Assembly: GCA_907165135.1 (NCBI GenBank)
Contig: OU015567.1
Location: 14,942,001-15,006,000, forward strand
From: Oikopleura dioica
Taxonomy: Eukaryota > Animalia > Chordata
Length of the DNA stretch: 64,000 bases
Reading direction: 5' to 3'
In this document: positions 1 to 64,000 of the stretch, in pieces
Layout: each line of letters begins with the position of its first letter
Numbering within the stretch: position 1 is the stretch's first letter
The notes under the pieces: model-generated
What the model saw: only the letters and a program-made list of their open reading frames with translations
Databases searched by the model: none
Told to the model about the DNA's origin: nothing
Position numbers and translations under genes: made by a program

Positions 1-950
1 CCTGCAAAGGCATATCAGGAATGTCGTCTAAGTCCTCGAGGATCTTTTCTTCGGGGAGATCGAGTAACTTGTCCATTGATCGATTCCAGACCCAGGCGAC
101 CTAAAATTTTGAAGGTAATTTTTCTCGAAAAATAGAATAGGGAATCAAAACTGGGCTCGGCAACCTGTGTAAAAACCTGAATCAGGGTCTTAAAATTCAA
201 AAATAAAAAGCCGCGTAGCGGCTTTTTTGAAAACGAAGCCGCTAAGCGGCTTCGCCAAAATTACAATACCAACTATGATATTCTAGAAAAGCCGTTACGC
301 GGCTTCGTTTAAAAGCCGCTAAGCGGCTTTCCATTATAGCTCCTTAAGAACCCTGACTCAGGTTTTCTACACAGGTTGCCGACCTCAGGGTCGAACCCCG
401 GCCACGAGAGTCTCCCCTCGAAATGTCTAAAAGTAATCCCATCCACGTCAGTTGCACCGTATTTCCTCGCCCTCCCCATAGTACGGGTGTGCCCTTATTT
501 ACCCTAAATGTATCTCTCTAACATGATGATGCTCTCAAATCCGGTTCGATCCCCCATTTGGTAATTGGTGGCGAATTGTATAACCAAAACGCAAAATGTT
601 ATCGCAGACCACAAAAGGAGCACTAGGCAATTACGTGGAATGTTATTTTCAGCGCCATTCCTTTATGTTATCCAAGCAAGATCTAATTGATCAACAACTC
701 CAGTTTCTTGTATTTACCGCTTTGTTCGCTCTCCAACTATCCGCTCCTTCTATATTTAGCAAATGAAACCCATCGTTAACCCGCCAATACGCAGATGTTG
801 ACATGCTCGACAAAGAGAGAGCTGAGGAGTTACAAAGATGGGTTAAACAAATTCCATCATCTTTTTAGAAATAAACCGAGAACTTGATACCTTAGTATAA
901 ACGATGGAGCTATTTTTGGATGAAAAATGGCCAGAAATTCATATTTCCGG
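1..950 (-). CDS. Possible multi-exon hypothetical membrane protein, running off the window start
   Basis: Open exon-like segments bounded by AG/GT: DDGICLTHLCNSS...SWRANKA (~720-860), hydrophobic VLLLWSAITFCVLVIQF (~520-630), VNKGTPVLWGG (~390-500), VAWVWNRSMDK (1-100). No recognised homology; phases not fully reconciled. Confidence 0.3.
151..388. mobile_element. Palindromic MITE family A copy
   Basis: TIR CTGGGCTCGGCAACCTGTGT..CCTGA(A/G)TCAGG / CCTGACTCAGG..ACACAGGTTGCCGA with four internal AAGCCGC-N2/3-GCGGCTT hairpins. Confidence 0.9.
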
Positions 951-1104
951 AAGGTCCATTTTTGCATCAACGGTTTTTATGCATATTTGCGCCTTGTTCT
1001 TTACGTGTTCTATGCATACAGCCCCGTTGACATTTCGGTTCAAGGGAAGAAGTTGACTTTTTCAACTGATTTCCAGATGATTTTTGATGATTGCCGCGAA
1101 AACT

Positions 1105-1543
1105 AAAGCCGAGTCGAAAGGCTATCTGAAAATCCCCATCGAATCGAGTCGAGTCGACTTAGTCAACTTATTAGTCGAAAAGTCGAAAAACTGGAAAAAT
1201 ATATAAATTTAGTCGAAAAAGTCGAAAATAAGTCGAAAAGTCAAAATTTAGTCGAAAGTCGAAAGAGAAGTCGAAAAGTCGAAAGCAAAATAGTGATTCT
1301 TTTCGACTTTTTCGACAAGATTTTCGACTTATTCGAATAGATTTTTCGACTTTCTACTCAACATTGCTCTCGACTTTTTGACTAGTCGACAATCTAGTTT
1401 ACACATCGGGTCAAGTCGAGTCGAATCGAGTCGACTTATTTCCACAACCAGTCTAGTCGAGTCGAGCTAGTCTTTTCGACTAAGACTCGACTCGACTCGA
1501 CTTCGACTTTAGTCGAAACTCGACGAGTCGATTTAGAACCCTG
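1105..1543. repeat. TCGA-rich foldback minisatellite
   Basis: Dozens of degenerate AGTCGA(AA) units, first half in + orientation and second half as TCGACT; right end GATTTAGAACCCTG (reverse complement CAGGGTTCTAAATC). Confidence 0.8.
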
Positions 1544-2814
1544 ATTGAATAGAATGCTTTGAATAGAACATCACCATTCTAATAGCATAATTTGAATTCA
1601 ACCAGAGATGCCATCAAAATTGACCCTAGCCTTAAGAAAATAGAAAAATATTTTTCAAAGATTACGGTATTTGATCATGCAATTCATCCTTTACCATAAA
1701 AACTAAACAAAAAGCTCTGTATATTTTGGCTTACCTCTAAATGAGCACTCTTCTCCGCATAATCATAAATTGCTTTGAACGAGATCCAAATTTTTTCATC
1801 AAATTATTGAAATTTATTGTTTCACTGTTTTTACTAAAAATTAGCTGGGATAAGACACTTTCAGGTAAGTAATAAGTAATGTTTTCCTGAAAATGATGTC
1901 AAAAGAGGACGAAAACGGCGTTTCGTAAAAGTGACGAGTGCGCACATTTTCGAGCTCTATAATATTTTCCCGTTTACATGGCTTTTCGGCGAAGTGGTCC
2001 CGCTCGGCCGCGTTTTATTTCGCGCTGCGTAATTTATTATCCTTTGTCATGGTCTATCTGCTCCGCTCACGGGAAATTTGACAAGTTTAGTCACTAATCC
2101 ATTACTAGAATTTTACATTTTTGTTATCCTTAGCGACTTTTTATTTGTAGGCTTTTAAAACATTTGCATTTCATTTTTAGATTCGCGAATTAAATACTTA
2201 AATTTTAAAATCAAAATGAAAATTGGATGATTAACTCTTTTGCGCATCTAAACCAATTTTTTGGCAGGGCGCTTATTTACGGCTAAAAGGTCTGTTATTA
2301 CGCGAAAAACGAAAATAGCACTGAATTATCTTCTCCTACGCTCATGCTTATTTTGAGCAAGCAATCAAGCTCAAAAAGAAACGAACCTCGGCCCCCTGTT
2401 TCTTGTCCCAATTTGCCAAATCCAACAATACCGATCCGCGTCATTGTAAACAGCAGTACACTCTCTCTCGTTGATTCCGTTTGTTTTCCCTCGTTCAATC
2501 AAATAATCAAGAAGCCGAAAAAATAACGATCTCTTATTTTCTTTATTTCTGCGCTTTTGTTTGCTCCACCCAATCCACACCCCAAAAATTCAAGAAGAAA
2601 AAATAGAATAGTTGCTATAGCGCGGCTGTTTGCTTTGATCCCACAGCTCAAAAGACGGTAGATCCTCTCAATGGTTTTTCGTTGAATTGAGATTATTCTT
2701 TTTCCGGTTTTTATTTCGAAAAATACTTTCTTACGTATCCCCTCTTGGTTTTGACAGAATTTTGTATTGCCAAGAGTAAGCTTTTGCTTTATGAAAAAGT
2801 TTCTCTGAAATATA

Positions 2815-2996
2815 TTCTTGACAACCTATTTAAAAACCTGAGTCAGGATCTGATTAGCTAAAAATGAAAAGCCGCGAAGCGGCTTCGCTGACATTTTAAA
2901 ATTGATAAGTGTGATTGTATTGCGAAGCCGCTTTGCGGCTTTTCATCTTTAGCTAATCAGAACCTGACTCAGGTTTTTACAAAGGGTTCCAACTTG
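2815..2996. mobile_element. MITE family A copy (degenerate ends)
   Basis: CCTGAGTCAGG ... CCTGACTCAGG with AAGCCGC/GCGGCTT hairpins. Confidence 0.85.
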
Positions 2997-3337
2997 GAAC
3001 TTCCAAGTCTAGTCTGGAAAAGTACAAGAGAAAGAGAAATCTTCAGTCTACCTTGCCAGATGCAAGTTCGTTGATTAGTCGCGAAGTTGGACCGCAAATC
3101 TTATGACCCAAGCACCGGGTCGCCGGGATCAGTGTTATCCCTCGTTTACTCAGCCCGCAAGATCGTAATTTTTCGACGCTTAGAGCGAATTCGCCTGTTA
3201 CAGTCACCATCAATTCATAAAGACCTCAGATGGACGCACTCTATTGTTCCGTAATTATTGATGAATTGCTTGATTAACGATCAAGGTTATCTAATTGGCC
3301 CTTGAGAAATGATGTTTATGAGAGTCTCGCCGCTTTA

Positions 3338-4634
3338 GAACTCGCTCTAGAAAAGACACTGCGCTGGGCCACTCGCAACCGATACTTAGGGCCCTTCTAA
3401 TGCGATTAAACGGCGACAACCATCAACGTGCTTTCTTAATCGGAAACTTTTACGCACTGCCCCAAGTACCGAGATTCACAATTAATCAAAGACTTGCATA
3501 ATCGAAACGTGAGGGATCTTACGACGGTTTCCATCGCCAAAATTTCTTATGAGTCCGATTTGTATGATCAAGAACAAGTTTTCTAAAAATGAACTTGATC
3601 GCTCCAATTGAACGATAATCAGCTAACACTTAGTCCAACATAATTGCGGCTAGAATTTAATGCAGCAAATAAAATCAGCTCCGATCGCTTATGAATCCTG
3701 GCAGCGAAATCCTGAGAAGGGCGTTGACTGCAGACTAAGCGGGCCTGAATTTTTAGAACCAGTTCAGCGCCCCGCCGGATTTACAGATGGACATGCCTGC
3801 GATCCGGCTGATTATGATCCTGAAATTAAACGGGCAGCTGAGACTTTCTACTGCTCCAATTTTCAGCGAAAGATATGTCACCTCCTTCTTAACTTTCAAG
3901 AAGTCATCTTTTCGGAAACAAGGACGGGATCGTAAGAAAAAAAAATTATAAAGAAAATTTCTCGGCAACCTTTGAAGGAAACCTGAGTCAGGTTCTGAAA
4001 AGCCGCAAAGTGGCTTTTTTGAATCCGAAGCCGCGAATTTATCATTTAAGCTCGTCAGAACCTGACTCAGGTTTTCTACACAGGTCGCCAGAACCAGACT
4101 TATAGTCATCTTACGAAAAAAGGCCAATTTTTCTGCTACCAGATTTACAGCGAACGTGTCTCATTTCTACCGCGGTAATGAGCGCTGAAAAATGTCGAAT
4201 ATCCGTCGCGGTAAAAATCTTCAAAATCGAAAAAATACTACGTTTTCAATTTTTCGAATTGTAAGGTGCCAAAGTAGATGTTTCGCATGGAGCAACAGAG
4301 CCTTGTGGTCGTTGAACATTTTATTTGAAGAAAAGACGCCGAAGACAAACGCCAAAAGGGATGATCTCCTGTCGACTCAAATTTTACATTCTGGCAACGT
4401 CTCTTTAGACGTCTTTCCCAAGGGTTGAGGTTTAGTGTTTTTGAAAAAAGCAGAGAAGGGCCGTTTAGACTCTCTAAGAACCACGTTGCTTACAAGATTT
4501 CTCGAAGGACACTTGGCTTGGCATCTGTTGATTCAATCGTTGACATTATGTTATTTAGGCCTATCTCAATGTGTGGTGAATTGCACAACCATTGGAGCCA
4601 ACTCATGAGCTCCAGGAAAAGAGAGATTCGATAA
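3338..4634 (+). CDS. Possible multi-exon hypothetical protein
   Basis: Several stop-free segments following AG (RTRSRKDTALGH...; WQRNPEKGVDC...; RCQSRCFAW...; EKGRLDSLR...). No homology recognised. Confidence 0.25.
3956..4097. mobile_element. MITE family A copy (short)
   Basis: CTCGGCAACC..CCTGAGTCAGG / CCTGACTCAGGTTTTCTACACAGGTCGCC. Confidence 0.85.
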
Positions 4635-4829
4635 TACCGAATTGAAATTATTCATAATCCAATTAGCTAATTGGAATAGATATCAGTATCGCGGCACGGT
4701 ATATGACGACCTTTTATCGACCATTTTTGTAGAGAGTAGATACTGTTCTTGATGAAAGTCGAATGTAACTCCGTTTTGTCGTTGTAAATTGCTTGCGAAT
4801 CAAAGAAAATAAGGATAAAAATATGATAT

Positions 4830-5173
4830 GGTTAGGGTTAAGGTCCGGAAACCTGTGCTGAAAACCTGAGTCAGGATTGGAAACTTCTTTAATAAAATAC
4901 GGCGCTAGAATGGGGGAGGTATCAGGAACCGACAAAATCCCGAGAAATTTTGAGCAGAAATTTTCGACCAATCAGAACCCCGCATTCGCCTTACTGGCCA
5001 ATCCGCAGCAGAGTAGCCGCTCACGCGAAATTTGTATTCTATAACTCTCTGAGACTTTTTGTCGATTTGTGACTCCAATGACTGTAAATTGCTGAGCCAC
5101 TAAAAATTTAATGATCCTCTTTCAAACCCTGACTCAGGTTTTCCTCAAAATTTGAGGAGCTTAGGTTAGGGTT
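4830..5173. mobile_element. Composite: family A ends enclosing a double-CCAAT (family C) module, flanked by GGTTAG tracts
   Basis: Left end at ~4850-4880, right end at ~5128-5145; CCAAT at 4968 and 4998. Confidence 0.6.
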
Positions 5174-5749
5174 TGAAAAACCAAGAATCTCCAGGAAAAC
5201 CCATTTTATAGCAAAAAAAAACTGATGCAAAAATATCCCGAAAATAAGCTCAGGAGTTAAAACGTGTTTGTATAGAAGTTCCAAAAGTTGCGAATCCCAT
5301 TCCAGCGCGGCTTGATTGGTAAACAGCCTAAATTCAATTGTAAGCTCTTTTCCGCGCGTTATGAAATTTTCCATTAGAAGCGCTCGCATAGTTCAATTGA
5401 TTCAAAAGATTATCCGGAAAGCGATTTCGCTTGATATTTGTTTCGCATCCCTCGCAAACCAGAATCAAAAGTTGAGCTCAAAGGTTGCCCCACAACAGCC
5501 AGTAGTCACAAGATTGTAATTCAATTTTTTCCGTCGAGAAAGAGGGAGAAATGAACTCATTCAATTTTGGTTTTTAGAAATTCCAGTCGTAGTGAGGGTT
5601 CATCATTCGAGCCTATGATTCGAGCTGTCAAATATCTCTAGAATCTAGGCAAGTGGTTAATGTAAGTGACTGGGAAGCCCCCTTGATTAGGGTTAGGGCA
5701 GCTCGAATTTTACTACCATGCCAGTTCATTTGCTCAAATTGGGAAAAAC

Positions 5750-6185
5750 CGTCAAGGAGCGACAAAAAAAGGGCGACAAATTTTGAAGTCGTCGCTCGAA
5801 AAAATTTCGACAGAAAAGTCGATTTTTTGCGACAACTTATATGAAAACAAGTTTGTCCAAGATTTCACCAAAGTTTTGGTCAAAATCGTCGCGATTTTCT
5901 GTCCATTCAAGCCTTCTCCCTTCAGCTGCTGATTTGCCAAAATGAGTTTGTCGCGAAACTTTGTCGCAGTTTTTGTCGTTTCCCTTAACCCTAACCCTAA
6001 CCTCTTACCAAGAAAAATAAGAGATGTCAGAAACCGACAAAAAAAAATTCGACAAATTTTGGGAGGAAATTTTCAACCAATCAGAAGCCAAGATTCGGCA
6101 AATCTGCCAATCAGCAGATGAGTAGTAGCCCACGCAAAATATGTCGAAATTTTTTTGTCGGTTCCTTTCACCCTAACCCTAACTT
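5750..6185. mobile_element. Family C element(s) with CCCTAA tracts and paired CCAAT boxes
   Basis: Unit GACAAAAA..CGACAAATTT..CCAATCAG..CCAATCAG..AGTAGC..TTGTCG..CCCTAACCCTAAC; similar to 4910-5035 and to the reverse complement of 17459-17675. Confidence 0.7.
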
Positions 6186-6661
6186 TCTACCCCGAAAAAG
6201 CTCGTTGATTTGAATCACACCCCCTTAAAATAGCAGAAACGGAACTCGCTGGTCTTGATTTTACGCACGGTAGTTCTTAAAAGAAGACCAAACCCTCTCA
6301 GAAAAGCAATTCACCACGTTATTCGCCCTCGCCAATAAAACAGTGATTCAAAACAGTCCCTTCCAAAAGAAAATTAAAAAATCTCCAGCCGCGCTGATTA
6401 TAGCCAAAGAACCAAGTGCTTCAATCGAGCACAGTTCTAATTTAATTGAAAAAAGTGAACATGTCCAAAATTTTTAATCGGGCGGCGAAACAAGTGCACA
6501 GGGCTGCTACTAAAACTAATTCTAAAGCAATTTTTTTTTCAGACGTTATTGGATTGCGACAGTCACTCGGGATAAAGTGCCGCGACCAGGTGGGCTTGAG
6601 TACCGTAACTAAAATCAAGAAAGAAGGAAGAAGATTGATTTGGATTGAGTTCTTCTGATTC

Positions 6662-6905
6662 TTGAGCTCGGCAACCTGTGTTGAAAGCCTGAGTCAGGAT
6701 CTTAAGAGCTTAACTGTTAAGCCGCATTGCGGCTTTTTGAAAAACGAAGCCGCGGAGCGGCTTTTCAAGTTGTTTGAAATAGATGCTAAAAGTGATTTCG
6801 AAGCCGCGTTGCGGCTTTTATTATTTAAGAAAGCACGTTGCTTTGCGGCTTCGTTTTTAAAAAAGCCGCGTTGCTGCTTTTTATTAAAGGTTTTCAGAAC
6901 CCAGA
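6662..6905. mobile_element. MITE family A copy (right end truncated)
   Basis: TTGAGCTCGGCAACCTGTGTTGAAAGCCTGAGTCAGG plus four hairpins. Confidence 0.85.
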
Positions 6906-7627
6906 TTTTTTCTCCATCTAATGAAACTGTTTTTATTTACTCTTAAGAGAATATTTTATGATATTCAAATTGAGCTTCTTGAAAATAATCAATTGACAAT
7001 TGACCTTGATTTTTTTTTTTCTTTTGATTGAGTATTTTCTTTAAATACGCAAAGCATCCGTGATTTATTTTCAGTCCAACAATCAATTCTGACAATTACC
7101 AAAAGAGTACCCAAAACAACTTTCTTTTGAAGAAGAGGCACTGCCTTCTCGGAATCTGAGCTCATCCAGTTCGCGTTGGATCTAATTTCAAATTTAATCG
7201 CCCGTAAAAATGATAATCACAACTCACCTTCCCAATTTCATCATCAAGTGTGATATTCCGCTTTTCGTTTAATTTCGAACGCGGAAAAATGAAAACGGCA
7301 GTATCATAAGTAATTATCATTATCATTATTGTCTGTCTGTTTGAATTCTAGGATTTTTGAAATAGATTCCCGGAAAAAAGAAGGCAACGCTCGTGTCTGT
7401 TCCGAATCCACCTTTCTGCGAAAAAAATTGATCCAAACATAAATTAAAACTACAATAATCAAACCATAATTATGGTTGATCGTGTAAAGGCCCCTTCATC
7501 ACTGAGCTGAATTTAATTCTAAAGCCTGCTACTATTAAGCTACTCTGTTCATGTTTTGAACAGATTTTTCGTCTGCCAACATGCCTTTTTCCACCGAACC
7601 CAAAATTTTTATAACGTGACTAACAAG

Positions 7628-7825
7628 CTGGTCTCGGCAATCTGAAAATAAACCCTAAATTTTGTCCTGAAAAAGCATTAATGAAAATCCGCGAAAATTA
7701 ATATCTTCTTAGAAATCCTGGCGAAGCTGCGTTGCGGCTTCGTTTTCGGAAAAGCCGCAGCGCGGCTATTTATAAAGCCTCCCCAGAACCATGATTCAGG
7801 TTTCAACACAGGTTTACGATCCCTG
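7628..7825. mobile_element. MITE family A copy (degenerate)
   Basis: CTGGTCTCGGCAATCTG ... TGATTCAGGTTTCAACACAGGTT with hairpin remnants. Confidence 0.7.
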
Positions 7826-8421
7826 CTTCCGATAAAATAGGTTTATGTCAATTTAAAACTTCAAAAACAATACCTCTTGATGACGTAGAAAAAAACGCTT
7901 AGCAGAAGTAATTATATGTTATTTCCGGCTTCGTCTGTTCGAGCTTATAGCAAAGCTGTTTATTTTGTGATTTTGTAAAGAAAAAGAACAAGATTTTTTA
8001 AGGGATGAGAAGAAAGGTTGAAAAACGAAACAAAGCTTTATTATTCATTCTCGTTATTTTATTTTCGTTCGTTTAACTTGCATCATTAAGCCAGAAGCGG
8101 CCACTTAGAAACGTTGGTTGCTTCGAATTGTGTTGTTGATGCTCCAATTAGTGTTTGGAAACGCTTGTAAGAGGCAGATCTCACTTTGTTCTTTGGCTTT
8201 CTCTGACAACACTCTTCGCGCCGTGTTGAATTCAAATTACACAAACACTTTTTTTCGAAACTGAGAAATTTGTAGCGAGCGAATTTTCGCTGAAGACAAC
8301 GTGAAAACGTTTCTTTCCAAGAAAAAAAAATATTTTTTTGGAATTAAAAAAATTACAAATCCAAAATTTATTTCTTTTTAGAGCTTTCCTCTCTCAAATA
8401 AAATTGGGGGTCCTTACTTAA

Positions 8422-8473
8422 GGGTGTCAACAACAATGTGTCAAAAATTGGCTGGAAATCGTTGTTGACACCC
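8422..8473. mobile_element. 52-bp mini inverted-repeat element with TTAA flanks
   Basis: TTAA(8418-8421)-GGGTGTCAACAAC...GTTGTTGACACCC-TTAA(8474-8477). Confidence 0.6.
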
Positions 8474-8477
8474 TTAA

Positions 8478-8813
8478 GGACCCCCCGTCAGCTTTTTTCG
8501 AAAAATCAAATTTCGGAATTTTAAAATTTTGACCCCGGAAATGGATTCTACGGGTCAAAAAACGATTTTGAGGCTTCATTTTTTGGGGGTCTATCTCGAC
8601 TCCTTCACCCCCAAAATCGCATTTGAAAATTGCACTTTTCGCCGAAAATTGCCGAATTTGCCCTAATTTTGGCAAAAATATTGAATTTTCTTGTTCAAAT
8701 ATTCCCCTTATCAAGTTTTCAAAGCAAGTTTAACCCGAAGACGCATCAAGAACCAAAAATATGGTGTTTTCCAAAATTTCTATTTTTTGAAGAAAAAAGC
8801 TGACGGGGGGTCC
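8478..8813. mobile_element. Non-autonomous TIR element with TTAA TSD (Kolobok-like GG..CC ends)
   Basis: TTAA-GGACCCCCCGTCAGCTTTTTT ... AAAAAAGCTGACGGGGGGTCC-TTAA(8814-8817). Confidence 0.8.
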
Positions 8814-9261
8814 TTAAGTCGCCATATAAACGGATTTCAAGCTCTTTACTTCTGAATAAAAACTGAAACACACTTTTTTCTCCCATAGATCCAAGCTAAG
8901 TTACGGGAGATGATGTTCCACTTGGTAAAATTCAGCATTCGGGATCGAACAAATTGCTATTTGATCATTACAGAATCGGGATACAGAATCTTCAAAATCG
9001 GTTCCAATCTGATTTTTTTTTCAAAATTGCAAAACCGCGGAAAAGGGAATGACACGCAACAGGAAAGTGTTTTTGCGGCTGGAGGTATTACAGAAATACT
9101 GACCTACTTGTCAAATGAGCAGATGAAGCTTCCGTGGGATCGAGTCTGAGAAACTTAGGGCTGTTTAATTTTGGTGCCTAAATTCTTGAAGCGCGTAATT
9201 GAAGGCGAATTGAAGGGATTCTAAACTGCACCTTAGTTCTTACGCTTTTGAAGGAATTGAC

Positions 9262-10344
9262 TCAAAAAGATGAACTTTCTCCTTCTTTTTCGTCGAAAAA
9301 AGATTCTAGTGTTGATGGAACACGTGAAATTTTCACATTGCAATTTCGACGTTGACGGGGGCTCCTCGTCGCCTGACAAGTGCGAGTCAACCCGGGCGAG
9401 ATTTTGCTCGCATTTTGACATCTCTTTAGGACGGTAGGGGCCTCCCCTGCTGCCCTTGTCAGCATTGGTTCAAATTTGCGAGTCGCTGTTTTCGCACGGC
9501 CAAAAAGAAAGCTGAGTCTCATTTGACATGTCGGTACTTGAGCGAGAAAGATTCTCATCTGCTCAATCAGCTCAAGCTCGCCAAAGACCATTTCAACCCC
9601 TTTTCGCCAAATTTTCGAATCAGTTACTTGCAATATCCTTTTTCTGGCTAAAAGAATCTTTCCCTTTGATTGCAATTTTACCAATAATTTCGCGAAATAT
9701 AGCAAAATCGATCGCATCTCTAAACTTTCTCATAAAAACATGATTTCGAAAAAGTCATACGTAAGAAAATTCCACCCTTATTTATTATTTGAAAAAGATT
9801 CTCTTCCAAAAACTATGGTCTCGTGAGAAGTCGAAGCCCAAAACTTGGGTTCGGAAACCTGTGTAGAAAACCTGAGTCAGGGTCTGAAAGAACTAAAACG
9901 AAAAGCCGCGCAGCGGCTTTTTAAAAACTGAATCCGCAACGCGGCTTTGCCAGAATTTTTGATAGATTGTAACAGTAATATAAGCGAAGCCGCCTCGCAG
10001 CTTCGTTTAAAAAAAAAAGCCGCTGCGCTCTTCATTTTCTCCTTTCTGTCAGAATCTGACTCAGGTTTTCTACACAGGTTGCCGAGCAGAGCCAAAAACA
10101 CACTCGGTAAAATTTTATTTCTTAAAAAAATGTTAAAAAAAAGAAGGACCAAATTTCGTTCCATCAGGACGCTCAAATCTGCGGTTGAATATTTCATCGC
10201 TGGTTTCATCGGAGCATGCCAAAAGCGTATTTTTCCACGAAGCGGATTTTTTTCTAGTTTTATGTTTTCACCTTCATTTCCCTTGACGATGATTGACTTG
10301 CAATCTATCTTCTGGTTTTTGACAAAAAGCGACTTAAAAATCAT
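9262..10344 (-). CDS. Hypothetical multi-exon gene interrupted by a family A MITE
   Basis: ORF 10344-> continues in frame after removing 9844-10101 (PS|FWASTSHETIVLEENLFQIINK), then via a ~55-nt GT-AG intron into EMRSILLYFAKLL (ORF 9262-9717). Confidence 0.4.
9845..10091. mobile_element. MITE family A copy with near-perfect 8-bp TSD
   Basis: Flanks CCCAAAAC (9837-9844) / CCAAAAAC (10092-10099). Confidence 0.9.
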
Positions 10345-10715
10345 GATGGAAGATCTCCCTGTTTTCTTATAATTATAATATGTGAGATTGATGGAAATTA
10401 ATTAGAAATTTACAGTTTCTTTTAATGTCGATTTTTTTCTCGAAAAAAATTTTTCTATCAAGGAGCTTACAAAATAGTGATTTCACGTGTCGACTTTAGT
10501 AGACTTTCTGAGTCAGCCAGAGCCGCATTCTATCGATGTAAGGTGAACATTCCAAACCGGACACCGGCCGGACAAGGCAACAAACAAAATCTACATCAGC
10601 TCCGCAATAAACGGAAGGGCAAATGGTTTTCTTTTAAACGCTCCAGAGGGGAAGAAGAGTCGTGGATTTCTTCCGCTCTAATTATCAAAAAAGAACACTG
10701 CGCTCTTATTGAGAG

Positions 10716-10963
10716 CTGTGCTCGGCAACCTGTGTAAAACTCAGGAAACCTGAGTCAGGTTCTGAAAAGCTAAAATGAAAAGCCGCCCAGCGGCTTTTTA
10801 TAATAACCAAAGCCGCGAAGCGGCTTCGCAAATCTTTAAAAATAACTATGATTTTTCGGGAAGCCGCTTTGCGGCTTCGTTTATTAGAAAAGCCGCTACG
10901 GGGCTTTTCATATAAGGTTTTCAGAACCTGACTCAGGTTTCCTACGCAGGTTGCCGAGGCCAC
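10716..10963. mobile_element. MITE family A copy with near-perfect 8-bp TSD
   Basis: Flanks ATTGAGAG (10708-10715) / ATTTAGAG (10964-10971). Confidence 0.9.
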
Positions 10964-11809
10964 ATTTAGAGTCGACCTTGTATTTCTTGATTACGATTCA
11001 TCCTTGAATCGAAGCGGATAAAAGGATGATTTCTGGGCGAGAATATTCAGAAGGCGTTTTTAAGCATTCACAAAATCCTTTTTAATTATGAGAGCTTGAT
11101 CGTTGGTGGGAGCCACGTTAGCTCAATAACTGGGCACCCCTTTCGGTGTTTGATTATCCGGCTCAATGCGGAGGAGCTGTTTTAGTTGAGAAAAAGCGAC
11201 AACACATCGTGTTTTGGAACACACTCGAGCTCAGACAGATCAGCCCCGAAAATCGCCTGATAAATATGTCAGAACAAGTTCTACAAATCATTGAATAAAA
11301 ATAACAAAAACAACAAAGACACGAAGCTCGTTCTATGACGGATTTACGGTTTTATCGCCGTTTCTTTAGTGTACCATTAAATCGAGATCCATCCTAAAAA
11401 TCTGACAAGAGTAAAAGAAAAAGGAAAGAGAATAATCACGTGCTTTTGAAGAGGTACTAAAATTAACGAACACTAAGTCAAATAGTCTGTGGATAACGAT
11501 TTTCCCTCTGACACGATAATGGAAAGTTTTATTTGCTTATTCTCATGTGATCATTGATATTTTTTTGTTGACATTCGGCGACCGCATCTGCTCTCGTGGA
11601 AAATTACGAGACCTCATTGAGTTTTGGAGTGTTGAATCACGCTTGTTCATCAAACATAGGCATCGTTACGAAGGGAAAACGAGGGCATAAAAGATGGCTC
11701 TTAGTTTCGAGTCAGCCATATCGATAACGAACTTCTAACACGAAAGGTGTTCTTTTTAATTTTTTGTCAGATTAAGGTGCAGATCTGATATCTTTGAAGA
11801 TTCCTCGTT

Positions 11810-12618
11810 ATGGGCCAGTGCATTGGAACCGAAACTTTAGACCTCCATGAAAGTCCCGATGACCAAGTTACTGGAGTTAGCAGAGAACTGACTCCAGTAC
11901 TCGATCTTTCTCAACAAACTCGAGTCACAGCCGACGGTAATTTGTCAGTTAATAATGCTCGATATTCAACTTTTATAGAAATCGCCCAAGCTCTGCGAGA
12001 TCTTAAACCGCCAGACGAGATCCTCTCTTCAGTGTTTCCAGAGGCACTGGCGAGCCGAAACGAAAATCAACTTGCTGGCTGGCTGTTTCTCAATCACCCT
12101 CGGCTGACAGTCTTACGACTTGGAGGACCATATCTTTCCATCTTCGCTGGATCCGCCATCGTTGGTGTTTTCATCGGATTAACCGTTGTCGTCCAGCGTG
12201 GCTCAACAATCATCTGGGTTTTCCACGACAAGGAGGACGATTTGACACCTATTCGGTGAGTAAAATAACAATGCAAACAAAGACGGCTATTTCCTGGAAG
12301 GATAAAGTCACCGAACAAAGCGATTGTTTAAAATTATGACTTTTTTATTTACTAAACGAGTCATTTTAGAGAGCGACTTGTGAAAGAAGGAGAAGGAAAG
12401 CATTCTCTTGAGGAGTACACAGTGGATGTTCCGGAAGAGTTTCTCATTCGTCCTCACCCAGTTTCTGAAAATATTAAAACGACTTCGCCCAAAGAACCAT
12501 CGACAGCTCCGATTTCCGTACCAAAGCCGCCCAGAACTCCGATGACTCCATCGAAAAGCAGACATAACTCAACTTCTCGGTCATTTTCTCGAAGATCCTG
12601 TGGCCGTTCCTCCATCGG
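11810..12618 (+). CDS. Orphan protein, MGQC N-terminus, hydrophobic segment and Pro/Ser-rich tail (3' end unresolved)
   Basis: ATG 11810; GT-AG introns at ~11937-11978 and ~12256-12371; exons read IAQALRDLKPP..., SIFAGSAIVGVFIGLTVVV, EEYTVDVPEEF...; GTAA donor at ~12619. Confidence 0.55.
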
Positions 12619-12865
12619 GTAAAAACTTGATAAAAATTAGTAATTCGCTTGAGCCTGTGTAAATATTTGACAGCTTTACGACTTATCCCTTCTATAGATT
12701 CTTCTTACCGTTAAAAAAATTAGTCAAATATTTTATTTTAGCACACTTTCCACCATTTCTGGTAATCTCGTTTCTCCTGTTTGAACGGTTCCGAATGCAA
12801 CAAGAAATCCAAGACGATGAAAAAAATTCCATTTCTTCTGTTTTTAATGCAACAAATCTTCTTTT

Positions 12866-13045
12866 CTGTGCTCGAAAACCTGTGTCGAACCCTGAGTTAG
12901 TGACTGAAAGATTTAAAATTAAAAGCCGCGGAGCGGCTTTAAAAAACCGAAGCCGCGTGGCGGCTTCGCCAAAATTACCATCAAACTTTTATATTTTAAT
13001 TATTTTCAACCTGACTCAGGTTTCTACACAGGTTTCCGGCTCAAG
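12866..13045. mobile_element. MITE family A copy
   Basis: CTGTGCTCGAAAACCTGTGT..CCTGAGTTAG / CCTGACTCAGGTTTCTACACAGGTTTCCGG. Confidence 0.85.
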
Positions 13046-13721
13046 GCAATAATTGTACAAAAAGGAAAAATTCTAATAAAAGTGAATGAAAAACGTATTT
13101 CCGTGGATAATTCAAATAATTTTAATTCAAATGATTTAGATCGCTTGCTTTGAACATGAAATTAACTTCCCCTACAAGTTTCGTTCTCTATGCTGCTATT
13201 TTGCTAGAAGACAAGAATAATTTGAATACAAGAAAAAACAACAAGAAGTGAAATTAAAACACAATTTTGGTAAAGAGAGAGAAAGCAGGTTTTTTTCGAG
13301 GTTTCAGGTGATAAAGAAAACATTTTAAACAATAAAGCAATTATGTGGTGGCGGCGGTGGTGTTTGAGGAACCAGGAAGGGCTCTCTCCGCGGCGGGAAA
13401 CGTGAGCTCGAGCTGAAAAGACGGAAATTTTCTTGTGATCGATTTTAGAGAGCGCTGCCACTTGAAATGCTGAAATTAAGCGCGCGACAATAAAATTCAA
13501 CTGCTTTAACTTCGCGTTTTCAAATAACAAAAAAGCTTGGCAAACGGAAGTTCGAAAAAACTTATGTCAAGTGAACGTGGTTTGATTCTCGTGGCGGCTT
13601 TAATCTACCTTGATAGGGCGGAAAATAGCCTTCAAATAGGATAGAAGCAAGATAAACCCGACAGTTATCGGCGAGGTCTTTAAGTTATGATTCAATCAAA
13701 TATAAACCGTATTGATCTTTT

Positions 13722-13872
13722 TTCCCTTTACTTCCAATTGTCACTAGAGAAGGATCGAGAAGCCGCTTGCGGCTTTGAGTATAAAAAAAAACATCGAAAA
13801 GCCGCACTTCGAATTTTGTTTTACTTGAAGCCGCAAGCGGCCTCTCGATCCTACTCTAGTGACAATTGGAAG
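13722..13872. mobile_element. Palindromic MITE family B copy
   Basis: CAATTGTCACTAGAG..GAGAAGCCGCTTGCGGCTT ... AAGCCGCAAGCGGCCTCTC..CTCTAGTGACAATTG. Confidence 0.8.
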
Positions 13873-13965
13873 TTAAAATTAGTCGCTCAGAAATGAGAAT
13901 ATTAACGGCTTAAACATTCTTGGCTGATAAATGTATAGATCGGGATTCTCATTTCTCAGTGGTTA

Positions 13966-14135
13966 ATTTTCCCTTGACTCCAATTTTCACTAGAGTAGAA
14001 TCGAGAAGCCGCTTGCGGCTTCGAGTAAAAAAACATTGAAAAGCCACGCTTCGAGCGGCTTAAATTTCGTTTCACTCGAAGCCGCAAGCGGCTTCTCGAT
14101 CCAACTCTAGTGAAAAATGGAGTCAAGGGAAAAAT
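13966..14135. mobile_element. Palindromic MITE family B copy
   Basis: TTTTCCCTTGACTCCAATTTTCACTAGAG ... CTCTAGTGAAAAATGGAGTCAAGGGAAAA. Confidence 0.85.
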
Positions 14136-14811
14136 ATGCCAAAAATGCGTCAGAAACGAGAATTTAAACGGTCTGATTTTACTTCGTGTGCGGGAACATT
14201 CCCCCACGATTTGTACCGGATTCTGCGCCGGATAAACTGCGAAATTTGGGGCTTCCGACGGGCTTTCCTTGCTGTCAAAGTGCTTAGCTCTAAAAGTGAT
14301 TTATGGAACACGCTCGTTTCTATATTGTAATTAAGGGTGGCGAGCCATAAATATTTACTCAAATCTAGCCCGCTGAGTTGTTCAGGGGAGCCTTAAGTAC
14401 TCGCTTAGGTTGCTACAGATGATTCTCTTCATAAGCTTTTCAGAAAACCATTTTTCTTAGTGGCTTTTTCCGCAAAAAAAAACTTGACCGCTTTTTCTGC
14501 AGCTTGGTAAATAACGCGCTTACCCCATTCTTTGGACGATCGACTACAGCTTCCAGGCGTTTCGCATCATAACATCAGTAACTCGGGTTAGGCACACGTG
14601 TTGAAACAGATTTATTACGGATTTTAAAACTCTTAGTGGTCTAGCGCCCATTCCTCAGAAACAAGACTACATCGATTTTCATATTAAAAATTGGATACTA
14701 TTACCTTAGCCATTAATTTTTCACCAATTCGAAGATAATTATCAGTTTATTGAAAAAAATAGATTTATCAGTTTGGGAAAAATTTAAGCAGATTTTTGGC
14801 AGGAGCGATTT

Positions 14812-14934
14812 TTAAAGTCTTGTTTGGAAAGAAACCGTCATTTTAATTTCTTCCGTCGTGGAACTTTGTCTGAAGAAGTAGTTGACTCGGTCGGCGATGA
14901 TCATATCTTTTTCGATGTTTTTGCAAAAGTTCAT
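14812..14934 (-). CDS. 40-aa microprotein, paralog B (MNFCKNIEKDMIIADRVNYFFRQSSTTEEIKMTVSFQTRL)
   Basis: 27/40 identical to 15295-15417 with synonymous changes at conserved residues; TATATAA upstream, A-rich leader, AATAAA (- strand, 14746-14751) downstream. Confidence 0.75.
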   Translation of the reverse strand: MNFCKNIEKDMIIADRVNYFFRQSSTTEEIKMTVSFQTRL

Positions 14935-15003
14935 TTTTTAGTTTAGTTCTTTTTTGAGTTCTTGTTTTTCGTTTTTTGATGGACTGAGGGGATCTGAGAG
15001 CGG

Positions 15004-15223
15004 TTATATACGCTCGCGGCAGGATTTCCATCGAAAAAAACGAATGGAAATGCGGTGCAAATGATCTTTGGAAAGACATAAAGCGCTAGATACGTAACGA
15101 CGTCTCTATAGTTACGTCTGACGATCTACAGTAACGCAGCTTTCACGTTTTCCCATGTAGTTAGCGACCATTTCCGTTTGAACATGGAATCGCTGTTGGA
15201 AATCCCGCTGGAAGTGAATATAA
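15004..15223. promoter_or_regulatory. Mirror-image bidirectional promoter between the two micro-ORFs
   Basis: Each side has GGAAATCCY-N10-WATATAA (15004-15029 on -, 15198-15223 on +); central ACGT/TGACG cluster at 15091-15123. Confidence 0.55.
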
Positions 15224-15294
15224 TCGACCGCAGCTTCCCACTTTCCAACCACAAAAAAGACAAAAACTCAAAGTCAAAAACAAAAAAGAAAAAA

Positions 15295-15417
15295 ATGAAC
15301 TTTTCCTCCACCATCCAACAAGACATCATCGCAGCTGACAAAGTCAACTACTTCTTCAGACAATGCTCTCGAAGCGAAGAAATCAAAATGCTCGTTTCTT
15401 ATCAAACAAGACTCTAA
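15295..15417 (+). CDS. 40-aa microprotein, paralog A (MNFSSTIQQDIIAADKVNYFFRQCSRSEEIKMLVSYQTRL)
   Basis: Same length as paralog B and 27/40 identical; AATAAA at 15482-15487. Confidence 0.75.
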   Translation: MNFSSTIQQDIIAADKVNYFFRQCSRSEEIKMLVSYQTRL

Positions 15418-15722
15418 AAAACTCAAAAAATGACAACACTGATAAATCGACTGTATGAACTGATAAACCAATTTCTGACGAAATAAAACTGATAATCTCT
15501 TTCAAAAATGTCTTTAAGGTTACTTCCTTCGATTTCCCGAAAGTTCGAAATTTAGCTCATTTTTGTTGAGTACCCTAAAAACGGCTCTGACAGAATCGAG
15601 ATCTATGATAGATCTACTTATAGACCCCTTGTCTCAAGCTCAAGCATTTGCAGGTTCAGAGTTATTCAATGCTAAAGTTGGGGAAATCGAAGGTAGTACC
15701 CTAAATTGTGCCTAACCCTTCC

Positions 15723-17990
15723 CGAAATAAGCATCAGTATCAATGCTCGCAGAAACTCCGGAGTAATAATTGAGAAATTCGTCGTGCGTCACCTTAAAAT
15801 TAATAAAAATAAAGGAAAAACCACTTATCGCCGGACAGGGGCTCGCAGCTCGATAAGGGTAGCAACGTGCAGTTTCTAACAAATATCTTTTTTATATCTC
15901 ATTTTCTAATTTGCTGCGTTAGTATAAAGAAACAGAGCCGTTATCGATTATTCTGGGGCAGCGCAACGGCCAGCTGGGCGACGCTACGTGTTAGATAAAG
16001 CTCTAGCCCTGTCGTCGAAGAAAAATATCATCATTTATGACATTTATCGCTAAAACGGCCTGTTGCTTCCCAATCAGCTGGACACGCGTCACAGAGCAAA
16101 ATCAGAGCACGTGCAGAACGCTCCTGCTTCTCGAGTTAGACTCTCGCTGTCTGCAAAACGTGATGGCATCTAACTCGATAATGGACAAGTCTCTGGCAGA
16201 GCTTGATAATCAACGATAATCGGCTCGCGCTCACCTGCCCATCTGGATCGTTTGGAGAGTCGAATGATTTCAAAAACTCCAAGAAAACGTCGTCCTCGGT
16301 GTATTCCCCGTTGATGTATTTTTGTGAAACTGAATCTTTTTAGAAACAACAGCAAAGGTAAAAATTGATACCTTAGGGTTGTAGACGCCCCGAAGATCAT
16401 CAACAGTGACGACACCATCGCCACTCTTGTCGAGCTTCCTGAACTGGGCTCGACAATCTGTTTGGAAAACCTGAGTCAGGTTTTGAAGAGCCGAAGTGGT
16501 TTCGCAAGTGTTTGAAAATAGATAAGAGTGATTCAATTGCAAAGCCGCTACTCGGCTTTTCATTTTAGCTCTTTAGAACCTAACTCAGGTTTTTCACACA
16601 GGTTGCCGAGCCCAGTTCCTGAATGCCTGCGCAATTAGGCTTTTTCGATTCTTGCTCATTGGCGGCCTTTGGTTGGTTCTAGAGCTGTTTTGCAAGGTAC
16701 CATGAAGGGTTATCAGAAATGAGAGGTCGATTGAACCATTTCCTAAGAGCAATTAAAAACTCATCAAAGTCCAGTGATCCACTCCCATCGCGATCCATTC
16801 TCGAGTACATCTCCGTGATTTCATCCGGCTACCGTGGAAATTCCTTTTTGTCAATCAAAAATGCAAGTGAAAAAGGTGTCCTCGACCAAGTGGCGGATAA
16901 ATGAGTCTGGCGGGGGTCCACCTTGTCCCGCCACCGCCAAGTCACCACCCGTCTTTGTCCCAGATTTCAAATTTCATCACTCACGGTTTCTCTAAAACCA
17001 GCCAATTTGAATGTTAGCATACGCCCGGGTCTTATTTTGCGAATTTCTCTGAGATTGGAGTTGATTATTCCCCGCACGAAAAGATCATGGGCGCCGTACT
17101 TTCGAAGGTACATAACTGCATCCGTCGTCTTGTTACGATTTTTTGTTTTCAAAAAAGAAGAGATTTAAAAAGCAATTTCCTCCAGATCGACACCGTAATC
17201 GCGCAGGCCACGTTTGAATTCCTGACGCGGGTTTCACTTTGTGGCCACAGAACCTTTTGCAGGAAAATTAAGTCAACTAAAAGAACTAAGAACTTTACTT
17301 CTTATCCCCTTACACTTTCTTCTCTTGTCCCGAAATCACGACACTTTGAAGTCGACCCTCTTATCTAACTTTGTTTCTAAATGACTTTCTCATTTAAAAA
17401 TTTTTCGAGTTTTTGAATGAAATTATCAAGCAAATTTTCCTAAGAAAAAAGACGACTGAAAACCCTAACCCTAACCCAAAAATAGGGTGTCGTCATGAAC
17501 CGACAAAGAAATTTCGAAAAATTTTGCGTGGGTGGCTACTCGGCTACTGATTGGCCGGTTAGCCGAATGCGAGCTTCTTATTGGTTGAAAATTTCCACGC
17601 AAAATTTGTCGAAATTTTTATTGGTTCCTGACACCTTCCCCCAAAACCCAGCTAATAACCCTAACCCTAGGCCATTTTTCAACACAGGGGTGAATTTTAA
17701 AATGAAGCGGATGAGGTCCTTAATTTTCATCTCTTGATAAACTTCTCGCAAATTAGAGCTGTGGCGGAAACCGTCCTGAAAATCAATCTTCTTATTCCCG
17801 TCATCGTCCATTATTCGGAAAGTACGGCCGAGTCCCTGAAACATACGAGTCCGGAAATGTGATTAATTCCATGACGAAAGAGAGTCTTTCCAATTTGTTC
17901 AACCCTCTTTCGACTTTTGAGGGCCGCGATAAAGAGCCGTGCTTTTTCCGCTAATGCGTGTGTACTGCTCGGACAGCAGACTATCGAAAA
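15723..17990 (-). CDS. CAPSL: Calcyphosin-like EF-hand calcium-binding protein (first and last exon ends uncertain)
   Basis: Exons read GLGRTFRIMDDDGNKKIDFQ | EFKRGLRDYGVDLE | PDEITEMYSRMDRDGSGSLDFDEFLIALR | PPMSKNRKSLIAQAFR | KLDKSGDGVVTVDDLRGVYNPK | ..YINGEYTEDDVFLEFLKSFDSPNDPDGQ | VTHDEFLNYYSGVSASIDTDAYF, collinear with calcyphosin-like proteins; apparent 1-nt deletion in the T5 run 16319-16323. Confidence 0.9.
16444..16615. mobile_element. MITE family A copy forming a coding-exon intron
   Basis: Perfect 8-bp TSD TTCCTGAA (16436-16443 and 16616-16623); TIR CTGGGCTCG..CGAGCCCAG. Confidence 0.95.
17459..17675. mobile_element. Family C element (double ATTGG, CCCTAA tracts) inside a calcyphosin intron
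   Basis: Reverse complement matches 6010-6185; ATTGG at 17550 and 17580. Confidence 0.75.
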
Positions 17991-18495
17991 AGCCAAGCTG
18001 CTGTGTTTTTAAAACGCCTTTGTTAAACATTCCCTTTCTAAACACATCTTGAAAGGGATGAATTTCAACCAGGCGACTCTTACGTGGCCACCGTCGCTAT
18101 CGCTATTTCCTGATGTCAATTTTCCGGGCTCCGACTTTCCGGAAATTGTTCATTTCTGGCCGTCGATATTTACGAATTATTTGACCCCCAACTAAGTAAT
18201 TTCAATTTTTGAGCATCAAAACTTATCGCGGCTTTTACGGAGCTACTAAATGTGCAAATTAAGGGAACCCTTAGTATAAATCAAAGTAGCGGTGAATTTA
18301 AAAATCACGTTCGACAAGAAAAGAAGTAAGTCTGTGTTCAAGGGTGCTCACTCAAGAAGACGTTAGAACATATCTCGAAGTCGGATAATCCACCCGTTAT
18401 CTGATCGACTACAGAACAGCTTGCCCTTTGAAGAACTGAGATATTGCACTTTTCATAAACACACGTTCTATTCTGCGTTCAAGAAGAAGGATACT

Positions 18496-18635
18496 CTTTT
18501 CTCGGCATACTGTGCAGAAACCTGACTCAGGATCCAGAAAAAGCACATCTTCTTGAGTAGCCACAAAACTCAGTTTTTTTATTAATGCCTTTTCAGGGCC
18601 CTGACTCAGGTTTTCACACAGTTAATCCACCTCAA
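18496..18635. mobile_element. MITE family A copy (degenerate)
   Basis: CTCGGCATACTGTGCAGAAACCTGACTCAGG ... CCTGACTCAGGTTTTCACACAG. Confidence 0.7.
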
Positions 18636-19874
18636 AGATAGGCTGGCGGGCTAATTTCTACGTACCTTGATTCCTGATGATCCACGAGAAAGGCATTGAA
18701 GACGCAGTTTTTCGAGAGGATCCTTTTGATTGAGATTTAAAGTGAACTTCAGAGCTTCCTTGGGAAGCTTTTTTCGTCACCTTTTCTCCCCAAAAAAATG
18801 AATAAAACCTCATTCCTTTGTTTCTCGCAGTTTGGATTTCGCGGCTTGCTGCATATGAAAATCCCCACGAGCGGTTCCCATTTCTCTATCTACTTTTTAT
18901 ATCTCTACCGATCAAAATTCGAAGAAGAATTAAATTAGAATTACTAATTCAAAGTTAAAATAAAGTTTGATTTTTGGAAAAGGGCCGTTGCTAAGGTGCA
19001 CAAAAGCGGAGTAAAAAAAATAAGAGAGGGGCTTTGTTCAAAGTGCTATAAAAGTGAAGACATAGAGGAGTACCAACATTTTCTGAGGAAAAAAATTTTG
19101 AAAGAGGTTTTTCAAGAGCGATTTTTTACGTTTTGATAGAGCTAGAAATTTTTTATTGTCTATTTTCGAGAGGAAAAAATTAGGTTTTCGAGTACTAGAA
19201 CCGTTCCCTTTGAGTTTGGACTTCTTTCTCCATTTTTTTCAATTAAATTCTCTTTTCCTTCGTGAATTTAAGTTTTTCCTTTGAAAGCGAATTTTCAGGA
19301 CCAAACTGCGAACTGAAAATATGCCGGAAAAAGAATGAGTTGCCTTTGTTTCCGGACAATGGGAATTATCTTCAAAGAAATGGAGTTCCATTTGATCGTT
19401 CATTTTTATTCATCACGTTTTTCGCGAATTGATCCAGAACAGTTCCACTGACTTCGATTTTTCTCAAAAATGGAAAAGTAATTGACGATTATGACTTGGA
19501 GCGAACTTCGACGGGTGCGAATTAAAATAATAAGTTGAACCTTGCTTTCGTTTGCTCATAATGACACTTCTAAAAGGGCTGTTTTACAAATTGCTAAAGA
19601 GCAAGTGCTTCATATCGGGTGGTAAAAATAATTGAGAGCGCAAAACAATTCCATTCAAATTCGAATATTTGAAATGATAAAATGAACAATTTTGAGATTG
19701 CACTCTTCATTTTAAAAGATATGGGCTGAACTGAATGGCTGTTTTCGTTCTTCAACTTATCACAGAAATTTCAAACCGTAATTTTTTCTTGTAAGGAGAA
19801 ATTTATTTCAGCAAATTTTCTATGCAAAAATCAGAAGGATTTGTGTTGTTTACTTTACTTCCATTGTTGAGAAG

Positions 19875-20380
19875 CTAGATCAAGCCGTGTTCCTTCTGAA
19901 GAATGCTTTTTAATTCTGCTTCCAGTCTAAATGAACAAACCGCGAGCTGCTGGGATCCTCGGGCATCTTCAACAGGATCGTGCTTGTTGGAAGAGTGGAA
20001 GATGGAGCCGAGGTTCTGCGTGTCGATGGTCCCTTTGTAGGCAATGTTGTGCGTCAATCTTTTACGAAATAAGCTTTGAGATGAAATTATCGCTTTTTAC
20101 AAGGCAATAAATAGAAGGTATTATCCGCTCCTGCTCAAGTCGCACTGAACATTGTGCCCTCCAATGACTTTGTCGGACGTCTTCGTTTCCAAGATCTCCG
20201 TCATTTGCTCAGGGCACGCAGCTATAACAACAACAAGCTCTTATCAAACTCGACTACCGTACTTCCTTTGAAGATTTTCTGTCCAGTTTGAGAAACCACC
20301 GCCGCGGACAACATTCCGTGCTTGTTAGGCCCGTCAACATCAATGAAGACAACCTTGGACTTTTTGTTCTTTCGTCCCAT
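19875..20380 (-). CDS. Small DEDDh 3'-5' exonuclease, ISG20/REXO4/AEN-like
   Basis: Three exons: MGRKNKKSKVVFIDVDGPNKHGMLSAAVVSQTGQKIFKG | TACPEQMTEILETKTSDKVIGGHNVQCDLS | RLTHNIAYKGTIDTQNLGSIFHSSNKHDPVEDARGSQQLAV...; Exo I (IDVD), Exo II (GHNVQCD) and Exo III (HDPVEDAR) motifs; one GT-AG and one GA-AG intron. Confidence 0.75.
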
Positions 20381-20774
20381 CCCCTCTGTTTCTTGTCATG
20401 CGCTCTTTTGATACTGATGAGAAGAATTTTCGAACTCTCGTTTATAAATCCGAGAAAAGGGAAAACCGAATGAGAAAACAAAAAATGATAAACTATCAAT
20501 GATAGTGTAACCTCAAAGCCAAAAGAGCCTCGAATGATTTTAGGGCCCATTATTCTAATATTCTTAGGCTGACAATCACAGTGGAGATGAGAATTCCTCG
20601 ACAGTGCTGAAAATATCACGAATGACACAAGTGTCACGAAAACATGTTTATTTTTCGTATCATTTTCAGTAAAATTCTAGCACCTAGCCCGAGCCTACTA
20701 AGGCGAAGTACCACCAGTGCTATTCAAGTACCTATAAAAGGTTTTATAATAACAAACAAATAATCCTCCTCCAA

Positions 20775-20845
20775 GCAACGTTGGTTCAGTGGTAGAATTC
20801 TCGCCTGCCACGCGGGAGGCCCGGGTTCGATTCCCGGACGTTGCA
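20775..20845 (+). tRNA. tRNA-Gly (anticodon GCC)
   Basis: GCAACGT..ACGTTGC perfect acceptor stem, TGGTTCAGTGGTAGAATT D arm, CTGCCAC anticodon loop, GGTTCGATTCC T arm, TTTT terminator just downstream. Confidence 0.97.
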
Positions 20846-20969
20846 AGCTTTTGGAAATCTTATCAATTTTGACTGACATCAAGGAAGACTACAGCGGGCT
20901 TCGGAAAAAACTCATGCCAGGAATGAAAAACGATTCTTTTCAGTTTTTAGCGTTTATTAAAAATATTAT

Positions 20970-21620
20970 CTATAGTCCTTTTTTGGCACGTTTTTTATGG
21001 ATCTTTCCGAAGAGAGCGTTAAGGTTATCGTTATTGGGTGCTTCTGAATCGCTGTTTTCTCGAGGTGGAAGAATTGGTGCAGAATTGATTGATAGTCGAC
21101 TTGTTCTTCTGCCTGTATCTCTTTGTTGTCTGAAATAAGAAATAAGGGTCTGAACGCGTTGTAAAGCTTACAGCATGTTTTCGATGTTCGCGCCAAGTTG
21201 ACTTTCTCGCCTCGCAACGATAGAAGTTCTGCTCTGTCTTTTTTCTGCCATTTGACTGAGGCGTCGTTTTGTTTTGGCGATTTCCTTCTCGCTCATATTT
21301 TTTTCGTCCACTTCTTCATCGAGCATATCGCACAGTTCTTCGAAAGTACTTTCCTTTACTGTAAATCGGAATCAACAATGATAAATCAGTTCTCAGGAAA
21401 ATGAAGTTAGATCCGGGCCTGTTTGCTTTTCGAGGTTTCCACACATGACGACGGGTTTATTCAATTTTTTCTCCCTCTTCGGCATCGCCTTTTTCCTACC
21501 AAAGCATTATTTTTCCCCGAATTTATTAAAATTTTCTTACGGGATCAACGGCTTCTTCGTGGACTTTCTCGTTTTCCTGTTTGATGCAGGTTCTGAGCAG
21601 CAGGAAAGTGCGCCGCCCAT
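20970..21620 (-). CDS. Orphan basic protein with MGGALSCC N-terminus (predicted N-myristoylation/palmitoylation)
   Basis: Four short exons with GT-AG type borders: MGGALSCCSEPASNRK.. | KKAMPKREKK.. | VKESTFEELCDML.. | ..RLSINSAPILPPRENS..KKRAKKGL*. Confidence 0.5.
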
Positions 21621-21846
21621 TTTTTACGCACTTTCCGTACTCGTTACTTTTGAAACTGAAAATAAATAATACCAGCAAATGATGCTTGTTCTGCGATCTA
21701 GAATCGAGTTCATGGATCCTCGAGTTGATGATATTCCGTTGTTCAAACTGTTCATCGCTCAACTTGATTGATACCAATCAATGCTTTTCAACAACAATAG
21801 AAGGGTGCTTTCTTCAACTACAAGAGATCATTACTTTTATGATACG

Positions 21847-22045
21847 CTGTGCTCGGCAATCTGTGTAGAAAACCTGTGTCAGGGTTATAAGTTATAACTT
21901 ATAAGAGAGTCTTGTTAGAAGCCGCGCAGCGGCTTTTTTTTTAACAAAGCCGCTTCGCGGCTTTGATTTTCCAAAAGCCGCTGCGGGGCTTCTTGTCAAA
22001 GCTGTTTTAGAACCTGACTCAGGTTTTCTACAAAGATAGGGAAGA
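21847..22045. mobile_element. MITE family A copy
   Basis: CTGTGCTCGGCAATCTGTGTAGAAAACCTGTGTCAGGG ... AACCTGACTCAGG; hairpins present. Confidence 0.85.
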
Positions 22046-22620
22046 CTAGAGAATAGCATTTTTTATCAATTTTGTTATTTTGTCGGCGGATTCAATCATT
22101 CAAATAGGAGTAATTGAATTTGATATTCACGGTAACAAGAGCCCATTGTGACGATTTGCCTTGAACCAGGTCAAACCATCTCAAATATGATTAACAAAAA
22201 CTCTGACTCGGAAAAGAAAAGCTTGAGAGTATTTTTGTAATAATTAGTGCTTTTAAAACCACGTGCAAAAATCTGCTTATCGCCAAACAGAAAAAGAAGG
22301 TCCAAAAGAAGAGACATTCGCAAGACCATTATTTCGATTCATCGTAAATTTCTTCATTTTCGTAAGTTGATTTATTTGATGAGAGAGAGACAGAGGCAAC
22401 TTGGGTTCAGATTAATTTGCTATTGTAGGAGCCACAAAATTTAATTAGCTTTGAATTGAATGTTAATAGTTTCTTTTACTTTTATTTGCGTCCCGGTTTG
22501 ATGGGAAATAAACTAAAGAGACACATAGATGAAGACAAATTATGAAATTATTTCTTTCTTATCTCGTAAGCTGTCAAATTAATTATAAGATCAAACCATA
22601 CAAAGATAAGGATATTATCA

Positions 22621-22849
22621 AAAATAGAAGGTTCTCATTTCAACGCGCAAATACCTCTTGGAAATCGCCATTTTTTCGAATTTCGTATTCGTCAAAAGGG
22701 TCCCTTTTTAACGGATTTTCTAGCCTCAGACTTGTTTCGTGTTAACAAGGGAGAAAATCCGTTAAAACGCGGACCTTTTTGACGATTATTTTATCCGTTA
22801 AAAAGGTAAGATACCGTACTTGCGCGTCAAAATGGGGGCCTTATTTTTC
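22621..22849. mobile_element. Palindromic element family D (TTTTAACGGATT motif)
   Basis: Imperfect terminal inverted repeat plus inner CGTCAAAAGGGTCC..TTAACGGATTTTCT / AGAAAATCCGTTAAAA..GGACCTTTTTGACG; same motif recurs at ~23865-24020. Confidence 0.65.
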
Positions 22850-22913
22850 TTTTGAGACTTTTTTGGATTTGAAATTGACAAGAAGAATTGATGTCTTGTC
22901 TTTTCAATCATAC

Positions 22914-23750
22914 TCAAGGAGCAAGTGCAAATACTTTGTCTCTTTCTTTTGAATATTTGATTAGCTGGCTCTTATTCCGACATACGTGCCGATATTCATG
23001 AATTCTAGTACTTATTTCACCTCGTTTCAGTGGCGCGAAGTGATGTGACGGGCCACTGAGAAAGTGTGAAAAGGTCTCTTCGCTCGCGCAGTCTGAGCTG
23101 AACTTGGGAACAAAGAGGAGAGACAAATATGATTAAAAAGGCAACTTGATTAAAAAACACTGGGCCAAATCAGAGAAAGAAACGAAGGAAAAGAAGCAGA
23201 CACCTGCCAAGAGATGAAGAGGATTAGGAGAAGGCGCGGGCCCCCTCAAATATGCTGACTGTAATTTAATAGACGGATAAACTGGGGATAGAACTCCTGT
23301 AACTGTAAATAGGAGATAAGAGAGCCCGCGAAAGGCTTTCTGCCAGCTTTTCGCGAAGAAATTCGATGATTGCCATTTCCGAAAAATACGATGGAGAGGA
23401 TTTGCAAGGTTAGTTACTGTAACTCTCGGGAACCTATGAACTCGGTTATGGACAATGCAATAATTCGCTAATGGAAAGTTTTCTGTTTCGATTATATTGA
23501 GAATATTTTGTAAAATTACTGAGTCAGAAATTTCGATCGTAAAATGGTCTTTTTGTCTGAGGGCGTAGAGAATGCTTAATCGTCGTTTGCTTTTTGTCCT
23601 TATTAATGAGGATTGACCTACTTTTTTGTACCGAGAATCAATTATTAATTTTACAATTTGCGAATTCCAATAGTACGTACAATATTGCAAACGGCTGATA
23701 AAAATAAAGAGAGAGAAAAGGAGGATGGGCTTTTTGAAGTTGAGTGTCAT
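22914..23750 (-). CDS. Hypothetical protein with N-terminal signal/anchor
   Basis: 205-aa ORF starting MTLNFKKPILLFSLFIFISRLQYC plus adjacent ORF 22914-23126; no homology recognised. Confidence 0.35.
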
Positions 23751-23782
23751 TCTAGGTACGTTTTATTTGTTTTAAAAAGAGG

Positions 23783-24020
23783 GGGTTAGGGTTAGGCTCA
23801 GGTTAAAGGTCAAGGTCAGGGTTAGGGTTAGGGTACCTTTCATAGATCGGCGATCTAAGATCGCCATTTTAACGGATTGAATACTCCTCAAGAGGGTCCT
23901 CATTTTAACGGATTCTCTGAAATATTGTTAGATAATAAATCTGGAGCTAGAAAATCCGATAATTTGAGTACCCGCCTGAGGAATATAACATCTGTTAAAA
24001 TGGTGATCCCATTGAAAAAA
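23783..24020. repeat. GGTTAG tract plus family D motifs
   Basis: Degenerate (TTAGGG)n at 23785-23833 ending GGTACC, followed by TTTTAACGGATT repeats and the inverse CTGTTAAAATGG. Confidence 0.6.
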
Positions 24021-24652
24021 GGAGTGATACATTTATTACTTTCCTCCTTGATTGCATTTCGCTGATAAAGTCGAAAGTGACAAAAGAATAATTCAGAAGA
24101 TGACAGCGATGAAGATATTCCCAATCGAACTCATCCAGGAAAAGCATATGGAAATACGAAACAATTCAAATTATATCGGTAAAGCCAAAAAGGCATTTTG
24201 ACTTTATCGTCTTATGTTTGATTTAACCCCCGACCCAAGCGGGGAATTATACGATTTGCGGGTCTAAATAATGAATGCAATGCACATTGAATATGCCTGT
24301 ATCAGTTCAAATGCGGCAACGACCAGCGCGGCGGGCAGGAGATGCTGTAAGTAGCCTGAGCGGGATAATATACTGAATGAGTAGATAACTATATAACACC
24401 CTTTGAATAAAGTCGATGGAGTATCGACTCTCTCTTTACTAGTCTGCACATAGAAAAGTAGAAAGTAGAAAATCAAAATGGCACGGCGCGTTTTAATACA
24501 GAGAAAACGGGAGAGCGTTTTGAAGCAGCAAGAGCTGCTGATTGAAAACGAGATTGATGAAGAAATGCCTGATGGATTAGAAGCGCCGGTAATAATTATT
24601 TTATCCCCTAAGCGGTAATTTTACATCCCTAATATAGCCTTTCTACTAGGCC

Positions 24653-24914
24653 GTAACTTAGGGTACCTCAGGGTTAGGGTTAGGGTTAGGGTTAAGGTTT
24701 TTTGTAGCCTTTCTGCTGATATCTTGGATTTAATAGCATCCTGTGTAGAAACCTGAGTCAGGGTCCTCCAGAACATCATAGATAGATTAAGGTAAATCTC
24801 TTTGGTGATCCTGACTCAGGTTTCTACACAGGATGCTATTGAACCCACGATATCAGCAAAAAAGCTTCAAAAAGCCTTAACCCTAACCCTAACCTTAACC
24901 CTAAGGTACCTTAA
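24653..24914. mobile_element. Foldback element: family A core wrapped by inverted telomere-type repeats
   Basis: ACTTAGGGTACC-(AGGGTT)4..GATATC..ATAGCATCCTGTGTAGAAACCTGAGTCAGG / mirror image ending (TAACCC)4-GGTACCTTAAGT. Confidence 0.85.
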
Positions 24915-26639
24915 GTTTCATTCATTTGTTTAATATGGAGTCGAAAAAAACAGTGCTCAATTATTCTGTTACGTAATCGCGGTGTGTACTAACAGGGGCG
25001 ACATTGACTGCTGCTTCTGGGGGTTGTTTGAACTGTCCCGTTGGAACACGTTTTTGGTTTTGTGGCAATTAAGAGATCAGTTGGGCACTAGATGGCGTTA
25101 GTGAGGTGGCCATCTCGTCAAATATTAATCTTCTTCATGTCGTCTTCTGAGCATAAACGGCGCGTTAGTTGCCCGGCTGGACGAAGTAGCGCAGTTTTGC
25201 ACCTGAGATTTACAGTGCATTACAAACAGTTTGAACTGTCGTTTCGTCCATTTCGTGCCATGCGCCGCTTCTCTTCTAGCCACTGCTGAAAGAAGCGCAG
25301 TAAAGATTCAAATCGATTGACAAAAAAACACAGAGAATTACTTCTCCACTTGGGAAACAAGCAAAACCAAATATTACAAATACTAAAAAGAGATAAAAAA
25401 AAAAGAGAGGAGGTCCAACGCGAAGACTTTGAATGGGAACATAGACGACGAAAAGAAATAAAGAAAAACGGAAACAAAAATGTTTAAGGAATCGTTGAAG
25501 TAGAGAAAACCAAGGGAATTAATGACAAAAAATAGGCTTGAATTTGATGATTTCTCACTCTTTTTTCCTAGGAATCGGGTCGATAGTTCATTTTTGAATT
25601 CTCCTTGAGAGGGAAGCTTAATTAAATATTAGTTTAATATCTTCAAATTTGCCGATTTCGTCACTTCTTTTTTTTTCAATAAAAACAAACAATTCTTCTT
25701 CAAAAATACTTATGTTACATCAGTCAATTCTAATTTCAATTGAAATTTCTTACAAAAAAAAGAAAATGAACTCAAGATTGATCCGCTTCGGAAGTGGTCT
25801 TTTACCAGCGGTCATAAGAATATAAGAGAGTCCGATAAATATAACCCAGAGTGCGATATTTCAATATTTAACTTCCTGAATCTGACCGCAAGATTCTGCT
25901 CAAAGGCCAAATTTCTTGCTCAGCATTTTTTCGGCGTACTCGAGGTGCTCAACCATCAAACGAGTTTACGTTATTTACGCGCAGCAGCGTAAAACCGCTT
26001 TTGATTTTGATCTCCATCTGCGTCAAAGCTTCTTTTGTGTGCCCAAACCCTCGTCATTTTTGAGCGGGCAATGAACTCGATAATGAGACGTAATAATGAG
26101 GCTTGTATTTCTCTGCCAAATGCGTTTCATTCGACATTTGCCACTTCCTCATCGCCAGATTTGAACGTAATTATGACAGCTTTAAAGCAAGTCAATTTGT
26201 CCTTGTCTCATGACTGTAGTTGATTGAGCCTGTGGGAATGCTCTGTCGCCTCAGGTGCGAGAAGGTACAAGCAAAACTTTCATCTCGATTAATGAATAAA
26301 CGCCAAGGCTAATATTTATTTGTGGCGCCGTAAATCCGAAACTGCATTACGATTTACAGTTTCACGCTCTGACAGTTTACGTCTAAACATTATTCACCCG
26401 CAAACACGTTCTGCTTTAGTTTTCTTTTTCGCGTTTTATTAGCATGCGACTTTGAGCATCTCTTCTCAATCATGGTCACTACAAGAGACAAAATCTATCG
26501 AAGCAAGAGTATTTCCAATTCGCCGAATTCTTTCGCCAGAGCTGGATTTATTCCTCGGGGAGAGTTCAAAAATTATTTTCTGAAATAATCCATTTAATCA
26601 ATTAATAAAATAGCTTCCACATATTAGCGGGCTAATAAT

Positions 26640-26923
26640 CTGGGCTCGGCAACATGTGTAGAAAGCCTGAGTCAGGGTCTAAAAGAACTGAAATGAAAAG
26701 CCGCGCAGCGGCTTTTAAGAACGAAGCCGCGAAGCGGCTTCGCTAGAATTTTGATAGGTTGCAACGATAATATTAGCAAAGCCGCTTCGTAAACCTATCG
26801 TTGCAACCTATCAAAATTCTAGCGAAGCCGCTTCGCGGCTTCGTTCTTAAGCCGCTGCGCGGCTTTTCATTTCAGTTCTTTAAGACCCTGACTCAGGCTT
26901 TCTACTCAGGTTGCCGAGCCTAG
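26640..26923. mobile_element. MITE family A copy, near-perfect 284-bp hairpin
   Basis: Perfect TSD CTAATAAT (26632-26639 / 26924-26931); ~130-bp arms nearly identical, ~26-nt loop. Confidence 0.95.
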
Positions 26924-27182
26924 CTAATAATTTCTTGAGGTCTATTTTGACGAATTCAATATTCCACTCAGAAATACCAGAAATATTTGTTAATTAAATT
27001 GGGGGCCCCTAATGTATTTGATAAAAAGCAATAATATCCTGATAGCGATCATAAAGCAGGCAATTACTTTCTCCTCAAGAGAAAGAGGAGTCTGAAAACT
27101 AATTAAAAAGGTTATCGTTATAACCGAGTTATCGCCTCATAGTTGAATTTTACATCTTCTGAGTGTGACAAAATTGAAGAAA

Positions 27183-29843
<2,661 letters not shown>

Positions 29844-31797
29844 TTTACAATTGTTCTGTTCTTCCGTTTCTATGTCTATTTGAAAATATACAAATCCGAA
29901 AACACTTAAACACCAGCTGACCTTTATTCTTCGAATCAATGAGAGTGTCTTAAAAAGTAGCAGATTTAGAAATATAAAACTCTATGAATATCCTCTTATG
30001 GTTACGGTAGTTGACTTAAAGCCGATAATGAGACAACCACGAGAAAAATCAATCTGGGCTGAGTATATTTCAATTTCAGTGCTTCTATAAAATAGATAAT
30101 ATGGTTGAAACCTGCCACTTTCAAACCTGTGTCTGCACTTATCGCGAGCAGAAGGAACGAAGGAGTGTGTTTTTATAAAGAGACAGTACCGTAAAAACCG
30201 AAGAGAAAGGGTTTGAACGTATTTCTATTGATCAAAAAATCCCTGTCTTTTTTTATAATGGAGAAATCAATTTCGTTATTACCGCAATAATTAAAGCTAA
30301 AAGCTTATTAAAAAGTCTGCAATGTTAGCCTTTCAATTTAATTTTGGAGAAAAATTGTTTAATGGTAGATCAAGAGAAAACCTCATATTAAAAAATAAGT
30401 TTCTGAAGGCATAAAAATTTTATCTGAAAGCTACTGACAAAAAGGTAAACAACTTTGACAAAGGAGACATCCCTTATCTGTCGAGATTTAGACAGGGAGA
30501 AGTCTTACCGTCAGTGAAGGTCTGCCTAGTTTTGAAAAAATATAAGACCGTTTCAATTTTGTTATGAAACTGTATTTAAAATGTTCCAAGCGTAATAGTG
30601 TCGTCGGACTATAAAATTGGTTCCGTGGCGGTCTGAAAAAGACAGCACGATGCTCTAGCGTTAATATTTAAATTTGAATCTGCGAGCGACATGGGTTCCC
30701 CATCCATGATGAGTCCCAACATTTGCACAATCAAGGAAAACTATCAGAACACTATTTAGAGCAGAAATCTTGAACATACGACGACACGTGACAGAGATTC
30801 ATTTCTAATGGACGGCTTTCTGGATATTTTCAAAAAAGTAGAGACAGACAAAGAATACAGTAATTGGTTCTTTCTGGTTCTATGGGTAAGTTCTTGTTTT
30901 TCATTTACATGCGACAAATTGATCGCTCTTCTTGTATTCTTCTTTTCAAAGAGCTATTTTCACTCATTTCTAGTGCGGTCAAAAATTTTACTCCAAGAAT
31001 TTTATGACAGAAAATTTTAAAAACATAAATAGTGAAGTGAACAAAGCTTCGAAAATCGTCAAGTAAAATGAGGTAGATAAGTCGACTTTTAAACAAAATA
31101 ATGAAATAGTCTGGAAGTCAGTCGGATAAATGACAAGAACCACATATCCAAACTAAGAGAGCCCTTGGGTACTACAGAGTGCTCTCAAAGTAGAACATTC
31201 CAAATCCAAGAGAAGTTTCCTCATGAACCGTTTCCAAAAACAAGCACCTAATGTCTTATTCTTGATTGAAACAGCGATGTATTTTCAGTTCGCTGTAATG
31301 ATGACAGTAATAACGGTCTGTTTCTGGCGTATTTGTTGCTTTGTGCTTATCCTGACACCACCACCGACCGCTTATCCTTCTCCGGAAATCATTGCCCCGC
31401 CAAGACATCACTCACTTCCCGCTCGGTTTTCTTCAAAGAGAAACAAGTGGACCTCCGATTCAAGAAGAATATCAATCGTGTAACTTGTATCTACTGTTCA
31501 ACTTTCTGCACTCAACATTCCTCTACATTCTTGTTAGAAAAAATACACACTTCAATGCGAGTTAAATTTGACCATGTTTCCGTTATTTATTAAATATTGA
31601 ACTCAAACGATATCTTTTTAGTTGAACAGTCGATAAACGGTCACTTGAGTACCTGTAACGCCGGACAGACAGAGATATAATGTCACATATTTAGTAAATA
31701 TTAATAGGGAGAGGGAGGAAGATTTAGTACATTATACAGTAATCTAGATGTATATTCGAGTGCTTCTCGAGACGCAAAGTGTCGATTTCGCGGTAAA

Positions 31798-34253
31798 CTA
31801 AGAGCTCACTGAAATATTACCGAGGTTGATAGATTGCATGCAAATTTGCGTTAACGCGTCCCCTTCAATCAGATATTCAGGACATGGGTTGTACGCATCG
31901 AAAGTTGTTGGCAAACCACCGAATAATAGAATAGCCACGGAAGACAAGAACGCGCCGATCAGGGACAGCGGAAGGCCAACCTTGACCATGTCCAGCATTG
32001 ACAGATATCCTAAGAATAAAATATGACTCTCATTTAGCTCGCTGTTTTGTTTACCATATTCAAAGACAACAGCGTTCGGAGGAGTCGAGACGGGCAGCGA
32101 GAAAGCAAAAGAGACAGCGGCCGTGCTTGGAATCAAAATAAACATCGGATTGATGTTCAGATTCTCGGCCATGTCGCAGAGGATCGACGCGAAGATGGTC
32201 ATGGTCGATGAGTTGGAGGTCACTTGAGACATGAGGTTAATCGTCAGGCAACAAACGAGCACCATCAGATAGGATGGAAGACCCTTCAGCGCTTGCATTT
32301 TTAACCCAACAAATTTGCCAAGTCCTACAGTATTAGTATTAAAACTAAGTATTCGAGGGTGAGAATAACCTGAGGAAGTGATCCCAGAGGCCATGGCGAA
32401 ACCGCCGCCGAGGAGAAAAATAACTCCCCAGGACATTTTCGAAGCCATTTGCTTCCAAGTGACGAGCGGTTTTGAGATTATGAATTTGCCATTTTCGTCG
32501 CGTTGGAAAGGTTTTTCAGCGGGCAGCAAGAAGAGCAAGAATGCGACGAAAAGGGCCGCGGAAGCGTCGCTTGGATAGCCAGATTTGAAAAATTGGGACC
32601 AGCCAGTTCCAGGTCCACCAGGCGCACGAGTTAGCCAAAGAGTTAGGAGCAAGAAGAAGCATTTGATGATCATTTTTTCGGCAAAGGTGACCTCTCCAAG
32701 CGCAGCATATTGGTCCTTGATAATTTTCGACGTCTCCCTTGCTTGTTTTTCTTGATCGACCTTGTGCGACTCTGAAAGATCGGGCTTATGACCTTTTCAA
32801 AGTGTTTTTGAAATACCGCTGTCTCGCAAAAAGACAAAGACAAGGACCACCCAGGTAATAATCGTCATAAGAACAGATAAGGGAGTGGCGAACGAGGCCC
32901 AATTGACGAAGTTGACAGAAAATTTGTAACGCTCGTCTGCTGCCTGCGCGGCGATAAGGTTGGGACCAGTGCCAGTCAGCATTCCAACCCCGCCAATTGA
33001 TGCGCAGTAAGCGATTCCGAGCATAAGGGCCTTGCACAATCCTTGAAAATTCATCTTAATTTTGAGTACTGAACACAATTCTTACCTAGAAGCATTCGCT
33101 TTTTAATTACTGTCTCTTCTGTGCCACTTGGTACAATCTTCGCTTTCTCCTGGATCAAATTTGAGGTTTCACCTTGATCCGAGGGTTCTTTTGAGGAATC
33201 ATCTTCAATCGCATCTTCTAACTGGTCGAGAACAGCTTGAAATTAAAATTTGAGCCCTTTTTAATGGAACATCGAAACTCTTGAATATTCACAAATTCTA
33301 TCTCAAAGTTGATTCAAACCGCTTATCCTTTGCAAATTTAATTTGATTGGCGCCTTTTTGATTGAACTGCTCGGTTTCATACCTTTTGCGATCGGCACCA
33401 TCATCGCGGTCGTGGCGACATTTGACATCCACATGGAAATGAAGCTCGTTGTCGCCATGAAACCGGCGAGGAGGTAAGATGGCTTGCTTCCAACTTTCGT
33501 AAGAACCCATAACGCAATTCGTTTGTGAAGATTCCAGACTAAAGATAAACATTCATAATCAAAAGAGTAAATCTAGCTAGCAACCTTCGATAGATATAGC
33601 AAGAGTGAGGCCTCCCAGAAAGAGCACAATGACATCCTTAAAATACGAAGCGCAGATTTTTTTCGCAGGGACGATCCCAAGGAGTGGGTAAGCAAAAAGC
33701 GGAATCAAGGCGGTAGCACTGAGGGGAGCTGCTTCGAAGCACCAAAAAACAACCATGACGGCGACGACATACGCGCACTGAAAGTTCAAGTTGACGCCAG
33801 AGAAAACAAGGGCCGGTCAATTAGACTCAATTGTCAAATTGAAATACCTTGAACATAACGGGCTGCGGAGGAATGTCCACCCCATTGTTGTTGGCGTCAC
33901 CAAACACGGAGGAACAAGCTTCCTGTCCGAACAGCTCACAATAGAGTTCTTCTCCCAGCGCGTCTTTTTCATTTGCGAATAGTAAGGGCATAAACAGAAG
34001 TGGTGCTTTTTGGAGGCTTTATTTTTGGCAAAAGATTCTAGGGTTGTTAATTGAATTATGAAGAAACCGGGAATATAATATTTTAAAAGCTTTAATATTC
34101 ATTTCTACCGATGAGATCGGGTTCAATTATGAATTATAATCATCATCTTGGTATTATCTCTACTGGGTTGTGGACACCACTTGAATCGATAAAAGCCTTT
34201 CCTAGTAAAACCACGAGACTGCTTTTGTAGGCGAGGAGGAATTCCTTGATCAT
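31798..34253 (-). CDS. SLC13A: SLC13 family Na+/dicarboxylate or Na+/sulfate cotransporter
   Basis: [17 protein letters not shown]|APLLFMPLL; [26 protein letters not shown]; [28 protein letters not shown]; [18 protein letters not shown]; [14 protein letters not shown]; [17 protein letters not shown]. Confidence 0.93.
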
Positions 34254-35182
34254 GATTCTCCTTCTCGATTTGATGGCTATTTGTAATTGTATTTCTCTGA
34301 TTTGCCTTTGGTTCTGGCTTGATTTCGTTTGGCGGCTGATACTAATAAATTAATCTTTCGAGGAAAAAAGGGGGCAAGATATTTTAAATCGTGACGGGTC
34401 GGGTTTGAACTCCCTGGGGAACTGATCACTCGGCTTTTCCCGAACAAAACAAAAGCGCGTAGTATTCTGTAGTATTCTGACTCACAGGAGCTAAAGAACG
34501 AGAACGAGCGACATCACTCGACCAGATCTGACGCAATTTTGCGACGAGGAAAAAGAAAACGTCGCATGTTCTAACTGTGACGATTTTCAAAGGATGTTTC
34601 GAAAGGGATCTCTTTGGGAATGTACTGTACCTTGACTGAATCTGTAGTCGTAAATTCCAAGGCTGAAGTAACTTGAACTCTCTCTTTTTATATTGAGCAG
34701 GCACTTGACCTGCGCTGATTAATGTCTAATTGTCAGAATACACAATAATGTATCCTCGACAAACTATTTTTTATGATAAGCTGGTTCAAACTGGCCCCAA
34801 ATGCAATTTCAAAACGTGAATTTTTGATTTTAATGAATAAAAAATTTATTTTTTTTTCATGTGTGGCAGATTTAAAGATGTACCGCTACAGATACAAAAT
34901 AAGGAGATAAACATGTGTCAGTAATGAAATATCTGTAATTATCCATCCGTGGGAGAGTGTCGCAAATATTCAGGGTGGGTTCTTTCTTTCGAAAAATGAT
35001 CTCGATGATTTCAGTAGCGTGGAGGAGCTTTAGACTTTCACGGTGAAGGTCACCGATTTCGAGTCTAATTGTAGGGTCACAACAGTATTCTAGCACTGCT
35101 GATTCAAGAATTAGAGTGGTCTAAAAGGGAGGACTCTCGGGAGGATAATATTTTCTGGGCTGTGGACTCCCTCTCCTTCTCC

Positions 35183-37014
35183 CTACCCAAAGATTGCCCC
35201 TACCCTAGATCGTGCAGGTTTTTTGTGACCCTTTCCTTCAGAGGCGACTCCAGTAATAGCAGGCAACAAAATCGAGGGGTGAATCTCACCGACTAATTCC
35301 TGTCGAACACGGGGCTTCTTCGTCGGGTACTCGTTTCTCCACTGATAGGGCAACTTTCGCGGAAGCTCCATTATACGGTACGGGCTCACTGAGATTCTGG
35401 ATTACGGAAGAATAGGAAGAATGATCTCTTACCGCTTATTTTCTCTCCGTCCAGTTCCCGGCCATTGTATTTGGTAATTGCGGCCATCGCTGCTGCTCGT
35501 TTCACAAACGTCACAATCGCTTCTCCACTGGTCTGGAGTCGCGCGTCTCGCACAGCTCCGATTGCGCAGAAGAGATCGACTAAATCCGATTCCGAGACAG
35601 ACGAGTTCAGATTCTCCACTTGCAGTCGGTATCTATCAAATCAACTTTTACATTCTAGCACTAAAAATCACGATTTACCCTTCAATCGGCGAATGGGAAT
35701 CTTCATCAGAGTCATGTTCGTCCTTCGCCGCAGATTTCCCCCGCTCTCCTGGCCGTCGAATAGGCACAAATGCCTCTTCCTCCTCGCTTTCTACAATTTG
35801 AAATATAGCCTGCATCAATTTCCAATTGAAAATACCTTCTTTGGTCGTTTTCTCCTTTCTGCTTCGCTTTTTGGGCGAAGGTTCGGCGTCCGAAGAATCC
35901 GAATCCATCTCAGCGACTTTCTTTCGACTCGCTCTCTTTCTCGATTCTAGCGCTGATCGTGCTTTCTTCTTCGTCTCCAAAACATCTAAGAAAACAGCTC
36001 AAAACGGGGAAACTACAGTTATGGCACACCATTCAAAGCACTCTTGTACAAGGCACGGTCTTCCTTCTTCTTTGCGGAGATCTTTCGCTTCGGCCGTTCG
36101 ATTTCTTCAGATTCAGAAGAGTCCGAATCAGAAGAATTGCGATTTGGCACAGTTCGTTTCAGGCTACCCCATTTTCTGTTTCCCTAAAAGGCAAATTTAG
36201 CGGAGATTCACTCGTTGTTTAATTGGGCAAATAAACCTGTGTAGAAAACCTGAGTCAGGGTCCTGAAAGAGCTCAGCTAAAAAGCCCCGTAGCAGCTTTT
36301 TTAACGAAGCCGCTTCGCGGCTTTCTAATTGAGAATCAACTAAAGATCTTTCAGGACCCTGAGTCAGGTTTCTATACAGGTTACCGAGCCCAGGTTAGTT
36401 TGAAAGCTTACAGATGACACATTGTCATTGGAAATTCTTCTTTTGAGAGAAACATTGTTGAGGTCGATTCCGAGGAGGCCGCTGGAATCGTTCTTCACCG
36501 ACAGTTTGAAATTTTCCAAGTTCGACTTGGAGAAAACAGCATTTTCTAAAAAAACAAATCAATTTTAAATCTTTGAAAAGCCGGTACTTTTCCGTGCTGG
36601 AGGATCGATCTCGTCACATCGCATTCCACCGGTGGAAACTCGGCGACCAGATGATCCGCTTCCAAGGCGGCTTTTCAAATCTCCACTGCTCGAGTTGTTT
36701 CTTTTTACCACTTGGACGATGCTGCCGGATTTGAGGCTCAATTGGGTTGGGTTCTTTTTAGTTCTGAAAAAATATTGTTTTGAAAAGTCTTTTGGCAATG
36801 AAACGTACATTTGTGTTTTGGAAACACGAGAAGTTGGTGTTGTTTTTCCTCCACCAAGATAGCCATTGATGAAATTGGCACCGAAAGCGCCTCCCGCCGG
36901 GCGAGAAGAAGGCTTAGTCGAGACGGATCTGTCGGATTCTGGAGCACGATCGTCGTGTTCCGAGGAGCGGTTGTTTTTCACGACTCCGCCGAGGCGAGAT
37001 TTTACTGAGACCAT
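35183..37014 (-). CDS. POLDIP3: Polymerase delta-interacting protein 3 / SKAR-like RRM protein
   Basis: RRM ENLNSSVSESDLVDLFCAIGAVRDARLQTSGEAIVTFVKRAAAMAAITKYNGRELDG; KSRLG repeats in the N-terminus; C-terminal EIHPSILLPAI resembles the POLDIP3 tail. Confidence 0.75.
36223..36393. mobile_element. MITE family A copy in a POLDIP3 intron
   Basis: AACCTGTGTAGAAAACCTGAGTCAGGG ... ACAGGTTACCGAGCCCAG. Confidence 0.9.
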
Positions 37015-37507
37015 TTCGATTTTCGATCAATCTTGAATGGACAATCGTTATTTTTCAATTTTCAAACGAGGATGGCACCAAAGAATTCGAATTCGACTCG
37101 GATTCGCGAAAGTGGCTATCTAGAAATATTAGAGGAGAAATTTACATAAAGCTCTCAAATGAACGAAGAAAATAGAAGAAGACGGAAGAAGGAATTTCTT
37201 GAACTTGAAAATTTAAATTCTCTGCGAAAAGGCGTTTACAGAAAATTGCTGGACAACTCATTCTTTACCAGCGCGCTTATTGGCCCGCAGCCTGAAGCGC
37301 TTCTTTTTGAATTTACTGCTCTTCAAAAGTGGGCCTCTCGGATTTCGCAAATTTACGCTCCTTTCATCATGGCGATTATTTCCAAGATTATCCCATTAGC
37401 ATACGAGGAGAATATTTTCAGACTAAATAAATCAATCCGATTGTGACTGGAGAATCTCAACTGGGAAAAGAACATCGATTAGAGTGCATTCGTTACAGTA
37501 ATCTATT

Positions 37508-39784
37508 TTATATTCTTGACAGTTGAAGAGTATATGCAGTAGCCATGAGATACCACGTGTTTAGCCTCATGTTTCTTGTAGTTTCATTCACCATCTTCAT
37601 TTTCACACCGTTTTCATTGTAAGCATGAGTTTGAGTTCGACTACAGTAATCATAATTGTGGATCTTCTCGGCGATTTCGAAGTACGGCTGCGTTTGTCTG
37701 ATACGAAGCACTGACTCCCATGACTGCTCGAACGCGGTGTTTTGAAGGACATATTCTCCATTTTCTATTCTGTCAATCGTCAACTGGTGGAAAACGACTT
37801 CACCGTCAGGCAACAAGCACACGCCAGTGGCAGTTACGGGCCGTTCGAAAACGAAATTTTCATTCAAATAAACTTCATTGAATTCACATATGGATTTGTC
37901 TGGCTTTGGTGCATCTTCGAAGCCGAGCATTCTGATAATTTCCCATCCAGACTCCATCAAATACGTTTTCTGGCAAACCCGTTTGAGTAACAATTCGATT
38001 TGGTTCTTTTGATTCTCATTTTCTTTCGCTCTTTTACATCATCGCTGGTCGGGTTAAGGCACAAGCCGACCATACTTCTTGGGTAAATAATCATAACCAA
38101 GACAGCCAGAATGTGCTCAACAGAGTGAGATCGATGCAGATCGACAAAACCAAGATCATTTTTCATCGCGTATCGTATCAAAACCGTCACTGATATCGGA
38201 ACACAGAGATTACTGTATTTCTGATCGAGGATATTTTGAGTGAGATTTTCCATGTCGATATTCACACATTTTGTCATGCTTTGTTTAATATCAGCCAGTT
38301 GACAAGACTTTGTGAGGGCTGAATCATCTAAGCAAAAATCAGAGCTTGCATCATCAAGACTTATGATGTCTGTGAGCTTTCCAATGCACTTGTAGAAATA
38401 ATTAGCTAAATCTTCAGTATCGTGATTAACAACAGTTTCCTCTAAGATGCTTGCTCCGAAGTCCTTCGAAAAGAGTTATTTCGATTTGAATTTGAGGAAA
38501 ATCAGGAATACCTTCATGATTTCATTGATTCGATCCCGTTCATCCTCATTTATTGGTTTATAAAGCAGTGTCCATGCGGTTTTCCATTCACAGACGAAAA
38601 AATATGCAACAGCTTGGACAAATTTCCCTGCATCTCCCCCTGGCGTAAGCTGCCATTGTACTGCAAATCCTGGTGATCCAGCCGCTATAAACTAATATGT
38701 AAAAATCTTACACTAAGCCTTACCTAGAGCAACGTTGTGCCTAAATTTTGATCCCTTTCGTGTATATGATATATATACAGTATATCCCATTTGTCGGTAA
38801 CCGATCCGACCGGTTGTTTCGGTAACTAATCCAAAATCACAAATCCGTGGCTCATCACCAAGAAGTAAAAAGTTCTCGAGCTTTTTGTCATAATGGGCGA
38901 TACCAATGGAAAACAAGTAGTGAAACCCCTTGACGACTCCTTCAGCGATCCTCATTCGTTCTGATAGAATGAGCCAATTTTCTTTTAACAGAGGTCGGAT
39001 ATCTTGATCACATTTTTCCATGATTGTAAGCCACCCTATGCAATCTTTCTGTTCTCGATCGCAATAATGATAGAGCTCGATGTTTGCAAAGTTGCGAACA
39101 ACATTGTCGTGAAAGGGGATTTGGTAGTCATTCGCATTCTCTCGATCGATTACTTTTTCGTATTCTAAACCAAGATTTAACAAAATTTATTATTGACAAT
39201 GTCATTGACCTACCGTTTGACAAATGAATTTTCGAGGTAAACAAATTCTTGCTGAATCTGTTGGTGAATAAAAATGGGTCAAAAACCTGAACCCTAATTG
39301 CGTACTCAGTTTCGCCAAACTTTTGCGAAACAATCAATGCTTCTCCGCCTTGAGAGATCTTTCTTCGTTTCAATTTTTCATCAAGAATCCATTTTCCAGT
39401 TTCTTCCAACAACTCTGATCTGCCCAAGTAGACATTTTTCAGTGAAGGTTCGGACCTGATAATTTGCCTTTGAAATGCAGTCATGGCAAACTGACCAAGT
39501 TCTCTGTCCGCGTAATCATACAGCTTCACCAGATCTCCATCAAATTTACAGTATTGCCAGTGATACGCCCATTCATGATGCTCAAACTCCTGCCTATCAA
39601 TCGATGCGATCAACCGACATTTCTGACTTCTACTCGTCGTTCTCTCTAGCTTCGAGATAAATCCCGGTAGCCAATCCTCTATTTGCTCTCTTTCCAGCTC
39701 AGTCGGTTGTTCGATTTCTGAAGTGTCCGAGTTTCTGGAGTTCTCAGAACTTGAAGAATGGTAGCGCTTATATTTGGAAGTCAT
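37508..39784 (-). CDS. Atypical protein kinase (probable pseudokinase) fused to a C-terminal papain-like domain
   Basis: Kinase motifs ISQGGEALI, YAIRV, HYDKKLEN, ICDFG, AAGSPGFA; in-frame continuation into ILDQKYSNLCVPIS ... RPVTAT ... HQLTIDRIENGEYVLQNT; one frame break at ~38008-38040 (short intron or 1-nt indel). Confidence 0.8.
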
Positions 39785-40514
39785 CGCTATAGAAAAAAAA
39801 CTCTTGATTTTTCCCTGAGCGGTTGTTGCGACAGCCGTAATTTTTATGACTCTGATCTATACATTGTGTTCTTGTTGTAGGCAATCAGTGATTGCCGATG
39901 ACTCTCTACGAGGCCTCCAACCTATTACTCTATCCTTTTTTTTCCTAAAACCGTTTTATCATTCGACACAAAATCAACGCAACAACTTCAGATTGGTCTT
40001 CCTTGATTTCTCGGATTCAAAGCAGATCGAATCAACAGATTTTCTTCTGATAATTGACTCAAGAAAACACGAATCGACTCATGATTTTATTCCCAAATTT
40101 CAATTATCACAATCAGGCACATCCACTTGATGACCACTCAGATTTACGAAGATCTTTTTTATCTTGCACGAATGTCTCGTTTCTTGCTGCTATTTTGACG
40201 ATAAACAGGAGCTCTAACGAAAGCAGTACGAAATAAAAACTGCTGGCTCAATGCGCACTTGCAACGTTTTGATAATAAGCACAGGGCGAGGAAGAAAGTA
40301 GCGCACTCGACTTGTCGCAGGTAGAGTTTTAGAATGAGACGGCGAACATTTAGCCTCCGGGCTTACTAATCTCACTAGCTTGCTTTCTCGTTTCTTCGTT
40401 TGTACTTTATTGGATTACGGTATTCTGATGGATCTACGGTACAATAGCAGAAGATACACTGACAGGCGAATACAGCAACGTACTAAGTACAAGAAGCTAG
40501 ATGAAGTAAAATCA

Positions 40515-41074
40515 CATTCTCGGGGCAAAATCCTAACCCCCAGGTTTCTCATGCTTATTAGAAAGCTCGTGATCTGAGGAGTCGAATGGTTTGTTTTTTG
40601 GGGTCTGAGTCATCGAAAATGACGTCATTCTGGGTGACTGAAGAGGCATATGGGGTAAACCGACCGGGACCTGGAACTTTTAAGTGTGTACACAAAAGTA
40701 TACTGATTTTGGGCTTATTAAAAAGAGCATCTCGAGATCTATTTGCGGATCTATAAATCTCGGCAAACCAACCGGTTTTCATTTTTTCACCACGTGGTTA
40801 GGTGGCTCTAGAATTTTTTTCCCTGGGAATTTTCCAACCCGCAAGTGCTCCGCAAATAGATCTCGAGCTGCTCTTTTAAATGAGCCTAAAATCAGTATAC
40901 TTTTATTTACAAAATTTAAAGTTACAGGTCCCGGTCGGTTTCAACCAATAACAGGGAACCTATGACGTCATTTGTGATGACTAAGACCCCTTACTTATAC
41001 CATTCGACTCGCCAGATCACCGGCTTTCAGAAAAGCATAAGAAACATAGGGGTCAGGATTTTGTCCCGAGAATG
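40515..41074. mobile_element. Long foldback element, ~235-bp arms, TCA flanks
   Basis: CATTCTCGGGGCAAAATCC ... GGATTTTGTCCCGAGAATG; internal mirror motifs (ACCGGGACCTG, AGTATACTGATTTT, CTCGAGATCTATTTGCGGA); TCA at 40512-40514 and 41075-41077. Confidence 0.85.
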
Positions 41075-42299
41075 TCATTTTCATTCATCGCTACTCGTGT
41101 AGAAAACACGACCTTCCTTTTATCTTACTTAGAAACAAAACACTCTCCGTCGCCAACGAAAATTAACTGTCAATTAGTAGATCTTCCATTTTGTCGCGAC
41201 TGTTCTCCAGAAAATGCCAGAGCCAAAAGTGCCTCAATTTCTATTCAAATTATTTCAATTAGAACAAAACACGGGTCTAAATATTTGAATGGGCGTCTTA
41301 TTCATTCTGTCTCCGGGGCTCTTCCTTTCAAAAAATTCTGAAAATTGGCAAAGAAAACGAAAAGACAAAGGAATGAACTTCGACGGAAGACTATGGCGCG
41401 TTTCGTGTGACCCCTATTCACGCTTATTATCCTCCAGGAACAGATGAGCGCAGGCTGTTGCACAAAAGCTTACTGTAATCCGCTGAAGGGCGCCTTTCTT
41501 TCCTTCGCTTTTCAGTTTAATCAGATTTCAGATGTACCTCTGGTCTTTTGTAGATTACCTAGTAATAATCTTAATTCGCCGGGCTGGCTTTTTAGACAGT
41601 TTAATCAAAAAAATGTTCCTCCCAAGAAAAAAGCCTAGTTGTTTCTGTATTATCTTCGTTAAAGCTTGTCTGGAGCAGGCGTCGTAGAAATCGAATGATG
41701 GGAGATAAGACTCCAGTCAAGTAAAATAATTGGTAGGAGTTCTTGATACTCGATCCGGGAGCTAGCGTATCGCTGGCGTACAAGGAACGGGTCGAAAGTG
41801 TGGTGGTTTACTTGAATATTGAGCCGGGCTTGGTGTCTCCTCCGCAGGCCTTTCACCAATTCTCGCAAAGTAAGTTGATGACGACGCAGCAGGCGGCGAA
41901 TGAGGTTCTCCGACGCCCTGCGCCAACTACCGCAGCCACTCGAAGGGATGAAAAATCACGCTTTCACGCGCCGCAGCGCAATTTTCTCGACGGGGTGAAC
42001 TCTTCCAGGAAGCGAGAGCAATAAACTTTTGTTCGCGACGTTGAAAAATTCATCAAGCGGCGCTCATAAAAACGACTTGGGCGATTCAACCGGACTTGAT
42101 TACTCTAGAATAGAGGCTGTATTCCTACTGTAGGAATGTTCTAATTTGACTGCTCTGATTTTCTTGTGAACGACCATTTTTGAACGATAGCCTGCTTCCT
42201 CCTCCTGATAGTCTGTCCTATATTGCTGACTATCTTTTCTCTGGTGGATCTCACGGTTCTCAAGTTCAATTACAAGCATGAAGGTCTAATAGCAAACCT

Positions 42300-43330
42300 T
42301 CTCATACACCCTCGTTGAATTTAAAATATCACGTGATATCACAACCTTCCAAGAAGTCGGGAGATTCTTCGAGGTAGAAAATGACAACCGAATCGTTCTC
42401 CGCGAACTCATAGAAGATGAACTAAGCAAATGAAGAATATGGACCATTATATGATGCTTTGAACTCTACTATTTACCCAATCTTTTACAAACTTCCACGC
42501 GAAAGAAACGAAATGAAGCGAACGTATTTGCCAAGAAATGAGACCATACAGAGAATTTTTCGTTGCCAATAGCGTTCGTCTGCCGCAAACAGAAACTGGC
42601 TCAAATATTGACATGCGAATTTCTTGATGCCGTAGATATTCTCGGTCGCCGTCGACATTTTCGTCTAACAACGTCAATCGGCAATGAATAAAGATTTAAT
42701 GCTATTAGCATTTGTCGACCCATTAGAATTAAAAAGTCTGTTTTTTGAAAAACATGTGTCTATTTTCTTTCGATAACTAAGAGGGCCATTTGAAATAAAA
42801 TTAACTCCTCGATCTCGAAACACTAGTAGTTCCAGATCCTGCCCTGTACGACGAGAGCAATCAATCATTCAGATGAAAAATGGGGCTCAAGCCTTTCCCT
42901 TGGGAGAAAATTCCGAGTACGTAGGAGTCTCCCTGAGGAGAGTCTGAATTTGCCAGCGGCAATGTCAACTTCGGCCAGGCGGCAGCCAGGGCCACGTCAT
43001 CTTTCGAAGGCCAAATCTTTCCATTCAACGACTGTAGGAGTCTTTCTATTTGATTTGCATACACTGTAAGACAACTTGGCCTCGGCAAAAAGGGCAACAG
43101 ACTTTCTTTCTTTGCACAGCGAAATAACTTGAATCGGAGTTGGAAACTTGGAATAAAAGATGTTTCCGACCCCGAGAGTGTTTAGTGTTTATTTAAAGTT
43201 TTCAAACCAACTCGCAAACAATACGTGGTTGTCTTGTAAACAGTTGAGGATGGTCGTCTGCGCGCTGGGAGGGAGGCATCGTTGCTCAACGCTTCAAATT
43301 TTGGTGAAAGAATAGTCCCTGCTTCAACTA
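42300..43330 (-). CDS. Possible multi-exon hypothetical protein
   Basis: Chain of stop-free segments (ORFs 42447-42677, 42674-42868, 42861-43097); no homology recognised. Confidence 0.25.
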
Positions 43331-44001
43331 GTGAGGACTAAAGTAAGAGGCTTGGTATAGGTTAGGACTAGCTTTATAAAAATAGTAGAGACAGATGATT
43401 TGTTTTTGACGTAACCTTGGTACAAGTTGTTCTTTCTTTAGAAAAAGTTCTAAAATTATAGATTATGTATGAGGACAATTTTAAATTATTGTATGATTAT
43501 TTGATGAGTTCTTTGTCCTAGGACGAAGTGGAGCAGAAACAAGTGTGGCCTTTTTATTGTATAAAATATTTATATTCTACTATATACTTTGTAGTCTTGA
43601 GAAGCGAAAATAGCAGCTAGGTACGTAGGTATGTATAAATAGACGATCTTCTTTTTTGTTTTATCGATAATAAATTTCAAATTTCAAAATAATCGAAAAA
43701 ATTCTCGTTTGCTGAAATAAAGGAAGATCTGCTTCATCTGTCGATTTCCCATATTTCTTGCAAAATGCACCTGTTCTCATCCCACAAGGGAAATTTCACC
43801 AAAGTTTTTCTCCAGAACATTAACGAATAAGATGGAAAGTAAAAATGAAAATTCTAGATGCGAGGAAGTTAAAGTAGGGCAACAAACCGTTCTTCTCGAG
43901 GGAAGAAGAGTCGCGAAAAAGGGAGAAGCAAAACGGAAATTGATGAACTACCAAAATCTACAAATGAATTTTCTTCACTCAAGGTAATCCAGTTTTTCCG
44001 T

Positions 44002-44186
44002 CTTGGTTTGGCAACCTGTGTGAGAAACCTGGGTCAGAGTCCGTAAAAAGCTGTAATAAAGTGCCTGTTTTGAAACTAGGCCAAGCTGCTTTGCGGCTTC
44101 ATTTTCAAAAAAGCCGCTAAGCGGCTTTTCATTTTAGCTTTTTCAAGACCCTGACTCAGGTTTTCCATACAGGTTGAAGACCACAG
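44002..44186. mobile_element. MITE family A copy
   Basis: TTTGGCAACCTGTGTGAGAAACCTGGGTCAG ... CCCTGACTCAGGTTTTCCATACAGGTTG. Confidence 0.85.
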
Positions 44187-44589
44187 CATCGGCTTGTAAA
44201 ATTGCTCTTATCAATGATAATTCAAAATCATCATTATTAATAGACATCAGTCTATTCTTTCGAGACGATGTCTTTTTGTTCAATTTTGAAGATTCAGAGA
44301 AAAATAAAATTCATAACCAAAGAGGCGAGAATAATTTTATACAATGATCTTTAAACTGATCAGAATTGACAGGGCTGGCGTCTTCGGCGAAAACCTCGCG
44401 TAAGCAAATCGCACCAATTTGTCGCGGCTACCGAGTTTGTTTCCAAATTCCCACTTACAAGATTTTCTTATTTCGTAAATACGCTCACGCTGTTTGGGCC
44501 AAAAGCAAGGTACACCAGCAGCGAGTAACTCTATTTTCGCCTGAGCTCCTCTAATAGGGATCAAAAGATGGGCTCAGAAGACATGATAA

Positions 44590-44787
44590 AGTTCTAAAAG
44601 AGTTTGAATGAAAAGCCGCATAGCGGCTTTTTCGAAAACAAAGCCGCAAAGCGGCTTCGCCAAAATTATTATATCAATTTATTTTATATTCTGGCGAATC
44701 CAATTTGCGGCTTCGTTTTCAAAAAAGCCGCTACGCGGCTTTTCATTCAAGCTGACTCAGGTATTCTACATAGGTTGCCAAGTCCTG
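44590..44787. mobile_element. MITE family A copy (left end lost)
   Basis: Four hairpins then CTGACTCAGGTATTCTACATAGGTTGCC. Confidence 0.8.
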
Positions 44788-45339
44788 ATCAGGAGCAGCG
44801 AAAAACGGCTGCTCCCCGCTATTTTGCTTCTGCTTTTTTGACCTGGGTTGATTTTTCGCACAAAAGAGCAGCAAAAGCGTGGCAAATTTGATCGAAACGA
44901 ACTGACCTCCTGCCAAATTTTGAAATCGGGAAAACTTTTTCCTGGCAATCTGGCCATCTTTCCAATAAAATCTCGCATCTGCCAGTGCCGAATTCGAAGT
45001 TTCCAAGCACTAAGTTTTTCAGTTTAAAATTTCAAGCAGAGAACAGGTTCGTTTAGGATTTTCTTCATTTTTCTTGATGAAAAAAAACTAAAAAAGGTCG
45101 AATTTTGAGTGAACAAAAAGCGTGAATAATTCGCTCTGAAACGAGGCTTCCTGAACATCCTCATTTTCGACGAAAAACCGTGTTATCATGGACCTCAATT
45201 TTGTCGCCGCGGGCCCTAGCGCGGTCAACCCTCTCTTCCAGCCAGACACTTTATCTTTTACCGTGCGGTTCTTTTCTACAGCCACTTATTCATTTCCTAA
45301 AATCCAAAAAGGTAAAGAAAAGATGAGGCTTTATCAAAT

Positions 45340-45437
45340 TGAGAAGCCGCTTGCGGCTTCGAGAGACTAATTGTAAAGCCGCGCTTTGCGCGGCTTCTTT
45401 CTTTTTTAGGCTCGAAGCCGCAAGCGGCTTCTCGATT
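45340..45437. mobile_element. MITE family B core
   Basis: GAGAAGCCGCTTGCGGCTTCGAG ... CTCGAAGCCGCAAGCGGCTTCTC. Confidence 0.75.
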
Positions 45438-45997
45438 TGATTTAACATCATCTTTTCGAAACCTTTTTGGATTGAGCAGAATGCCGGCGCCTTTGATTGA
45501 AAAGGTCATCTTCTAAAATGACCTCTTCGACTCAGGGTCACGGCTGATAGTGGTCGCCGTGGGACAGGGCGACGAAATTTTTTGGCGACCCGTTCTCGTG
45601 TTAAAATCGCTCTCTGGCGCCACCGCGTGTCCCTCTGCTTGAGTCTTGTTCGGCTTCGTGTGTTTGTGTTGTGTGTTGGAGGTCGCTACTCTCCTTCTAT
45701 TCAATCTGCGTGGGTGGTCGGCCGACCTCACTCGCTCGCCGCGCTTTTTTTTTCTTTTTTTTTTGCGCCGCGCGGAGCTCTCTCACTAGAGCTACCTCTT
45801 TCTCATTTTCGCCAGGCAGCCTGGCCCTGAAACGAACCCTAGAAACTCGAAAGAACACGCCATTTTTTCAAAGATACAGAGAAACAGAAGCGACAGTTGT
45901 TCATTTTAGCGCAGTGCGAGATCAGCTGGAACTTAACAGTCTTACAAATTCAAACAGTAACGAAAGACGAAAGAGATCAATTCCGAATCAGAAGAGA

Positions 45998-48900
45998 ATG
46001 GACCAACGAGGGGCCATGTCCGTCCCAGGCCAGCCCGCACCGAATATAAAGAGGTATGAAGGAGGAAAGGCTATTTATTCAGCTACTGTCTACTTTTTGT
46101 TTGGGGCATTTACGGAGAATTTTGTTGTTTTTCCGAGTTTTTTAAATTGTCTATATTTTCTGGTCTAAAACGCGTTTTGGGTTAATAATAAATTTATTGG
46201 GAAGCGGAAATGCAATTTTTGGAAGTCTAAAATTAATTAATTAGGGGCAGGGGTCAAATTTCACGTCGAAAACAGCCATGAAATTTGCATGAATGTAGAA
46301 TTGCTCCACCTTGGGCTTGGGTGCCTGCGGTCACGTGGTCACTCGAGTCGCGGGTGGTGCTTTAAGTGGCCCGGGTCAAGTAAGATCTGCAAAGTTAGAG
46401 GGAAGTGTAACTGATCTGCGGATGAGCGGGCTGGTAGGCCACTTTCATTTCATTACTGCGGATTGATCTGTATATAATGTACAGTTTATTCACAGAAGCA
46501 GATGATGCTATCATTTGTTACGTGACAAAATACGTTTATATATGGTTTTTATTTCAAAATCAATATGGCTCAGTGCGCGCTTTTAAGGGAGTCAGCTCTA
46601 TATATTGCCCCATTTATGCTATTTATATACGAATTGGAAAAGATTCAACACTAAAAATAGGTCTTACAGATTTTCCATGCCCAGGCGAGACAGATAAGAG
46701 TGTTCTACAAGAGATGTAGAACACACACGCCTCGGGCGAGGACAATTTTTAACCCGATCGGGAGTTATATTCTTCGCTCTTAATTCTTTCCTCACTTCCG
46801 CATAAGTAAATTAACTCGCCTACGCGTTTAACCTGGCACTCGCCCCGGGGCAGGTTAATTATTCCCAGAAGAACGCAGAACGCTCGCGCCTGTTTTCGAA
46901 GTGCGTGCCTGAGTGCACCAGACTGAACTCATGTGAATAAATATTTGAATAACCTTTCGGCGCCTTTGAGACCCTTATTCACGGGGCACTCCAATTCCAA
47001 GGTAATTTGGAAAAGGGAGATGAGCGTCTATTCTTTCGGAGAATGACCTTGCCTCGCCAATGATTAATTGCCAACTCAAATCGAGTTGGCCTATTTGAAC
47101 CGTTCAAAACTCGAAAACAACGACAGATGGAACGTTGCCAATTACGTAATTATTATCTTCGTTATGGAACGCTTCCCACAAGGCGTTTCTATTCATGTAA
47201 ACGTAACTTCCTCTCCCTCTCGTTTTTAGAACCAATTTAAGAACCTATGAAGCTCAACAGCGGCAATATTACCTTCGCAAATCGTAAGATCAGGAATTAT
47301 TAACAAGAAAAAGACTCCCTAACTAAATCGTTCCCTACGCTCGGTGACCTGTGTAGAAACCTGAGTCAGGCTCCTGACTATGCTCTTATGAAAAGCCGCA
47401 GAGCCGATTCATTTTGAATAGCCGCTACGCGGCTTTTCATAAGAGTATAATGAGGACCCTGACTCAGGTTTCTACACAGGTTGCTCCACACTGTCCCTGA
47501 CTGTTTGAACGGTAAATTGGCGTTTTTGATAAATTGGCGCGAAATAGATTATGCAATTCTTTCCTCGGATAAACTCTTGGAGGGAGAAGATAGGGGCTTC
47601 TTAGCTAAGATGGTAGGGGTTGCTAGGAGCAAGGACCGTTAATCCGCGAGGGTGCGAGTTAATACTCGGGGCTAGACGTGAACAGTGCAAGAAGCGCTAA
47701 GCCGAGATGGCGAATCTGACAATGATCGAAACAGAAAGTGCATTACAGAATATAACGCGACGCCGCGCTAATCCGAGTTAATTTAGGGTGACATGCTACC
47801 TCTGTGAGACGCAGAAGCTACCTTGGGCTGTTATTGACACCATCCCCGGCTTACCTGATGGAAACCACGTCTGCAGAAGCTGTGTTAACTTTGAAGGCAT
47901 CGACAGGTAAAATAAATATTTTAAAAATAATCATGAAATCTTGGAAGACTCTTTTTGATTGAGTAAAACTAGCGATAACAACTTTAACGAGACAAACAGA
48001 AAGATAAGGCAGATTAATAAAATGGTACGATAAATCAACCGTGAATCTGGGCTCAGGAACCTTTCTCCAAAGCCTGAGTCAGGGCCTAAAAGAGCTTGAA
48101 TGAAAATAGCTCTAGCGAAGCCGCATAGCATTGGTTCAAGCTCTTTCAAGTCCTGACTCAGGCTTTGGACACTGGTTTCCAAGCCCGATTATGAATCGAT
48201 TATCGTGAAGCTGGCTTTTGATTTTTCCATGAAGAACCAAGAAATGGCATTTAAGTCGTTGCTGAATCTTTAAACGACGGCTCCAATTGATTACGTAACG
48301 CATTTTTACGAGCGGATATTGATAATAAACGCAACGGTGCAAATAGCCTCTTCCTGGAGGTCATAAGTTATTAAGGCCATAGAAACGGGGGCTTGCCAAG
48401 TAAGGTGATAACAGGCCGCTGCTGGTGAAAGTTATAGTGCCAAGGGTCGCCTTTGTTCGCGGAAATTTCCACTTTAGACCTGGTGAACTCTTTGTCTCCT
48501 GGGAAATCAAATTTGCCTTCGCGGGCAATTATTAACCTTTGCATTGGCGTCACCAATTAATGCGAGGCAAATAGCGCATTTCCTGAATTTTGTTCCTATT
48601 TGTTTTGAATGGTCGTTTCTAGTAACTTGTAAAGGGTGTTTTGGGTTATTCAGTTGTCACTGGAAACAGGTTCTTGGTTTGTAAACGCTCCCTTTGTTTT
48701 TTTGTAAACGGTTTTCAGGCTTTAAAAATATGGTTTTCGGAAAACTCTTTTGAAAACGAAACATAGTTTCTTGAGCTGGCCTACTTCGGGTGCACCGTGC
48801 ACCCTTGGGCGACCCTTTGTACCCGGTAGTCTGCCATCGTTAAATTTCCCCGCTCGTAAAGATGTCTTTCTTATGAGTTCTGCGATTTTGAGCCAGGTCA

Positions 48901-51900
48901 AATTTAACACTCCTAAGCGGTGGGCCCATAAAATTCACGGATAAACTCAAAATCGTAAAAGTTGTTTTCGTGAAATCAGCAAAGACCGCCAGGCATTTTT
49001 GAAAAGCTTCTTTTACGAGCGACCATTCTCAGTTGCACTTGTCTATTTTTCGATTTTAATTGAAAGCAATCAAAAGGCTTTAGCGCTTGACCTGGTTTCT
49101 ATAGACGATAAATTGATATAGAAACAGACGGTTTAATTTGGGAACAGACAGAATTGACATTGATTCATTTGCAGGTCTTTGAGTCAGAAGACGTCTTCTT
49201 TGTTAGTTTCAAAAGCTAAGTCTGACGTGCCTTTTTTCTATTTAGCAAATGACCTAAAGCGCGTGTCGTTTAATTATGCATACGCCGGATAATTGGAAGT
49301 GTAGTTCATCGAACTCGTCTTTGACGAATGTTGCACATGCTTTTTTGCCGAGAAGCCGCGTCCCAGGAGACCTTGGAGCGGGCTCATCCTGTTTGCAATA
49401 GCACTTGGACGGGTAGCCTCGGGGGAGCGGCTGATTGCAAGATTATCCCATCGGGCGAGTTACCTTAGAAGCAAAATGCAATAGTCTGATGCCATTTATT
49501 ATTCAGCGCGGATCAATATTTGACGCGATCTTTTTAAAAATAAATGAGAGTTACTCGCTTCTTCGGCCTTTTTCTTTTCTATTATTCTACTCTATTATCT
49601 ACTCTATCGATTCTGAACATGCCACGCGTCTCGGCTCTTCGTCGCACTTGCCATGTTATAAAACATATTTTCTATACATTTGATACCCTACCTGTATTCA
49701 ATAGTCAATAATAAAAAGCCGATAGTAGATATCAGATCGGCAATATTGAATAGTAAATGATATCTACTGGTACTTCTGACGATAGTCTTTCTTGATCTGT
49801 TGAACTGAGATGACTAGATTTCAATCAATCGGTTACACAACGATATCTGTAATCAGGAAGATTTTATATTGATAAAATTGTCCATCCGTGAAATTATATG
49901 ATGCACCTGAAGTGCAATAAACTAGCAAGGATACGATCCTCTTCTTTCATGTCCTATTTAAATATCACTTCGATAGATATATCTATATAGCATGTATATT
50001 GACGCGTTAATTGTAGGATCGCGGATGTTATCGCCGAAACAGTGCGCCAAAAGGCCGAATATGCAAGGAGCCAGCTCCCAAATGGAAGCCGTGACCTTTA
50101 TGGAGCACCGCCCAAGACTGGGGCCTTATCCGGCCGTGATCTTTTGATGAAACAGGTAACTTTCTAACCTTTACATAATAGTCGCTTGAACAGCTCGCTT
50201 TCACGTCGTTCTCGTTTCGTGTTCCATGATTCTATAATGTATGCATCTTTAATTTTAGAACTTGGAAGCTCTAGGCTACTCTAGGCTTTTGGTAAGCTCT
50301 TTACTTTCTCACATGCTCTTCTTTACAAAAAAACTATTACCAGAATCCATTTAAAACAGAATCTAACTGCGGCTCATTTCCTCAATCGAACAAATTAACC
50401 AACACGGGGCTCATTCGTTCTTTTTTCAAATTCCGAAACTCCCAAATTCTATTTCTTATTTGGTGGATTTGGTGGAACCTCTGTAGAAACACTGAGTCCG
50501 GTTGCGCCCTGACTCAGGATTCTCCACAGGTTGCGGAACCAAAAAATAGTGGTCGATAGTCGTAATGAGCCAAAGTCACTTTATGAAACACAAGAACAGT
50601 CGACTTATTCAAAGTTAAGATGAACGAGAGCCGGAACATCGATCCAAATCGGGTGCGGGAAGTGCCACGACACGCGCGACCCGAACCACCTCGACCGCTA
50701 GTCCGACCTCCAGGAACACAGAGCGTGGTCGCGCCCTTCACCAACAATGGAAGCAGGTAAACTCTCATCCCTTCTGATTCCTTATTGGCAGCCGTAGTCT
50801 GCTGGTGAACTCACTCTTAACCACTAAAGTAAGCAGATAGAGCTGTTGAAAAATATGCGCTCTACGAGGATTAGTCTGATAAAAATATATGCGCAGCTTA
50901 TCTCGAGGGCTTGCACTTTTCGGGTATTGAGATTAAATCTTAAATATGCTCATGATATTTTTCTTCTTAGTTAAGGTCTTTTAGTGGACATACAGACTAC
51001 CAAACACGATACGTACGCATTTTATAGACTAGACTCGGCAACCTGTTTTCAAACCTGAGTTAGGGTCCTGAACTCAGGTTTCTTCTCAGGTTGCCTAGCA
51101 TAGACATACCTGCAGAATCAATGTCTTGAGAATGTGGTCATTTTTGATCATAAATTCTTTAAAAAGTGGATTTCCAGCATTTTAATTCTCTCTTTTAGGT
51201 TCATCCCAAAGCTCCCCACGCACAGCATGACTGCCCTTCCACCGCAGCTGAACCCTGGCGCAGCCGCACATGCGATGATGCCATCAGAATTCACCCGTAG
51301 AAATCCAGGCGGAACCATCCGAACATCTACCGGAAACTTTCTCCCAACGATGAACCCATCTCCTGTGACACCGGTAATTGAACAATAAATTCTTCAAAAA
51401 ATAATCAAAATCGTTATTACAAATTTTCGATTCTGGAAAATTTGTAATTCTTATTGGATTCTAATTCTGAGTCTAGTATGGTCATGAGGTGCCCAAGTCG
51501 ATTTCGCAGCATCCCCACAGCCAAGCAATCACACAGCCTATTAATTCCGCAGCAGGAGGAATCCCAAGGCCAATCGCCAAGACTATTGAGGGACAGATTG
51601 CATCAATCCAGCACCAGTCGCCTTCGCCGCTTTCCGCCCAGACTTTAGTCAAGGAGTTAAACATTGCATCGTGTCTATAACCAATAGAAAAAGGGACGGT
51701 AACCTGTGAGCAAACCTGTGCCAGAGCTCTGAATTTCAGAGAGCCTAACTCAGGTTTCTACACAGGCTTCCGAGCCCAGAAGCAAGGAATTTCATGTAGA
51801 ATTTCGTTCCCATTTCCGTTCACGAATTGAAGTAAACTCCTCGAAAGATCTTCTGAACAAATGCGTTCCCTTCCGCGTTCGCTTCCGAAAAGACTCCACC

Positions 51901-54009
51901 ATCCGCGGACGCGTCATCCAGTTCTCAACCAAGAACGAACTGAGAGTCTACATCGAATATCCAATCGGTAAGCTTACGTAATGCTTGAAACGTCACCCGG
52001 TGAAATCGTTATCGTCATGTTTTCGAAAGCCGCGGTAGATGCGCATCAAGATCGACCTTATTTCCTAAACATCTCTTCATAATATTTTCGATATTAGAAA
52101 AGTTTCGGAAATAAGGCCTAAAAGTTCGTCTTTACTGTAAAGATTATACACCCTTACAATCTTTGCAGCCCGGAAAGGGATCGACAATCTTCATAGAAAC
52201 CTGAGTCAGGGTCCTGAAAAAGCTGAAAAGACTATAATTTATAAACAGATTTAGATTCTGACTCTTGCTTTCATTTCAGGACCTTGACTCACTTTTACTA
52301 CAGATTAGGTGTATATTGTTGAATATTAAACCTCTTTTGTTGCCAGAAAAATAAGCGCCGCGCTACATTCTGTTTGGCCTTTTGTGTCTCACGACAAATG
52401 TCTGCCAGAATTGCACTAAATTAAGCTTGTTTTCATTCAATAAACGGCCAATTTATCGATGAGGGCGTACTAAGCATTTCAGTGTTTTTATTTTAAATAC
52501 ACTCCTAACTAGCGCTTTCCTGGCCTCGCCTTCTAATAATTACAATTATAATCGTTTCCCCGAATACAGAATTTCTTTGAAGACAATGAATCAATAAATT
52601 ATGTCTAGGATCGACGAAAATCTTCAAATCTGTGCAAACTGTCGCGCATCAAATGGCCCTAGACGCAGTCGGCGGAAATATGGAAAAGATGACTCCCATC
52701 TCTGGAAACGGATACAAGGACATCCAGTATGAAGTGAAGCACAGATCAGACGACTGGCGGTTGCTAAGTGATCTGCTACCGGAAGGAGTGCGTCGCTTCC
52801 AGGACCCAGTCCAGCCCGAAATGCTCCCGACAAAATACTCGGATCCAAACGCTCCCACGCCACCAGTCAAGGCGGAGCCAGGTGACTCAGATCAAGGTGA
52901 ATACATTTTTTTAATAGAACAGAAAAACTTTTTTCTTCTTAGCATTCATGCATCTTACTTTTGCAAACAGACAAGTCCTAGTCTAGCACATTGAGGTGGC
53001 TCTAAAAGTAGAATAGAATCGCATGCCCTATAGTTTCGCTATTTTCGAATTTTGAAAACGAACGTTGATTTCAGGCTCCGACAACGAGATAGAAGTTGTC
53101 CAGCCATCCCCAGCGCCGATCAAACGACCGCATCACAGCAGCGAAGACGGGCCAGAGCGAAAATGGGCAAGACCCGAAGACCGTGACCCTGTAAGTTAAT
53201 GCCCCTGTTTCAAATGTCTTTGGACATTTGTTCGTTGTTGTTGAAACTTTGAAAGATAAGCGTATCTAACTATTTCATGTAGCGAGCATCTGCTTCTCCC
53301 AAAGCGCCGCCATCACAAAAGTCCAACTCGCCTCACGCGGTAACTCTCCCAAAATCATTGTCAGGAAATGAATTCGAATTCTAGAGCTCTCCGGATGGCA
53401 ACATGAATGGTCGAACTGACAACGCCCAGCTGCTCTGCCATCTTTGTAAAAATCGCCTCGAAGCTTCTCATTTCGTCCAGTGCCCCTCCCAGCAGCTCCA
53501 CAGGTGCGTCTACTTGCCAGTGCTGATTCGTGTTAACTTTTTCTTCCTTCGTAGATTTTGCTTTCCGTGCTGTCAACGGACGATCCGCCGTTCGCTGAAC
53601 GAGAATCCGACGACAGAAGTGTTCTGCCCATCTGGTGTGCGATGTGCCATTGCCGTAAGTTTCTATAAGATATGAATCTAACACGTGAGCTTGGGCGACA
53701 CTTCCGCTCACCTCCTCCCAGGAGAAAGAGGCTTTCCAAGGCGTAGAAATTGATCTTCTGAGTTTCGATTCCTCTAAAAGGAAAATTGTTAAACGTGATC
53801 ATTTTTTGTTACTCAAATTTCGTTACTGGTGATTCAGAAGCATCAGATCCAGCTTGAGGATTTCCACTCGCTTTATCTGTTCTTGCGCAACTCATTGAAT
53901 CATTCAGGGATCCCAAAATCCATGGGCCTTCATGCAAGCGGAAATCGAAACGATCCTGGACCGAGCGAGTCATGTGGCCAGCTCTCAACCCTCGCTGACA
54001 AATGGCTAA
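45998..54009 (+). CDS. IRF2BP: Interferon regulatory factor 2-binding protein (IRF2BP1/2/L family)
   Basis: Exon 1 MDQRGAMSVPGQPAPNIK(R) joins in phase 2 to VTCYLCETQKLPWAV..CRSCVNFEGIDR (C4 zinc finger); mid domain CVPFRVRFRKD..ELRVYIEYP..DWRLLSDLLPEGVRRF; RING LCHLCKNRLEASHFVQCPS..FCFPC..EVFCPSG..NPWAFMQAEIETIL. Confidence 0.93.
47335..47493. mobile_element. MITE family A copy in IRF2BP intron 1
   Basis: ACCTGTGTAGAAACCTGAGTCAGG ... CCTGACTCAGGTTTCTACACAGGT. Confidence 0.9.
48047..48188. mobile_element. MITE family A copy in IRF2BP intron 2
   Basis: CTGGGCTCAGGAACC..GCCTGAGTCAGGG ... CCTGACTCAGGC..CCAAGCCC. Confidence 0.8.
50466..50543. mobile_element. MITE family A, TIR-only minimal copy
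   Basis: ACCTCTGTAGAAACACTGAGTCCGG..CCTGACTCAGGATTCTCCACAGGTTGC. Confidence 0.7.
51029..51103. mobile_element. MITE family A, TIR-only minimal copy
   Basis: CTAGACTCGGCAACCTG..CCTGAGTTAGGG..CTCAGGTTTCTTCTCAGGTTGCC. Confidence 0.75.
51693..51779. mobile_element. MITE family A, TIR-only minimal copy
   Basis: AACCTGTGAGCAAACCTGTG ... CTCAGGTTTCTACACAGGCTTCCGAGCCCAG. Confidence 0.75.
52175..52295. mobile_element. MITE family A copy (degenerate)
   Basis: AGAAACCTGAGTCAGGGTCCTGAAA ... TTTCAGGACCTTGACTCAC. Confidence 0.7.
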
Positions 54010-55374
54010 AAACAACCTCCTGGTAGCTTCAAAATCTACAAATACCCAACTGCACTCAGCCTGACCGACTGACGCCTAAAAAATACCGCAGCCGACAAAA
54101 GAAAAAAAGAGATATTCTAAATTTAAATGTATCTAAAAAGCCCCTTTTCATTCACTCAAAAAAACCGCGCTATTTCCAAACAGAATTGAAGTCGCTTACT
54201 GTAAGTGTTACGTAACTTCACGATGAACTCGGTGCTGCACACGCCTTAGGGCATGCTAGTAAAAAAGATAACTTTCTCACTCTGTCCCCTTCTCTCTGTA
54301 GATATATTTTTCTGTTGCATTTTTTTCACTTTTGAATATTATTATTTTAAAAATAGGCGTTTTATTCACCGCTGCCAGAAATCTTTATTCAAAGGTGTAC
54401 CCTACTGATACGGGAATAGTTTGATAAGAAGAACTAAAGGACCCTATTTTTTCAAAGTCGTTTTACGAGGTTCGTAAATATCGATTTTTCGGGGTCATTT
54501 TCAAAATCCAGCGCTTCTCGAAATTCAGCTTTATTATTTATAAATATTATTTATATATCAAAACTTATTCTATACAATAATGTATCATATGCATTCAAAA
54601 ATGGTGCCACGCTTAGTAAAGTTCAACTTTTCTTGTTTTGTTTATTATTATTTTGTTTATTTCGGTAGACCACCTCAAGTTCACTTTCAAGTTGACTTTT
54701 TTAAATGTATTTTCTTTTGTAAAAATATTATATTATTGTGTTAATCTGATTAATAAAATTATATTTCCACTACTTCGCTAGTCCCATTTTTTGTTAAAGC
54801 AATTGTTTGAAACTTCTTTCTGGTTCAAGCCAGCAATTGAATTTATTTTCTTTGTTTATTATTATTACTATTTTTTCTTCCGGAAATGAAAATAAAAAAA
54901 TCATCCTCTTATCCGTCTCAGTTTCCTTTTGGGCCAATTTGAGGAAAATCGTGAATCACTAGTTTGATAATATTGAAAATAAGACCAAATTAAAAGATTT
55001 TTAGAGTACCATTTTTCATATTCGGTGGATTAATGAGGGTATCACGATGATATGAGGTCAGATCTTGGAAAATTACTTACTATCGCTGAGATAAAGCCCG
55101 AAATTAGGAACTCTTGTTCATAATTTCGGACTTCATCCATGCGATGCCCTAAATAATTTTCAAGATATGATTTCATATCACTGTGATAACCTTAAAATTG
55201 CGCCTTGAATATGAAAGATGCCACTATAAAACTTTACAAACTTGAATTTCTTTTTCAGTTGGAATTTTTACTTGAAAATTCTTGGAAATAATGAAAAAGT
55301 TTCTAGAATGTTCTCTTCAACTGAGTTTTTGAAAAACAAGGAACCTTCAGTTTCAAAAATTCAAAAAACTGAAA

Positions 55375-57237
55375 ATGCCGGAAAGAAAGATGCTGGGTGT
55401 CTTCTCCGAGATGGCGAATAAAGTAAAAGAAAGGAATGCTCAAAGAAAACGGGCAAAAACGATAGGAGACAGGGCGATTCGGACAGAATTCGTGCCTGAT
55501 GAGTTTTTTCGCCTCCCTCCGCTCAGGTAATTTTGAGGCGATTTTCCCAAAACGCCAAATTGACTTTCAGGGACGCCCATCCAAAAGAAGAAAAGCCCCT
55601 CTTTCTGGCCAAGCTAAAATACTGCAGTCACCTGTACTCCTTCGAATCCAAAGATCCGCAAACAGTGCGCAAACGAAACAACAAATCTGAAACTGTAATG
55701 GAACTCGCAGAATACGCCAAAGCGTCTAATTTGATATTCGACGAAGAAATCCTTCCAGAATTTATAGAAACGATCAAAGTCAATATAATCACAGAAATTC
55801 CTGAATACGATGACGACGACGACGAAATTTTTAAAGTAAGAACCTCCTAATAGGGGCCCTTTTTTATTCTTGTCGTTTAGGAACCACAATTCGAGCACAT
55901 CGGCTTCTTCCTCAACATCCTGGCGCTTTTCATGGGAAACAAGCACATGAACCCAAAAGAATGCAAAAAATACATCAACACATCATTCATCGACGACCTC
56001 TTCAAACAACTTCACCACCCGGACGAGCGAATCCGCGAAGGCATAAAAACTATCATTCACCAATTCTACGTTAAATTCGTCGGCCACAGGACTTACATTC
56101 GCAAGAGCATGCGCAACTTAATCCTCACCTTTGCGTACGAAGATGAAAGCTACAGGGGCATCCCGCACATACTTCAAGTCCTCAGTAGCATCGTCAGCGG
56201 GTTTTCAACGCCACTAAAGTATGAACACAAGGTTCTTCTTCTCAAGGAACGGTTTTTGAATAAAATTACCGCGATTATTATTTCTGACGAATTTTCGCTA
56301 GAATTCCACTCGTTACTGAAGAATTGCTGCAGAAAATTGAGAAGCTGCTTGCGGCTTCAAGTAAGAGAAAATTGAAGCCACGCGATTTAATTTTATTTTG
56401 CCCGAATGTTACCCAAGAAAAAGTAATTTTTTGAATGTATCTTTTTCTCAAACCATCGTAAGGTTCTTTTACCGCTTCATGCTTCGACCAAATTCACCGA
56501 CTTCTCGTCCAGTATGAGTTTCTTGATGATCCAATACGCGCAAAAAGATCCCTCTCTTTCAGCCATCATTCTTCATTCAATCCTACGAACTTGGCCTCTC
56601 GCGAATACTCCAAAAGGTAAATTTCCCACCTTTTTTTTCTTCATCACTTCTTATTTAGAACTTGAACTCCTTGAAGAAGTGGAAGAAATACTGAATAATT
56701 GCGATGCAGATGTTTTCCGAGAAGTCTGTCTACCTCTCTTCAAGCGGCTGGGAAAATGCATGGGCAGTCAACATTATCAGGTAGAAAAAATGTTCCCAAC
56801 CTTGTTCTGATCTTGTTTCCCCAATTCAGGTGGCGGAACGGAGCTTGTATTTCTTGAACAAAACCTACATCCTGGCGCTAATCGAGGAAAACATCCAGCA
56901 AGTTATGCCCGCCATTGTACCCGAATTAGTTCAAACCGCCTCGAATCACTGGAATCATTCGATCGTCCTTCTCGTCTGCGAACTGCTCCGCTCGCTGATG
57001 GAACTCGACGAAGACCTGTTCTCTGATCTCGTCGCTGAATTAGACCAAGAAGCAGAATCGACCGTCTCGATAGATTCGTTGGATCGGCGCTCAACAGCGA
57101 GGAAAACGATTCAAGCTGGAATGAACCGCGCTTCCGACTTGAAAAAGCGAGAATCAGCTGCTTCTCTCTCGCCAAACAGGAATTCTGGTTCGAAAAACGA
57201 CAAATACGTTCGCCGAAGTGCTGGCCGGCAGAAATGA
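55375..57237 (+). CDS. PPP2R5: PP2A regulatory subunit B56 (divergent)
   Basis: LFLAKLKYC; FIDDLFKQLHHPDERIRE; KTIIHQFYVKFVGHRTYIRK; VLSSIVSGFSTPLKYEHK; VLLPLH; KDPSL; RTWP; QHYQVAERSLYF; HWN. Confidence 0.9.
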
Positions 57238-57365
57238 TTGATGAAATTTTATTTACCTGTATATTTATTATTTTATTTTTCTATTTTTGTACACTATTTT
57301 TTCAATAATAAAAATTTTTATCAATTTTTATAAGATTGTATCTGATTCTGAATTGAGAATTTCCA

Positions 57366-59230
57366 ATGAAGCTGGTTTTTGTTGCAGATGATCTTGGTTA
57401 CTGCCCAGAGCGTAGTCGGGGGATAATTGAACTTCTTGAATCTGGGTTAGGGTCAAAGATAATAAAATAGGGGCAGCCCCTTTGATGTCCATTTTGACCC
57501 ACTGAATAGTAAAATTTCGCGGGCTTCGCTGATGGTGAATGTTGAGCAGTACTCGCTAGAAGCTGCAAAACTTTGCCTGCCCTTTAGAGATAAGATTGGG
57601 CTGCATTTTAATATCACGGAAGGAGGGCCACTTTCTCGGCCTGTACCGCAAACTCTGGTTGATAAGGAAAACTGCTTCTTAGGAAAGAAGGGCTTCTGGA
57701 GCGCGCATGATAAAATGAACCCGGAGGAGATTAGGCAAAGAGGGATTTCGATAAATTTCAAGGAAACTTTTTAAGAAATATTTATTTTTCTAAATCCTTG
57801 TTTTTCGATCAGAGCTCATCGCGCAGATTAAGCGATTCAAGGAGATTTGCGGCTTCTTTCCTGCGCATGTGGATGGACATCAGCATGCCCATGTTGCGCC
57901 CAATGTTTGGAATGTTTTTATCGCGGAGCTTTCCGGCTTTGGAATTAAACTCACCCGGCTGCCGATTGAGATAGGGCTGGAAAGCCACTTCGCTGAAAAT
58001 AAACTCGGCCAAGCAAGGAGCGTCTTTTATAAACAAGTCCAAGATTATGCTGAGGCGGCGAAAGGGACCCTGCCTGCAGACATCAAAGAAAAGGCACACT
58101 ATTTGTAGTTTTGCGCAACACAGGCTTTTTGAAATATAATGCGTATTATGTGCCCGATAAATGGCCCTCCCATTTGTAGGACAGGAATTATATTCTTCTT
58201 TTGAAGTACCGTGGTTTTCCGTTTTAAGAGCGCCCACTTTAAGAGCGTTTTTGCGTATATTTTGAAAATGTTGTCATCTGCCAAAATTCCAGTTTAAGAG
58301 TGTTTTCGAAGATTTTTATTAATAATCAAAAAATTTTCAGACTTACAGTAAATCATTTATTTAAAAATTTTGAAATCTTCGACTGTTTTTCTGGCCATTT
58401 TGAAGTCGAATCATTCGCAGTGTCGGCACTCTCTATCTCTTGAACTTGAGGTTCCTCTTCAATCTCCATCGGGGTCGCGGCTCGTGTTTTATCGATTTGA
58501 AGCGCCAGAAAATGCTCGACCAGCTCTTCCTCGTCTTCTTTCTCCAGCAAACTTTCCAAAACATCCAAGTCCTCAAAATCTTTAACAGCTCCTTCGAATT
58601 CTTCCTCCTTGATCAGCCCAGTATTGATCCAAGAGCGCTTGAAGATTGCTGGATTCATATTCATGAAGATTTCGTTCGCTTTGTTCACTAGATCTTCCTC
58701 CTTGATGTTCAGATGATCATAATCGACGATGAAATCGTAAAGAAAACATCGGATCTTTTTTTATTGTAATTGCAGAACACAAGGTTGACACCGGGAACAA
58801 CACACCACTGTCATCCTACCTTGATTGAAAAATTTCCAATATAAGAGCGATTTGAGCGAGGCCTGTCATCCAAAAAACGCTCTTAAAATGGTAAACCACG
58901 GTAGAAAGACAAGTGTTTTGAATAATTCTCTTACTAGGGTACACAGTTATGGGACAAGATCTTACGAAAGAGAACATAAGAGATGCTATTTCCAAGTCAG
59001 AGTTATAATTTACCCACTCAAAATTGTAAAATTGTTTCTTGAAGAAACATGAATTAAGTTCTTAACAACTCATCCCACAGCTGCCTGACAGTACAACTCA
59101 CGTTGAAGTGATGACTCACCCTGGTTACTGCAGCGTACCAAATAAGGGTGGACTTCCTGTTCCCGATGATTTCAGCCTCAGCGACGATAGATTCTTTGAG
59201 TTATCCCAATTGAAGACTTTCCAAGAGAAT
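57366..59230 (+). CDS. YDJC: YdjC-family carbohydrate deacetylase
   Basis: MKLVFVADDLGY; ASLMVN; GLHFNITEGGP; ELIAQIKRF..HVDGHQHAHV; EVMTHPGY..DDFSLSDDRFFEL; one internal junction (~58085-58180) unresolved. Confidence 0.88.
58209..58901 (-). mobile_element. Internally deleted pogo/Tc2-type (Tc1-mariner superfamily) element in a YDJC intron
   Basis: TA-CCGTGGTTTTCCGTTTTAAGAGCG ... CGCTCTTAAAATGGTAAACCACGG-TA; the - strand carries LVNKANEIFMNMNPAIFKRSWINTGLI, resembling a pogo DDE C-terminus. Confidence 0.8.
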
Positions 59231-59310
59231 TCCGATTTTTTTCTGAAATGAAATTTCGGACTGTATTTCTAGAATCTTTACATGGATGGTTTTAGACAAC
59301 ATCTGAAAGG

Positions 59311-61138
59311 ATGCTGGAACGGATCGGGCGTCAATTGATGGCGGGTCGGGGTCGATTGCGAGGCTTGGCGGAGCGAGTCTTCGTCAACAACCAAATTGAC
59401 TTGTCGCGAATTTCCACCTTTGGCTTCGACTACGATTACACCCTTGCGGAGTACAAAGGTAGTAAATTCAAAATTTCATTTGAAAGTTAAAATTGTAAAA
59501 GACACAATTTAGTTCCAACGCAAAAGTTCATCTTCGACACCGCTAGAAATCGCCTAGTGAGCAAGTATGGCTTTCCGCCGAACATTATGAAGTTGGATTT
59601 CAATCCCGATTTCATCATCAGAGGACTGTTCTATGATCCGAAGAGGTGTGTGATGATGAAGCTTGATTCTTATTCCGTCATTGACGACAAGGCAGGATTT
59701 TAACAATTGAGAGAAAAGCCGCGATTCTCATTTCTTACTGACTAAATTTCCGGAAAGAGAATCGCGGACCGATTCGCGGTACAATGCAATTGTTATAATC
59801 TGTGAACAGGCTGCTTTTCGCGGACTAAAAGCATTAACAGAGAGTGAGCTCGACGAACTGTACTCAACAAGACGAATGGGAATACACCGAGTAGATCCGA
59901 ACTTTGTCAAACGCGGACGTCAATTTTATCAAGTTCTGGACGAGTTTTCTATTCCCGAAGGATATCTTTTTTCAAGGAAAGGATCATTTTGAGGAGAAAG
60001 AGGAAAGCTCAAATTTCAGAGAGTGATTCTATAAAAAAGCGTATATCAATTTTTCGAAGATAATAATCTGCGCTTCGACCCGATTCTAATGTTCAACGCG
60101 ATCCGACAAGCCATCGCTGATGTTCACATTTCAAGAACTCTTTACCACGAGGTTATCAACAATTTAGACGAGCATCTGGAAAAGAACTCGATGCTGAACG
60201 TCATTAGGTACGAACGCGCCTCTGTTCTAATTGACCCTAGGTGAATTTAATTAGTTAATTAATTCAGTCACTTATCTTCATCAAAGAAGCTTTTCGTCAT
60301 TTCGAACTCGCCATTCTGGTTCATTGACGCTGGAATGAAGCATCTTGTGGGAAAGGATTGGCGTGACGCCTTCGAAATCGTCATTACTGAAGCAAAGAAG
60401 CCGTCGTTCTTCCTTGAGGATCGACCGTTTTTGGAAATGCAAGATGGCTGCAGAAATGGGAGAGCTTCGTTTGAGAAGAAATCGAACTGGCTAGCTGCGA
60501 ATAAGCTTGAAAAGGGAAAAATCTATTATGAAGGCTCGCTTGCTGAATTTGGTCGACTGACGAACTGGGATCAGAAGTCTGTGCTTTATTTTGGGTAAGA
60601 TAGAAGATTGAAAATTTAATCTTAAATTCGCTAGTGACCAAGTAAATGCGGACTTAGCCGAGCCAAGTCTTCGATTTGGCTGGAGAACTGCAGCAATTAT
60701 TCCAGAGCTCGAAAAAGAAATCGCTGTTTTCGAGGGTTCCAAGTTCAAGCTCCTGGTTCATCGACTCAATGAGCTAGAATTCGAGTATCACAAAGTTGCT
60801 GACCGAGATTCTTACTGCGGAAGCGCCGCTCAAAAACTTCTCAAAGAAAGAAGAGACATCAAAGTAAAGAAAATAATTTTAGAGAATCTCCTTTCGAAAT
60901 TCCCTTTAGGATGATTTGAAAAAAGCTTTTGCTTCACCATTTGGCTCGATCTTCCGCTCAGATCTTTCAAGAACCCACTACGCCCGTCAAGTCGAGCGAT
61001 ACGCCGAGTTGTACACTTCTTCAATCCGAAATCTGGACCAAGTAAATCTTGACAGAACCTTCTTTCCTCCTCGACTGACGCTCGGCTACGATCACAGACT
61101 CAACTCCTTGTGGATGCTTCCTGACGAAGAACTTTAGC
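59311..61138 (+). CDS. NT5DC: 5'-nucleotidase domain-containing HAD hydrolase (NT5DC2/3-like)
   Basis: VFVNNQIDLSRISTFGFDYDYTLAEY; IRGLFYD; NSPFWFIDAGMKHLVGKDWRDAFEIVITEAKKPSFF; LYFGD; GWRTAAIIPELE; FGSIFRS..RQVERYAELYTSS. Confidence 0.92.
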
Positions 61139-61331
61139 GAGCGTAACCAACAAGTTCCTACCAAGACAAAACTATCTATCTCGTTACCTTTATTCTTCAA
61201 GCTTCCTCTCTTCTTTTATGTTTACATATATTTAGAGTTGTTTTCTATCATTTCTACTGATCTTTTCTGTAATTATTATCTTATCTAATAAACTATCCAA
61301 TAAAATTTAAAAATGTTCCTTTTTCAGTAGC

Positions 61332-62867
<1,536 letters not shown>

Positions 62868-62929
62868 AATAAATGATTACTCCATCCAATCATTCTTATG
62901 TTTAAGAAAGACTGGCATTTCACAGGCCT

Positions 62930-63398
62930 ATGCAATCAACGAAGACAACGGTAATGAGAATCTTTTTGCACTCATTAAAATACAAATGCAAAATTGTAGG
63001 GCATTATGTCAAGCTTGTAGACTTCATAAATTATCTAGCAAAAGAATTGTCTGGCAGAAATAGCGGGAAGCGCTCGGGTAGCATTCTAGTGAAAATTTGT
63101 GAACAAGATGATGCAGAAAAGAATTATAAATCATAGAGATCTCCCTATTTTCTGTGGTGTATTAATCGGCCTGGTACTTTTTGCTTTCATGATGGTATGC
63201 GTTTTTTAAATATCTTTGCCTAAAGTATTCAAGTGGAGTTTTGGAGTGAACATCGAACTTGAGAAAAAAGCAAAACAAGAAGAGAAACAGCGGCGAAAAT
63301 CTGAGAAACTTCGTAGTCAAAGATGGAGAGATGTTAATAACATGCGGCGGAAAAACTCGAATTACAATAATTACATTATCATTGAAGATGATCACTAG
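62930..63398 (+). CDS. Orphan ~125-aa protein, probable last gene of the cluster
   Basis: ATG preceded by TTTCACAG; 45-nt and 31-nt GT-AG introns join MQSTKTT..GSIL | RSPYFLWCINRPGTFCFHD | VFKWSFGVNIELEKK..IIIEDDH*. Confidence 0.45.
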
Positions 63399-63675
63399 TA
63401 TTTTTATGTAACAAACACAGAATAAAAAATATAACAACCGCTCAAAATTCCTGTCTCTGTTGAGAATAAAATCGAGGAAAATATTTGAAGCCAGTCTTGT
63501 TTTACAATTTTGATTCAGTGACCTAGAAAAGCAGTCGATAAAAGTTCTAATTTCAAGGAGTTTCGACACGCGCTATAAATCACGATTCTGATCGCAGAAG
63601 AATTTCATGGACTGTAAACTACTTTATCAGAGCGTAAATCTGTTTCACCAGCAGGTGGCTGCCCAACAATTCTGG

Positions 63676-63683
63676 TATAAAAA
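63676..63683 (+). promoter_or_regulatory. TATA box
   Basis: TATAAAAA ~100 nt upstream of ATG 63776, followed by an A-rich leader. Confidence 0.5.
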
Positions 63684-63775
63684 GAAGGACTAGGCACAAG
63701 GAACTCATCAAATCATCTTTTCGCTTCTTTTTCATCCACAAAAAGAAACACAGAGACAAACAAAAGACACTCAAA

Positions 63776-64000
63776 ATGAAAATCTTCGCTCTCTTCTTCG
63801 CCTTCACTGCGGCTTTGGACGAGATGCTTCTCATGATGATGATGCAGCAACAGCAACAAGTCGCTCCGGGCCAGACTTCGCAAATGAACATGATGCTTCC
63901 CCTTCTTCTTATGGATTCAGACAACAACTCGACCGACAACTCTCTCGCTCTCATGATGATGATGATGCAAGGCGGCAGCACTTCGGACATGAACTCGATC
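63776..64000 (+). CDS. Secreted Met-rich low-complexity protein (truncated by window end)
   Basis: MKIFALFFAFTAALDEMLLMMMMQQQQQVAPGQTSQMNMMLPLLLMDSDNNSTDNSLALMMMMMQGGSTSDMNSI...; signal peptide; no stop before 64000, so absent from the ORF track. Confidence 0.8.
   Translation, partial: MKIFALFFAFTAALDEMLLMMMMQQQQQVAPGQTSQMNMMLPLLLMDSDNNSTDNSLALMMMMMQGGSTSDMNSI

Follow-up and report, generated by a model that had tools for sequence, protein, structure and literature searches.

The window analysed here, a stretch of 64,000 nucleotides of Oikopleura dioica DNA, harbours two small, mutually inverted open reading frames of identical length. Gene A, the distal copy and co-oriented with the host gene described below, runs on the minus strand from 14934 to 14812 (40 codons and a TAA stop; peptide MNFCKNIEKDMIIADRVNYFFRQSSTTEEIKMTVSFQTRL), and gene B, its proximal inverted paralogue and antisense to the host, on the plus strand from 15295 to 15417 (again 40 codons and TAA; peptide MNFSSTIQQDIIAADKVNYFFRQCSRSEEIKMLVSYQTRL). 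The peptides align without gaps, with 27 of 40 residues identical and 33 positive (BLASTP, E 4e-20), a similarity well above chance. Substitutions between the two genes concentrate at synonymous sites (pS 0.52 versus pN 0.19, Fisher p 0.002), and no such synonymous excess is seen when the other frames are compared. A sequence-only reading of this DNA had already pointed to the pair: coordinates, strands and sequences proved exactly as given, BLASTP reproduced the 27/40 identity at equal length, and the synonymous differences claimed at conserved codons (GAT/GAC, GCC/GCT, TCC/TCT, ATT/ATC, CTT/CTC) are present in all five cases. TATA-like boxes, A-rich leaders and AATAAA signals, also claimed, were seen in both units, and its description of the ORF list as misleading was justified, as the plus copy appears there solely as a 79-aa extension beginning with TTG, and overlapping wrong-frame and antisense ORFs are listed at the locus as well.

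Both transcription units are contained in a local inverted duplication (approximately 14700..15530, axis near 15107), whose arms are best conserved between 14809-14953 and 15276-15420 (145 nt at 75%). A six-frame search of the entire genome (O. dioica Okinawa, OKI2018_I69, 64.28 Mb; 64,281,565 bases) returned two copies of the peptide family, both at this locus. With two copies genome-wide, the microgenes do not form a dispersed repeat, which answers the reservation, voiced in the earlier reading, that the region might be the arms of a repeat element.

Each reading frame is preceded by a TATA-type core promoter. That of gene A (15004..15030, minus strand) comprises TGGAAATCC at 15022-15030, 11 intervening nt and TATATAA at 15004-15010, and lies about 70 nt 5' of the ATG; that of gene B (15197..15224, plus strand) consists of TGGAAATCC at 15197-15205 and then AATATAAT at 15217-15224, with an extra GGAAT at about 15186 and TTTCC at about 15173 upstream of it. 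In an alignment of five promoters, which includes those of the orthologues introduced below, the 8-nt motif TGGAAATC is invariant in all five, 10-15 nt 5' of a TATA box that likewise aligns in every one of them; the two elements stand 60-75 nt before the ATG, and further GGAAAT and TTTCC elements are found upstream of TGGAAATC. At the other end of the units, the 3' block of gene A (14739..14773, minus strand) carries AACTGATAA at 14765-14773, AATAAA at 14746-14751 and a second AACTGATAA at 14739-14747, which the AATAAA overlaps, and that of gene B (15438..15495, plus strand) three CTGATAA motifs (15438-15448, 15458-15466 and 15487-15495) and AATAAA at 15482-15487. Genes A and B hold four of the five occurrences of AACTGATAA in the window (chance expectation 0.75). 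The 3' block of gene A is kept in the three orthologous loci L003, L004 and L005, and CTGATAA followed by AATAAACTGATAAT is common to all 3' regions. The idea that these elements are common genomic modules was rejected both for TGGAAATC plus TATA (five genomic matches) and for AATAAACTGATAAT (three), neither number being above controls.

The sequence-only reading had also regarded the two genes as co-regulated and possibly inducible. Co-regulation through TGGAAATC is plausible, as this invariant motif is common to both promoters; the label "inducible" is read from the TATA-type promoter alone. Motifs of the GGAAA type resemble binding sites of Rel-homology and NFAT factors, and WGATAR resembles GATA-factor sites. 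The genome encodes one RHD protein, and a Rel-homology factor may serve as a lead for the reader of the GGAAAT motifs.

Both units are nested in another gene. On the minus strand, 15724..15792 is the penultimate coding exon of a calcyphosin gene (VTHDEFLNYYSGVSASIDTDAYF; within the ORF 15712-15882(-)); solved chains of calcyphosin and calcyphosin-like proteins match it up to a point 10-12 residues before their end. The last coding exon, 14544..14576 on the same strand, encodes DVMMRNAWKL followed by TAG and is identical to the C-terminus of the protein P0005. Found with another exon of the host, P0005 ends ...SASIDTDAYFDVMMRNAWKL, with DAYF joined directly to DVMMRNAWKL, and its source, "merc", is taken to be a transcript-derived catalogue; the same search gave presumed mammalian sequences ending ...DTDEEFVAMMTSAWRL. 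The host exons were searched singly by reference, and the gene layout given here rests on separate exon matches. Since DVMMRNAWKL and its stop are encoded beyond both microgenes, both are located inside the last calcyphosin intron (14577..15723, minus strand, its limits set by the transcript-type junction DAYF|DVMM), gene A in sense and gene B in antisense orientation. Because the host mRNA represented by P0005 skips this region, the microgene ORFs are not host coding sequence, and the second reservation of the earlier reading, that they might be exons of a longer gene, was thereby met.

Introns of the O. dioica genome are mostly very short, and the one described here exceeds 1.1 kb. In the calcyphosin-like gene of another animal (L008), the corresponding stretch ...DSDVYFDLMMRHAWKL is one uninterrupted exon, and for this reason the intron looks lineage-specific; no microgene was found there in the 2.7 kb examined. 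A few nt inside the junctions lies an inverted repeat, whose 3'-side arm (14585..14596, GGGTTAGGCACA on the plus strand) pairs with a 5'-side arm at 15707..15718 (TGTGCCTAACCC on the plus strand). The arms are 12 nt long and 100% complementary in the window and 13 nt long in L005, and the predicted pairing probability is about 1.0 in both lineages. Having five genomic matches versus four for a control, the terminal 12-mer is not a repeat family. The transcript-type junction TTY|GAT implies GG..CT as intron ends for the window and, for L003, L005 and L006, GC..CT; both pairs fall outside the published list of non-canonical types allowed in O. dioica annotation (GA-AG, GC-AG, GG-AG, GT-CG and GT-AA; PMC11067885). 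The window alone offers an in-frame canonical GT-AG intron (15716 to 14582), which adds four residues, and the host junction may possibly be either DAYF|DVMM or DAYFGKVTDVMM. No AG precedes the conserved last exon in L004 and L005, and altogether a usable AG acceptor is missing in three of four lineages. The ends and the 3' part of the intron are strongly conserved at the nucleotide level, and in the last coding exon one nt of 33 is changed, synonymously, relative to L004 and L005.

Orthologues of the microgenes came from metagenomes. An exhaustive profile search among 1.84 billion representative proteins gave a single true match, P0001 (E 1.9e-17); two other matches were rejected as repeat proteins alike by composition only. 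P0001 sits on the ENA metagenome contig L003, where the protein call had read TGA as Trp, the true ORF being 40 codons long and ending in QTRL-TGA. A first metagenome scan with patterns from the N-terminal half of the peptide produced 368 pattern matches with none confirmed, these patterns being such as would miss the known orthologues. Since the orthologue did not share them, the metagenomes were rescanned with degenerate DNA for EEIKM, four codons and QTRL-stop, which led to L004 and L005, both of them JGI contigs on which the orthologue is intact at 40 codons. The L004 locus can be followed farther upstream on another ENA contig, L006, which overlaps it with 100% identity. Colinearity between the window and L003 spans about 4.3 kb, and it holds for L004 and L005 on both sides of the gene; identity amounts to about 70% between the environmental loci and the window and to 79-90% among the three environmental loci. 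All three orthologues occupy the same position beside the calcyphosin gene and are thus positional counterparts of gene A, and like gene A they are co-oriented with calcyphosin, 0.4-0.8 kb downstream of its penultimate exon. These identities fit different cryptic lineages of O. dioica as the source of the environmental loci. The Okinawa lineage has been estimated to have diverged from other O. dioica approximately 25 million years ago (PMC11067885).

The intact set thus comprises five sequences from four closely related lineages, two of the sequences being nearly identical. Every one of the five has exactly 40 codons between a homologous ATG and a homologous stop and ends in QTRL-stop. In the alignment 20 of 40 residues are invariant, among them M1, F3, I7, D10, A14, D15, V17, F21-R22-Q23, S25, E28-E29-I30-K31-M32 and Q37-T38-R39-L40.

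Comparison of coding changes indicates that this frame is maintained as protein. According to Nei-Gojobori estimates, dN/dS is 0.12-0.16 between gene A and the three orthologues (Fisher p<=2e-4), 0.05 between L003 and L004 (seven synonymous and two non-synonymous changes), 0.24 between gene A and gene B (p 0.002) and 0.29-0.50 between gene B and the three orthologues. Repeated for the two shifted frames, the estimate gives no synonymous excess, confining the signal to the proposed frame, and changes between gene A and L003 are distributed 7:3:16 over the three codon positions. In a GY94 codon model omega is 0.12, and fixing it at 1 costs 18.8 log-likelihood units (2dlnL 37.5, p about 9e-10). 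Taken together, these substitution patterns show the reading frame to be under purifying selection in at least four Oikopleura lineages. Several synonymous sites, such as TTCAGACAA and GAAGAAAT.AAAATG, never vary among the copies; besides codon preference, a nucleotide-level constraint imposed by the surrounding intron could be the cause.

The fate of the second copy provides an internal comparison. An inverted second copy is recognisable in L003, L005 and L006, flanked by the calcyphosin exon on one side and the intact gene on the other, at the site where the window has gene B. An in-frame TAA interrupts it at codon 28, and 1 nt is deleted ahead of the C-terminus; in L003 the ATG is lost and 4 nt are inserted in addition, and in L006 it is decayed further. 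The proximal copy is therefore intact in the Okinawa lineage only and a pseudogene elsewhere, and as the decayed inverted copy stands at the same site in the other lineages, the duplication is older than the lineage split. Sequence at this locus evidently decays where selection is absent, which lends meaning to the intact distal copy everywhere and to both copies in Okinawa, and the decayed copies can be regarded as a natural neutral control. In a substitution-only neutral simulation a 40-codon ORF stays intact in 6.4% of trials. In the codon tree the branch of gene B is the longest; this paralogue is the less constrained of the two, and it is probably, not certainly, functional. That the pair represents a small-protein family, as the sequence-only reading had proposed, was thus borne out by three 40-codon orthologues with a dN/dS of 0.12 and with start, stop, promoter and poly(A) block conserved, and the dN/dS value, which that reading had named as a check, lies far from 1.

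Beyond these lineages no relative was found. Neither peptide has a Pfam match at E<=10, a word-based protein search with the single peptide gave no relative and one with a three-sequence profile gave P0001 only, and four possible versions of the ORF are absent from the protein collection on exact look-up. The ESM Atlas contained no usable match, a PDB profile search gave matches at chance level (best E 0.77), Rfam has nothing at the locus, and a search of the literature for peptide words and Oikopleura microproteins retrieved nothing relevant. Elsewhere, Rfam miRNA models give sub-threshold matches on MITE hairpins at 13727-14136. The motif FFRQ, which we take to occur in human calcyphosin as well, had suggested a calcyphosin exon as the origin of the peptide; this idea was rejected, as O. 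dioica calcyphosin has GRTFRIMD at that place, and profile comparison as well as a window-wide tblastn returned noise only, the peptide having no similarity to calcyphosin. The earlier statement that no homologue was recognised therefore holds for Pfam, the PDB and the 1.84 billion representatives, apart from the orthologue P0001. As a homologue was found nowhere else, the peptide is to be classed as an orphan protein, which apparently is specific to larvaceans.

The peptide is hydrophilic on the whole (mean hydropathy -0.3 to -0.4) and lacks a signal or membrane segment. AlphaFold2 returns a single helix over residues 2-39 (pLDDT 82, from a very shallow alignment), on one face of which the conserved hydrophobic residues F3, I7, M/I11, A14, V17 and F21 are aligned, and we infer a soluble, non-membrane product of 40 residues forming one amphipathic helix. 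Within the invariant stretch F-R-Q-x-S25-x-x-E-E, the segment F/L-F-R-Q-x-S25 conforms to hydrophobic-x-R-x-x-S, as recognised by kinases of the CaMK and PKD type, and S25-x-x-E fits the CK2 pattern; phosphorylation by a basophilic and a CK2-type kinase would be conceivable by pattern match only. The free C-terminus Q-T-R-L is invariant in five out of five sequences and matches the class I consensus X-[S/T]-X-hydrophobic, and the four residues preceding it vary. An invariant tail after variable residues fits the pattern expected of a C-terminal docking motif.

We conclude that the distal ORF and its paralogue very probably represent real, translated microprotein genes. The best explanation of the whole locus, which we hold to be probable, is that of two paralogous microgenes with promoters of their own nested in a calcyphosin intron. 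Each unit would consist of TGGAAATC, a TATA box, a short A-rich leader (a few tens of nt), an intron-less ORF of 40 codons and a 3' UTR of approximately 70-90 nt ending in a block of the AATAAACTGATAAT type. The peptide would act as a small adaptor or competitor, its C-terminal T-R-L docking into a class I PDZ pocket and its helix touching a second partner. The PDZ step should be treated as tentative and somewhat doubtful: the runs EEIKM and FRQ are as invariant as the C-terminus, which is consequently not uniquely conserved, and for this reason the PDZ competitor proposed by the sequence-only reading is kept as the foremost guess at a mechanism, though a doubtful one. That interpretation is thus supported in part, namely for the gene family and the shared promoter motif. 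Class I C-termini of this kind are known from CFTR (...DTRL) and NaPi-IIa (...ATRL), ligands of NHERF-type PDZ domains. The T-R-L tail is shared with both, but theirs terminates a large membrane protein, whereas here the entire protein measures 40 residues.

A different partner could be imagined for an equally real microprotein. In calmodulin-binding helices, hydrophobic residues follow 1-5-10 and 1-8-14 spacings; residues 3, 7 and 12 and residues 7, 14 and 20 of the present peptide fit these spacings, and in the L lineages the net charge of the helix is +3. A basic amphipathic helix at the N-terminus might accordingly bind an EF-hand protein (calmodulin or calcyphosin itself) rather than a PDZ domain, nesting in the host serving to couple expression, and the linkage of gene and host has been kept across lineages despite the extreme genome scrambling in the O. 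dioica species complex (PMC11067885). However, location within a host intron explains this linkage trivially, the fit of the spacings is pattern matching only, the peptide has no sequence relation to known EF-hand ligands, and the invariant C-terminus would be left unaccounted for; we consider this reading improbable.

It is quite unlikely that the sense copy is read from host transcripts instead of its own promoter, whether calcyphosin used it as an alternative last exon or it were a downstream ORF of an intron-retaining transcript making use of the intronic AATAAA. The co-orientation of gene A and its orthologues with the host and their distance of 0.4-0.8 kb from the penultimate exon would suit such an arrangement, and L003 and L005 have an AG immediately ahead of the ATG that would be in frame with a phase-1 donor. 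In the window, however, such read-in is impossible, a TAA standing in frame two codons before the start codon of gene A. Furthermore, all five units have kept TATA box and TGGAAATC, gene B is built alike and yet is antisense to the host, and P0005 shows a host mRNA from which the region is omitted.

Very unlikely as well is that the conserved stretch is untranslated and acts as an RNA or DNA element on behalf of the host (as an intron hairpin, or in the control of splicing or transcription), with an incidental ORF. The ORFs do reside in a host intron with strongly conserved ends and 3' part, the copies can pair with each other in the pre-mRNA, the intron-end helix has a probability of about 1, and some synonymous sites never vary. 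Against it stand the codon periodicity of 7:3:16 with an omega of 0.12 (p about 1e-9) in this frame only, and ATG and stop at the same positions in five sequences; moreover, the distal ORF is intact and constrained where the partner copy has decayed, and because of this decay a hairpin between the copies is impossible in those lineages. Least probable of all is that the pair represents the arms of a transposable or foldback element to which the ORF belongs: although the units form an inverted duplication, the intron with its perfect terminal inverted repeats splits, insertion-like, an exon uninterrupted in another animal, and MITE-like hairpins are common around the locus, there are two copies of the peptide in 64 Mb and five of the terminal 12-nt repeat (control: four), synteny of the locus extends over four lineages, purifying selection acts on the ORF, unlike on selfish repeats of such size, and an element of this kind may account for the origin of the intron, not for the maintenance of the ORF.

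Two selected, independently transcribed microgenes thus remain the preferred account, and their setting suggests a history that could link them with the intron. A segment of about 1 kb with perfectly complementary ends would have entered an ancestral calcyphosin exon; the terminal helix of 12-13 bp would let the spliceosome excise the new intron without a GT/AG pair; and the 40-residue gene, carried along or born inside the segment, would later have been recruited under selection into the host pathway, where its product would bind calcyphosin, calmodulin or a PDZ scaffold. The birth of the gene would then coincide with that of the intron; this scenario, with insertion, helix-aided splicing and a selected microgene combined, is unlikely, and we put it forward as speculation.

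Known systems offer parallels to parts of this locus. The smORF microproteins of Drosophila (sarcolamban, tarsal-less/pri) and of vertebrates (myoregulin, DWORF) are likewise encoded by very short ORFs below annotation cut-offs, and like them the Oikopleura genes were recognised by conserved length, start and stop together with a dN/dS well below 1; judged by these conserved features, the pair is a further case of conserved smORF genes. Unlike those genes, the Oikopleura peptide is unrelated to them in sequence, non-transmembrane, monocistronic, driven by a TATA promoter of its own and restricted to Oikopleura so far. Independent units within introns are also known from the genes OMG, EVI2A and EVI2B nested in human NF1 and from many nested genes in Drosophila. 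As in NF1, the Oikopleura units have their own promoter and poly(A) signal, one in sense and one in antisense; in contrast to NF1, their intron of more than 1.1 kb is apparently lineage-specific and closed by a perfect helix of 12-13 bp.

Helices bridging an intron have been described for the yeast RP51B/RPS17B intron and for teleost introns bridged by (AC)n/(GT)n, in which they bring the splice sites together. The Oikopleura intron shares with them complementary segments near its ends, a predicted pairing probability of about 1 and conservation across lineages, but its helix encloses two genes, three of four lineages lack an AG acceptor, and any effect on splicing would be hypothetical. With the non-canonical and insertion-derived introns of O. 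dioica it has in common that it splits an exon which is single in another animal, whereas its ends, GG..CT or GC..CT, are off the list of such introns and its terminal repeat is not a genomic family.

Microprotein genes are systematically missed by annotation, and the present pair illustrates that genome and metagenome sequence can suffice to demonstrate selection on a microprotein, with the paralogue that has decayed in sister lineages as a built-in neutral control. The very compact genome of O. dioica and the ease of experimental work on this chordate bring knock-out, tagging and peptide pull-downs within reach. The helix-closed, lineage-specific intron with its two genes offers a compact natural setting in which to test structure-assisted non-canonical splicing and the gain of introns by insertion.

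The last intron of the calcyphosin gene (14577-15723, minus strand; 61-876 in L005, an environmental contig from another Oikopleura lineage), which encloses both microprotein genes, interrupts in O. dioica what is a single exon in another animal. Its ends are perfectly complementary over 12-13 nt, and their pairing is predicted with a probability of about 1. No AG acceptor can be found ahead of the conserved last calcyphosin exon in L005 or in L004, a second such contig; the implied intron ends are GG..CT or GC..CT, which lie outside the published O. dioica intron types. A stretch of about 55 nt (14597-14650, minus strand) adjoins the 3' arm of this predicted helix directly upstream, contains AATAAA as well as a CACGTG palindrome, and shares about 93% identity with L004 and L005 against a background of about 70%. 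Since two 1-nt indels shift the reading frame between the lineages, the constraint on this stretch is not on a protein.

A 28-nt inverted repeat (15514-15541 and 15678-15705, arms 86% identical), enclosing about 190 bp, lies in the interval that separates gene B from the host exon; this unit has the appearance of a MITE insertion confined to the Okinawa lineage, and it explains part of the longer calcyphosin intron in the window. Two palindromic hairpin elements (13727-13876 and 13964-14136, core GAAGCCGCTTGCGGCTTC), both with sub-threshold matches to plant miRNA models, are most likely MITE copies. A further block (13230-13503; L004 1143-1398, L005 1682-1946) shows 84% identity between the window and these contigs, where the local background is clearly lower at 70%; it probably belongs to the next downstream gene, as an exon or as a conserved element.

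Comparison of the transcript-derived calcyphosin P0005 (...EYTEDDEFLNYY...) with 16136-16343 (minus strand) revealed that about 23 residues encoded there, VFLEFLKSFDSPNDPDGQVTHD, are missing from the protein; alternative splicing may account for this shortfall, or two similar DEFL stretches may have been collapsed into one during assembly. The microprotein family itself is represented in the protein collection only by P0001 (L003 2988-3134), a miscalled product of 48 residues: gene calling in the ENA assembly translated two TGA codons of this eukaryotic contig as Trp.

The whole O. dioica genome yielded one match to the Rel-homology domain (G000 C2:10182249-10182800, 50.6 bits), which is interrupted by stops, probably introns; the relevance of this protein is limited to that of a candidate reader of the GGAAAT motifs in the microprotein gene promoters.
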